Source: Octopus sinensis
Lineage: Eukaryota
NCBI RefSeq assembly: GCF_006345805.1
Contig: NC_043001.1
Location: forward strand, 16,740,001 to 16,804,000
Length of the DNA stretch: 64,000 bases
Direction: 5' to 3'
Shown: positions 1-64,000 of the stretch, in pieces
Layout: the number at the start of each line of letters is the position of its first letter
Numbering within the stretch: position 1 is the stretch's first letter
Program-made: the position numbers and the translations under genes
Notes under the pieces: model-generated
The model's database searches: none
What the model saw: the letters and a program-made list of their open reading frames with translations, nothing else
What the model was told of the DNA's origin: nothing

Positions 1-270
1 TGTCTCCTACGATTTAGATTCCTAACTAGTCCCACCATTTTGCGGTGCAGTTTAACCAAAACCGGGTATCTTATAGTCGTGATTCATTTCGAGCCCTTCT
101 GGGTATTAGCGCGCGTCTACGATGAGTCTACGATTAAAAAAAAAAATTACCATAATTTTTTCCCATTTTTAATGCATTTTTGTGCTATTATATAAGGGAA
201 GTAACTCTCTAAAAATGCTTATATAGTTATTTCCCTTACAAACCCGAGCAACGCCGGGCGATACTGCTAG
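1..270 (+). mobile_element. Non-autonomous Helitron, 3' portion
   Basis: Ends in hairpin CCCGAGCAACGCCGGG then ...CTGCTAG|T; same 3' terminus as the copies at 12824, 48826 and 58023. Confidence 0.7.
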
Positions 271-301
<31 letters not shown>

Positions 302-408
302 AACAAAACCTGCTAGTATATATATACTACATATATATATATATAGATATATATATATATATATATATATAGATATTATATATATATATATATATATACT
401 ATATATAT

Positions 409-685
409 AAGGAAATGAAGAAAATCTGACAAAATAATTTAAGTAATTTAAGTAATTTAATTAGGTGAAAGTTCTTTTTAACCGGTTGCGCATTTGTTAT
501 GCTTATCAAAAGTTTTTCCTCTTATCCAGATAAGAGGGAAAAAAAATTTTGATAAGCATAACAAATGCGCAGCCGGTAAAAAGAACTTTCACCTAATTAA
601 ATTACTTAAATTACTTAAATTATTTTGTCAGATTTTCTTCATTTCCTTTTTTATATATCACACCTGTGTTCTACATCTCCTTTTT

Positions 686-690
<5 letters not shown>
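409..690. mobile_element. Fold-back hairpin element in (TA)n, probably PLE pseudo-LTR derived
   Basis: Near-perfect ~118-bp arms 409-526/529-648 plus a one-sided extension; flanked by (TA)n. Confidence 0.6.
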
Positions 691-729
<39 letters not shown>

Positions 730-886
730 ATATATATATAATATATAATATATATATTATTTATATAATATACCATAATATATACATAATATATATACTA
801 TATATATTAATATATACAAACATAAATATATATGTATACGTGTATGTATATATGTATATGTGTGTGTGTAAGTATGTATAAATGCA

Positions 887-925
<39 letters not shown>

Positions 926-1535
926 GATATGTGTCATCGTGCCAGATGTTATGTCTTCTGTTGCCGAGCCTTTGAGTAATCAGTACAAACATGGAAGCAG
1001 TGAGTGCAATGTGCAATATAGAAATAGCGTTTCTGATAGAGAGGTCAGACGTGATCGCTAGTCCCATGATGTCATTAATGATACTGCGTGTCTTTCAAGC
1101 AACACGAATTGTAAAATGTTTACGATACAATGTCTTGATAAAGTATGTCTTCTTAAACGTGTGTATGTGTATATGTGCGACTATACGCATTCATACATAC
1201 ACAGACATAACTTCGTGCCCGTGAATGAGTTAGTGTGTGTGTGTGAATGCTGTGGTTTAGTGATTACTGTATTGGGCTGTTGATCATAAGGTTGTGTTTC
1301 GATCCCTCAACCGGATAAGTACTAGTGCAAGCCTCTTCTGTGTCCCGGTGGGTTAAGAGTGGGAGTGCTGAGGTGTCTATGCCGTACCTTATCGGGACGA
1401 AGACGAGCACCTAAAACAGTTATTGAAAGTATGGCACAAGCTGCCAGCTCGTGCTCGCTTGCGAGTGAAAGCTTAAAGGCACGTGAGTCGAACAGAAATG
1501 TATTTTATTCAATGAAACCAGTTTTCATACGGCCG

Positions 1536-1965
1536 TTCTTGTGGGTAGTAAAGAAATAGGTATTTCGTCTGCCGCTACGTTCTGAGCTCAAATTCCGCCG
1601 AGGTCGACTTTGCCTTTCATCCTTTCGGGGTCGATTAAATAAGTACCAGTTACGCACTGAGGTCGATCTAATCGACTTAATCTGTTAATTCGGCGGAATT
1701 TGGACTCAAAACGTAAGGACAGACGAAATACCTATTTCTTTACTACCCACAAGGGGCTAAACACAGAGGGGACAAACAACGACAGACAAAAGGACTAAGT
1801 AGATTATATCGACCCCAGTGCGTAACCGGTACTTATTTAATCGACCCCGAGAGGATGAAAGGCAAAGTCGACCTCGGCGGAATTTGAACTCAGTACGTAG
1901 CGGCAAGACGAAATACCGCCAAGCATTTCGCCCGGAGTGCTAACGATTCTGCCAGCTCGCCACCT
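1536..1965. mobile_element. SINE family A, two opposed copies
   Basis: Core GCCTTTCATCCTTTCGGGGTCGAT..AAGTACCAG on + (1612-1650) and on - (1826-1870); tRNA-like head on - near 1960. Confidence 0.8.
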
Positions 1966-2002
1966 TAAACGTTTCTGCCAGCTCGCTGCTCAGTCTTCTC
2001 AC

Positions 2003-2320
2003 TGGCATTCCGTCGGTTACGACGATTTAAATTCTAATTGATTAGATCAACAGAACAGCCTGCTCGTGAAATTAACATTCAAGTGGCTGAGCACCCCACA
2101 GACACGCGTACCCTTAAAGTAGTCCTCTGGGAAATTCAGCATTTCGCAGAGTGTGATAAGACCGGCCTTTTAAATCACAGGTAAACTCATTTTTTTTGTC
2201 AACCGAGTGGAGTGGATCAACGTGAAATAAAGTGTCATACTCAAGGACATAACGCGCCGCCGGAAATCGAACTCAGGACGTTACGACTGCGTGTCGAATA
2301 TCCCAAACGCTAAGCTATAC
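2003..2320 (-). mobile_element. SINE family D
   Basis: Homologous to the copies at 6103 and 60799; tRNA-like B box on the minus strand. Confidence 0.75.
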
Positions 2321-2437
2321 CCTCTTTCATTGAATCTTCTTATAGTGTCATACTCTGAACCTGTAGAATACGTAGATGCACAAACAAAAGCAGCACAGCA
2401 TTCACAGACACGCAAACGCATATATATATATATATAC

Positions 2438-2786
2438 TTAATAATTAGGGTTCAGCAAAGATTTGCTTTACCACATACCGAAGTTTAGAAATAGCAGCCA
2501 AAAAACGTTAACTATTTCTTCTACTTTAAAAAGGGACTCCCAGTGAATTTCCAAGTGAATTGTTTTCAAGCATTTTAGTTTCTCTGGGAGTCCCTTTTTA
2601 AAGTAGAAGAAATAGCTAAGGTTTTTTACCAGCTATTTCTAAACTTCGATATGTGGTAAAGCAAATGATTGCTGAACCCTAATTATTAAATATTACTTAA
2701 GTTTACCGTGAAATGACCCTTTTTTCATGCCGAATTCTAGTTGGTGATATTATTAATTAATTCTTATTAATTAATTTTACACTTGT

Positions 2787-2790
<4 letters not shown>
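2438..2790. mobile_element. PLE-type fold-back element with 3' tail
   Basis: Inverted arms 2439-2543/2584-2689 plus ~100-bp tail ending on (TA)n; homologous to the 7978 and 28625 elements. Confidence 0.65.
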
Positions 2791-2846
<56 letters not shown>

Positions 2847-2853
2847 GAGAGAG

Positions 2854-3527
2854 AGAAAATAGTAAAAAGTGAAAAAACTATAGAAGGCTTGTTTTAAAAG
2901 GTTAAAAAATATATATTTGAGTCATTATGTCTGAAGAATGTTATAAATTTTTTTCATACAATGACATAGTTTAGAAGAAATGATCGGTTTCGCGTTCAGC
3001 TTTTCAAATTTCTTACATCGTTATGTTTACGTTGAGAAGAGTTATCGTTATGTTTATGTTGAGAATTTTTAATCTTTCCATTTTACCAATGTGCTATCGG
3101 AACACCGACACAAATTAGACTAAACAAGGAAACATTCTTCATTGAAAAATACAAGCCCAAACTTAACCATTCCAACATACTTTTACAGAGAAATTCACTC
3201 CAAAAGAAAGGCAAAAAATTTTAAGCGATTATCTCCCTTACACCAGAAGAAATCACTTATTACCTCCCCTTATCCGGAACTCTACTCAACATAAACATAA
3301 CGATAACTCTTCTCAACGTAAACATAACGATGTAAGAAATCTGAAAAGCAGAACGCGAAACCGGTCATTTCTTCTAAATTATGTCATTGTAAAATTTATA
3401 ACATTCTTTAGACATATTGACTCAAATATATATTTTTTAACCTTTTAAAACAAGCCTTCTGTAGTTTTTTCACTTTTTACTATTTTCTATATATTCAACC
3501 ACGTGCTTTCACAATCCAACTTTCTCA

Positions 3528-3530
<3 letters not shown>
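2854..3530 (+). mobile_element. 5'-truncated Penelope-like element with inverted pseudo-LTR
   Basis: 3066-3176 encodes FLIFPFYQCAIGTPTQIRLNKETFFIEKYKPKLN, matching the C-terminus of the GIY-YIG ORF at 29547; 2854-3063 is an inverted copy of 3285-3489; HHR present. Confidence 0.85.
3334..3373 (+). ncRNA. Minimal type-I hammerhead ribozyme motif
   Basis: aagaaat-CTGAAAA-gc agaac gc-GAAA-ccgg-TC-atttctt; the inverted copy at 2975-3014 has core TTGAAAA. Confidence 0.7.
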
Positions 3531-3571
<41 letters not shown>

Positions 3572-3578
3572 ATATATG

Positions 3579-3810
3579 ATAATTATCGCCAAGCTAATAT
3601 GGTAGTCTATAAATATAAGACTAAAGCTGCCGCTGATTAGCTCCAAGAGGCCATCGCCTCTAGCTTGCTATATGGCCTCTTGGAGCTAATCAGCGGCAGC
3701 TTTAGTCTTATATTTATAGACTACCATATTAGCTTGTTGATAACTATTAATATCCAGTAACGCTGCCGTAATCTCCTTTAGAGAGACTTAGAAATTTTAA
3801 TATTTCTATT
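3579..3810. mobile_element. PLE-type fold-back element (family shared with 10261 and 14441)
   Basis: Arms ~3580-3656/3672-3748, tail ending TAGAAATTTTAATATTTCTA, (TA)n on both sides. Confidence 0.7.
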
Positions 3811-4534
3811 ATATATATGCACATATATATTCTCACACAAAAAAATGGTTCAATACAAAAACAGCATACGCACCAATAAAACACAAATAATACACTACTC
3901 ACCGATTCATAAAAAAACACATGAAGACCCAAACAATACACAATCAACACATACATACGTACACGTATAAAGACCCAAACAATATGCAATCATCACACAT
4001 ACTCACACACACACAAACACAAACAAACAAACAATTTACTCAAACAATGCGCAGAAAACATACACACCTAGATTCGCACACGAATATATATGGATACAAA
4101 CAGAAACAAACATCTTGAACAAATGTCTTCTACAATGGAGTCTTACATAAAGATACTTTGCGAGTGTTGACCAATGTTTGTGAAAGAAGTCAGTCATGAA
4201 ACGGTTTTATTTTTTCTCTGGAATGGAGTCGAAAAACACACAGATAGATTCACACGCCAGCAATTCATGTAAACACGAGCACAAAGGCAACATTAATTCA
4301 TATTGAAACAAAATATAGACACCCAGACAATATAATAACAACAGCCTCGCGTATACACGATCACAAAAGAATAGGCCTCCACACAGACATAAGAAGATAT
4401 GCACACACGCACTAACATAAACAATACGCATACACAGATTCACATACCTCGGTTTCGAAGCGATTCTGATCGCGAATAAATCGTGCTTTACACACACACA
4501 CACACACACACACAACACACGCACATACACACAT

Positions 4535-5182
4535 TCTTTTCTACGCTAGGCATAAGGTCCGAAATTTTTGGGGAAGAAGCCAGTCGATTAGCTCGACCCC
4601 AGTACGTAACTGGTACTTAATTTATCGACGCCGAAAGGAAGAAAGGCAAAGTCGACCTCAGCGGAATTTGAACTCAAAACGTAGATAGAGGAAATATCGC
4701 AAAGCATTCAGCCCGGCGTGCTAATGTTTCTTATTTCTTTATTGCCCACAAGGGGCTAAACACAGAGGGCACGAACAAGGACAGACAAAGGGATTAAGTC
4801 GATTACATCGGCCCCAGTGCGTAACTGGTACTTAATTTATCGACCCCGAAAGGATGAAAGGCAAAGTCGACCTCGGTGGAATTTTAACTCAGAACTTAAC
4901 GGCAGACGAAATATCGCAAAGCATTCCGCCCGGCGTGCTAACGTTTCTTTTTTTTTTTATTGCCCACAAGAGGCTAAACATAGAGGGGACGAACAAGGAC
5001 AGGCAAAGGGATTAAGTCGATTATATCGACCCCAGTGCGTAACTGGTATTCAATTCATCGACCCCGAAAGGATGAAAGGCACAGTCGACCTCGGCGGAGT
5101 TTGAACTCAGAACGTAAAGATAGACGAAATACCGCAAAGCATTGCGCCTGGCGTGCTAACGTTTCTGCCAGCTCGTCGCCTT
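4535..5182 (-). mobile_element. SINE family A with ~3 tandem internal units
   Basis: Core ATCGACCCCGAAAGGATGAAAGGC repeated at ~4625, 4840 and 5058. Confidence 0.85.
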
Positions 5183-5189
5183 TATATTG

Positions 5190-5541
5190 GTGGCACTTCG
5201 TCGGTTGCGACGACGAGGGTTCCAGTTGATCCGATCAACGGAAAAAACCTGCTCGTGAAATTAACGTGCAAGTGGCTGAGCACTCTACAGACACGTGTAC
5301 CCTTAACGTAGTTCTCATGGAGATTCAGCGTGACACAGAGTGTGACAAGGCTGGCCCTTGGTGAATGCAGGTACAACAGAAACAGGAAGAAAGAATGAGA
5401 GAAAGTTGTGGTGAAAGAATGCAGCAGGGTCGCCACCCCAGCCCCTCGTGGCTGTTTTCGATCAATGCTCGATCTGGAAATCGAAACCGCGATCCTACGC
5501 CCACGAGTATGCTGCCCTAACCACTGGGCCATTGCACCTCC
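5190..5541 (-). mobile_element. Chimeric SINE: family C head with family D body
   Basis: 5371-5541 matches the 26513 SINE; 5190-5370 matches the 60799 SINE. Confidence 0.7.
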
Positions 5542-5629
5542 GCACACACACACACACACACATACACACACACACACACACAACACCCCCACACACACAC
5601 ACACACACATAACAAAGTAAAGTTGTAAG

Positions 5630-5824
5630 ATACTGCACGAGTGGAAATATATATGAAAGAAGGTTTTAAAGATTTTAAAGATGTTTATTCACTTGACCGG
5701 TTTCACTTTTTCGGAAAAGATTGTCAAAAGTAAAATGTAAAGCTCTGTATGAGCTTTGTTGTGTTAATTACTGGTTGTCACAAAAGTTAAACATCTTTAA
5801 AATTGCATTTTCAAACCTTCTTTC

Positions 5825-5830
<6 letters not shown>
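5630..5830. mobile_element. PLE-type fold-back remnant with HHR (5687-5735, minus)
   Basis: Arms 5648-5685/5789-5830; minus strand ttttactt-TTGACAA-stem II-GAAA-ccgg-TC-aagtgaat. Confidence 0.6.
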
Positions 5831-5856
<26 letters not shown>

Positions 5857-5883
5857 CATATGTAGAGAGAGAGAGAGAGAGAA

Positions 5884-5987
<104 letters not shown>

Positions 5988-6102
5988 ATATAAAGCATGA
6001 TTTATTCGAGATCAGAGTTGTTCGAAAACCGAGGTCCTTCTGTACATATTTACATTACCTGGGTGTTGTATAATATTTGTGTGCAGTGTTTCCTCTACCG
6101 TA

Positions 6103-6340
6103 GTGAAGGTGCGTGGCTTGGGGTATTCAGCTCACGGTAGTAAGATCATGAGTTCGACTCCTGGCGACGTGTTGTGTCCTTGAGCAAGACACTTTATTTC
6201 ACGTTGCTCCAGTCCACTCAGCTGGCAAAAATGAGTCGTACCTGTAATTCAAAGGGGGCCAGCCTTGTCACACTCTGTGTCACGCTGTTCCGTTGATCGG
6301 ATCAACTGTGACACTCGTCGTCGTAACCGACGGAGTACCA
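6103..6340 (+). mobile_element. SINE family D
   Basis: GTGAAGGTGCGTGGCTT...GAGTTCGACTCC...TGTGTCCTTGAGCAAGACAC. Confidence 0.8.
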
Positions 6341-6457
6341 GCTTTTTTCTTCAACTTTTCTATTAGCAACTATTACTCTTTATCTCTTTCCATGTCAGTG
6401 AGAAGTTGCTTCAGGAATGACATATAAAGCTGAGCTGGACAGTGAAACACACGTACA

Positions 6458-6539
<82 letters not shown>

Positions 6540-6545
6540 AACACA

Positions 6546-6593
<48 letters not shown>

Positions 6594-7356
6594 TTTCTGT
6601 ATTTTCTAGCAAAATATTGGTCAATCTATACACGTACAATCATACATAGATTCATACGCACTTTCAGATAAGTAACAGCTTCTGCACAGTCTCCTTCTGT
6701 CTGGCATCTTTCACACACAAAGTATTCAAACGGAAGTTACAACAGAAGACACTTGTCTAAGATGACACGCAGAGAAACTTACCCGGGAGGACGTAGTTAG
6801 GAGGTGAACTTGTAATCACACGGTCATGCCCTTAGTAGCATTGAGAAAACACTATCTGTGTCATGGTCAAATGGGTGTTATAATTATACTGTGCATCTCT
6901 CGTAAGTTTTTAAAGCACAACAGTCTTCTATTTGAAGCCTGCACTGGATTACACGTAGACATATTTACATGATATAAAACACCTCGTTTATCTGATATCA
7001 AAACTAATGTGAATGACGCTTGTTTTGCACGAACCAATCTGATGAAGTCTTTAGTAAGTTGGGGATGTTAGCCAAAGTATGGTGCAGTTACTGCGTCTGT
7101 AGCTTAATCGGAAGCTTTACGTAAATTATTTAGATTTATAACATTGTGGTCCATTCTGATATGTTGTAAGTAATGTAATGTGTTATTTACAGGCAAACAA
7201 AATGATTTAAACCAGGTAGAACAAACGGTATCATTTCTTATCGCAAAATACATGTAATAAAGATAAGATAGAAACAGTAAACTTTTTTCAATGTAAGGGG
7301 GTTAAGTTGAGGTCAAAGAAAAAAATTTTGGTTAGGTAGGCACACAAACACAAGGG

Positions 7357-7935
7357 GAAATGCGTTAGTTCAAATAATGCGCATGAATGAAAGCATATAC
7401 GTCAACAGGGACCATAGTCGCTCGAAAAGTGCCGATCGAGAATTCTCAATACTGACGCGTCAGTTTCGACAATTTCCGTTGCTTCATCAGTTAACACAGC
7501 TCAGCTTCGGCTATTTCGGGACTCGCTTCGCCATATATATTTATGTTTTCGCTATCGAAATGATTGGATGATTTAGCGATTCGTTAATCTGTAAACATAA
7601 AATTAATATAAATAGCAGTTTGCAATGTTTCACAAAAAAAGGAGAATTACGAATTTCACTAAATGTGACTAGGGTGTTAGGAAACACCTACATTGCTAGA
7701 AATAAGAGCTAAATCGCTCTAAAGTGTAGTTAACGCACATGAATGAAAACGTATACTTTTCGGACGATTATGGTCCTTGTTGGTGTATATGTTTTAATTC
7801 ATGTGTGTTGACTACAGTATTAGAGTGATTTAGCTCTTATTTCTAGCAGTATAGGTATTTCATAACAGCCTGGTCACATTTAGTGACATTTGTAATTCTC
7901 CTTTTTAGTGAAACATTGCTTTTCATATTAATTTC
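7357..7935. mobile_element. PLE-type remnant with HHR plus fold-back copy
   Basis: Diverged arms ~7600-7756/7783-7935; 7377-7430 is an inverted homolog of 7755-7806; ends on (TA)n. Confidence 0.6.
7446..7494 (-). ncRNA. Hammerhead ribozyme motif
   Basis: ttaa-CTGATGA-agcaacggaaattgtc-GAAA-ctgacgcgtcag-TA-ttga. Confidence 0.7.
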
Positions 7936-7977
7936 ATATATATATACTATATATATATAATATATATATATATATAT

Positions 7978-8772
7978 ACTAAGCAATAAAGGGTTTAGCA
8001 ACGAATTGCCTTACCACATACCGATTTAGAAATAGCAGTCAAAGAGTTTAGCTATTTCTTCTACTAAAAAGGGAGATCTCAGTAAAGACAGCAATTGGAA
8101 GGCAGACACAAACAGTAGAGAGAATGAATTGACGGCAATCTATCATACATTTTTAAGTTATCTACGTACGTACGTTTCGAAATCAAGTTTTTAGGAAAGC
8201 ATAAGAATTAAATATTAAATATTAAATAATTCTATCTTACCGAAACTTCTTTCTCTTCAGCGTAGAATACTATAATCATAAATGATTATATATTGAATTT
8301 TGAGATACTAGAAGGCACCAACTCAACTCAGTATCAGAGCGAGCTAGAATCCGCAACTAGTATCACCAAACTCAATGTGTGAATGAAACGATTGTGTCAC
8401 CAGCCCCTTCCCACCCGCGTGTAGCCAAAACAAGATGCTGTGGTCATCTACTGAGATAAAATATGGTTATCCGTAATAATGAAGGGTGAAATTAATTAAT
8501 TTGGAATAATTATCAATTACACCAAGTAGTCTTCGGCATGTAAAAGCCTCATTCGAGGAAAATTTTAAGTAATACTAAGCAATAAAGGGTTTAGCAACGA
8601 ATTGCCTTACCACATACCGAATTTAGAAATAGCAGTCAAAGAGTTATAGCTATTTCTTCTACTAAAAAGGGAGATCTCAGTAAAGACAGCAATTGGAAGG
8701 CAGACACAAACAGGTAAGAGAGAATGAATTGACGGCAATCTATCATACATTTTAAAGTTATCTACGTACGTA
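7978..8772 (-). mobile_element. PLE pseudo-LTR tandem or retrozyme-like element
   Basis: ~195-bp direct repeats 7978-8172/8574-8772, period 600 at the HHR end; flanked by (TA)n. Confidence 0.7.
8161..8266 (-). ncRNA. Hammerhead ribozyme motif with long stem II
   Basis: tctacg-CTGAAGA-gaaa...tttc-GAAA-cgtacg-TA-cgtaga. Confidence 0.8.
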
Positions 8773-8811
8773 TATATATAATTTATATAAGTTATCTACG
8801 TACGTATATAT

Positions 8812-9312
8812 ATAATTTACAAGATAAGGGCAGAAGAAAAATTCTAATGCCAAATATGCCGAAACAAAAAATTTTTTTGTCGATAACCATTAAAATTTAT
8901 GCGTCCCGAAACAAACCGATAGAAATCTCTAAAAAAATTCGTTATTACCGTATTGGTCCAATTTCGGGGTTAATTCATAAGAAATTTTCCCCTCTTCAGC
9001 AGCAAATACTCGAGATATAAATGAAATACTTACTCATACCCATGGAAAGAGCAAGCACCAAGTCCTGAGCAGACTTAAGTACCCCAACTATATCCAAAAT
9101 AGAAAAAACTTCGTCGCACCTCGAGCCACGTGTGATTCGAACTTTAATGGTTATCAACAAAAAAAATTTTTTGTTTCGGCATATTTGGCATTAGAATTTT
9201 TCTTCTGCCCTTATCATGTAGATTATGTATAAATTTTACCTTTAAAGGCATTTTTTGATATGCTGGCCACTGATAAAATTTTTTTTTCCGAAAAAATTTT
9301 TATCCTATATTA

Positions 9313-9316
<4 letters not shown>
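8812..9316. mobile_element. PLE-type fold-back element
   Basis: Arms ~8812-8894/9143-9228; tail with terminal hairpin abutting (TA)n. Confidence 0.7.
8943..9008 (-). ncRNA. Hammerhead ribozyme motif
   Basis: ttgctg-CTGAAGA-gggg...cccc-GAAA-ttggaccaa-TA-cggtaa. Confidence 0.8.
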
Positions 9317-9355
<39 letters not shown>

Positions 9356-9357
<2 letters not shown>

Positions 9358-9508
9358 TTGAAATTTACAGAAAAACAAAAGACGAAGACAGGTGTATAAA
9401 CAACAAGAAGGTGTATTAGTTTGACGCTCGGGAAGGTGAGAAAGTCTTTTACATTTCGAGCCTACACTCTTCATCAGAAAGAAACACGAGGAAAGAAACA
9501 GAAGGAAT
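9356..9508 (-). mobile_element. Short HHR-bearing PLE-type 3' end (family shared with 34730, 38664, 41033)
   Basis: HHR 9445-9482: tcttt-CTGATGA-a gagt gtag gctc-GAAA-tg-TA-aaaga; 3' end abuts (TA)n. Confidence 0.75.
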
Positions 9509-9566
9509 GTATATATATATATATGCATGCGCGCACGTACACACACACACACACACACACACAAGT

Positions 9567-9785
9567 AAGCACATAAGTTCAAAATAATATGTAAAAATAG
9601 TACTCGAACACCAAAAGTAGAGTAATATGCTTTATTGATAGAAGCAACAAAATATTCACACAATTGTTATTCACAGTTTTACAAATATAATTTAAAGTTC
9701 AGTATTCACCAAAATTGTCCGACGAACGGAAACATGAAACTTTGAATAACAGTCTTGTGAATATTTTGCAGCTTTATGATAAAGA

Positions 9786-9787
<2 letters not shown>
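9567..9787. mobile_element. Degenerate fold-back element, possible HHR remnant
   Basis: Arms ~9632-9680/9737-9785; ttgt-CCGACGA-acggaaacat-GAAA-ctttgaa-TA-acag. Confidence 0.4.
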
Positions 9788-9833
<46 letters not shown>

Positions 9834-10260
9834 CTATATCTATATCTGTACGCACACACACATATATGTGTGTATTTATATGTATATATATGAATGTATG
9901 TTACACACAAATATATATATATATATATATATATACACTTATATACATGTACAGCGTCTATGTGTACATCTGTGTGTATGAGTATATATGTGTGTATCTG
10001 TATTTATATTTATGTGCCTGTATGCACATATATATATATATATATAAAAAAATTTAAAGAAATTAACAGCCATGAAACGATTATATTTTTATAATTTTTC
10101 TAATTATATTTTTATAATTTTTATAATTATATTTTTTTAATAATTTTGTTATATATTTAAATAATATAAATTAAATAATCTTATGTATTGGCTTAAGTTT
10201 TTCATTGTATGATTTGCCTAATAGTGGTTTTGTCTCTAATTTAATATAATATATATATAT

Positions 10261-10722
10261 ATATTAGTTATCGCCATACTAATATGGCATTCTTATAAAA
10301 ATAAGAAAAAAGCTGACCGCTTATTAGCTCCATGAGGCCATCGCCTTAAGTTAGCTATTTGATACACAAACTGTATCCATATAACCGAAGCTAGGTAAAT
10401 AAAACCTTTGAACAGAGATTGTCGGAAGCGACACCTACTGGTTTGGCTACGCTGCATTGAAAAGGGGCAATACCCCGAAACGCGTCTGTAGCTGCCGGCC
10501 AAGTAGTGTGGAGCGACTGACCTCCCTTGTTCAAAGGTTATATGGATACAGTTTGTGTATCAAATAGCTAACTTAAGGCGATGGCCTCATGGAGCTAATA
10601 AGCGGTCAGCTTTTTTCTTATTTTTATAAGAATGCCATATTAGTATGGCGATAACTAATATTTTCCGGGAACGCTGCCGTTGTTCTCTTTTAGAGAGACT
10701 TAGTAATTTTAATATTTCTATT
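10261..10722 (+). mobile_element. PLE-type fold-back element with HHR (10451-10492)
   Basis: Near-perfect arms 10261-10385/10536-10662; gctgca-TTGAAAA-gggg caata cccc-GAAA-cgcg-TC-tgtagc. Confidence 0.8.
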
Positions 10723-10800
10723 ATATATATATATATATTGTATAAATATTTCTTTATTATGTATAATGTAGATATATATAAGTGTATGTAAAAATGTATG

Positions 10801-10866
<66 letters not shown>

Positions 10867-11882
10867 AAGAGAGAGAGAGAGAAGAGAAAGAGAGAGAGAA
10901 CGAGAGAGATTGTTACTCCTTTTCATGTGCGTATGGTTGTAACATGTGTGCAATGCATCTATTTATAGAAATTTTATGCAATACCCATGAAGAAACTTCA
11001 CTAATATGGCAAATAAAGCTCGTATCTTTTGTCATCCTATCCTTTGTTTTAACTATTTCATTGCGTAGGGTATAACTTGTTCTTTTTCTTAGAAAATATT
11101 TATAAAATTTTTGTTTGTTCTTGCTTTTCTTCTTCTCTTATGAGTATGTCGACCCAAAATTTACCCCCTTCACATTAACCCAATCGTTTGCTCTTTTTAT
11201 TAGCTTCTTTTTTTGTTCAATGCTTTTGTTTTAAGAATGAATGAATATCATTTATATGACGCGTATTTTGTGACGAGAAATGACATCACCGTTCTGGTTG
11301 GCGTAAAGCATTCCGAATTTACTGATTGGCTGAAAAAAAGTATATCATTACATCATTTACAGCATGAGAAAAGACCAGAATGTTCTATGTTTAAAATAGT
11401 TTACGATCAGCTTCTGATAAAGTTACATACGTAGTTACTGCATCACACTGCGGATAATATCGCTAGATCTCTAAACACCTCACCAGATTGGTTGATGGGG
11501 AACAAGCGTCATTCATACGACATTTCATATCAGATAAATGAGGCGTTTCATATCACGTAAATGTTTTTTCTGTTATCCAGTGCAACTTTTAAACCGAGGG
11601 AAGATGTGTTTGAAAAATTACGTAAGATACACTGTATCGTTGTAACACGCATTTGCTTTGTCACAGCTAATATTTGCGTAATGTTACGAGGGGTCATAGT
11701 AGAGTAACAAGAAAAAAACATCATCAGTTCGTGACCCAGTGATTCCAGGATTAATCCGACAGCTGGTAATCATTGGAAAGTGAAAATAGCTACTGTTAAA
11801 ATGTCAAGTTGAAAATTTTGTGGGTGAAATTCAGAAGGCAGAAAGATTGCGCGAAAGCTATATATGTGTATATATATATATA

Positions 11883-11962
<80 letters not shown>

Positions 11963-12823
11963 CGTGTACATTAAAACACATTAAGAGGCTTCCATCATAG
12001 GAAAGCCTTGCGCTAGAAGAGCAGTAAACAACTCAAACCACTAATTAGGGATAAATTCTCGAAGGGAAAGAAAATTAAAAACATTTACCATCTAATTTAG
12101 TTCCTAGACCATTGTTTCTGACTTATTTCAGTGAAAAAAGATATATATATATTTACACACACGCACACACATTTATATGTATATAAGTATATGTGTATGT
12201 GCATGTGTCTGAATATGTATGTGAGTACTCATGTTTGTATATATGTGTGTGCGTATGTGTATAATTATATAATACGTATATATATATATATACTTCAAAA
12301 ATTGTGAAGATCTCTTTACATGAAACTACCGGTTGCTTTGTTAACTCACAAATAAACACGCACACACTCACACACACACGTACACACATACACACACGCA
12401 CACACGCGCGGACACACTCACACGAGCGGACACACACACACATACGATAGACTTGCATGACGATTTCGACATATAAACCGCAAACTGTTCGACCAACAGG
12501 ACAATCTTATTGCATCAACGTACACAGTGGCTGAGTATCTCAGATACACGCGTATACTTGACTATACTTTTTAAAACTAATTTACATATGTTCGACCCTG
12601 TTTAAACTATTTTTATAAGTATTACTGTTTGACTTATCACTTGAAGTTTTTTATAATTGTGAAGATTTGCGAAGTAATGATTTTCACTTACTTTTGAATT
12701 AATCAATTTTAAGGACATGTTTCTGGAACATTATCAAAAATTTAATTGCATTAATTAGAGTTTAATGAAGTCAGATATAAAAGTGACAAATAAAGCGTTG
12801 ATTTTTTGCTTCATTCGCCACAA

Positions 12824-13218
12824 TCTCTCTCTATATAAAGCTGAAATTGTCTGTGTACGGCAGGCTTGGTAGCCTTCAACTAGCACTATCTCCTCCGAGA
12901 CCCTGCGGCGCAAGTTAACCAAAATTGAGAGTATGATAGAAGGCTTGCTCTTCCTTCCGTAGAAGAAGAAATTCAAATCGGACCATATTAACACCAAAAA
13001 TTATTTACATAATAAAGGTGCTTTTTTTTCTATGAAAATCCCTATTTTTTACGATTTTTTTACTGTTGTATCGCCATTTTTCGGTGTATTTCAACCAGAA
13101 AACAAACTGTTCACTTAAGGGAGAATAACAAGCTACAGAATGCAAAATTTTTACTTTTCAAAAATTCCAATTCTAAAGGGTCGAAACAAACCCTAGCAAC
13201 GCCGGGAGATACTGCTAG
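12824..13218 (+). mobile_element. Non-autonomous Helitron
   Basis: A|TCTCT start, hairpin, CTAG|T end, no TSD; closely similar to 48826 and 58023. Confidence 0.75.
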
Positions 13219-13659
13219 TAATTTTATATTTTTTTTTATCTCTTATAAATAATCGTTTATTCAAGATTTTGTGGCAAAGTTAAACAAGATGAAAATGTAT
13301 CACAACCATAAGAGATAATATATAAAAAATTATTGTGGTGAATCAAGCAAAGAATGAAAGCTTTATTTGTTGTTTTTTTCTTTATATCTGAATTCATTAT
13401 CTCTAGTTAATGTAATTAAATTTTAGATAATCCTCCTGAACCTTGTCACTAAAATTGACGAGTTCAAAGTAAGTGAAAATCATTTCCTGACGAGATTCGC
13501 TAACTGAAGAGTTTTCTAAGAAAAGTGTGAAAGTTTTCACAAGTGATAAGTTAAACGATAACAGTTAAAATATTGTTTAAACAGGGTAGAACATACACAC
13601 GTGTATCTGAGATACCCAGCCACTTTGTACGTTAGTCCATGGAACTGGTAAGATTAAAC

Positions 13660-13915
13660 TTATTTACTCTTTTACTATTTTACTTGTTTCAGTCATTTGA
13701 CTGTGGCCATGCTGGAGCACCACCTTTAGTTGAGCGAATCGACTCCAGGACTTATTCTTTGTAAGCCTAGTACTTATTCTATCGGTCTCTTTTGCCGAAC
13801 CCCTAAGTTATGGGGACGTAAACATACCAGCATCAGTTGTCAAGCGATTTTTTGGGGGAGACAAACACAGACACACAAACATATACACACACATACATAC
13901 ATATATATATATATG

Positions 13916-13951
<36 letters not shown>

Positions 13952-14092
13952 TCTTCAGTTTCCGTCTACCAAATCCACTCACAAGGCTTTGGTCGGCCCG
14001 AGGCTATAGTAGAAGACACTTGCCCAAAGTGCCACGCAGTGGGACTGAACCCGGAACTATGTGGTTGGTAAGCAAGCTACTTACCACACACT
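13660..14092 (-). mobile_element. SINE family B
   Basis: Homologous to 33015-33420. Confidence 0.85.
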
Positions 14093-14440
14093 CTTGCGTT
14101 ATGATTTGTACAGGAGTATAAACTATTGTGATTAACATTCAGCATAGAAGGAACAACATCCAGAATAATTTGTTCACATCAAATAAATGCTTAATTTTGT
14201 GCTACAAAGCGACAATATTTTAAACAAATGTTGGGAATTGTATGATGGAATGAACTGAAATTTCTAATATTTGCATATGCAATTAACCAACCAGTTTCAC
14301 ATACTGTTGATGTTAACCAGTTCGGTGTTTTAAAAAGTTATGCAGTTAGCCGGGTTATGTATTTATCCAGTATCCAATTATGCGGAAGCAACTGTATTAA
14401 ACACATGACTGTCTCACTTTTGTGGATTTCATTGAACATT

Positions 14441-14930
14441 TTAGAAATATCAAAATTTCTAAGTCTCTCTAAAGGAGACTACGGCAGCGGTATTGGATAT
14501 TATTAGTTATCTCCAAGCTAATATGGCAGTCTATAAATATAAGACTTAAGCTGCCGTTGATTAGCTGTTAATTTCCTGTACCGCTTCTTTAGACCTTTAG
14601 AGAGACTTAGAAATTTTAATATTTCTAATTTTGAAAACCAGTGGATGTATTCCACTGAAATTAGGTAAATAATCCTTCGAACAAACGGTCTGCAGCGATG
14701 CCTGCTGGGTCTGGCTATTCTGTATTGATAAAGGGCAAATACCCTGAAAGATGTTTACAGATGTCTGACCAGCAAGGGGAAACGGCTGACCTCCCCTGTT
14801 CGAAGGTTATAATGGACACATATTTGTGTGTCATATAGCTAGCTAGAAGCAATGGCCTCTTGGAGCTAATCAACGGCAGCTTAAGTCTTATATTTATGGA
14901 CTGCCATATTAGCTTGGCGATAACTGTTAA
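14441..14930. mobile_element. Rearranged PLE-type element with HHR (14720-14760, plus)
   Basis: Inverted and direct pieces of the 3579/10261 family; ctgta-TTGATAA-aggg caaata ccct-GAAA-gatg-TT-tacag. Confidence 0.65.
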
Positions 14931-15304
14931 TCGAACATTTTCATATTTCTTTATTAGGCTTAAATATTTTGTTTGGTGCCATAAAATTAGATCTGCAAAC
15001 GTTGTAGATGTTACTGTTCTTCTAAACAGAAAACAGTAATACAATTAATAATTGTCAAAAGGCATTCTGCACATTTTGCAGTAACATTAAAATCTTTTCT
15101 ATTAAGCGTAGATGTCAAATGAATTTCTCTTTAATTTTGCTATACTTGTAATCAGACGCGAACGTAAGGAGAAACTATTTTGAATTAAAGATACTCTTAC
15201 CATTTTGCCTTAATTTGCAGATATATTCTGAAAGTCCAGCAGAAAATTTTACTGTTTAGGTTGACTAACGAATGCGGGTGTGAATAAAATCTGGACTTAA
15301 CTTT

Positions 15305-15680
15305 AATTACCTCCGCTTTAGTGTAGGCAGAGGTATTGTTTTCTGTCGTATTTGTTTGTTTGTTTGTTTATCCGTGGACAAGATATCTCAAGAACCGCTC
15401 GATCGATTCGGATGAAACTTTCAAGATGTTTGGCCTCGTGTCTGGCACAGACTGATTAGATTTTGTGATCTATCCGGTACCGGACAAGGATTCTGTATTA
15501 TTTTTCCTGTGTTTTTACCTAATTTTTGAGAACGGTCATGTTCATTTTTACTATTCTCGTTTGTGAGAACAGTCGAGTTTATTTCAGATATTCTCATTTT
15601 AAAAACCATCTCCGGCTAATCGTTGGGAGGATGTTGGTGTTGCCTTGGCGGATGTTTGTGCTCTCTGAGTGCTCTTGTTT
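15305..15680 (+). mobile_element. Helentron-associated (HINE/DINE-1-like) non-autonomous element
   Basis: Subterminal inverted motif ACCTCCG...CCTTGGCGGA, short (TTTG)n near the 5' end, 3' hairpin GTGCTCTCTGAGTGC, T-rich flanks; second copy at 52999. Confidence 0.6.
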
Positions 15681-15966
15681 ATTTATTTTTTTCAATTAAC
15701 CCACTATTAAATTTCTGCTACATGCATTCATTCAATTCAAACTTTATACCCTGTACAAAGGAACTGATAAACCATTTCCGATCATGCGAGTTTTTACTTG
15801 AAATCCTATAACTACGCTACTCTTGATTTTGATGCCATAATTATTTGACATGGTTTGCATTAATGGATTTATTAGAGCTACTGAAATTTTTGCCAAAAGA
15901 GTAAAAAAAAATTATTAGAATTTCTGTATGGATCCTACAATATATATATATGTATATAATATATAT

Positions 15967-16032
<66 letters not shown>

Positions 16033-16033
<1 letters not shown>

Positions 16034-16168
16034 GGTGAGAAAGTTGGTGTGTGAAAGCACGTGGTTGAATATGTAGAAAATAGTAAAAAGTGAAAAAACT
16101 ACAGAAGGCTTGTTTTAGGAGGTTAAAAAATATATATTTGAGTCATTATGTCAGAAGAATGTTATAAA
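16033..16168 (-). mobile_element. 3' end fragment of the 2854-3530 PLE family
   Basis: Reverse-complement match to ~3395-3528; abuts (TA)n. Confidence 0.75.
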
Positions 16169-16719
16169 TATATATTTGTTTTAACACTTAATCTATAGAC
16201 TGTATTATTTATTATTTTTGTTTCTACGTTTGGGAGTTAAAGATCTGGGTATATATCTTATTCTATCTAAAATCCGCTACAACTAAATGCATCGTTGTAA
16301 AACTGAAATACTTTTGTAAATGCATTTGCAGCAGAAGATACTGAAGATAAAGGTCTATAAAAACGGAGACTAATGTTTGAAGAAGAAATAGCTAAGTAAT
16401 AGAGTGATAATAATTCACAATATCACGTTGAAAGAACCGGGGATTTTTCTGTCTATTAAATTAAGCTATTGAATTATTCTGTAATAGACAAGTTATAATT
16501 CCATCCTTAAAGTTTCTCTACTTTTCGAATTCTAAAAACATTAGGATCAAGGAGTTTCTTACTAGATATACCTGGATTTGTTTAGCGATTTTTTATTTAT
16601 TAACTTACATTTAAGGTAGCTAACAAAATTTTTTTCTTGAAAGTGATATGAGCTGAGCGGGTGACTAAGGCTTTCTACCTTACCGTTTATATTAAGCGCT
16701 GATGTGAATCCCTTTTTTT

Positions 16720-17096
16720 CTTTGTTTCAGTCATTTGACTGCGGCCATGCTGGAGCACCGCCTTTAGTCGAGCAAATCGACCCCAGGACTTATTCTTTGT
16801 AAGCCTAGTACTTATTCTATCGGTCTCTCTTGCCGAACCGGGGACGTAAATACACCAGCATCGGTTGTCAAGCGATGTTGGGGAGACAAACACAGACACA
16901 CAAACATACACACACACATATATACATATATACGACGGGCTTCTTTCAGTTTCCGTGTATCAAATCCACTCACAAGTTTTGGGTCGGCCCGAGGCTATAG
17001 TAAAAGACACTTGTCCAAGGTGCCACGCAGTGGGACTGAATTTGGAACAATGTGGTTGGTAAGCAAGCTACTTACCACACAGCCACTCCTGCGCCT
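16720..17096 (-). mobile_element. SINE family B
   Basis: Full-length homolog of 33015. Confidence 0.85.
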
Positions 17097-17467
17097 ATAC
17101 ATATATTGCAAAAAACATCCTGCAATAAATTTATGAGTCTCAACTTGAGAGAATTTCTACTTACTGGTTAATACTATTAATTAATTGTCTTTTATAAAAG
17201 ATTTATAAAATCTTTTTTATCTAAATCTGTATCAACATTGAAATATATCTTATCTTAATGAGCTAAAACATCCAGATTGTTTTTTTTTTTAGATAACTCT
17301 GAAATTTGTTGCCAAATTTACGAAGTGTAATGTTTCATATCAGTTTGCAGAAATCCTTTTCAAATAATTCTAGATGCCTTATCTGCAGTGGGTTTTTGTT
17401 AGTTGTAAATGAAAACTTTTCACTACCAAGAGTATTCGGTTTCACATTTTACCTTTCGACAGAAATA

Positions 17468-17689
17468 CGAGGGGATGACGAAAAGTTCTTGTTTTTTAAG
17501 GGGATCGCGAAAGGCCTGACTGAAGGCCCTAACTTACAAGTTCTTTTACAAGGCTTAGAAAAACTGAAGGACTGCTGCAATATGTGTGTGAATATGAGAG
17601 AGGAATATATTGAATAAAAAGAATCATAATTAACTGATCCACACGTATTTTCTTTTACCCAAAGCCAGGAATTCTTCACCACCCCTTAG
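17468..17689 (+). mobile_element. Internally deleted mariner-like element
   Basis: TA|CGAGGGGATGACGAAAAGTTC ... GAATTCTTCACCACCCCT; peptide GLEKLKDCCNMCVNMREEYIE* resembles a mariner transposase C-terminus. Confidence 0.55.
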
Positions 17690-17940
17690 TATACTTTTCA
17701 TCTCGACCTAAAGAAATCTGTTTACTCAAGTAAAGCCTTTTAGTTACTGCTTCTTAAAACAGCAATATTCTGAAAATTCTAAGAGATATCTTTCTTTATT
17801 CAGTATTTTAAGTGTTTTTTTTACTGCGCTTTACTCTGTGACGGGGTAGATAATCTGTGCTGTTATATGCAAAGCGGTCATTATGGTCAGGAAGGTTAAA
17901 AGTGAGCGCTCGATATTGAAATTAGAAAACATTTATTTGG

Positions 17941-18425
17941 CTAAAAGCTAATATTTCGTACTTATCTGAGTTTCACGTTTCTGATTTTCAAACAAAATCT
18001 GAACGAAAGAGCATTACACGTGAGATTTTACAGGAACTTCGAGATTAGTTGGAGGAAATTGATGAGGGTATTGCCCGAATGATGCACTGAATGTACAACG
18101 CAAATAACTCGTGGTGAGATTTCGATTCAGAGCCTAAAGAAGAGGAAAACATCCAGCAAAGCGTACCATCCGAGGCTTTAACGTTAACGCCAATCCCTCT
18201 TTCTAGACAGGCACTTCATTTATCAAACCCAAAAGGATGAAAGACGACATTGACTTCGGTGGCATTTGATCTCAAAATGTCGGGTACCGAAACAAAACTA
18301 CTGCAAAATATCCTTTACAAATCTCGTATAATTCATCCAATTTGCTACGTATGAAATTAAAAACTGTTCGAAGAATATTCAGAAAAATAAATTGACATAT
18401 GATCAGCTGCATGTGTAAAGATAAA

Positions 18426-18465
<40 letters not shown>

Positions 18466-18949
18466 TTTATCTTTACACATGCAGCTGATCATATGTCAAT
18501 TTATTTTTCTGAATATACTTCGAACAGTTTTTAATTTCATACGTAGCAAATTGGATGAATTATACGAGATTTGTAAAGGATATTTTGCAGTAGTTTTGTT
18601 TCGGTACCCGACATTTTGAGATCAAATGCCACCGAAGTCAATGTCGTCTTTCATCCTTTTGGGTTTGATAAATGAAGTGCCTGTCTAGAAAGAGGGATTG
18701 GCGTTAACGTTAAGCCTCGGATGGTACGCTTTGCTGGATGTTTTCCTCTTCTTTAGGCTCTGAATCGAAATCTCACCACGAGTTATTTGCGTTGTACATT
18801 CAGAGCATCATTCGGGCAATACCCTCATCAATTTCCTCCAACTAATCTCGAAGTTCCTGTAAAATCTCACGTGTAATGCTCTTTCGTTCAGATTTTGTTT
18901 GAAAATCAGAAACGTGAAACTCAGATAAGTACGAAATATTAGCTTTTAG
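17941..18949. repeat. Long palindrome 1, ~490-bp arms around (TA)n
   Basis: 17941-18429 is the reverse complement of 18462-18949; about 3 differences noticed. Confidence 0.95.
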
Positions 18950-18953
18950 GATT

Positions 18954-19147
18954 AAATCAGATTTAGGATTAAATCCAATTTTATAGTAAAATATTATATA
19001 ATATTAATTAGAGACAAAACCACTATTTTGCAGAAGACATGAAACAATTGTAGTGGCGGTTTTTTTACTTTTTATTAAAATGTTATGTATTAATTAAGTC
19101 TTTCCTTGTTTGTTTTGCAAAATAGTGGTTTTGTCTCTAATTAATAT

Positions 19148-19183
<36 letters not shown>

Positions 19184-19667
19184 TAATAAAAGGAATTCCA
19201 ACCTTGTCTGATTTTCACGTTTTATTTACAATCTTATAATGATATAAGATAATATAATAAAATAAAATAAAATAATAGAATGTTAAATGTTCATTCTGAT
19301 TGAACTAGTACTTTCATGCATTAAATTCTGCAATCTTCAGGTTCATGTAGTAGTGGTGACAAGGTCGGAATTCCTTTTATTAATATTTCTTCTATACACA
19401 TCACACACACCCGTATATATATATATATATATATATATACGGGTGTGTGTGATTGTGTATAGAAGAATATTAATAAAAGGAATTCCGACCTTGTCACCAC
19501 TACTACATGAACCTGAAGATTGCAGAATTTAATGCATGAAAGTACTAGTTCAATCAGAATGAACATTTAACATTCTATTATTTTATTTTATTTTATTATA
19601 TTATCTTATATCATTATAAGATTGTAAATAAAACGTGAAAATCAGACAAGGTTGGAATTCCTTTTTA

Positions 19668-19699
<32 letters not shown>

Positions 19700-19893
19700 A
19701 TATTAATTAGAGACAAAACCACTATTTTGCAAAACAAACAAGGAAAGACTTAATTAATACATAACATTTTAATAAAAAGTAAAAAAACCGCCACTACAAT
19801 TGTTTCATGTCTTCTGCAAAATAGTGGTTTTGTCTCTAATTAATATTATATAATATTTTACTATAAAATTGGATTTAATCCTAAATCTGATTT
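18954..19893. repeat. Long palindrome 2, ~460-bp arms around (TA)n
   Basis: 18954-19413 is the reverse complement of 19440-19893; mirror ORFs 19287+ and 19321- in the ORF track. Confidence 0.95.
19508..19552 (+). ncRNA. Hammerhead ribozyme motif (mirror copy 19301-19345, minus)
   Basis: tgaac-CTGAAGA-ttgca gaatttaa tgcat-GAAA-gtac-TA-gttca. Confidence 0.8.
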
Positions 19894-19926
19894 TTTCCCT
19901 GTAAATTGGATTTATTCCCTAATATT

Positions 19927-19978
<52 letters not shown>

Positions 19979-20935
19979 TGAAATTTATCTTTACACATGC
20001 AGCTGATCACATGTCACTATACATGTTACTACAAATATAGGTAGAAGATTCTTGAACTTTCCTGGAACCCGTAGATACAATAAAATCTTTAACACGCAAC
20101 AAAAGTTTCCTTTTTCTTGTCCTAATGTTATGTCGTATATCAATAAGCAACGGATGACTCAAGCCTGCACCGGATGCACTTGTAGTGACAAATCTAAATG
20201 TCATCTAGGACAGGAGTGCGATATATCTTCTGTAGTTTATCAGGCACAGGTTTCAGCAAACTACGACGATGGTCATACAAATATCAAACGTTACATCGGA
20301 GCTGTGGAAAGAAAATTTTAAGTTAGATATAACAACCATCTTTCGAATTTTAGATACTGTAATAAGAGACATTCAACAAGGCTTTCGGCTTTAATCTAAA
20401 AACTTGGAGACGAAGGGGCCAATTGCAAATAACAAATGGAAAATCCTCTCAAAGTCCATATCCTATATTAACGGATCTAAAAAATGCCCAGTGTGTTCGC
20501 TTGAACAACTGTAGCTATTAAGACACTTGAGAACCTCCAACGAACATACATTCGAGGAATGAGATTTTCTCTTTATGTCCATATTTCAACAAATACATCT
20601 TTTCGGAACTTAAAATTAGACCACTGGATACGTATTAGACCATTAACAAGTGGTTAACGCCTGCTTGACATCGAATTATTGTAACGTTGGTTATCTCCCT
20701 TGTGTTTTTCCTTTTGTCTTATTTACAAGCGTTTCTTGTTTGAACGTTATTTGCTTAAAAGACAACTGACAAACGATCTTGCTTTCAGCTTGATAAATGG
20801 TGGAAGAAATTATTATTTCGACCTGGAAGCCCTGGGTACCTATAATTGCAAAATTTGTGGTTTTTAATTTGAAATTATCTTTATTCTCTTAGCTGATCAA
20901 GTGCTTTTCTACGTGTCAAAGTTCTACCAAATAAT
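19979..20935 (+). mobile_element. Decayed Penelope-like element, GIY-YIG region (second lineage)
   Basis: CTC..KCHLGQECDISSVVYQAQV...KRYIGAVERKF*VRYNNHLSNFR..HSTRLS, with stops and frameshifts. Confidence 0.75.
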
Positions 20936-21088
20936 ATGTATATACACATACATAAACATCTGCTGCTTACTATTAACAAATGACACCTAATAATTATTTA
21001 ACCTGACTGAACACAACGTTATGACACCCAATCAGTGCTGGCGTCCTACTTGTTGATATGGCCAGATTCTAGTGAATCCTGTAGCTAA

Positions 21089-21565
<477 letters not shown>

Positions 21566-21960
21566 ATGTGTCTGACTGTCTGTTCATCTCGCTCCCTCTC
21601 TCTCTATATATATGTATGTATGTGTATATATGTATACACACGCATACATACACACACTCACACACACGCATATATATATGCATACATACATGCTTACATA
21701 TATACACACACACAGAGTATTGCCGTGGTTAGTCCTTTTACACGTATTTCTTTAGTGTTCAATATGCGGATTCCCCAGATATTTTCAGAGGTGTGAAATA
21801 TCTGGGTAGATATCTGCAAACCGTAGAGTTTACCTGAAGAACCTATGTTGAAGAACCTATGTTTTTTGATTGAAAGGTACTTTTCAATACTTGCATCGAA
21901 TGCTATCTGTTCTATTCGGATTCAAGCATGTTTTCAAACTCTAATCTTCTTCTCCCCCCC

Positions 21961-22025
<65 letters not shown>

Positions 22026-22176
22026 ATGTATGTATGTATGTATGTATGTATGTATGTATGTATGTATGTATGTATGTGTATCATATATTGTTTTGTGTTG
22101 CTAACGTGTGAAACAGGATATATATACATATACACACATTCATACATACATACACATACATACATATATTTTTCTT

Positions 22177-22218
<42 letters not shown>

Positions 22219-22413
22219 CACGTATGTTTTATGACTAAGCACACGTCAATAAATCATTAAAACTCTGTCTTCGGGTTTGAGTACACTTTCTTCCGTTTGT
22301 CACATCTAACGTGTGTAAATGTGTGTGTGATCGTATGTGTGCGTATGTGTATATACATATATATGCATATATATATATATACACATATATATGTATGTAT
22401 ATGTGCGTATATG

Positions 22414-22493
<80 letters not shown>

Positions 22494-22664
22494 ACAAATA
22501 AAAAATTTATTTTTTCAGTAAGGTAAGGCAATTTGCTGCGTCCGGGTTACAAAAGTAGGCCAATTAGCATACGATTTCCATATATGGTCAACTGAAGAAG
22601 TAAGAGGAGTAAAACTTGTGTGAGTAACTTCATTTAACACTCCCTATCAACTCCATTAGTTCTA

Positions 22665-23300
22665 CATCACCTCCACGACCCACCATTCTCCCCACCATTA
22701 AATACTAAATCAACACCAGCTCCACCCCACAAGAACACTACCATTGCAATACCACCACCACCAACAACAACAATAACAACAACAGCAGCAGCAGCTGCAG
22801 CAACAGCAACAACAACATCAATATCAACTGCATCAGCAACAACAGCAACAACAACACCACAACAACATTCATCACCGCCACCTCGAAGCCTGTTCCACCC
22901 TTGCCATTCACTCACTACCACTTTCGCACTTTCAATTTTAACATTCCGGCTTTAGTCCTTTAGAATTTACCGCCGCCGCCACCACCCCACCCCCACTACC
23001 ACCACCACCACCACCACCACCACTACATATATAGCCACTACCACCACCGTTACCCAACCACCCTCACTTCCAGCACCGCTACTACTACAACAACGACGAC
23101 CACCACCACTACCAGCACCATCAGCACCACCACCATCACCAGCGCCACCAGCACCAGCACCACCACTACCACCACCACTACCACAACCACCACTACGACA
23201 ATCACCACCATTACAACTACTTCTACTACTACAACTATCACTAATAACACCAATAGTAGCTACCACTTGCACAAGAAATACCACTAATACCAACACTGCA

Positions 23301-23334
<34 letters not shown>

Positions 23335-23700
23335 TCACCACCACTACAACTACCACCACAACCATGACAGCTATCACTAATACCAGCATTGCAACTACCT
23401 CCACCACCACCACCACTGCCACGACCACGACCACCACCATCAACCGCTAGAACAACCATTAACATTAACAGAACCACCATCACCACCACCACAATCAACA
23501 CTAACATCAACACCACCACCGCCACCACAACCACCACCACCACCACCACCACCACCAACACCATTATATCAACAACCACCATGCCGTAGCACCCATGCCA
23601 CCTCCACATTACTTATTCATCACCCGCACCTCACCACTAAACCACCCCCCACCCCACATATCCATCTCCACCCCGCCATTCATCATCCCCATCTCATCCT
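22665..23700. repeat. (CAC/CAA/TAC/CAG)n cryptic trinucleotide low-complexity tract
   Basis: Direct reading; partly duplicated at 25940-26295. Confidence 0.9.
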
Positions 23701-23890
23701 CAACGCACTGCGCCACAACTAGTACCACTCCAGCAAATACCCCCCAGCAACACCCCTAATACTCATTACACGAAATACCCGTTTCTTCATTATTTCCTCC
23801 GTCTACCCGCCACCCTTTCTTTTCTCTGTTCTGTCTTTGTTATGTCTTCTTTATCACTGTTTTTTCTCTCTTCCTCTTTCTTTTTCTTTT

Positions 23891-23933
<43 letters not shown>

Positions 23934-24057
23934 CTTCTCTCACTCTCCCCCCACCCGTATCTCACCCTCTCTTTCTCTCCCTCACTCCATTCCTTCTCTC
24001 TTCACCCATCTTATTGTTTCAGGCTGACTTCATTTAGAGCTGTTTTCTTTTCTTAAA

Positions 24058-24520
24058 GCACGCACACGCACACTCACACACTCACACACTCACACATACG
24101 CGCACACACACACATACACACATACACGCGCACACACGCACACACATAGCCACACATGTGTATATACTCACGCAGTCAACACATCTAAATAGGCAGAAAA
24201 ATGCATACATATAAGCACACACATAGACAATTTCCACTAGGCACATAAACACACACACACACACACACACATACACACACACACACACACACATACACAC
24301 ACACATACACACACACGCTAAGTATAAATGCACACAGCGCAAATACACATCAGCGCAGTTACTCACCATATAAACACGCACACACACACACACACGCACA
24401 CACACACACACACGCACACACACACACACACACACACATACAAACAAACAAACCGCAGCGCACCAAATTCACATTTAAACCGCAGCGCACACATACAGTC
24501 AACACCAGCTCAATTATACT

Positions 24521-24558
<38 letters not shown>

Positions 24559-24776
24559 AAGAGGGAGAGAAAGAGAGAGAGAGAGACACACACACATACA
24601 CACACTCACACACTCACACACGTACTCACGTTAACATACTCAGATACACTTACTGACACACGCTCACACAGGCACACACACACGCACTCATACAGACAGT
24701 GAAAACCTAGCACGCAAACGCTTAATAGACATTCGCCAGTGGAATCACTCTAACGCACATATACACACACAAACAC

Positions 24777-24819
<43 letters not shown>

Positions 24820-24840
24820 ACACACATATATATATATATA
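24058..24840. repeat. (CA)n/(GA)n compound microsatellite
   Basis: Direct reading. Confidence 0.9.
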
Positions 24841-25480
24841 TCAACAAATTTCAACATACACACATATATAAACAAAGTTTAACCTACACACATGTCTAAG
24901 CAAATTTCAACATATACATACAAGTTAACAAACTCCAATACATTACTTACTTATAAACATACCCGTGGGTACAAACAATAGCCAAACACGCCTATACTAG
25001 AAGTTCAGCAAAAGAACCCTCGTTAACTTCGCAAGAGGTGCGTCGCTTTAGTTGGTCTCTAAATGACAGGATATAACAAGTTCAATGACCGAATGATGGA
25101 GTAATATTTTCCAGTTTGATTGATTGTTGGACGTCAGAAGGAGAGATCTTTCATTACTCAAATAAGGAGCCAAGAACTCATAAAAGTGATGTCATAAATC
25201 TTTTCCTGGCTACGATTACGATCTTGCCCAAACGGACTTCCTTTCCTCATTTTCATATGGGATATTTAACTCAAACATGCACATTAAAAAAAAAATAAAT
25301 AAATAAAAATAAAAATAAAAATTAAAAAAAAACACTCGTCATTCTTATAATGCTGCTATTGCTTATTGTATTACCATTACCTGTTACTTAGAGTAGGGGA
25401 TACTTTCATTTTAGATGAATTATTCATGAATAAAGTTTTTTTTATTTTTTCAACATATTTTTGTTATTACGAGAATAACA

Positions 25481-25850
25481 ACTTACTTATTTAAGACCTT
25501 AATCCCCTATTGGGTAAAAGCCGTAGACGATTCTGCTCTGTCTTTATTACTTCTCCTCAATTTGATCTCTGATTTTTCAGCTCTGCCTTAGAATCAAATA
25601 TTCCTCTGAGAGAATGCCTTCCTCTGTCAGTTCGTGTTCATTGTGACTCTTCATCGCTTCTTCCGCAGCCTTGTTTTTATTCTAGTTTACTAGTTAGGTT
25701 TGTTGGCCCTATGCAAACCATTCAATTTTGGAAAGAAGTGGTTCATTTTAGCTTGCCCTCTGTCCTTTGACCTATCCAACATGGGAGACTCCACCATAAG
25801 CTAGCATTCTGCTGGCAGTTATTGGGACGCACAAATCACTCCAACAGGGT
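25481..25850 (-). mobile_element. Old internally deleted RTE-like retroposon
   Basis: Short (TAAG)n-type tail with an RTE-like 3' end at 25481-25540; TTGACCTATCCAACATGGGAGACTCCACC resembles an RTE 5' UTR (recognised from memory, not searched). Confidence 0.4.
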
Positions 25851-26512
25851 CTGGACCGCGTAGGAATAACTTCTAATTTCATTAAGGAGTTCATTCCTAG
25901 CTGTTACATTATAGTACAGGGTTATATAATTCGCATTTGCGACCACCACCGCGACCGCCGTCGCCGCCGCCACCACCACAACCACCACTACAACAACCAG
26001 CACCAGCACCGCCACCACCACTACCACAACCACCACTACAACCACCAGCACCAGCACCGCCACCACCACCACCACCACTACCACCACCACTACCACAACC
26101 ACCACTACCACCACACCACCACCACCACTACGACAATCACCACCATTACAACTACTTCTAATACTACAACTATCACTAATACCACCAATAGTAGCTACCA
26201 CTTGCACAAGAAATACCACTAATGCCAACACTGCAACTACTACTACTATCACCACCACTACATCTACCACCGCAACCAATACAGCTACCACTAATTAAAT
26301 AATTAAATAACCCTGTGTCTTGGTACCTACTTTAAGTTAGTATTAGTCAGTGGCTAATATAGTTTTGACTATTTTAGCAAGTACAAGAGACAACTCTGGA
26401 TATATTGGAGTTGTATCAAACAACATTAGTGAAACAGATTTCACTGTAGATGTCTAAGTAGTGATAAGAGAATCACTAAGTAAATGTACAACGGTGTACA
26501 CTTCTTAACGTA

Positions 26513-26813
26513 AGATACTTCGCCCTTTTCAAGCCTAGCCAGGCTCATGGGCCCGGTTTCCCGGTTTCTATGGCGTATGTGTTTCCCCTCAGCTGGACGG
26601 GACGCCAGTCCATCGCAGCGTTACTCAAGAAACAGGAAGAAAGAGTGAGAGAAAGTTGGAGCGAAAGAGTACAACAGTACCCCAATGCCCTAGACTCGTG
26701 GAGCTTTAAGGCGTTTTCGCTCAATAAACACACACAACGCCCGGTCTAGGAATCAAAACCGCGATCCTCCGACCGCGAGTCCGCTGCCCTAACCACTGGG
26801 CCATTGCGCCTCC
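26513..26813 (-). mobile_element. SINE family C with 15-bp TSD
   Basis: Head GGAGGCGCAATGGCCCAGTGGTTAGG; TSD ACACTTCTTAACGTA at 26498-26512 and 26814-26828. Confidence 0.9.
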
Positions 26814-27727
26814 ACACTTCTTAACGTAGGAAATTAGAAATTTTCGGAGAATAAATTAATGTTTTTTGCCTGTTAGCAAATGATCAAGTTAGCAAACATT
26901 ATCAATTGGTATTTCAGGACATAAATCACTCTTAGATGTTTTCTGTATGAAAAAAAAAAACAAAACAATAGCCAAGTTAGTCAAGAATGCATACTACTGT
27001 CACTCCTAGAATGGTTTTTTTCTTTTCTTTTCCGAGTATGCTATTTTGATGTTTGTTCCTTGAATTAAACATGTTAATACGGACTCAACTGTTGTTTTCC
27101 ATGCAGATGGCCTTGAAAAGTAATTTATTCTCCGAAAATAAAGAAATGATTTAATTTGTTAACCGAAACAAATATCATTGTCCGTTTTACCAATGTTAAT
27201 TCAACCATGAAATACTTAACTTCTTGAATTGATCTCCCCTTCTCTCTGAGATTTACTGACACTACTTGTATTGCGATTTACCTTCATCTAACGCAAAGGA
27301 TGTCTTAATGAATTTATTATTTATCATGAACAGCATTCATGAAACCCGTCGATTCTAATCTGCATTCATATGAATGGCCTTCTTGAATTAGTTTCTTAGG
27401 GCTTTCATTTATACATAACTACTGCATACAAATACATACCTACATACATACATGATGGCTGCCCCCTCGTTATCGAGTATGGCCATTGCACGAAGCTTAA
27501 CTGTTACTGATGCTATGATCGAATGTGACTTTTTAGCCCAGCTAAAGATCTACAATGTCTTGTACAGAATTGGCAGCTAAAACCTTTACCGGTAATAACC
27601 GGCTGTAGTTGTAACTGAGCTTCATGTACCTTTGCATGTCATTTAAGTCCTCCTGCCGAATTACACTCTCTTCCACATGCCTGACAGATATACATACATA
27701 CATACCTACTTACATACATACATACAT

Positions 27728-27975
27728 CTTTTTGAAAATCAAAGAGAAAGAAGGTAACTATGAAGATAACTGCTTCGAAACCTCCGGATTGCAAATTTAC
27801 ATTGATGCCAATAATAATTGAAGCACTTGGTTTTGTAAGTAAACGTCTGTCAGTCTGGATAAACTTGGATTTTCAGAAAAAGAAATAAACCAACAGATTT
27901 GCACATTACAAATACAATCTGTAAGCGAAACAGTAAAACTATGCAAAACTTTTCTCAGGTTAAAATGTGACATTG
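27728..27975 (+). mobile_element. RLE-type non-LTR retrotransposon C-terminal fragment
   Basis: Frameshifted KIKEKEGNY..LLRNL..PIIIEALGFV..LGFSEKEIN..LQIQSVSETVKLCKTF; homologs at 34050 and 47207. Confidence 0.6.
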
Positions 27976-28447
27976 ATTTCGTTACCGGCATTCCAAAGAT
28001 GGATATTTGTATCTTTATTAGAAACTAGCACCTTCATGTATGCATGGATATAAAGAGAAAGTGAGAGAGAGAGAGAGATACAGTACTATGCAAAATATAT
28101 TTTGGTGCGCTGCAGTTTTAGAACACTATTTAAGTATCTGGCAAATATGTATATAGTAATGTTTGAATGTCTTCAAGAAAAAAAAAAACAAAATGAAAAA
28201 AATTAAATATAAAGTGAAAACGTTTTATTCATATTTTTCTACACACAATTTTGACTACTAAAATGAGATAGGTAATTGATTCATATATATATAATATATA
28301 TATATATTAATATATAATATATATATATATAATATTATATATAACAATATATGAAAGTGGTATATAATATATATCACACATTTTTTTACAACACACTTAA
28401 ATATATTTATATATAATTTATATTATATATATATATATATATATATA

Positions 28448-28486
<39 letters not shown>

Positions 28487-28624
28487 AGGGCAAGCAACGG
28501 ATTGCTTAGCCACATACCGAAAAATTAGAAATAGCAGTCAAAGACCGCTTATTTCTATTTTCTACAATATAAACTCTCTCTCTCTCTCTCTCTCTATAAT
28601 ATATATATATATTATATATATATA

Positions 28625-29100
28625 ATTTCAACAATGAGGGCAAAATTAATTAATTATAATCAATTTCACCAAGTGTTCAGTATGCAAAGGGACCATTCAA
28701 GGCGAATTCAAATATTACATTATATAAAAGGGCTTAGTAAAATAAATTACTTTGCCGCATACTGAACTCATTAGAAATAGCAGCTAAAAAACTTTTTTAA
28801 AGCTATTTCTAATACTTAAAGAAAATCTCTCTCATATATGTGTTTGCTTAATTCAACTCACAAAGTTTGGGGGTAAGGACATCGAAAATCAAATGCTAAC
28901 GTTATGCGTACGTTCTCGAATAACCTTAGCATTTGATTTTCGATGTCCTTACCCCAAACTTTTGTGAGTTGAATTAAGCAAACACTATATATGAGAGAGA
29001 TTTTCTTTAAGTATTAGAAAAGCTTTAAAAAGTTTTTTAGCTGCTATTTCTAATGAGTTCAGTATGCGGCAAAGTAATTTATTTTACTAAGCCTTTTATA

Positions 29101-29102
<2 letters not shown>
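28625..29102. mobile_element. PLE-type fold-back element
   Basis: Arms ~28723-28899/28927-29102 plus tail 28625-28722; related fragment at 28485-28570; (TA)n flanks. Confidence 0.7.
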
Positions 29103-29154
<52 letters not shown>

Positions 29155-29352
29155 TGTAGAAATATGTTACAAATAGAAAATAGAAAATACACGTGGAAAT
29201 GTAAGAGGAAAATAAGAAAAATCAACGAAAATGCACATTGTAAATAAAAAAAGGAAAGGCATTTTATGAAAGGTAACGACAGATATATACTTTTACATAG
29301 ACTGAGGTAGTAATAAAAGTCATTATTATGAGATGATTAAAAAGTCAGAAAG

Positions 29353-29393
29353 CAAAGCATACCATGGTTTCGTCAAAGCTATTCATTGCTTTG
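29353..29393 (-). ncRNA. Variant hammerhead motif in the PLE 3' region
   Basis: caaagca-ATGAATA-gctttgac-GAAA-ccatgg-TA-tgctttg. Confidence 0.6.
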
Positions 29394-29546
29394 AATAAAC
29401 ACCGGCTAATAAACGGTGTCAGGTCTAATAGTTCCTGAAAAAAAAAGAATATTTGTAAGGGAGGTAAGTAGTTCTAGATTTCGATATAGAATTGTAATGT
29501 GAATGGTGTAGGGAGTGTATAGGGGTTAGTGGTTTTAATTGAATGG

Positions 29547-30624
29547 TTAGTGGTGTTCTGTATTAAGTTGTGTGTTCATATTTAGTTGAGGGAGATATTC
29601 ATTGATGAAAAATGCCTCTTTATTCAACCTTTGTTGCATTGTGGTGTTCTGTGAACATTGATAGAAAGGGAAGATTTGGAAATTAGGATTAAGATTCCTG
29701 GCACACCTTTCTATGTGTTGATTAACCTGTAACTGTCTGTATTGTGGGTGGCGGATTTGCTCTTTGTGAATGGTGGTTCTTCGACGGAGCGAAATTACTG
29801 TTTGTCCAATATAGCGGTTACCACATCCTAAGCATGTCATGACATAGATTAGATTTTCCGAGGCGCAGGTGAAATTTGATTTGAACTTAAATAATTCTCT
29901 TTGTTTGAAGTGAAATTCTGAACCCTCCAAAAGGTAGGGGCATGTTCCACTGTTAGTACGACCACATTTTTTTTACTTTTGGCTCTGTTGTTAGTGGATA
30001 TAGTCTTGCGCTGGTTAATATTTTTTTCAGTGGCTTCGGTTGCTTTTTGCTTTTTATAATTTTGTATGAGCTTAAAATTTCGTTCATTGTTTTGTCTGCT
30101 GTGAGGATGGGAAGATTTTGGGTGATAATGTTGAAGGCTTCGTTGTTTCTAGGGTTATGTGTGGAAATGTACGGGAGTATTTTTATGTCTGGTTTAGTAT
30201 TTCGGCTGATTTGCCTTAACATTTGTATATCTATTTCCTTAGCTCTTTTAATGCCTTCATTTATTAATGCGATTGGGTAACGTCTTTTAGTTAGTGTTGA
30301 TCTAAGTTCAAGGAGTCTTTGTTTACGAGTATATGTATCCGAAACTATGGTACAGATTATTTTCGCTAGATTAAAGGGTATATTATGTTTTTTGTGTTTG
30401 GGGTAGCAAGAGTTAAATAATAGGTATTGTTTAGAATCTGTGGGTTTATAAAAGATGTCTGTTTCTATGTGGTTGTTAACTATTTTAATTAACATGTCTA
30501 GAAAAGGGAGTTGTTTACTGTTGTGTTCCATAGTGAATTGTATATTGCTATGTATGTTAAGCATTATTTTGAAATCAAAGAGTTTATCCATGCTGTCTTT
30601 CCAAAGTATGAAGCAATCATCCAA
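29547..30624 (-). pseudogene. Disrupted PLE RT-thumb/GIY-YIG endonuclease ORF
   Basis: ORF pieces 29953-30624 and 29547-29930 separated by a frameshift. Confidence 0.85.
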
Positions 30625-30792
30625 ACTTCCGAAACAAGACGCGGCAGTAAACTTTTAATGTGATCTTCAGAGCATGACGAAGAATCAGTGAGAATGAGAT
30701 ATATGATTATGTATTTAAATGGCGGTGCCCCAGCATGGCCACGGCTCGTGAGTTGAAACTAGATGAAATAGATAAATGAAATAAAAATGAAA
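30625..30792 (+). mobile_element. LINE/SINE-type 3' terminal fragment
   Basis: GGCGGTGCCCCAGCATGGCCACGGCTCGTGAGTTGAAACTAGA then an A-rich tail; matches the 3' end of the 45314 LINE. Confidence 0.6.
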
Positions 30793-30890
30793 TATATGTA
30801 TGTGTGTGTGTGTGTGCGTGCGTACGTGCATGTTTGTATGTGTGAGTAAACATACATACATACATACATACACATATATATATGTGTCTA

Positions 30891-31380
30891 TACGGGGGTG
30901 TGTGGTTGTGTATAGAAGAATATATTAATAAAAGGAATTCCAACTTTGTCTGATTTTCACGTTTTATTTACAATCTTATAATGATATAATATATTATAAT
31001 ATAATATAATAAAATAAAATAAAATAATAGAATGTTAAATGTTCATTCTGATTGAACTAGTACTTTCATGCATTAAATTCTGCAATCTTCAGGTTCATGT
31101 AGTAGTGGTGACAGTCATGCTACACAATTTTTGACTGTAGCGAGATGGTTAAATCTGTGCCTTAAATACACCTGTGTAGGCTCCAGATTGCTAGGTTTTG
31201 CAAACTGTATTCTGACCAATCAGTGTGTAGCATCACTCAATTACTTAAGCTGATTGGTTTAGGCGTCACGCTTTGTTGAACCTGTCAAGAGTCCTGTATC
31301 TTAACCCTGGCCGAGGCAGCAATTGTTGGGCTATTTTTAGAAATGTTGTAAATAGCCTTTGTCAGGGATTTTTATATTTC
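30891..31380 (-). mobile_element. PLE-type pseudo-LTR with HHR (31053-31097)
   Basis: Near-identical to 19182-19360; upstream CCAAT motifs; right boundary uncertain. Confidence 0.7.
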
Positions 31381-32321
31381 AATTGTCATCATCATCATTG
31401 TCAGCACCTTAATTATTGTTGCTAGTGGTGATGGTGGTGTCAATAGAACTTTTAACCCTAAATAAGATAATTTTCCTGCTATCTTCATCTTGATCACCTT
31501 TAGTATTGTTGTTGTTGTTAGCAGTGCGATCTACCTCGGCAACTCGTGCATCCAAAATAAACTTCCTAACCATTAAGAAAGACAAAAAAGAATAATAAGC
31601 AATCTGATTGCCTGGAAATGGTATACTCAGACAAGTGTGAGAAAAATACCACTCTATTTTATATGTTTCTAAATATCCCATCTGCTGAAGAAGAAACACT
31701 ACAATTTTCTCCTCTTAAGAAAATTCGGGTGGACTGTAATTTTCTTTAATGCTTGTCAATCATGGGTAATTCTTGAGGTTTGAAATTATCTCCCTTTCTC
31801 ATTTGGTATTGGTCTAAATTCCCACTAAGCGATTTTTCTACACACTCTAGAAGCACAAATCCTTTTAATAAAACAAGAAGTTCTCGTTTGAGCTATTTAA
31901 TATATCCTTCTTCGTCTCCAATGTTCAAATACACATCACAGGCCGCTGAGTTATTTCTCAACTCATTTATTTTTATTTCTGTGGCCATGCGTATGTATGT
32001 GTGTGCGTGTGTGTGCATACATATAAACATACGCACACACACGCATATATACATGTATGTATGTGTGAATATACATATACATATACTTATATATTTGTAT
32101 ATATTTACACATTCATATATATATATAGACATATATATCAAGCAATATTTACGAACAAATCTTTTTACTTTAAATAATAATAATTTATATAGACATATAT
32201 GTATATGTGTGGGTGCGTGTACATAAAAATATACATGTTTATATGCGTCCATATATACCCTCACGTACATAACAAAAATATGCATACATACATATATGTG
32301 TATATACATCTATCTATCTAC

Positions 32322-32418
<97 letters not shown>

Positions 32419-32457
32419 ATCTATCTATCATCTATCTATCTGTCTATCTATATATAT

Positions 32458-32507
<50 letters not shown>

Positions 32508-33014
32508 GCATATTGATTAGATTTAAGAAGACCAGAACTAATCAAGCTTCACACACTTTTAACAACCGAAATTTTTCTGCATTTCTGTTTTTTTTATCGC
32601 TTATATTGCCGCAGTGAGACTTATCACGTATTTAATGAGCATATCGAATACGATTTCCTTATGCAGATTTATTTAAAACTACTCTGTGTTGGTCCTTTTG
32701 ATATTAAATCCTGTTCGTCAATATTTATCTGTATTAAATTTTCCTAAACAAGTAATACTTTGTTTGCAATATTCAAAAGAATAAATATTCTCTTCAGGTT
32801 TTGGCAGTTGACAAGTTTGGTGAGCAATCCCATCCCTGATGAGTCATAAGGAAACGGTGTTGGTAATTTTTTATACATGCACGCATACACACACACACAT
32901 AATACACACATACATACATGCATACATACATACATACATACATACATACATACATACATACATACATACATACATACATACATACATACATACATACATA
33001 CATACATGTATGTA

Positions 33015-33420
33015 TGCAGGAGTGGCTGTGTGGTAAGTAGCTTGTTTACCAACCTCATGCTTCTGGGTTCAGTCCCACTGCGTGGCACCTTGGGCAAGTG
33101 TCTTCTACTATAGCCTCGGGCCGACCAATGCCTTGTGAGTGGATTTGGTTGACGGAAGCTGAAAGAAGCCCGTCGTATATATGTATATATATATATGCGT
33201 GTGTGTATTTGTGTGTGTCCCGCTATCATTGCTTGACAACCGATGCTGGTGTGTTTATGTCCCCGTTACTTAGCGGTTCGGCAAAAGAGACCGATAGAAT
33301 AAGTACTGGGCTTACAAAAGAATAAGTCCCGGGGTCGAGTTGCTCGATTAAAGGCGGTGCTCCAGCATGGCCGCAGTCAAATGACTGAAACAAGTAAAAG
33401 AGTAAAAAGAGTAAAGAGTA
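33015..33420 (+). mobile_element. SINE family B
   Basis: GCAGGAGTGGCTGTGTGGTAAG..GGGTTCAGTCCC..CTTGGGCAAGTG; (AAAGAGTA)n-type tail. Confidence 0.9.
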
Positions 33421-33790
33421 TACATACATACAGAAAGAAAGAAAGACAGACAAACAGATAGACAGAAAGACTGACAGACAAACAGACTATTTTGCATGCT
33501 ATCTGCAAGAAGGACAGCCGTGATCTATAAATTAAAGGCGGAACCAGCAGGTATTCGTACTTTTAAAAAACAAGGTATACTGGTGGAACACCCCAACAAA
33601 AGCGTCAGTTCTATGAAAGCATATCAGATCAGATAATGTTCCGAGGAGCAGGGTATAAAAATCCTGCAGAGACAAACTGCACAGCGGATGTGAATGTACA
33701 ATAAAAAATCATGAAAAAGAGAACATTTAAGGCGAGTTAATGCAGAACTTACTGCTCTTGTACTGTGACTATGAATTAACGCTTATATCT

Positions 33791-34031
33791 ATTTCTTTGC
33801 TACCCACAAGGGGCTAAACACAGAGGAGACAAACAAGGACAAACAAGGACAGACAAAGGGATTAAGGCGATTACATCGACACCAATGCGTAACTGGTACT
33901 TATTTTATCGACCCCGAAAGGATGAAAGGCAAAGTCGACCTCGGCGGAATTTGAACTCAGAACGTAACGGCAGACGAAATACGGCTATGCATTTCGCCCG
34001 GCGTGCTAACGATTCTGCCAGTTCGCCGCCT
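33791..34031 (-). mobile_element. SINE family A
   Basis: Head GGCGGCGAACTGGCAGAATCGTTAGC; flanking direct repeat ACGCTTATATC. Confidence 0.85.
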
Positions 34032-34049
34032 ACATATTGACGCTTATAT

Positions 34050-34345
34050 CGATCATCATTGGTACCTTAGGCTATCCACCAAGAAATTTTCACAAAAACC
34101 TAGAAACAATTGATTTCACAGAGATAGAGCTAAAGAAACTGATGCGAGTTCTCCAATTCCAATCCATCAGTGGCACAGTAAAGACTTGTAAGACATTCCA
34201 AACATACTTCATGTGAGATTCTTATGTGAATAGATGCACACACCAAGTCAACCACATATTTACAACACAAAAAATCTTGTCGCTTTGTTAGCGACCGATT
34301 TGAACTCTCTCAAGAAGAACTTAAATTAAACACGAAGAAAATTCA
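34050..34345 (+). mobile_element. RLE-type non-LTR 3' fragment
   Basis: IIIGTLGY..LQFQSISGTVKTCKTF; homolog of 27728. Confidence 0.6.
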
Positions 34346-34351
34346 CATATA

Positions 34352-34697
34352 CTCTATTACTCTTTTACTTGTTTCAGTCATTTGATCGAGCAACTTGACC
34401 CCGGGACTTATTCTTTGTAAGCCCATCGATCTCTTTTGCCGAACCGCTAAGTAACGGGGACATAAATACACCAGCATCGGTTGTCGAGCAATGCTAGGGA
34501 GACAGACACACAAACACACATATATACATATATACGACAGGCTTCTTTCAGTTTCCGTCTATCAAATCCACTCACAAGGCTTTGGTCGGCCCGAGGCTAT
34601 AGTAGAAGACACTTGCCCAAGGTGCCACGCAGTGGGACTGAACCCGGAACCATGTGATTGGTAAACAAGCTACTTACCACACAGCCACTCCTGCGCC
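34352..34697 (-). mobile_element. SINE family B
   Basis: Homology to 33015. Confidence 0.85.
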
Positions 34698-34729
34698 TTA
34701 TATATATATATATGTATGTATGTATATAA

Positions 34730-34950
34730 AGGGAAAGTTTACGAAAATAAACAAAAGACGAAAGCAGGTGGAGTACAAACAAACAAATGTATTAGTATAG
34801 CGCTCAGGAATAGAAATAGAAAAAGTCTTTTACGTTTCGAGCCTACGCTCTTCGACAGAAAGATACACAGAAAAAAATAAGAAGAGAAAAAAATGCGTGT
34901 AGGAGCTAATGATCTATCATGGCGTCCTGACTTCGGTGGCTTATTTTGTT
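34730..34950 (-). mobile_element. HHR-bearing PLE-type 3' end (HHR 34826-34863)
   Basis: tcttt-CTGTCGA-a gagc gtag gctc-GAAA-cg-TA-aaaga. Confidence 0.75.
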
Positions 34951-35010
34951 TATATATATATACGCGTGTGTGTATATACGCACACACACATACACACACA
35001 CACACACACG

Positions 35011-35089
<79 letters not shown>

Positions 35090-35726
35090 CATTTATATAT
35101 ACCTCCTCTCCCCATACACTACTGTGTGGTATGATTTTCAGCATGTACTAAGACACTCAATCATGCTAAGAGAGTAAAGATATTAACAAAATATAAAAAC
35201 CACAAAAATCCTTGTGAAATGCAATTTCCCAGGGTTTTCTGTCCGAAATAGTGATTTATTTCGCTATTTATCACTATGGTAAAAATAACGAAAAAGTTTA
35301 TTAATTGCGTCCGATGCAATTGTCATTTGAATGAGTACGTGTATTTACAAAAACGAGAGAGAGAAGCTCAGGAGAGATAACCAACTTCATCATAAATATG
35401 ACCAGTAACTTGCTAATATAAAAAAATGCATAAAGTAACACTGGAATGGTCTATGGTGTGCTCGGTGGTTTATCCTTAATTCCTGCTAAGCTATATTTTA
35501 TACGATGCGGACATGAAGCAAAAACCTCGCTTCTGATATTTACACAGTCACTAGAGATTCTTAAATTATTTTTAAAGGCGATGCTCCATCATGGCTACAG
35601 TCAAATGACTGAAACAATTAGAAGAATAACATATCTCTTCAAGCGAGTATCTTTTTCGACCCGTCATTATAAAGTTTTGTATAAAAAGGGATCTTCCATT
35701 TGATCCTGTAGCTGACGTGCTGGCCC

Positions 35727-35945
35727 TTAAGTTTCCAGATTAATGCTGATAGGTTGTTGCACGTCTCTTCTCGGGTTGTCTAAAATTTGAAAGATGGTTG
35801 TGCTATCTGAATTTAAATTTTCTTTTTGCAGAACCAGTATAACGCGTGCCTTCCATAGAGGACATTTAGAATTATGTCTGAATGTTCGTCTTGGACAGGT
35901 CTGAGTCATCGGTTGTTTATCGATATAGACGTTTACATTAGGGAT
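35727..35945 (-). mobile_element. Deleted PLE GIY-YIG fragment
   Basis: Reverse complement aligns with 20120-20405 with an internal deletion. Confidence 0.6.
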
Positions 35946-37223
35946 AAAACTGTGATTTTAATCGTATACCTATTAAGTATCTTTCTATACATATGGTTAC
36001 GGGGAAAGTGATTATCTAATGTGTAAGAATCATCAGTTTATATCCATCCTAAATACCAACGAAAAGTAACACTTGTGAACTATTCGACATAAGTAATTAG
36101 GCTTTTGTTTTAAGTTTGCTACTTATTCTATCGGTTTCATTTACTTAACTATTAAGTCACGGGATTATTAGCAAACCAGCGGGAGCGGTGTAGGTGAGAA
36201 GCCCAAACACAAAGACATACATGGATGCACATATCTCTATACACATACACGCACAAATCTTTATATACAGTTTCCATCTATCAAGCTCACTCACAAAGCC
36301 TGTCAGGCCTGTTAGGGGCTAAAATAAAAGACACTTGCCTAAGGTGCCGCGCAGGGCACTGAAACTAAAACCACGCATTTGCAAAGGGAACTTCTTAAAC
36401 ACGGAGCCACGCCCGCGCCTATAACTCGTCGCTAGAGAACAACGTTTCTTTTAGAATGATTGAGCTTATATAGCGCATTCGATTCATTAGCACAATGGAT
36501 TCTAAGACGTTCGTTTTTTTCGACTTTGTTGTGTGTATTTAACCAGAAGCACTCCTCAACTCATTTTAACGGATCTCAACAACCGAACCTCTATGCAGCT
36601 GTACGAATTGCCCAGGACACCTCCCTAAAATTGCTCACAACAGTCTTAAAAAAAAGGAAGTACATATTTTCTAATGTAGCTAAAGTATACACTATGTTTT
36701 AATAAAAGATGGGAAGGCCACGGCTGTAATGCATTTGATCATAGGTTACTCAATTAGGTTCGACTTGGGAGGTAAGCAATAACAATTACACTCACAACCT
36801 TAGCAGCAGCAGCAGCAACAACAACAACAACAACGGTTTCTATGATGTCATACATTGTCAACTCCTAGAATAGTTTTCTAATAAAATCTCACATTTACGT
36901 CAACAGCTGGAAATGTTCTGCGTATGTTAATGGTTTCTATAGCAAAGAAATTCTATATAAGTAAGTTTTCAGACTTTAGCGATCAAAGGTTGAATTATCA
37001 GGTCAAGCTAAAAATGATTTCTTTTCTAGAATATTTTCTAACATCAAACATCAACAGGAAATTGGATAATGGTCATGATTTGTCTGGGTGGGAATTATTT
37101 ATACGTCAGTATATTGTTTCAAAGAATTCAGAATGGTCTAGAACTTCTTATACGTAATCCGAAAGGAAACTTAGCACATATTGGTTAATTATTTTTCTTT
37201 CGAAATTATTTTGTAAACAAATA

Positions 37224-37625
37224 GGCGACTAGCTGGCAGAGTCGTTAAGCGCATCGGACAAAAGAACTTAGAAATGCTTTCTCTTGACGTTCTGAGCTCA
37301 AAATCCCACCGATGTCGAATTTACTTTTTACCCTTTCATGATCAATAAAATATGTTAGTTAGTTAGTTAGTTAGTTAGTTAATTTGGCTCAAAAGCAAAT
37401 AGCAAGGCCATGTAGGGGGACATATAGTTAAGTACAGGGTGGTGTTCATGTAAAGAGTTCAGGCCACTTGAGGTCAAGGGAGGCTTTGAACAAAGCGGTC
37501 GTCGGCATCTTCACCATCTCGTCTGGCGGCTTGTTCCACGGATCCGCAAGTACGAGTTGAGTACTGGAGTAGATATAATCGATTTCACTTCCCTCCAAAA
37601 TTGCTGGACTTGTACAAAAGATTAT
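37224..37625 (+). mobile_element. Old SINE family A interrupted by a CR1-like 3' end (37354-37549, minus)
   Basis: Insert encodes ADPWNKPPDEMVKMPTTALFKASLDLKWPELF and has a (TAAC)n tail. Confidence 0.75.
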
Positions 37626-37630
37626 AAACG

Positions 37631-37700
<70 letters not shown>

Positions 37701-37715
37701 CATTATTATTATTAT

Positions 37716-38123
37716 GGGTTTTTCTTCTTCTTTCAAATTTGCTTCCATTTCTTGCCGAGTGTCTTCCCGACTCCTAGGGCAAAGAAACTCATAGTATACA
37801 TTGGTAGGCCATTAAACTAAACTCACTAGTTCGTTCATTTTTTTTAAAATAGAAATAAAGTTAAATTAAAATACAAGGGTAGTAATAGTTCTCACATCGA
37901 CAATGCTCTTCTCAATACGCCTGATGTACCAGTTAAAACAATCTTTTGCACTTTTTGTAGGAATGGTAAGCCAGGGATCATTCTCATATAAGTTTCGGTT
38001 CCCTTCTTGATCATTCCTAGTGCTCCTGCGATCACTGGTATTGTAACCGCCTTGAGATGCCACATTTTCTCAATTTCAATGAGCAAGTCTTTATATTTTC
38101 TGAGCTTGTCAAATTCTTTCGCC

Positions 38124-38124
<1 letters not shown>
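37716..38124 (-). mobile_element. R4/Dong-like RLE retrotransposon 3' end in (TAA)n
   Basis: KEFDKLRKYKDLLIEIEKMW..IPVIAGALGMI..QKIVLTGTSGVLRRALSM*; (TAT)n on both flanks. Confidence 0.8.
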
Positions 38125-38188
<64 letters not shown>

Positions 38189-38663
38189 TCATACATATAC
38201 TGAACTTGTTTCTGTGTCATTAATGCGCCAAACTGTTCACTTCACGTGAAGTAGGGTGATTCTTTCTTTTAAAGCTTCGAGAACTTTCCGGAGAATCTTT
38301 ACACTGTCAATTAATGCTGTTTTATGGATATATTCTACTTCCTTTCAATCCCTATTTTTTCTCGTCTTTTGGCTCATCTTTCAAACTCAAATTCCCATGC
38401 CTGAAGCAAGAAAACCCTCTCCTGCAACTTCTTTCACTTATTACATCATCTCCATAAACTCTCTGAAGAGACTTTGCTGGTGTGCTTGCATTGTCACCTT
38501 TATGAAACCCATATAGTAAGACGTCTAATGTGATCTTTAGATGGGACGAACAGGGGTGAGAATATAGCTAAAGATTATGGCCAATACAATTAGAATCTGA
38601 AAGAAAAATGTATAAATTACTCATTGGGACATTCGTAAAACATTGCAAGAGGCAACCTGATAT

Positions 38664-38947
38664 ATATACTAATACATCTGTTTGCTTTGTACACCACCTG
38701 TCTTCGTGTTTTCTTTTTCGTAAACTCTCCTATATATATATATATATATATATATAGGGAGAATTCACACAAAAAAAAACAAAAGACGAAAACGGGTAGT
38801 GTAGACAACAAACAGATGTATTAGTATAACGCTTGGGAAGTGAAAAAGTCTTTAACTTTTAGAGCCCACGCTCTTCCACAGAAAGTAACACTGAAACAAG
38901 GAGAAAAAATAAAGAATGTGTAGTGGCTAGCCATCTATCATGGCGAA
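38664..38947. mobile_element. Two convergent PLE-type 3' ends around one (TA)n
   Basis: 38664-38730 (+) and 38757-38947 (-) of the 9356 family; decayed HHR at 38849-38885. Confidence 0.7.
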
Positions 38948-40240
38948 TCATAATAATATTAAAACTCTGGAGATGTTTGTGTGTACCCGAAACATCTCAG
39001 AAATAGTATAGTTTTTTTCATTTTTTTGCATATTTATTTTCGTACTTACTTTCGACATTGCGGGATAAATGTTTTGATATTTGGACCTCTATTTATTAAT
39101 GAAAACGATTAAACACAATTTTTGTATGTTATTTCTTTTGTGACGTCAACCTACATACGCACATACAGAATACCCACACATGCAACGAATGTCATGGCGT
39201 GTCAATCAACACAAACACACGTCCGCTATCTGTGATATATACACATACATAGTTTTCGAGCTCTCCAAGAAAAAAGAAAGAGTCGACTTTTTGACGTACA
39301 CAATATTTTAATAATTTAGAAATATTTTGATTGAATGTGATTTCAAAACTGTAAGTTGTTTGTACAGTAAATATTCACATTTTAGGTTTCTTTAAACAGG
39401 CAATATTTAATTTCCGTAAAAAATATTTATCGATTTACTTTCGTTTTAAAGTGAAAGAGAAGAGAAAGTGGAAGATATATGTACATGTATATGAAATGGA
39501 CGTGTGTGTGTGAAAGAGAGAGAAGGAAAGAGGGAGGAAGAGAGAGAAAGGAAGAGAGAGCGAAAAAGAGAGTGAGAAAAGAGGGAGAGAGTGTGTACGT
39601 ATGTACGTGTGCAAGTGTGCGTGTGTGTGTGAGAGAGAGAGAGAGAGAGAAAGAAAGAGAGTGAGTGAGTGAACGTGTGTCTTCTCATTTATGTGTAAGT
39701 GGAACTTACTCTCTCTATCAGTCTCTCTCTCACTCTCTCACACACACACGTCTATTTCATATACACGTTCATATGTCTTTCACTTTCTCCTCTCTTTCAC
39801 TTTAAAACAAAGTAAATAAATAAAATAATTTTTACAGGAATTAATGAACAAAACCAACTGATCTGGATGACAGTTCTGAGAGGCAAAGCGAAAGATCGGC
39901 CCAAGGGAATACCATTACACAACTTTTTTCGAATGCATTCAACGTATCTCAGCTGCAAAAATTTGGCTGCTATTTCTAGCACACCCTGCTATCTCGTAAC
40001 AACTATTTGCGATAAACGACCCGAAATATCTGTTCCGTGGTAGCAAGACGTGCAAGAAGTAGCAGCCAAACTTTCCTTTCCTGGGGAAAGGAGCCGTTTA
40101 CGCGTGATTTCGATATCACATTCGTTGATAGCATGCGAAATAACCTGGAAAGGAAAAAATTCACGAAACAAAATTCCGTTGCCGGGAAACTCAGAGTTTC
40201 CAGGTGACTCGACGGGTCACGGCTAGTCTAGCATATATAT

Positions 40241-40284
<44 letters not shown>

Positions 40285-41032
40285 CGTTTTCGCGCGCGCG
40301 TGCACACACACATACGACAGGCTTCTTCCAGTTTCTGTCCATCAAATCTACTCACAAGGATGCGGTGGGCCCTAGACTATAAAAGAAAGCATTTGCCCAC
40401 GATAGCAATTAGTGGGACTGAACCTGGAACTATATGGTTGGAAACCGCACTTCTTACCACACAACCACGCTTTCCCTTCTTCGCAATTTATACGCTTACA
40501 CAAACACACGAATTCGAGAAAACATGCATTCTAATAGTTTCTCACCTATCATCTCACCTGACAGGTGTATCCTTCCTGCTGAAAGAGAAATCCTTTCAGT
40601 GGCAATACTTCCGTCAGTTACGCCTTGGACAAGTTACTTATGTTCTGTCTCTTCCTCGAAGCATTCAAATCTGAATCTACTGAGAGACATCGATGAATAT
40701 TAATTACTGTCTGTTCCTAGAGTTGTGTTGATTTTCGCTCCTGACAACTTTTGGATTTATCATCAAGCACTGCTACATTTTAACAGGTTAAACTGTGTCA
40801 ATTTTATTTTCATTCATTCTTTCATTCATCCTTTCATTCCTTTTATCTTTATTCCTTTCTTTCTTTTTGTCTGTCTGTCTCTGTATATATATATATACGT
40901 ATACACACACACCACACACACACATATATTATATATACTATATAGATATATATATATATATATATTATATATAATATATATATATATATTTATATATATA
41001 TATATATACGTATACATACATGCCTGTATATA

Positions 41033-41148
41033 TAGGCTCGAAACGTAAAAGACTTGTTCTATTTCTATTCCTGAGCGCCATACTAATATATTTGTTTGTT
41101 TGTACTCCACTTGCCTTCGTCCTTTGTTATTTTCGTAAACCTTCCCGT
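41033..41148 (+). mobile_element. 9356-family fragment truncated inside HHR stem II
   Basis: Starts TAGGCTCGAAACGTAAAAGAC; lies between (TA)-rich tracts. Confidence 0.7.
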
Positions 41149-41280
41149 TATACATATATACATGTATATATATACATATATACATGTACATATAAATGTG
41201 TATGCGTATAAATGACTGTTACGGAGACATAAACACACCAGCATCAGTTGTCAAGCGATGTTTGGATATATATATATATC

Positions 41281-41475
41281 CCAACATCGGTTGACAACTG
41301 ATGCTGGTGTGTTTATGTCTCCGTAACTTTGCGGTTCGGCAAAAGAGACCGATAGAATAAGTACTAGGCTTACAAAGAATAAGTTCTGGGGTCGATTTGC
41401 TGGAGCAAAGGCGGTGCCCCAGCATGGCCACAGTTAAATGTCTAAAAGAAATAAAAGAAAAAGAATAAAAGAATA
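41281..41475 (+). mobile_element. SINE family B, 3' half
   Basis: Homology to 33230-33420. Confidence 0.8.
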
Positions 41476-41477
41476 TA

Positions 41478-42175
41478 ACGACCAAAACCACATTTAAGCG
41501 CAATCTTCAAAAGGAATGAAAAATAAAAACTTTTACCTTGTTATTTTTTATTCCGGTCTGACCTAAGTTTTGCCTGTTGAAGGTAGGTTTCTCTTGTGTT
41601 TAAAAGTACACTATTTTATATTGAGAATTAGTTGTCTATTGACGTTTCATACATGCTAGGCCACTGGTAGTGAAATTTTAAAAAACTCACTACCCTATAT
41701 ATATTTTACATATATGATTTTAGCAATTTTTAAAAGATTAGTTCGGCAGTTATTCATTTACTGCCGACTGAAACTGCGCTTGCGCGGTGAATTTGAAAAA
41801 TTATAATGTATAACGAAGAGTCACGTGTTAATCGTCTCTTAATTATATGTTAGTGTTATGGCACGGCCACTGATGAAAAATTCGCCTAGCAAATTATATC
41901 ATTTGCTAAAAATTTTTTAGAAACCTATATCTGACCAGATAAAAATAACAAGGTAAAAGTTTTTTATTTTCATTCCTTTTGAAGATTGCTCTTAAATGTG
42001 GTTTTTGTCGTTTTGACTACTTTTTCTAGCGTGTAAAAACTACCTGTTGAAGGCAGTTTTCTCTTGTGTTTAAATGTACACAATTTTATATTGAGAAAAT
42101 GTTGTCTATTGACTTTTTACACATGCTAGGCCACTGGTAGTGAAATTTCTAAAAAACTCACTACCCTATATATAT
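41478..42175 (+). mobile_element. PLE-type element with inverted and direct pseudo-LTR pieces and HHR (41865-41936)
   Basis: 41478-41570 inverted versus 41920-42012; 41573-41705 direct versus 42043-42180; ggcca-CTGATGA-aaaatt..aatttt-GAAA-cctata-TC-tgacc. Confidence 0.7.
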
Positions 42176-42179
42176 ATTT

Positions 42180-42857
42180 TATACATACATACATGCATAC
42201 ATACATACATACATGCATACATACATACATACATACATATACATATATATATATATGTATGTGTATGTATGTACGTATTATGTATGTATATATCCTCACA
42301 TACTCTCACATACGTGACAGGATTTTGGACATTTTTTATCAACCAAATTCCACTGATAAGGTACTGGCCAACCTGGTGCTATATTAGAACAGACTCGCCT
42401 AACACCCTGTGCAGTGTACCAGAGTGCAAACACAAATGCATTCATGCATACATACAAACATACATATGTACATACATACATGCACACACATATGTACATA
42501 CAAACACACATATACACACATACATACCTACTTACATACACGGATACATACATACACACATATATACCTACATACATATACATACACAGACATTCATTTA
42601 CACACATACATACATACACATACATCCATCCATACATACATACATACATAAATACATACATCCATCCATCCATCCATCCATCCATCCATACATACATACA
42701 TACATACATACATACAGCATACATACATATATACATACATACATACATACATACATACATACATACATACAGCATACATACATATATACATACATACATA
42801 CATACATACATACATACATACATACATACATACATACATACATACATACATACATAA
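42180..42857. repeat. (CATA)n/(CATC)n microsatellite with a decayed SINE B remnant
   Basis: Direct reading. Confidence 0.9.
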
Positions 42858-43168
42858 ATAGAAAGTAGAGATAAGATGGCGTGTAATGACACAATACAAT
42901 AAGTGCTCAGCCTGGTTTAGCACTAAAACTCCGACTTGAATTGCGACCAAAACACGAAAGCGTTGTAGCTGCCCATTAATGAATGCCTATAAATGGTTCA
43001 TCATATAACGTCAGCATCAATGCCGAGACACCGGGAATCACAATACCTGTAAAATACACGACTAATTAGAGAATAATTGTACGCCATAATGGAGCACCAA
43101 TACGGTGTAACACATTTGAGAAGATTGTATGTTTTGACGCAGGTTATGCCAATGTCTATACACCCGTA

Positions 43169-43546
43169 GGGCGGCGAGCTGGCAGAAACGTTAGCATGCC
43201 AAGCAAAATGCTTTGCGTTATTTCGTGTCTTTACGTTGTGCGTTCAAATCCCAGCGTGGTCGACTTTGCCTTTCATCCTTTCGAGGTCGATAAATTAAGT
43301 ACCAGTTACGCACTGGGGTCGATGAAATCGGCTTAATCAGTTTGTCTGTCCTTGTTTGTCCCCTCTGTGTTTAGCCCCTTGTAGGTCGTAAAGAAATAGG
43401 TATTTCGTCTGTCATTACGTTCGAAGATCGAATTCCACCGAGGTCGACTTTGGTTTTCATCCTTTCGGGGTCGATAAATTAAGTACCAGTTGCGTACTGG
43501 GGTAGATCTAATCGACCTCCTCCCCCAAAATTTCGAGCCTTGTACC
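43169..43546 (+). mobile_element. SINE family A, two internal units
   Basis: GGCGGCGAGCTGGCAGAAACGTTAGC head; core present twice. Confidence 0.85.
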
Positions 43547-43858
43547 TTCAACATGGCTCTCCGTTCGAACGGACAGCCATGTTGAAGTAGCTAACGCCCG
43601 CACTCACACACACGCACACACACATAAGTGTGTGCGTGTACGTGCGTGTGCGTGCGTGTGTCTGTGTCGGCGTGCGTGTGTGTGTTCGTGTGTGTGCGTT
43701 AGTTGATAAATGTGTCTTATTTGTGTCTTCCAATGAATGAGTCTTGTTTGTAGGTCGGAGACCGGCACATTATTGGTGAGAAAGTTGAGAAAATAACACC
43801 CCGCCACCTAAAAAAAAAAGATAAATAAATAAGTACACACTTTTGTAAACAACTAAAA

Positions 43859-43889
<31 letters not shown>

Positions 43890-44147
43890 AGGCCATATCC
43901 AAATATACATATAAGTACCGACATACGTACATAAACAAACACACAGTCGCACATAAATACATTCACACTCAAAAGCGTATGCAAGCTCAACGAGAACCAC
44001 TGATCCGATATGTTGATGTATTCACATGTTCATGTAAATATGTCATCAGCGAGTCTGTCACATGTCACATCTTGGTCTTTCACTGAGTTGGCTCCTTCTC
44101 TTTATGGCATATCCTTTAAGCATATACAAACATACTTACGTATATAA

Positions 44148-44570
44148 GGGAGCACTCCGTCAGTTACGACGACGAGGGTCCCAGCTGATACGATCAACGG
44201 AACAGCTTGCTCGAGAAATTAACGTGCAAGTGGCTGAGCATTCCACAGACACGTGTACCCTTAACGTAGTTCTCAGGGAGATGCAGCGTGCGAGAATGTG
44301 ACAAGTTTCATCTCAATCGAAGGAGAGGGGCTTTCTCCGTCCGGGTTGCGGATCCGTGGAATAAGCTGCCGGACGAGATAGTGAAGATGCTGACGACCGC
44401 TCGGATCAAAGTCTCTCTTGACCAGAAATGGCCTGAACTCTTCGCATGAACACCCTCTCTGTACATAACTCCATGTCCCCCTACATGGCCTTGCTTTTGC
44501 TTTTTGAGCCAAAAAATAAACTTAACTTAACTTAAGGTTGGCCCTTTGAAATACAAGTACTACTCATATT
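44148..44570 (-). mobile_element. SINE family D interrupted by a CR1-like 3' end (44306-44535, plus)
   Basis: Insert FHLNRRRGAFSVRVADPWNKLPDEIV..LDQKWPELFA* with a (CTTAA)n tail splits GTGACAAG|GTTGGCCC. Confidence 0.8.
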
Positions 44571-44623
44571 CCACCGATCACATGTTGCGTTCTGTTATGT
44601 ATATATGTATACACACACATATA

Positions 44624-45287
44624 CAGGGTGCGATGGATAAATTGTCACCATGTTATATTTTTTAATTCGCGTATGCGCATTGTTTGCTTTTAATTTTGTC
44701 GACTACACAGCATAGTAGGGTCAGTTGGGCACCGTATGTGAGAAAAAACAGCACCATGACGTAATTCACTCTGACAGAAATTTGGAAACGACATTCTGTA
44801 CTGCTTGGCATTCGCACCTGAAGCTCCAATACGAACATTTCAGAGTATTTGTGTGTCAGTCTGAGGACAGTGCAATCTGAAGACAGGTACCAAGAGTGAT
44901 AAAAACTCATACATCCAGCCATCATTTCTGCGACCACATCATGCCTAACATCTGGCCACCTAACTCCTCAGACTCCAACCCCCTTGTGTGGGTCGCAGTT
45001 GAGCGAGAGATCAACAAAACTCCTTGAAACACCAAAGATGAACTGAAGGCAAGGATTTTGGCAGTATTCACCAACTTAAACTAGTAGACCATCCAGAATA
45101 GTTGCAGAAGATTCCGAAGAAGTCGTCTGTAGGATGTGGTTTAAGCCAATGACAATTTTATTGAATAAATTTACTCTTTAGTATTTCAAGTTATTTTTGT
45201 GTAATTTTGGTAAATATCTGTTAAAATGGGATGTCTGTGTTATTTTCATTTTGTGTTATTTAGACAACAGTTTATCACCTCACTCTT
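44624..45287 (+). mobile_element. Deleted Tc1/mariner-superfamily transposon
   Basis: TA|CAGGGTGCGATGGATAAATTGTC ... TTTATCACCTCACTCTT|TA; IWPPNSSDSNPL..VW..NTKDELKARI transposase motif. Confidence 0.75.
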
Positions 45288-45313
45288 TATATATATATAT
45301 ATATAATATATAT

Positions 45314-46415
45314 GATTGATGATTGATTGATGATTGATTGATTCTAGTTTCAGCTTATGAGCTGTGGCCATGGCTGGGGCACGCCATTGGTGTTGCTACT
45401 TGGTTTCACTTCATGGAGCTTTCTAGCAACTGCTATTTGTTGCATGAGAGAGTTCGATGCAGCTGCCCTCATATGCCCTCCTGCCGTGAAGTTGGTTCAT
45501 CTGGGACACCTGACAGGAAGAGATCCAGCTTCATTTAAGAATCGTATCCACCCCATGCAGGTCTCTCAGGTTCTTCCGGAGGATATTGAAGAGCTGGGGC
45601 CTCGGAAAGCCCAGGCTATCACAGAATCTTGTCCTACATCTTGATGGCAGGTTTGGAGTTCTAGGCACCACGCAGTGGCGCCCAGTTCTGGCATTTGCGT
45701 AACTCTCGATGCCAAAGTTCAGGACACTTCCCTCCAGGATCTTCCAGATTGTATATTATGGCAATCTTCCCGCCTACGCTCCAGGGAATATAATTTTAAT
45801 CTCTTGAGTCTTTCCCAGTAGCTTACATTCTGCATAGAGGCTATCGTCTTGTGTGTAGCTTCGTTGGGTTCGCCTCAAGTTCTGTGATCAACTTGACACT
45901 GGATGGTGACCATAGCTGAGAGCAATAGTCAAAGTGGCTTAGGACAAGTGTCTTCCAGAGGACATCATGGTTTCTGTTCTCTTGTTCTAAAGGTTCTAAG
46001 AATCCATCAGCAGCCATCTACATTCAGTGTCAGTTTAGCAACATGTACATGAAAGGTCGCGTCATCACTCATGTGAATACCCAGGTCACGCACTGATTGT
46101 GCCTCTGGGATTGCAATCCCTCCGGGTCCAGTGTATTCATTGGGTATATTGCATTCAGTTTTGCATGCTGATAGTATAAAGCTTGAACTTTCCAGCATTG
46201 AACTGCATGCTATTCTTTTCAGCCCACTTGTATATTTAGTCCAGCTCACCATTGCAGGTGTTTAGTGTCCTCAGGGTTCTGTATTGCCTGTGAAACTTTT
46301 GTATCATCTGCATAACTTGGATCGTAGCTCTCTCGGGTGGCTGAGGGCATGGTCGAGGGAGGGCCATTATGAACAGTAGTGGTACCCAGAACAGTGCCCT
46401 GAGGAACACCGCTCA
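45314..46415 (-). mobile_element. 5'-truncated CR1-like LINE (decayed RT)
   Basis: SGVPQGTVLG, YADDTK, VRDLGI, FDYCSQLWSP, YWERLKRLKLYSLERR; (ATCA)n tail. Confidence 0.9.
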
Positions 46416-47206
46416 CTATTTGTGTGTTAATATATATATAATATATATATATATAATATATATATATATATATGTATGTAGGGTATGTATGATATGTATG
46501 TATGTATACGACGAGTTCCGTCTACCAAATTCTAACAGGTTGCCATTTACCACAGTTTCTGTTTACCAAATTCCTCACTCAAAAGTTATTGTTCTACCCG
46601 ATGCTATAGAAGCAGAAGTTTGACTAAAATGCCGTGCAGTGGGACTGAATCCGAGACCACGTGGTTGCGAAGCGAGTTACTTAACCACACAGCCGTATAT
46701 ATCTGTCTGTCTATATGCGTGTACGTATGTACGTTTTTATGCATGTAGTTTAAACTGCAGAAGAGACTCACATTTCTGTTTGTACATAGCCATACACCGA
46801 ATCATTACAGCACACTCAATACCATGCATTGCCGCAAAACTAAACACACACACACACTCATATTTGTATAAATACATACGTACATGACAGTCTAGTTGAT
46901 GTCTAACTTCCGATAAAGAAGCCCTGCTTAGGCTGGATCCGTTTCTTCCGTAGTTCTAACCGTAAATTTGAAATAATATTAAACCAGCAGTTTATTACAA
47001 ACGTATTAAAGATTACCATGGGGGAAAAATATCGAAAATATATCTGATGTTGCGTAGTACATATTTCAGTACATATCTGTTGTCTTAGATATACAGGTGT
47101 CAAAAGAGTGGGTAATCAAGGCCAGAATAGTATTTCATATGTCTGCATAATCAAGGATAACCTGGAGCTAAACAACATACGGGCCTAATTATAGTTGTTT
47201 AATTGT

Positions 47207-47711
47207 TTTGGATAGAAGCCAATCACGCTATGAATGTGAAAATTTGCAAGAAGGCGTTTATGGTCCACTTCTTCGAAATCTTTATCCAGATTACAAGTTT
47301 ATATATATATATAGAATAAGAAGTAAAACAGTCCTTGGTATAGTATTATATATATACTTATATATATATATATATAATATATATATATATAATATATATA
47401 CATACATATATAAAGTCATCTGGTGGTTATATATATATGTATATATATACATATATAAATATACCCATATAATATCTTATATATATACTTATATTATACA
47501 CACAGATTCATTTTATATATGTATGTATGTAATATATATATATATATATAGATATATAATATATAATATATATATAGATATATATATTAGAGAGACGAGA
47601 GAGAGAGAGAGAGAGAGGAGAGAGAATAATAAGTAGGAAGGTCCTTGGTATAGTATGATATATATATATATATATATATATACATACATACAGATATACA
47701 CACATATGCAT

Positions 47712-47744
<33 letters not shown>

Positions 47745-47886
47745 GTTATATATATATATATATAATATATATATATATAGATATATATATATTATATATA
47801 TATATATATATATTTATGTGTGTGCTTCTATAATCGTTACTGCAATTGGTAATGTCACTAAGTGTTTAAGTAATAGTATGGAAAAG
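47207..47886 (+). mobile_element. RLE-type fragment split by a ~520-bp (TA)-rich tract
   Basis: [14 protein letters not shown] | (TA)n | ASIIVTAIGNVTKCLSNSMEK, colinear with the 27728 fragment. Confidence 0.55.
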
Positions 47887-48825
47887 CCGGTTAAAAATCA
47901 GCTTCCGTATGTGTGTGTATGTGTGATAGAGATAGAGAGCGAGAGAAAGTGAGAGAGAGAGAGAGATTTAGATTTGGTAGGGATCTGATCAATTTGGTTC
48001 AATCCGAAGTGTTCGATATAATGAACCCTCGATACCAGGTGGTTGTCCTCCGTACAGATGCATTTCTATGTGGTGTTTAGGGTTTGGATCACTCATTGTG
48101 TAGTGTCCACTTTCACTCCTAGTGAACGAAGAACTATTGCGATAGATGGCGGTATTGATTCTACTGGGACGTAAAAGAGCTCTGAAGGCATACGCGGATG
48201 ATAGCATCAGCATGGTGCTGGTGTTACCGAAATATTTATCACCATATTTAAGGGGATTACACGAAACTCAATAACCAGCTCCAATCGTCAGATTTGCAAC
48301 CCCGTACCCAAGTGCCAGTTGGGCCGACGACCTGGTTATAATGTATGGGTTCTGCTTCAGGCCAGACTTCTCAGTGAATAAGTATCTGGACGAGGATATA
48401 AGCATTAGTCTCCCCGAAATGCGACATAAGAAGAATTTAAAAGTGGAACAGATGTAGGGAACGACTAAATTGTTTTTATACTATACTATCACATGTTCAT
48501 TCTGAGTTCAAATTCTGCCGAGGTCGACTTTGCCAGTCATCCTTTCGGGGTCGATAAATTAAAGACAAGTTGCATAAAGGGGTTAATCTAATCGACTGCC
48601 CCCACCCCACAATCCACCAAAATTTCGGGCCTTTTGCCTTGAGTAGAAAAGAATCAAGATTCTAAGGTGGTTGTACGAGAGGGTTAATCTAAAGTTTCCC
48701 TGGAAATTGAAGCAGGAAGAGAACATTTCCAAATATCACAGACTGGTCCGTGTATTGGCTTTCCATCACGTTCTCGAGCTGCCAGTTTCTTCTACTTTAT
48801 GGGTGGCGTTGCTTGTTCTCTATCA

Positions 48826-49212
48826 TCTCTCTCTATATAAAGCTGAAGTTGTCTGTGTATGGCAGGTTTGGTAGCCTTCAACTAACACTATCTCCTCCGA
48901 GACCCTGCGGCGCAAGTTGACCAAAATTGGGGTATGATAGAAGAAGAATTGCTCTTCCTTCCGTAGAAAAAAAATTCAAATCGGACCATGTAACCACAAA
49001 ATTATTTACATCAAAAAGGTTCTTTTTTCTATGAAAATCCCAGTTTTTTACGATTTTTTGACTGCTGTGTCGCCATTTTTCGGTGTATTTCAACCAGAAA
49101 AATGTTCACTTAAAGAGAATAACAAGCTACATAATGCAAAATTTTTACTTTTCAAAAATTTCATTTATAAAGGGTCGAAACAAACCCGAGCAACACCGGG
49201 CGATACTGCTAG
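48826..49212 (+). mobile_element. Non-autonomous Helitron
   Basis: A|TC...hairpin...CTAG|T. Confidence 0.75.
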
Positions 49213-49213
49213 T

Positions 49214-49282
<69 letters not shown>

Positions 49283-49554
49283 TATATAGTATATTTAAAT
49301 GTATTTTTGTTACGTTCTGTTACATTTTTGTTCCGACCGTTAAATTGTACACGTACAATATGACATTTGTATAAAATATGTCTTATGTTATGTGGAGAGC
49401 CCCTGTGGCCAATAAAAAAATTATATTTACTTTTATCATGAGATGAGCTTTTGTTGTCAATTAAGAAACAATTGTTGTTGCTATTATTGTTCTTAATACT
49501 TTTGTTGCTGTTGCCATTGATAATTTATATTATTAATATTAATATCACCGAATG

Positions 49555-49588
<34 letters not shown>

Positions 49589-49590
49589 GC

Positions 49591-49649
<59 letters not shown>

Positions 49650-49654
49650 GTCTA

Positions 49655-49936
<282 letters not shown>

Positions 49937-49939
49937 CAT

Positions 49940-49993
<54 letters not shown>

Positions 49994-51025
49994 CATACAT
50001 TTATACATACGCACACACACACACCACTCATTCACACATGTACAGACTCCACACAAACACTACAAACATACCAAACGTTTGTAATTAGATAAGATACAGA
50101 AAAAAAGAACAAAACACACACCGCGGCCAACTAAATAATTAAAGTTAATCATTATGTGCCTCTTTCTTTTGTAAATGAATGAGGAATTCTGGGGTCGGTG
50201 TGTAAGAGAGAATACCGGGAGGCTTATTTTGCTTTCTCCCCTTGTGAACTAGTATATATAGACACACACATATTGATATATATATTATATATATATATAT
50301 AATATATTATATATATATATATATATGTGTTGTGTGTGTGTGTCTATGTGTGTGGTGTGTTTTGTGTGTGTGTGTGTGTGTCTATGTGTGTGTGTATTTG
50401 TGTGTGTGTGTGTGTTTTGTGTGTGTTGTATGTTGTTGTGTGTGCGTGTGTGCGTGTGTGTACATATATGTATGTGTATACATACATACGAAGTGGCGGG
50501 AAGAATCTTGAAAGAAGCTGACTCATAAAAAATTATCTCAAAAGCTCTAGATTCGTACTTTCTTATCACAGCTCCTCTTCCTCCTCCTCCTCCTCCTCCT
50601 CCTCCTCCTCTTCCTTCTCTTTCTCCTCTCCTCTCTCTCTGTTTATTTATCTGTCTGTAAGTCTGTCAGCCTGCTTGTCTCTGTCTCGATATCTTTCTCT
50701 GCTTATCTGTCTACCTCTACACTTGCCTCTCTATTTTCCTTCATTTATCAAACACACGCTCACACACTGCACACACACACGGCCACACACGTGCATAACA
50801 CGCTCACTCACACACATACACACCAACGCGCGTGCGTGCACACACACACACACACACACACACTCACAACCGGTGCAAGTGTTTTCAGGAGATCCGCCAC
50901 AGAAATAGTTATCCCCTGAAGATATTCTCACCTAACCTTTACTCATTTAACCAAAACTTTCACATTCCCCGTTTGAAATTCTGAGTCAGACAAAAAGAAA
51001 ATGAAACATCTTATCTTCAACATTT

Positions 51026-51102
<77 letters not shown>

Positions 51103-51274
51103 AAACACACATACACACATACACACATACACACACACACAAACGCTGTTACCTATATGTTAGCTGGCAACGAGCAAGATATAAAAGCCAAATCACCCTC
51201 AGAACACACCTGAGTAGATTGCAATCCGGGGGAGGATATACATGTATAGATAGGTAGATAGATAGATAGGGAAG

Positions 51275-51347
<73 letters not shown>

Positions 51348-51349
<2 letters not shown>

Positions 51350-51570
51350 CTTTCTTTATTGGCCACACAGGGCTGGACACAGAGGGGACAATTACAAATC
51401 TAAAGGTTTTCTTTTCGAAGATGGAAAAGGTAAAAGAAGAAAAAAAGGAAACAAATGTAAAATTTCGATCAAAAGGGATCGGAAAAGAAAAGACGATCAA
51501 AAGGGATCGTGTATCACAGAAAGAAAAAAATTTTTTCAAAGTAAAAAAAAAAAAAAAAAAAAAAAAGATT
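51348..51570 (-). mobile_element. Same (TCTA)n-associated element
   Basis: Reverse-complement homolog of 49655-49800 next to (GATA)n. Confidence 0.65.
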
Positions 51571-51852
51571 AGATAGACGCGTGTTAAAGAGCGTTGTAGT
51601 ATATGGCGTTACCCTGGAATCTGATCACATAAAATGCATGTACGACTTTATCAATTCAGTATATTTTGAACATTCAACAAGCAGAATATAAAATGACACC
51701 TGTAAACGATGTCCTCCACGCAACAGATACGAAATTTCGCTGATTATCGTAGGGTTGCCAGAGGAATATTATGAAAAGTAAAACAAACTGTAGCGGAATA
51801 TGCAATGAATATCATCCGAAGAAATTCGGAGGTAAAAATAGCCAAGAACCAG

Positions 51853-52905
51853 TCGCGGCTGTATGGTAAGAAGCTTACTTCCCAACTACATGATGTCGGA
51901 TTAAGCCTACTATAACCTCGGGTCGACCATTGGATTTGGTAGACGAAAACTGAAGGAATCCCGTCGTATATATATATGTATGTGTATGTGTGTGTGCGTC
52001 TCAGTAGATATCTATGTGTAAGTGTCTTTGTGTCTGTTTGTCTGCCACCACGGCTTTACAAGTGCTGCTGTGTTTACGTCTCCGTAACCGAGCGGTTCGG
52101 CTAAAGAGAGCGATAGAATAAGTACCAGCTTAAAAAATAAGTACTAGAATTGATTCATTCGACTAAAAAAATGTTCAAGGTGGTTAACCAGCATGGCCAC
52201 AGTCATATTACTGGAACAAGTAAAAGAAAATCAGTGAAAAGAAAATCTATAGACAACTGCTGCTCTAGACACAAGGCCCAAAATTTTGCGGGATAGGACC
52301 AGTCGATTAGATCGATCCCAGTACGCAACTGGTACTTAATTTATCGACGTCGAAAGGATGAAAGCAAAGTCGACCATGGCGGAAATTGAACTCAGAACGT
52401 AAAGACAGACGAAATACCTATTTCTTTACTATCCACAAGAGGCTAAACACAGAAGGGACAAACAAGGACAGACAAACGGATCAAGTCGATTAGATCGACC
52501 CCAGTGCGTAACTGGTATTTATTTAATCGACCCCGAAAGGATGAAAGGCAAAGTCGACCTAAAGTTTCTGCCAGCTCGCCTGCAGATTCTCTGCTCTGAT
52601 TAACTAATATCTGTAACAGTAAATATTGGTTCACTTGGTTATGTTAGTTAATGCCTTCGTGTAAACTGCAGAAAGTTAATATTTTCAAGCAAAGAGAGTG
52701 ACCAGCTAGCATGCAATTCACAAATAACTATCTGTAAGTGAAACAGTATAAATATTATTTCTACTCTAGGCACAAGGCCCCGAAAATTTTGGCGAAGTAC
52801 CAGTGTTTCACTGGTACTTAATTTATCGACTCCAAAAGAACGAAAACAAATTAGACCTTGGCAGAATGTGAACTAAGCACTTCACCCGGCGTGTTCGCCG
52901 CCTTA
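51853..52905. mobile_element. SINE cluster: B (+, 51853-52230), A (-, 52265-52580), A (-, 52757-52905)
   Basis: Family homology; the last copy is flanked by direct repeat GAAACAGTATAAATA. Confidence 0.8.
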
Positions 52906-52998
52906 GAAACAGTATAAATATGCAATGACTTCTAGGATTCCATTTTTGCTTTGTAAATCTAGCATTGGACGTGTTGCCGCTTTTGTTATTCTAGTTTG

Positions 52999-53373
52999 TT
53001 ATTACCTCCGACTTCGTGAAGTCGGAGGTATTGTTTTCAGTTGTGTTTGTTTGTCCGTGGTACAAGATATCTTAAGAATATTTGAATCGATTCGGATGAA
53101 ACTTTCAGAGTTGTTTAGCCTCATGACTGGCACGAAATGATTAGATTGTGGGATCGATCCGGTACCAGACAAAGATTCTGGATTATATTTCCTGTTTTTT
53201 TTTTTTTTTTACTTAATTTTTGAGAGCGGTCGGATTCATTTTTAGCATTCTCGTTTGTGAGAGCAGTCGAGTGTATTTCAGATATTCTCATTTTAAAAAT
53301 CATCTTTGACTAATCGTTGAGAGGACTTTGGTGTTGCCTTGGCAGAAGTTTGCGCTCTCCGAGTGCTCTTGTT
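52999..53373 (+). mobile_element. HINE/DINE-1-like element
   Basis: ACCTCCGACTTCGTGAAGTCGGAGGT 5' hairpin; GCGCTCTCCGAGTGC 3' hairpin; homolog of 15305. Confidence 0.6.
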
Positions 53374-53825
53374 GATATTTAAATTTGCACGTTCACTACA
53401 CTTTCGTTTATTCTTGCCCAATTATAATTCTCTATATTTACAATTATATCTGTTTAATTTCCATTACTTTTATCTTTTAATGTTTTTTTTTTTTTGTTGG
53501 CGATTTTATAGATTAAAAAATTATTGGGCGTGTCTTTTCGCTGCTGTCATATTTCTAGCTAAAACTTGCTCCCGTTTCTGAAGAGGTGACCCGTTTCAAC
53601 CACCGATAAACAAACCAAACTGAATATTTAAAGAAATATATGAAGACAACGCAAATTATCTTTTTGTCTTTAATTTGTATTAGTCATGGATCATTGCCTT
53701 TTATTCTCCCGAGGTTGTTAAAATAAAATACCAGTCAAGAACTTGTGTCGTTATAATCGACAATTCTTCTCCCTCTAAAATTGCTGGACTTATGCCAAAG
53801 TTTTAAACATTATTATTATTATTTA

Positions 53826-54268
53826 AGGCGGTGAAACGGCAGAATCGTTAGCACGCCGGGTGAAATGCTTAGCGGCATTTCGTCCGTCTTTACGTTGTGA
53901 GTTTCAGCTCTGCCGGGGTCAGCTTTGCCTTTCATCCTTTTAGGGTCGATAAAATAAGTACCAGTCGAGCACTAGGGTCGATCTAATCGACTAATCCCCT
54001 TCACCGAATTTTCAGGCTTTGTGCTTATAATAGAAAAGATTATTACAGTTAAGGCGGTGAGCCGGCAGAATCGTTAGCACGTCGGGCGAAATGCTTAGCA
54101 GCATTTCGTCAGTCCTTATGTTCTGAGTTCATACTCCGCTGAGGTCGACTTTGCCTTTTATCCTTTTGGGGTCGATGAAATAAGCACCAGTTGAGCACTG
54201 AGGTCGATGTAATCGACTTACGCACCTCCCCAGAAATCGCTGGCCTTGTGTCAAAATTTGAAACCGAT
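53826..54268 (+). mobile_element. Tandem dimer of SINE family A
   Basis: Heads AAGGCGGTGA at 53825 and 54051. Confidence 0.85.
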
Positions 54269-54528
54269 ATTCCCTGTAACTAACTCGGATAAAATTAGTT
54301 CAATTTAGAAATTAGAGGATATATTTAGATGTAAAATTAGGTAATAAATTATGCAGAAATTAAGAGTTAACCTTGTTTAATCTGACAATCTGACAACCTA
54401 CATATTTGATTATTTTTTTCGCTGTATCTGTTTGTTTGTCTAGCAGTCCACTTGTCTGCCTCTGTCTGTCTGTCTGTCTGTGTGTTTTTCTGTCTGTCTA
54501 TTTATCTATCTAATTTTCTATCTTTCTT

Positions 54529-54595
<67 letters not shown>

Positions 54596-54671
54596 GTCTG
54601 TCTGTTTTTTGTCTACCTGTATGTCTGTCTGTATGTATGTACGTATGTCTGTCCCTCTTTCTGCCTGTCTT

Positions 54672-54745
<74 letters not shown>

Positions 54746-54802
54746 CAATCCCGTCTGTGTGCAGCCCTGTGTGGTTAAAAAAGAAACATATCTATCTTTT
54801 TT

Positions 54803-54901
<99 letters not shown>

Positions 54902-55774
54902 TTATCTATCTATCTATCTGTCTGTCAGTTTTCTTTTGTTTTTACAAGTCAATCTACATTTATACCTCTCTATTTGTAAGGGGAATGAGACAGACAGACA
55001 GATAGAGACACACACACAGAGATAAAGTGCCAGATGAAAGGATTTATAGAGTATTAAATGAGTAAATGAATGGATGAGCGGATGAGTTGACAGTAGATGA
55101 CGGGATGTCGTAGGGTGGGGGAAATCGTGTGTGGAGGGGGGGGTGAAGTTGTAGGATGAATGGGGCCGAGGAATAAATAGTGTGGAAGGATGGGTGGCGC
55201 GGAGGAATGAACGATGTAGAGGACGAGATGGGGTATGGAAGGGTGGATGTTGCGGGACAAGAGAAAGAGTGAGAACGGCGGATGGATGATATAGAAGGGG
55301 AAATATTGCGGAGGAAGGGATGATGTTAAGGAATGGAGAGAGGAAGGATGGATGGCGATGCGAGAAGAATGACATGTCAGGAAAGATGGTGAAGAATGTT
55401 GAAAGACGCAGAGGAGTGAATGGCTCCGATGGAGGGATGGATTGTGGGTGGTACGGGAGGAGAGGGGGTGGATAGTAAAAGACTGGTGAATGGTTCTGGG
55501 GTGTAAATGATGCGGAGAAGTGAATGTGAGTATGAGTGAATGGACGGATAAAACAACGGGTGGATGAATGGGTAGATGAATAAATAGATATGTGCACGGA
55601 GAGTAAGTGGCAGGGAAGATGGAAAGAGAACGAGACAGAAAGTGAGGGAGAGAGAGAAAGATAGATAGGTAGATAGATAGGTAGATAGATAGATAGAGAG
55701 AGAGAGAGAGTGAGAGAGAAAGTGTAGTAAGTACTACTGGTACTTGATAGTAGTGAGTATTTAGTTATTTATGT

Positions 55775-56109
55775 TCTTTTATTTGCTTCAGTCATTTGGC
55801 TGTGGCCATGCTGGAGCACCGCCTTCAGTCGAACAGATCGACCCCAGGACTTATTCTATCGGTCTCTTTTGCCGAAGCGCCAGAATACGGGGACGTAAAC
55901 ACCAACATCGGTTGTCAAGCGATGTGGTGGGAACAAACACAGACACACAAACATATACGACAGGCTTCTTTCAGTTTCCATCTACCAAGGTTTTGATCGG
56001 CCTGAGACTATAGTAGAAGACACTTGCTCAAGGTGCCACGCAGTGGGACTGAACCCGGAACCATGTGGCTGGTAAGCGAGCTACTTACCACACAGCCACT
56101 CCTGCGCCT
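55775..56109 (-). mobile_element. SINE family B
   Basis: Homology to 33015. Confidence 0.85.
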
Positions 56110-56375
56110 ATGTGTATATAAATATAATTTGCATCAGTTATTTTTTAATTGTTTTAGTTATTGAACTGTGACCATGCGACTGAATATCTCTGAGGGCTTT
56201 AGTCGAACACATCGACCGCAGTAGATTCTTTTTTGTTTGTTAAGTTTGGCACATATTCTATTGATTTCTTGTCCAACCCAAAAATTACGAGGGCGTAAAC
56301 AAACTAACGCCGGATATCAAGTGTCAGAACGACAAACATAAAACAGGCATACATAAATTGATATGTATATATGCA

Positions 56376-57228
56376 TCTGGCCGAGTAGGAGCAAATATCA
56401 GAATTGAACAGCCGAAATTTGCTATGATGATTCGGTGTCTGACTGAAGATTGAAGGCTTCGAATGATTTGTCTGTGTTCCGTGTTCGTCCCTTCCTGTAT
56501 TTCACGTTCATTATATATAAAAACATTCATTCTTATATTATTGCGGCGTTACGTGCACCCCCCCCCCGTTTGTTGTCCAATTTTAAACCCTGCACGACTT
56601 CTATACACACTGTCTTTCCTACCCGCCATTGCTTCTTCACCAAACTATTTTGGCGCCCTCCGATTCTTCCCCCTCTTCCTCCATCCTCCTTAATCCTTCT
56701 TTCTCCTTTTCTCTTGGTCACTGATTCTGTCCCCTGCCTTCCACCCTCTTTGATTCCTCCTCTCTGTCTCTCTTCTCTCTCTCTCCTGCGACCTGCTGAT
56801 TCTTAACCATTCTGTTGGCCATCGTATCTTGACCAACATGTGTCCCCGCTACCGAAACGGTAATTTTTCTACGCCAGCTGCTATGTTGTTTGGTTTTGTC
56901 TCATTTGGTCTAAAGTCGTATGACAACCACCGTTATATATATTTTGTTTATTCATTACTGTTTTCAATTTCGTTTTCGTCTCTTGTATTTACATCCGTCT
57001 TGTGCGTTCACATTCCTGTCTTCTACCAAGAAATCTAATGCTTACAGCTTAGTTTTTTTCTTGGGGCTGGCAGAGTTGGAGCAAATTCAGAATTGAACAG
57101 CCGAAATTGCTATGATGATTCGGTGTCTGACTGAAGATTGAAGGCTTCGAATGATTTGTCTGTGTTCCGTGTTCGTCCCTTCCTGTATTTCACGTTCATT
57201 ATATATAAAAACATTCATTCTTATATAT
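56376..57228 (+). mobile_element. Unclassified element with ~160-bp terminal direct repeats ending on (TA)n
   Basis: 56376-56538 repeated at 57067-57227. Confidence 0.55.
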
Positions 57229-57277
<49 letters not shown>

Positions 57278-57394
57278 TATATAATATATATATATTATAT
57301 ATATATGTAATATTATATATATATATATATATATACGCATTTATATATCTTACATTTTACACACACACACACACACACCACAACCACACACACA

Positions 57395-57453
<59 letters not shown>

Positions 57454-58022
57454 AGGTCTGGGGATCGAGGTGTAGGAAGGAAGTTAGCTTCGAGCAATCC
57501 GTAGTAATATAAAAACACAACTTTCAGGAACAATAGTGGTTTATTCAAACGGAATGTTGCGGATTATTTTTCTTCGGAGAACGATGAGCAGGAAAATAGT
57601 TCTTTTTATATAATTCCAGGTGGGTGACCTGCGTTAAAAAAAAAAAACAATAGTTACGGAATGGAGTAGGAGAATTCCGAGCTACATATGTTACATGACA
57701 AGTGGAACCTCAGAAGTGGTAAAATTGAAACGAGGTGTATATCGCCGGCTACCCATCAGGCCAAGATATCTTAACTGGATTAAAGGCTACACACACACAT
57801 ACACACATTCACGCACTCACACATGCGCACACAGACACACGCATACATACGCACACAGACACGCGCATACATGTGTATGTATAAACATACATGTGTACAT
57901 ACATACTTACTTACATGCACGTACGCACACACACACACACACACACATATTGGGTATATAAGCTTACATACGATATCTCATATGGTGCATCAAGAAGTAA
58001 CTAGACGAACATACATGTATAA

Positions 58023-58414
58023 TCTCTCTATATATAAAGCTGAAGTTGTCTGTGTATGGCGGGTTTGGTAGCCTTCAACTAACACTATCTCATCCGAGAC
58101 CCTGCGGCGCAAGTTGACCAAAATTGAGAGTATGATAGAAGAAGGCTTGCTCTTCCTTCCGTAGAAGAAAAAATTCAAATCGGACCATGTTCACACCAAA
58201 AAGTATTTACATAAAAAGGTGCTTTTTTTCCTTTGAAAATCCCTATTTTTTACGATTTTTTGACTGCTGTGTCGCCATTTTTCGGTGTATTTCAACCAGA
58301 AAAATGTTCACTTAAAGAGAATAACAAGCCACATAATGCAAAGTTTTTACTTTTCAAAAATTTCAATTCTAAAGGGTCGAAACGAACCCGAGCAACGCCG
58401 GGCGATACTGCTAG
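58023..58414 (+). mobile_element. Non-autonomous Helitron
   Basis: A|TC...hairpin...CTAG|T. Confidence 0.75.
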
Positions 58415-58807
58415 TCTTGAATAAATTTACCCAGGAAACAACCGTATTGAATTTGAATCGTTGTATGTTACAAGACGTGAATAACCCAGAATGAATATTC
58501 TACATAAAAATAAGCCTGAAAAATATCAGTTTCAACATGAAACCAGCATAAAAGTACATCTTGTCATCTGGACGGAGTTTTATCAGAACTTCTCACAAAT
58601 TACGCAACATTACAACAACAACGATTGGAAACTCCATATCATTTTACCTTTTATTTAAAAATATTTCTCTCTGTGTGCGCGTGCTTGTTTTCCTGTGTGT
58701 TTATGTGTGTGTGTGTCACCTGCTTCCTGCTTTATTTTTCTTCTTTATTTTCGAAACCAACAAAATAAAATTTTAATCGTAAATGTCTTTTAAATAAATT
58801 AACATGA

Positions 58808-58995
58808 ATCTGCTCAAGCAGATCTGGTTCCTATCTTAACAAACTTCTTCAGTCTTTCTCTGTTAAGGAACGCAACCCCGTCTTCGGAATCACTCTATAG
58901 TATGTTCCATTCTCAAGAAGAGAAACCCATTTAACACTGAAAACCATCGTCGTATCGTTCTCACTTCCAGCATCTCAAAGTTTATGGAAGGGGCC
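58808..58995 (+). mobile_element. Ancient LINE RT fragment
   Basis: LVPILTNFFSLSL..VCSILKKRNPFNTENHRRIVLTSSISKFME resembles the N-terminal motifs of non-LTR RT (K..D...NYRPISL). Confidence 0.5.
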
Positions 58996-60798
58996 GTTAT
59001 CGTGTTCCAACGCCTTGAATCTCTCTTTCCCCTTAATGGGTAAATGACATAGAACTGACAACCCATGGTCCCACGCGCTCCGAAAGCTTACTGTGCAAAA
59101 TTGCTCCTGGAGTGTTACTATGGATGTTTCACCGGCCACATTGCCTGACTCGTAAAGAAATGAGCACTTGATACTATTCCACATTCTACGCATTTAATAT
59201 TTATCTCAGCTTGATCAATTCCAGAAAAATACATATAAATTTATTGGGTTTTTAGCCACAGGTCAGAAAAGATTGGATAAATCTATGGTCAAGAGTTTGC
59301 CAACCATAACTGACCAATCCTTGTAGTAAATGTTGACCCTATTTCCTGCAGAATAAAAAGGGCTGTTCCTACTTGAATAACTTTGATCATAGTTTCCTTA
59401 ATTAGGGGTTATTTGGGTTTGAACAACGAAAATAACGTTGATCAAATTTTCCTCTCTCTCTCTTTAGGAAAGCAGCCCCTTCTTCTCAGCGCCAATACCA
59501 CCCCTGATAATTAACCTAGAATTGTTTAAACGAAATTTTACCAAACATTCACTCATTTCAAATTTTGTTCACCAATCCCAGGTCCTCAGCCCCCTTTGCT
59601 CGGTTTCCTCTTACTCACAAACTTGGATAACCCACACCAGCATCTCTTTATGCTTTATCATACGCCCCAGTATACAGTACTGTAATGGAGAACTGTGGCG
59701 GCAAAACATGAAAAGTAAACAAAGGAAAACCAGAAAAAAAAGCACAAAACTAAAGCATAAACAAAAAAAGACAAAACAGAATGGTGGTGAGAGGCGGTCA
59801 TAAGAAGAAAACGTGTGTCAAATTAGTCACATGACACTGCCTAATGCCGAAAACACAAAAGTTTTCTCTTGCAGAGAATTCAATACAAAATCAACTTCTT
59901 CCTCTGTGTGATGTATGAGTATATGTGAGTGAGTATGTATGTGTGAGAGAGTGTAGTGAAAGAGTGTGTGCGAGTGTGAGAATAGTTGTGTGTGTTTGTG
60001 TGTAAGATATGGTTAGCAGAAAATGAGGGCCTTTCACACTCCTTTTACAAGAGGAGAATGTAAAAGAATAGAGAATAAACAAAGAGGAGAAGATTAGTGT
60101 TCGGATAGAAAGGCGTCAACTTAACAGAGTGCTTAATGAGCGAAGGGATGACGAATGAAGAGAAGATATTGACTTTATGTATACGTATTACATAACAGGG
60201 TAGCGACATGATTCTAGAAGCAACTATGCATGTTCTGTGTGAGGGAGGAAAGGTGATGCGGGTAGAGATTAAATGGGTTGGTTTCAGCACTTCTCCCATC
60301 ACACCAGACCCGGATTAACCATTAAAGAAATATAAGGATTTACCATTAAGTAAATGGAGCAGGTGGATCAGGAACCTTAGAAGAAGTATTAAACAGCTGC
60401 ATCTTTTCCTGTTTCTCTAAGTTGTAAATAAATAATTTTCTCGTTTTGCTTACTTCTATGTAGTGTTGAATAAATAAAATTATAAAAAGGTAAAGAGCAG
60501 GGTGGCACAGTAGAAGCCTGATGGGCCCATAACTACACTTTCTTGTTTAAGTTGTTACTGACGATGCTTCAGTGTGGCCGCAACCTCTGGAAGAAACTGA
60601 TGATAAGATAATAAGAAAATGTATTTAACATGTTTGACTTAGAAAACTCAACATATAACCTATTCTTTTACATTCAGTACATATTGGGTCTTAATATCTT
60701 GTCATTTGGACGATAGAAGGGTCGAGAGGGCACCACTAGTGTTATACGCTTAAGACATAAGTTGGCCTATGAATTCGATTCTGTATCAATGGCTTGAT

Positions 60799-61122
60799 GT
60801 AAAGGAGCACTCCGTCGGTTGCGATACGATCAGCTGATACGATCAACGGAACAGTTTGCTCGTGAAATTAACGTGCAAGTGGCTGAGAACTCCACAAACA
60901 CAGGTACCCTGAACGTAGTTTTCGGGGAGATTCAGCGTGACACTGTGTGTGACAAGGCTGGCCCTTTGAAATACAGGTACAACTCATTTTTGCCAACTGA
61001 ATGGACTGGAGCATCGTGAAATAAAGTGTCTTGCTCAAGGACACAACGCGCCGCCGGGAATTGAACTCACGACCTTACGATCATGAGCCGAATGGCCCTA
61101 ACCACTAAGCCACGTGCCTTCA
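60799..61122 (-). mobile_element. SINE family D with 12-bp TSD
   Basis: TSD CAATGGCTTGAT at 60787-60798 and 61123-61134. Confidence 0.9.
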
Positions 61123-61713
61123 CAATGGCTTGATTTATGTAATATATATATATATATATATTCTATGAAACCTCCCAGGATAAACTTAACCTTTCATCAT
61201 TCGAGATCGATAAAATAAAGTACCAGTGAAGTACTAAGGTCAATATAATCAACCATGTTCTTTCCTCAACTATTGTGATCATATGAAAGATCAATAAGTA
61301 AACGTCCTTTGGACAGACTTCGAATACCGTTACTGATTACCTGAATGAAACGCATGAAAAACCTGCAAAGATCAGAACATACCCCAACTCCGATTCTCCT
61401 TAGTGGTACTCAGATCTCTGACCTTCAAATTTCACGTTTTCTTTCCAATCAAAGTTGCATGCTGTTTTCAAGATTAGAAAATATGTACCTGCTGATCCTA
61501 TAAAACGTAGATAATAGCGTTCAAGTCTAGAATTTCTCGCATACAGGTCAATAACAGAGCATCTAATTAATAGATAGAGGTAATAGCGACAAGCAAATAT
61601 CCATCATATCACACCCGAGAACCTGGAAAGAAGGAGTATATTAGTATCCTTTCAGGAGGGACTTTTGATCTGGGCCTTCAGTTTAAGAAATTTAAGAAAA
61701 CGTTTAAAAAAAA

Positions 61714-62051
61714 AGAGTGGTCGTATAATGTCAACATAACGTGACAGTCTCGTAAAGGGAATTACACCACCGCTATATAGCCCTAGGAAGCATCGACGGG
61801 CAAGACCCAGAAACATGCATGTCTTCAGGCTGCTAGTCCCAGCTGGCGGGGGTGCTTGCTTCCCCTTTGCAAATATAAGGACACAGGAAATGTGTCAAAG
61901 CCGACAGGAAGCATCGATGTTTCCTAGGGCTATATAGCGGTGGTGTAATTCCCTTTACGGGACTGTCACGTTAGGTTGACATTATACAATCACTCTATCG
62001 CTCCACCACCGCTCATGTCTCTTTGAGACATTTAGAAATTCAATATTTCTA
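61714..62051 (+). mobile_element. PLE-type fold-back element with partial HHR
   Basis: Arms 61714-61796/61914-61996; ggg caaga ccc a-GAAA-catgcatg-TC; tail TAGAAATTCAATATTTCTA. Confidence 0.65.
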
Positions 62052-62651
62052 AATAGTTTTTAAAAAAATATATGAGAATAAAATCAATAACTCTTAATTT
62101 GCGTAAATAAAATGTATCATGCGAGAATTTGACTGTCGAAATTCCATCGATTTTCTGGAGCATTTTTAGGGATTTGTTCTGTGTGAAACTTCATCCGATC
62201 ATGTCGAGCCAAAACTCCACACAAACCTTACTCACCATTTTGCTGGAATCTAAAGATTGGTCACCTATTTAACGAATTGAATAACAATAAAGGAGAGATA
62301 TTGTACCAGCGCATGTATTATTGGTGTAATAATCCTCCCAAGACACAACACGATTTGTTTCAATACACGAATTCACATCAAAGATCTTGTAAACTAAATA
62401 CAAAAATGGACTAAAAATTTTGTCAAGCTGGCTTTTGAAATTTTCAAAGCCTATCCTTTCTCTGCACCTCCGAACTTGTTTTTCCTTCTTTCTAGATTGA
62501 TATCGATAAGTACAACTTTTCTAACGTCCAGAGAGAAAAGGATTTGATCAATAACAAACTTGCTATTCAGAAGCATCTTATCCCGGCAAACCCGAACTGC
62601 TGTATTTCGTCTTAGGAGAGCAACTTCTTCAAATTCATTGACGCAGTGAGC

Positions 62652-62700
62652 CTTTGAGACATTCCGGTGTTTCGATTTAGTTGCGTCTCTTCAGTCCAAG
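62652..62700 (-). ncRNA. Hammerhead-like motif (decayed)
   Basis: cttgga-CTGAAGA-ga cgcaactaaa tc-GAAA-caccggaatg-TC-tcaaag. Confidence 0.55.
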
Positions 62701-63146
62701 CTACCTCCGAGTCAATGACCGAAGCAAGAGTGATGACTTTTGTTTATAGAAATCGGTAAATAATTTGTTGATGCATGCTGATGTATATTGTCAAACCGAT
62801 TATAAATCACCAAATACACGCAGAACATCGAGAATCAAAACAATATTTTCCAAATAATATCTAGCTTGTTTGCTTTCTATCCTTCTAAGTTAGCATTCAT
62901 ACTTTTAGTTTACATTTTGCTCGTCAAAAGGTGTGGTCCAAAATTGCGCCGCTGGTCGCTAGACAGAGTAGGATAAAAATACCCCTGGGGACAGCCTGAA
63001 TCCATATATGTTTCATTTGTGAGAGTAGACCCCCATGTTGCTAAAAGTTCTGTAATGCTAAACATGTTGTTCATTATCTCAAAAACTTTCATTTGGAGAT
63101 AATTTTGAAAATAACCTACAAACTATGTAAAAGCATTATAGTTGCC

Positions 63147-63562
63147 GGATCTTTTCGGTTTGAACGGCAGTTTTTTAAAATAATTTCCACGTAACTAAAC
63201 ACTTTTAAACTTCGTATACTGGTAGAATGCGTTTATAAAACATCTTTTTCTCTTGGCTTTATCGAGAAAATTCTATAGTTTCTAAGATATTTGTTGTTTT
63301 TTTCCTTCAATTTCTGTAATTTCAACAAATCAATGACGTCTATTGAAGTGAACATATTCTGTGCCGTATGAATATGTCCCTCATTTAAGAAACAGATTGG
63401 GTTTATTTACATTTTTGAAGAAAAAAAGGATACCCTTCCCCCCACCACTAGCCCTAACCCTAAAACAGATTGAAATGCAATAGATCGATACTAGGGTCAT
63501 AATTATGGGTAACAATTTCATATGACACCGCTAAAAAACTGCCGTTCAAACCGAAAAGATCC
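63147..63562. mobile_element. MITE with 30-bp TIR and 8-bp TSD
   Basis: TIR GGATCTTTTCGGTTTGAACGGCAGTTTTTT; TSD TAGTTGCC at 63139-63146 and 63563-63570. Confidence 0.9.
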
Positions 63563-64000
63563 TAGTTGCCTTCTGTCACTGCAAAACTTGAAAGAATGAA
63601 TATAATTATTAAGTATTTGAAGCACAGTAGGAAAGTTGTAAAAGTACAAAGTACACAAAAAAAAAAACATTTCATAAAACTTATTTCATAAAAGCTAATC
63701 AGCTTTGTCGCCGTCCAATGAAACGTCTATATTATTATTATTACTCTGTGTGAATCTGAATGCTATGATGTTTTATGTTTGTCTTGTTCGCCAACGAATA
63801 TATTATTGAATGATTCGTGTTTGTCTGTTCGAGTGACTGTGTATTTTAACTCGTGATTGTAGCTGTCAGCGTATTTACGTCTTGAGGTCGTTGGATATCG
63901 TAATAGCTTCAGAGACAGCTTGCCAGAAAGCATAGACAGCTAGCCAGAAAGAAAATAACTGGCTAAATAGGTAGATAGTTATCCTGAGTATTGAAGTAAG

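Follow-up and report, generated by a model that had tools for sequence, protein, structure and literature searches.

Two near-perfect palindromes stand back to back in the window analysed here, which is a 64,000-nt stretch of contig 5 (G000:C5:16740001-16804000). They occupy 17941-18949 and 18954-19893, each is centred on a TA microsatellite, and the locus reads A-TA-A'-B'-TA-B. The near-identity of the arms bears out the initial annotation, which had reported two adjacent TA-centred palindromes with arms of ~490 and ~460 bp, and the arrangement is far beyond chance. In our judgement there is about an even chance that it represents a very young local inverted duplication, left by repair of a TA break in which both ends would have folded back. 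Coordinates below are positions in the window unless a contig is named. The window is AT-rich, abundant in microsatellites and free of N gaps, and it belongs to an assembly of 2.72 Gb. Comparisons with other loci draw on a survey of 1.864 Mb (~0.07% of the genome), made up of 464 kb around and including the window plus 14 chosen blocks of 100 kb each.

Anatomy and junction of the two palindromes

The first palindrome consists of arm A (17941..18430, plus strand), a (TA)15 hinge (18431..18460) and arm A' (18461..18949, minus strand), an inverted copy of A. With the TA tract excluded, these arms measure 490 and 489 bp and show three differences, namely two substitutions (18086/18804 and 18374/18517) and one 1-bp indel (18177/18713). 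Arm A, the original flank, is single-copy except for a SINE-like piece of ~74 bp (18207-18280), and A' ends in single-copy DNA. The second palindrome begins with arm B' (18954..19413, minus strand), an inverted copy of B, and turns on a (TA)13 hinge (19414..19439). Its arms of 460 and 454 bp, again without the TA tract, have no substitutions and four indel events (4, 2, 1 and 1 bp). Both hinges are self-complementary (TA)n without a spacer. Arm B opens with element b1 (19440..19673, minus strand), the stub of a family present in many copies; it has a short inverted end and, on one side, a ~27-bp tail that adjoins the (TA)13 hinge. Element b2 (19672..19930) is likewise multi-copy, lies between TA tracts and carries an internal 41-bp inverted repeat; it is whole in B and truncated in B'. 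Beyond it come a third TA tract (19922..19977), a 38-bp inverted copy of the end of A that we call a' (19978..20015, minus strand, three substitutions), and element C (20016..20959, plus strand), an old, broken and 5'-truncated coding repeat. An Rfam search of 17000-21100 returned 41 matches, all to miRNA models under their gathering scores and all on hairpins or TA hinges, and no hammerhead.

Where A' meets B' (18945..18975, plus strand), only four bases, 18950-18953, belong to neither arm. They are contained in a local direct repeat that the initial annotation had given as a 13-nt duplication (18946-18958 and 18963-18975); the duplication is confirmed and is actually 14 nt long (18945-18958 and 18962-18975), with its copies 17 bp apart and 5-nt microhomologies on both sides of the join. 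The terminal 5-nt word of A' also occurs in B', and the sequence continues for 9 nt along B', after which it re-anneals through a second 5-nt word 17 nt back and then runs on. Among 200,000 trials with random ends and four random bases, 22 produced a local match of this kind over 14 nt; with the start of B' fixed, the figure was 26 of 200,000. The junction is templated beyond chance, the inserted bases being copied from beside the join, and it is consistent with annealing on the B tail twice in a row, through 5 nt each time. Templated-insertion end joining of the polymerase-theta type leaves this pattern.

Microhomology is present at all three joints, as it would be after replication template switching without a two-ended break, with a strand switch at TA, a microhomology jump to B and a switch back at TA. 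Template-switch models for inverted copy-number changes exist (PMC4689423). Nevertheless, we regard this route as very unlikely here. It would need at least four ordered switches, and the reported product of ODIRA is an inverted triplication, whereas the locus holds two copies of each arm.

Arm content and probable order of events

A genome search with arm A returned full-length matches to the two arms only, and the other 40 matches listed (the best 40 of 780) fell on the SINE piece; apart from that piece, arm A is single-copy among these matches. An unplaced haplotig with the A-TA-B allele was looked for among the same best 40 of 780, and none was present. Arm B is made of two common repeat elements, b1 and b2, with a TA tract between them. 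Its parts match separately (query 1-274, 53-264 and 233-491), and arm B as one whole unit has no match outside the locus, in both cases among the best 40 of 2541 candidates. At the nine loci inspected, b1 family copies are variably truncated and often folded back, with a tail on one side; variable fold-back copies lie at L013, L015, L016, L020 and L021. The layout of b1 appears Penelope-like. The b2 copy in arm B is whole, with 93% identity to locus L014 over 19672-19951, and B' repeats the private composite junctions of B.

The view that the arms are of mixed content and not one transposon, put forward in the initial annotation, therefore stands: A is single-copy, B is two separately matching repeats, and the mixed content together with the single-copy state of A indicates a local duplication. 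A single foldback transposon, a MITE and an inverted Penelope insertion were rejected, since the arms are never one unit elsewhere among the best 40 matches scored per arm. For an inverted Penelope insertion, TA would be expected outside and the element junction at the centre; here, TA lies at both centres. We also observed many element-centred inverted repeats in the window (268-800, 2434-2693, 3579-3747, 7597-7937, 10261-10661, 28712-29111 and 61714-61996). In most of them a TA tract lies at one end, and they show a Penelope-like stub layout.

A and B are the originals and A' and B' the copies, because A runs on into the left flank while A' stops, and b2 is whole in B and cut in B'. The ancestral state is therefore A-TA-B. 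This fits the ancestral A-(TA)n-B proposed earlier, with A' and B' as truncated copies, A continuing into the left flank and B' stopping inside b2.

The initial annotation had overlooked a third, older inverted copy of the last 38 bp of A, namely a'. When up to one mismatch is allowed, a 29-mer taken from a' has three matches in the genome, all of them at this locus, on which ground a transposon terminal repeat was rejected. Nor is a' part of element C, because the DNA and protein homology of C begins after it: among 40 scored family copies the DNA matches begin at 20023 or later, and the protein matches mostly begin no earlier than residue 3, which is 20016, with three weak matches of 150 beginning at residue 1. 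The copy ends exactly at the start of this homology. It is likely to be the trace of an earlier fold-back at the same TA site, and the order of events suggested by the layout would be A-TA-a'-C first, b1 and b2 then entering the TA tract, and the double palindrome last. The motifs of element C presumably resemble the GIY-YIG region of Penelope-like elements. Pfam gave two weak, unrelated matches under cut-off and no GIY-YIG or RT domain on element C, and no families on three related ORFs.

Other TA tracts and sequencing-run contigs

To place the locus among other TA tracts, we turn to the 1.864-Mb survey. Before filtering, TA-flank scores of at least 15 were reached in 76 of 769 tracts, swamped by low-complexity matches, and these matches were removed with a purine/pyrimidine-alternation filter before the final counts. 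Inverted complex flanks then remained at 8 of 1483 TA tracts: the two described here, four one-sided copies (arms of ~48, 65, 150 and 360 bp) and two pairs of diverged repeats lying head to head. Control tracts scored in 2 of 1826 cases, one low-complexity and one a diverged repeat pair, neither of them a copy. The contrast of four one-sided copies with none among controls gives p ~0.04 by simple arithmetic, with classes assigned after looking. The longest of the four is a TA-centred palindrome formed by a SINE-like copy at C18:10079348-10080112 (360-bp arms, one substitution, one indel, TA tracts outside). The others are TA-hinged copies at C7:40092004-40092161 (65 bp, three substitutions), at 41218-41327 of the window (48 bp, two substitutions) and at C5:16945791-16946133 (~150 bp, 91%), and these three, with identities of 91-96%, are older. 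The short one-sided copies are thus diverged and the long ones nearly perfect, a contrast to be expected if long palindromes are soon lost, or else if some of the long ones are artefacts. TA-hinged fold-back as a process in vivo is supported by the older diverged examples, one of which lies at the same tract as the double palindrome.

A search for the same double pattern, which the initial annotation had called for, found no second back-to-back pair in the 1.864 Mb. Distinct palindromes whose arms reach 100 bp or more at 90% identity or more number 18 (19 rows, one entered twice), and the pair described here is the only one back to back; one further adjacent pair overlaps. A separate palindrome at C4:80009625-80011477 has arms of ~940 bp that are 94% identical, and its centre is not TA. 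At C13:20025500-20028500, ~3 kb of degenerate TA lies beside a 100-N gap.

The same survey bears on a two-step origin, in which A-TA-B was first duplicated in tandem over ~975 bp (or excised as a circle), with a templated B/A junction, and the middle was then inverted between the two TA tracts. This would give identical letters, because A'B' is the reverse complement of the B/A junction and TA tracts are self-complementary, and it predicts the same junction polarity as well. Local direct duplications do exist, with 14 in the 1.864 Mb, one of 1090 bp and three with TA edges. However, the intermediate needed, with non-TA edges and a TA tract inside, was found in 0 of the 14, a weak objection given that most are short, and the two rare events would have to occur with almost no divergence between them. 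A TA-to-TA flip also cannot make a' or the 48-bp copy at 41218-41327, because TA flanks each of them on a single side, and the nearly equal arms (490 and ~457 bp) would remain without explanation. We therefore consider this origin improbable. The 1090-bp tandem duplication, at C7:40064027-40066211, interrupts a tRNA-like sequence at its left edge and contains short CCCTAA runs. The three TA-edged cases are near-identical direct tandems with indel-rich differences, at C5:16556234 (973 bp), C5:16734674 (591 bp) and C21:12074301 (355 bp), and represent either recent TA-to-TA recombination or uncollapsed haplotypes.

Sequencing-run contigs provide a further view of the locus. Among 24 runs listed, four contained at least half the words; X1, X19, X3 and X20 were compared as contigs over 18461-19143. 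No listed contig, all being from simplified graphs, bridged the 18949/18954 join in any of the four runs, and in the depth bins before the join an extra contig was not seen. Arm A was covered in three of the four (X1, X19 and X3) and not in X20, of which 76% was read. In X1, one 777-bp contig passes unbranched through A and 291 bases further, with A-type letters at all three diagnostic sites and one letter, at 18589, found in neither arm. The X19 contig runs 103 bases past the arm end and is A-type at two of the three sites and A'-type at 18517, and in X3 two contigs continue beyond where the arm stops; in all three runs the sequence that follows is a different one. Of the three A' differences, those at 18804 and 18713 (the indel) were present in none of X1, X19 and X3. 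The A contig of X19 has a depth of 8.25, to which an extra piece over 18461-18500, probably a', adds ~5.2; this depth and the A'-type letter at 18517 could hint at extra A copies, although contig depth is not a copy number and we place no weight on it. X1 and X3 share their letters at 18589 and 18517 while X19 differs, and arm A is therefore polymorphic; arm A in the window may be a polishing mosaic.

The missing bridging contig counts weakly against fold-back of both ends, and it enters into the case for an assembly or long-read artefact, in which the chromosome would carry A-(TA)n-B and the assembly would have combined reads that folded back at TA, some arriving from A and some from B. The X1 and X19 contigs that continue past A point the same way. 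So do the arm differences, most of which are small indels as expected of consensus errors, and the other near-identical TA-bounded duplications in the assembly (three direct and one inverted). Artificial palindromes are known after whole-genome amplification (10.1101/173872). On the other side, the contigs come from simplified graphs described as lossy (PMC12424806), the repeat beyond the join has a depth thousands of times greater, and other individuals may have supplied the runs. The junction shows two template switches in place of a simple overlap, and no N gap interrupts the window. Long near-perfect palindromes occur at only 3 of 1483 TA tracts, which argues against a systematic fault, and the diverged TA-hinged copies point to a process in vivo. 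Graph simplification would be expected to remove a weakly covered connection between unique DNA and a repeat of very high depth. On balance, we hold an artefact to be unlikely, while giving it real weight.

Proposed fold-back repair and its relation to known systems

Fold-back of both ends of a TA break is the reading we prefer. The break would have fallen inside (TA)n between A and B, through cruciform cleavage or a cut by a (TA)n-targeting Penelope-type endonuclease; a retroelement endonuclease is a possible trigger because the tail of b1 adjoins the hinge. Both ends would then have been resected, and each 3' TA end would have folded back, primed on itself and copied ~0.5 kb. After unwinding, the new tails would have been joined by microhomology with one re-priming step, probably by Pol-theta-like joining, and arm length would record the resected length. 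The initial annotation had proposed much of this sequence of events, from the TA break through folding and self-priming of both ends to templated joining. The mixed content of the arms, the spacer-free self-complementary hinges, the templated junction and the older TA-hinged fold-backs speak for it; it does not stand as a unique reading, given that tandem duplication plus a flip yields the same letters. Against it, no listed contig in the four runs crosses the join. Comparison with yeast also counts against it: the longest foldback insertions reported there (10 to >150 bp; PMC11724301) reach about a third of the arm length seen here, and the TA tracts, at 26-30 bp, are shorter than the yeast (AT)34. 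The want of a second double palindrome in 1.864 Mb weighs on the same side.

More tentatively, and with some doubt, (TA)n microsatellites may act as self-priming mirror hinges in the animal germline. After a TA cut, possibly by the endonuclease of the TA-targeting Penelope-like elements that are abundant in this genome, the host flank would be copied in inverted form from one end or from both, and the two-ended form would leave back-to-back palindromes with arms equal to the resected ~0.5 kb. This site would then have done so twice, with 38 and later ~490 bp. If real, the locus documents cleanly, in a natural genome, a single break whose two ends both folded back, and it would link TA fragility, and perhaps cutting by a Penelope endonuclease, to the way in which long palindromes arise. 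The signature A-TA-A'-B'-TA-B is searchable in any long-read genome. On this reading the double palindrome would be a repair scar of which no function is expected. As a single non-coding locus built from known repair steps, it is probably neutral and unlikely to last, and it is a candidate structure seen in the assembly. The individual repair steps are already known; the two-ended, TA-hinged, 0.5-kb form was not found in the open-access literature searched.

Several known systems resemble parts of the locus. Polymerase-theta-type end joining likewise leaves a short, microhomology-bounded insertion copied from within ~20 bp of the join, but it would account for the 4-base junction only and not for the 0.5-kb arms, and its enzyme is a putative one here. 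Element b1 has the layout of inverted Penelope-like insertions, and element C may resemble their coding region. Penelope-like elements favour (TA)n, and the inverted copies that they leave are truncated at the 5' end and bear a tail of 30-40 bp on one side (PMC8557442); there, TA is outside and the truncated element ends are central, whereas here TA is central and arm A consists of host DNA present in single copy. An inverted copy seeded at a short inverted repeat is also a feature of large fold-back inverted duplications, ODIRA and DUP-TRP/INV-DUP (PMC3907307, PMC4689423, PMC4352052). However, these proceed through dicentric intermediates or yield triplication, while the locus is interstitial, ~1 kb and without loss at the break. 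Three copies with an inverted middle are not what we see; there are two copies of each arm and an A'/B' junction.

A one-ended version of the preferred mechanism is described in yeast as local foldback inversion. There, a resected end at a double-strand break anneals to itself through an inverted microhomology, copies the flank beside it, unwinds and joins the other end with 0-5 bp of microhomology (PMC11724301). AT/TA repeats are themselves nuclease targets in yeast, processed by Mus81 and Mre11 (PMC12972899). At our locus, too, the flank is copied inverted, the hinge lies on inverted microhomology, and the join carries 5-nt microhomologies. The yeast events involve one end, inserts of 10 to just over 150 bp and a 41-nt loop (PMC11724301). 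In contrast, both ends were apparently copied here, with arms of ~0.5 kb (489 and 460 bp), on a TA microsatellite hinge and at a natural locus.
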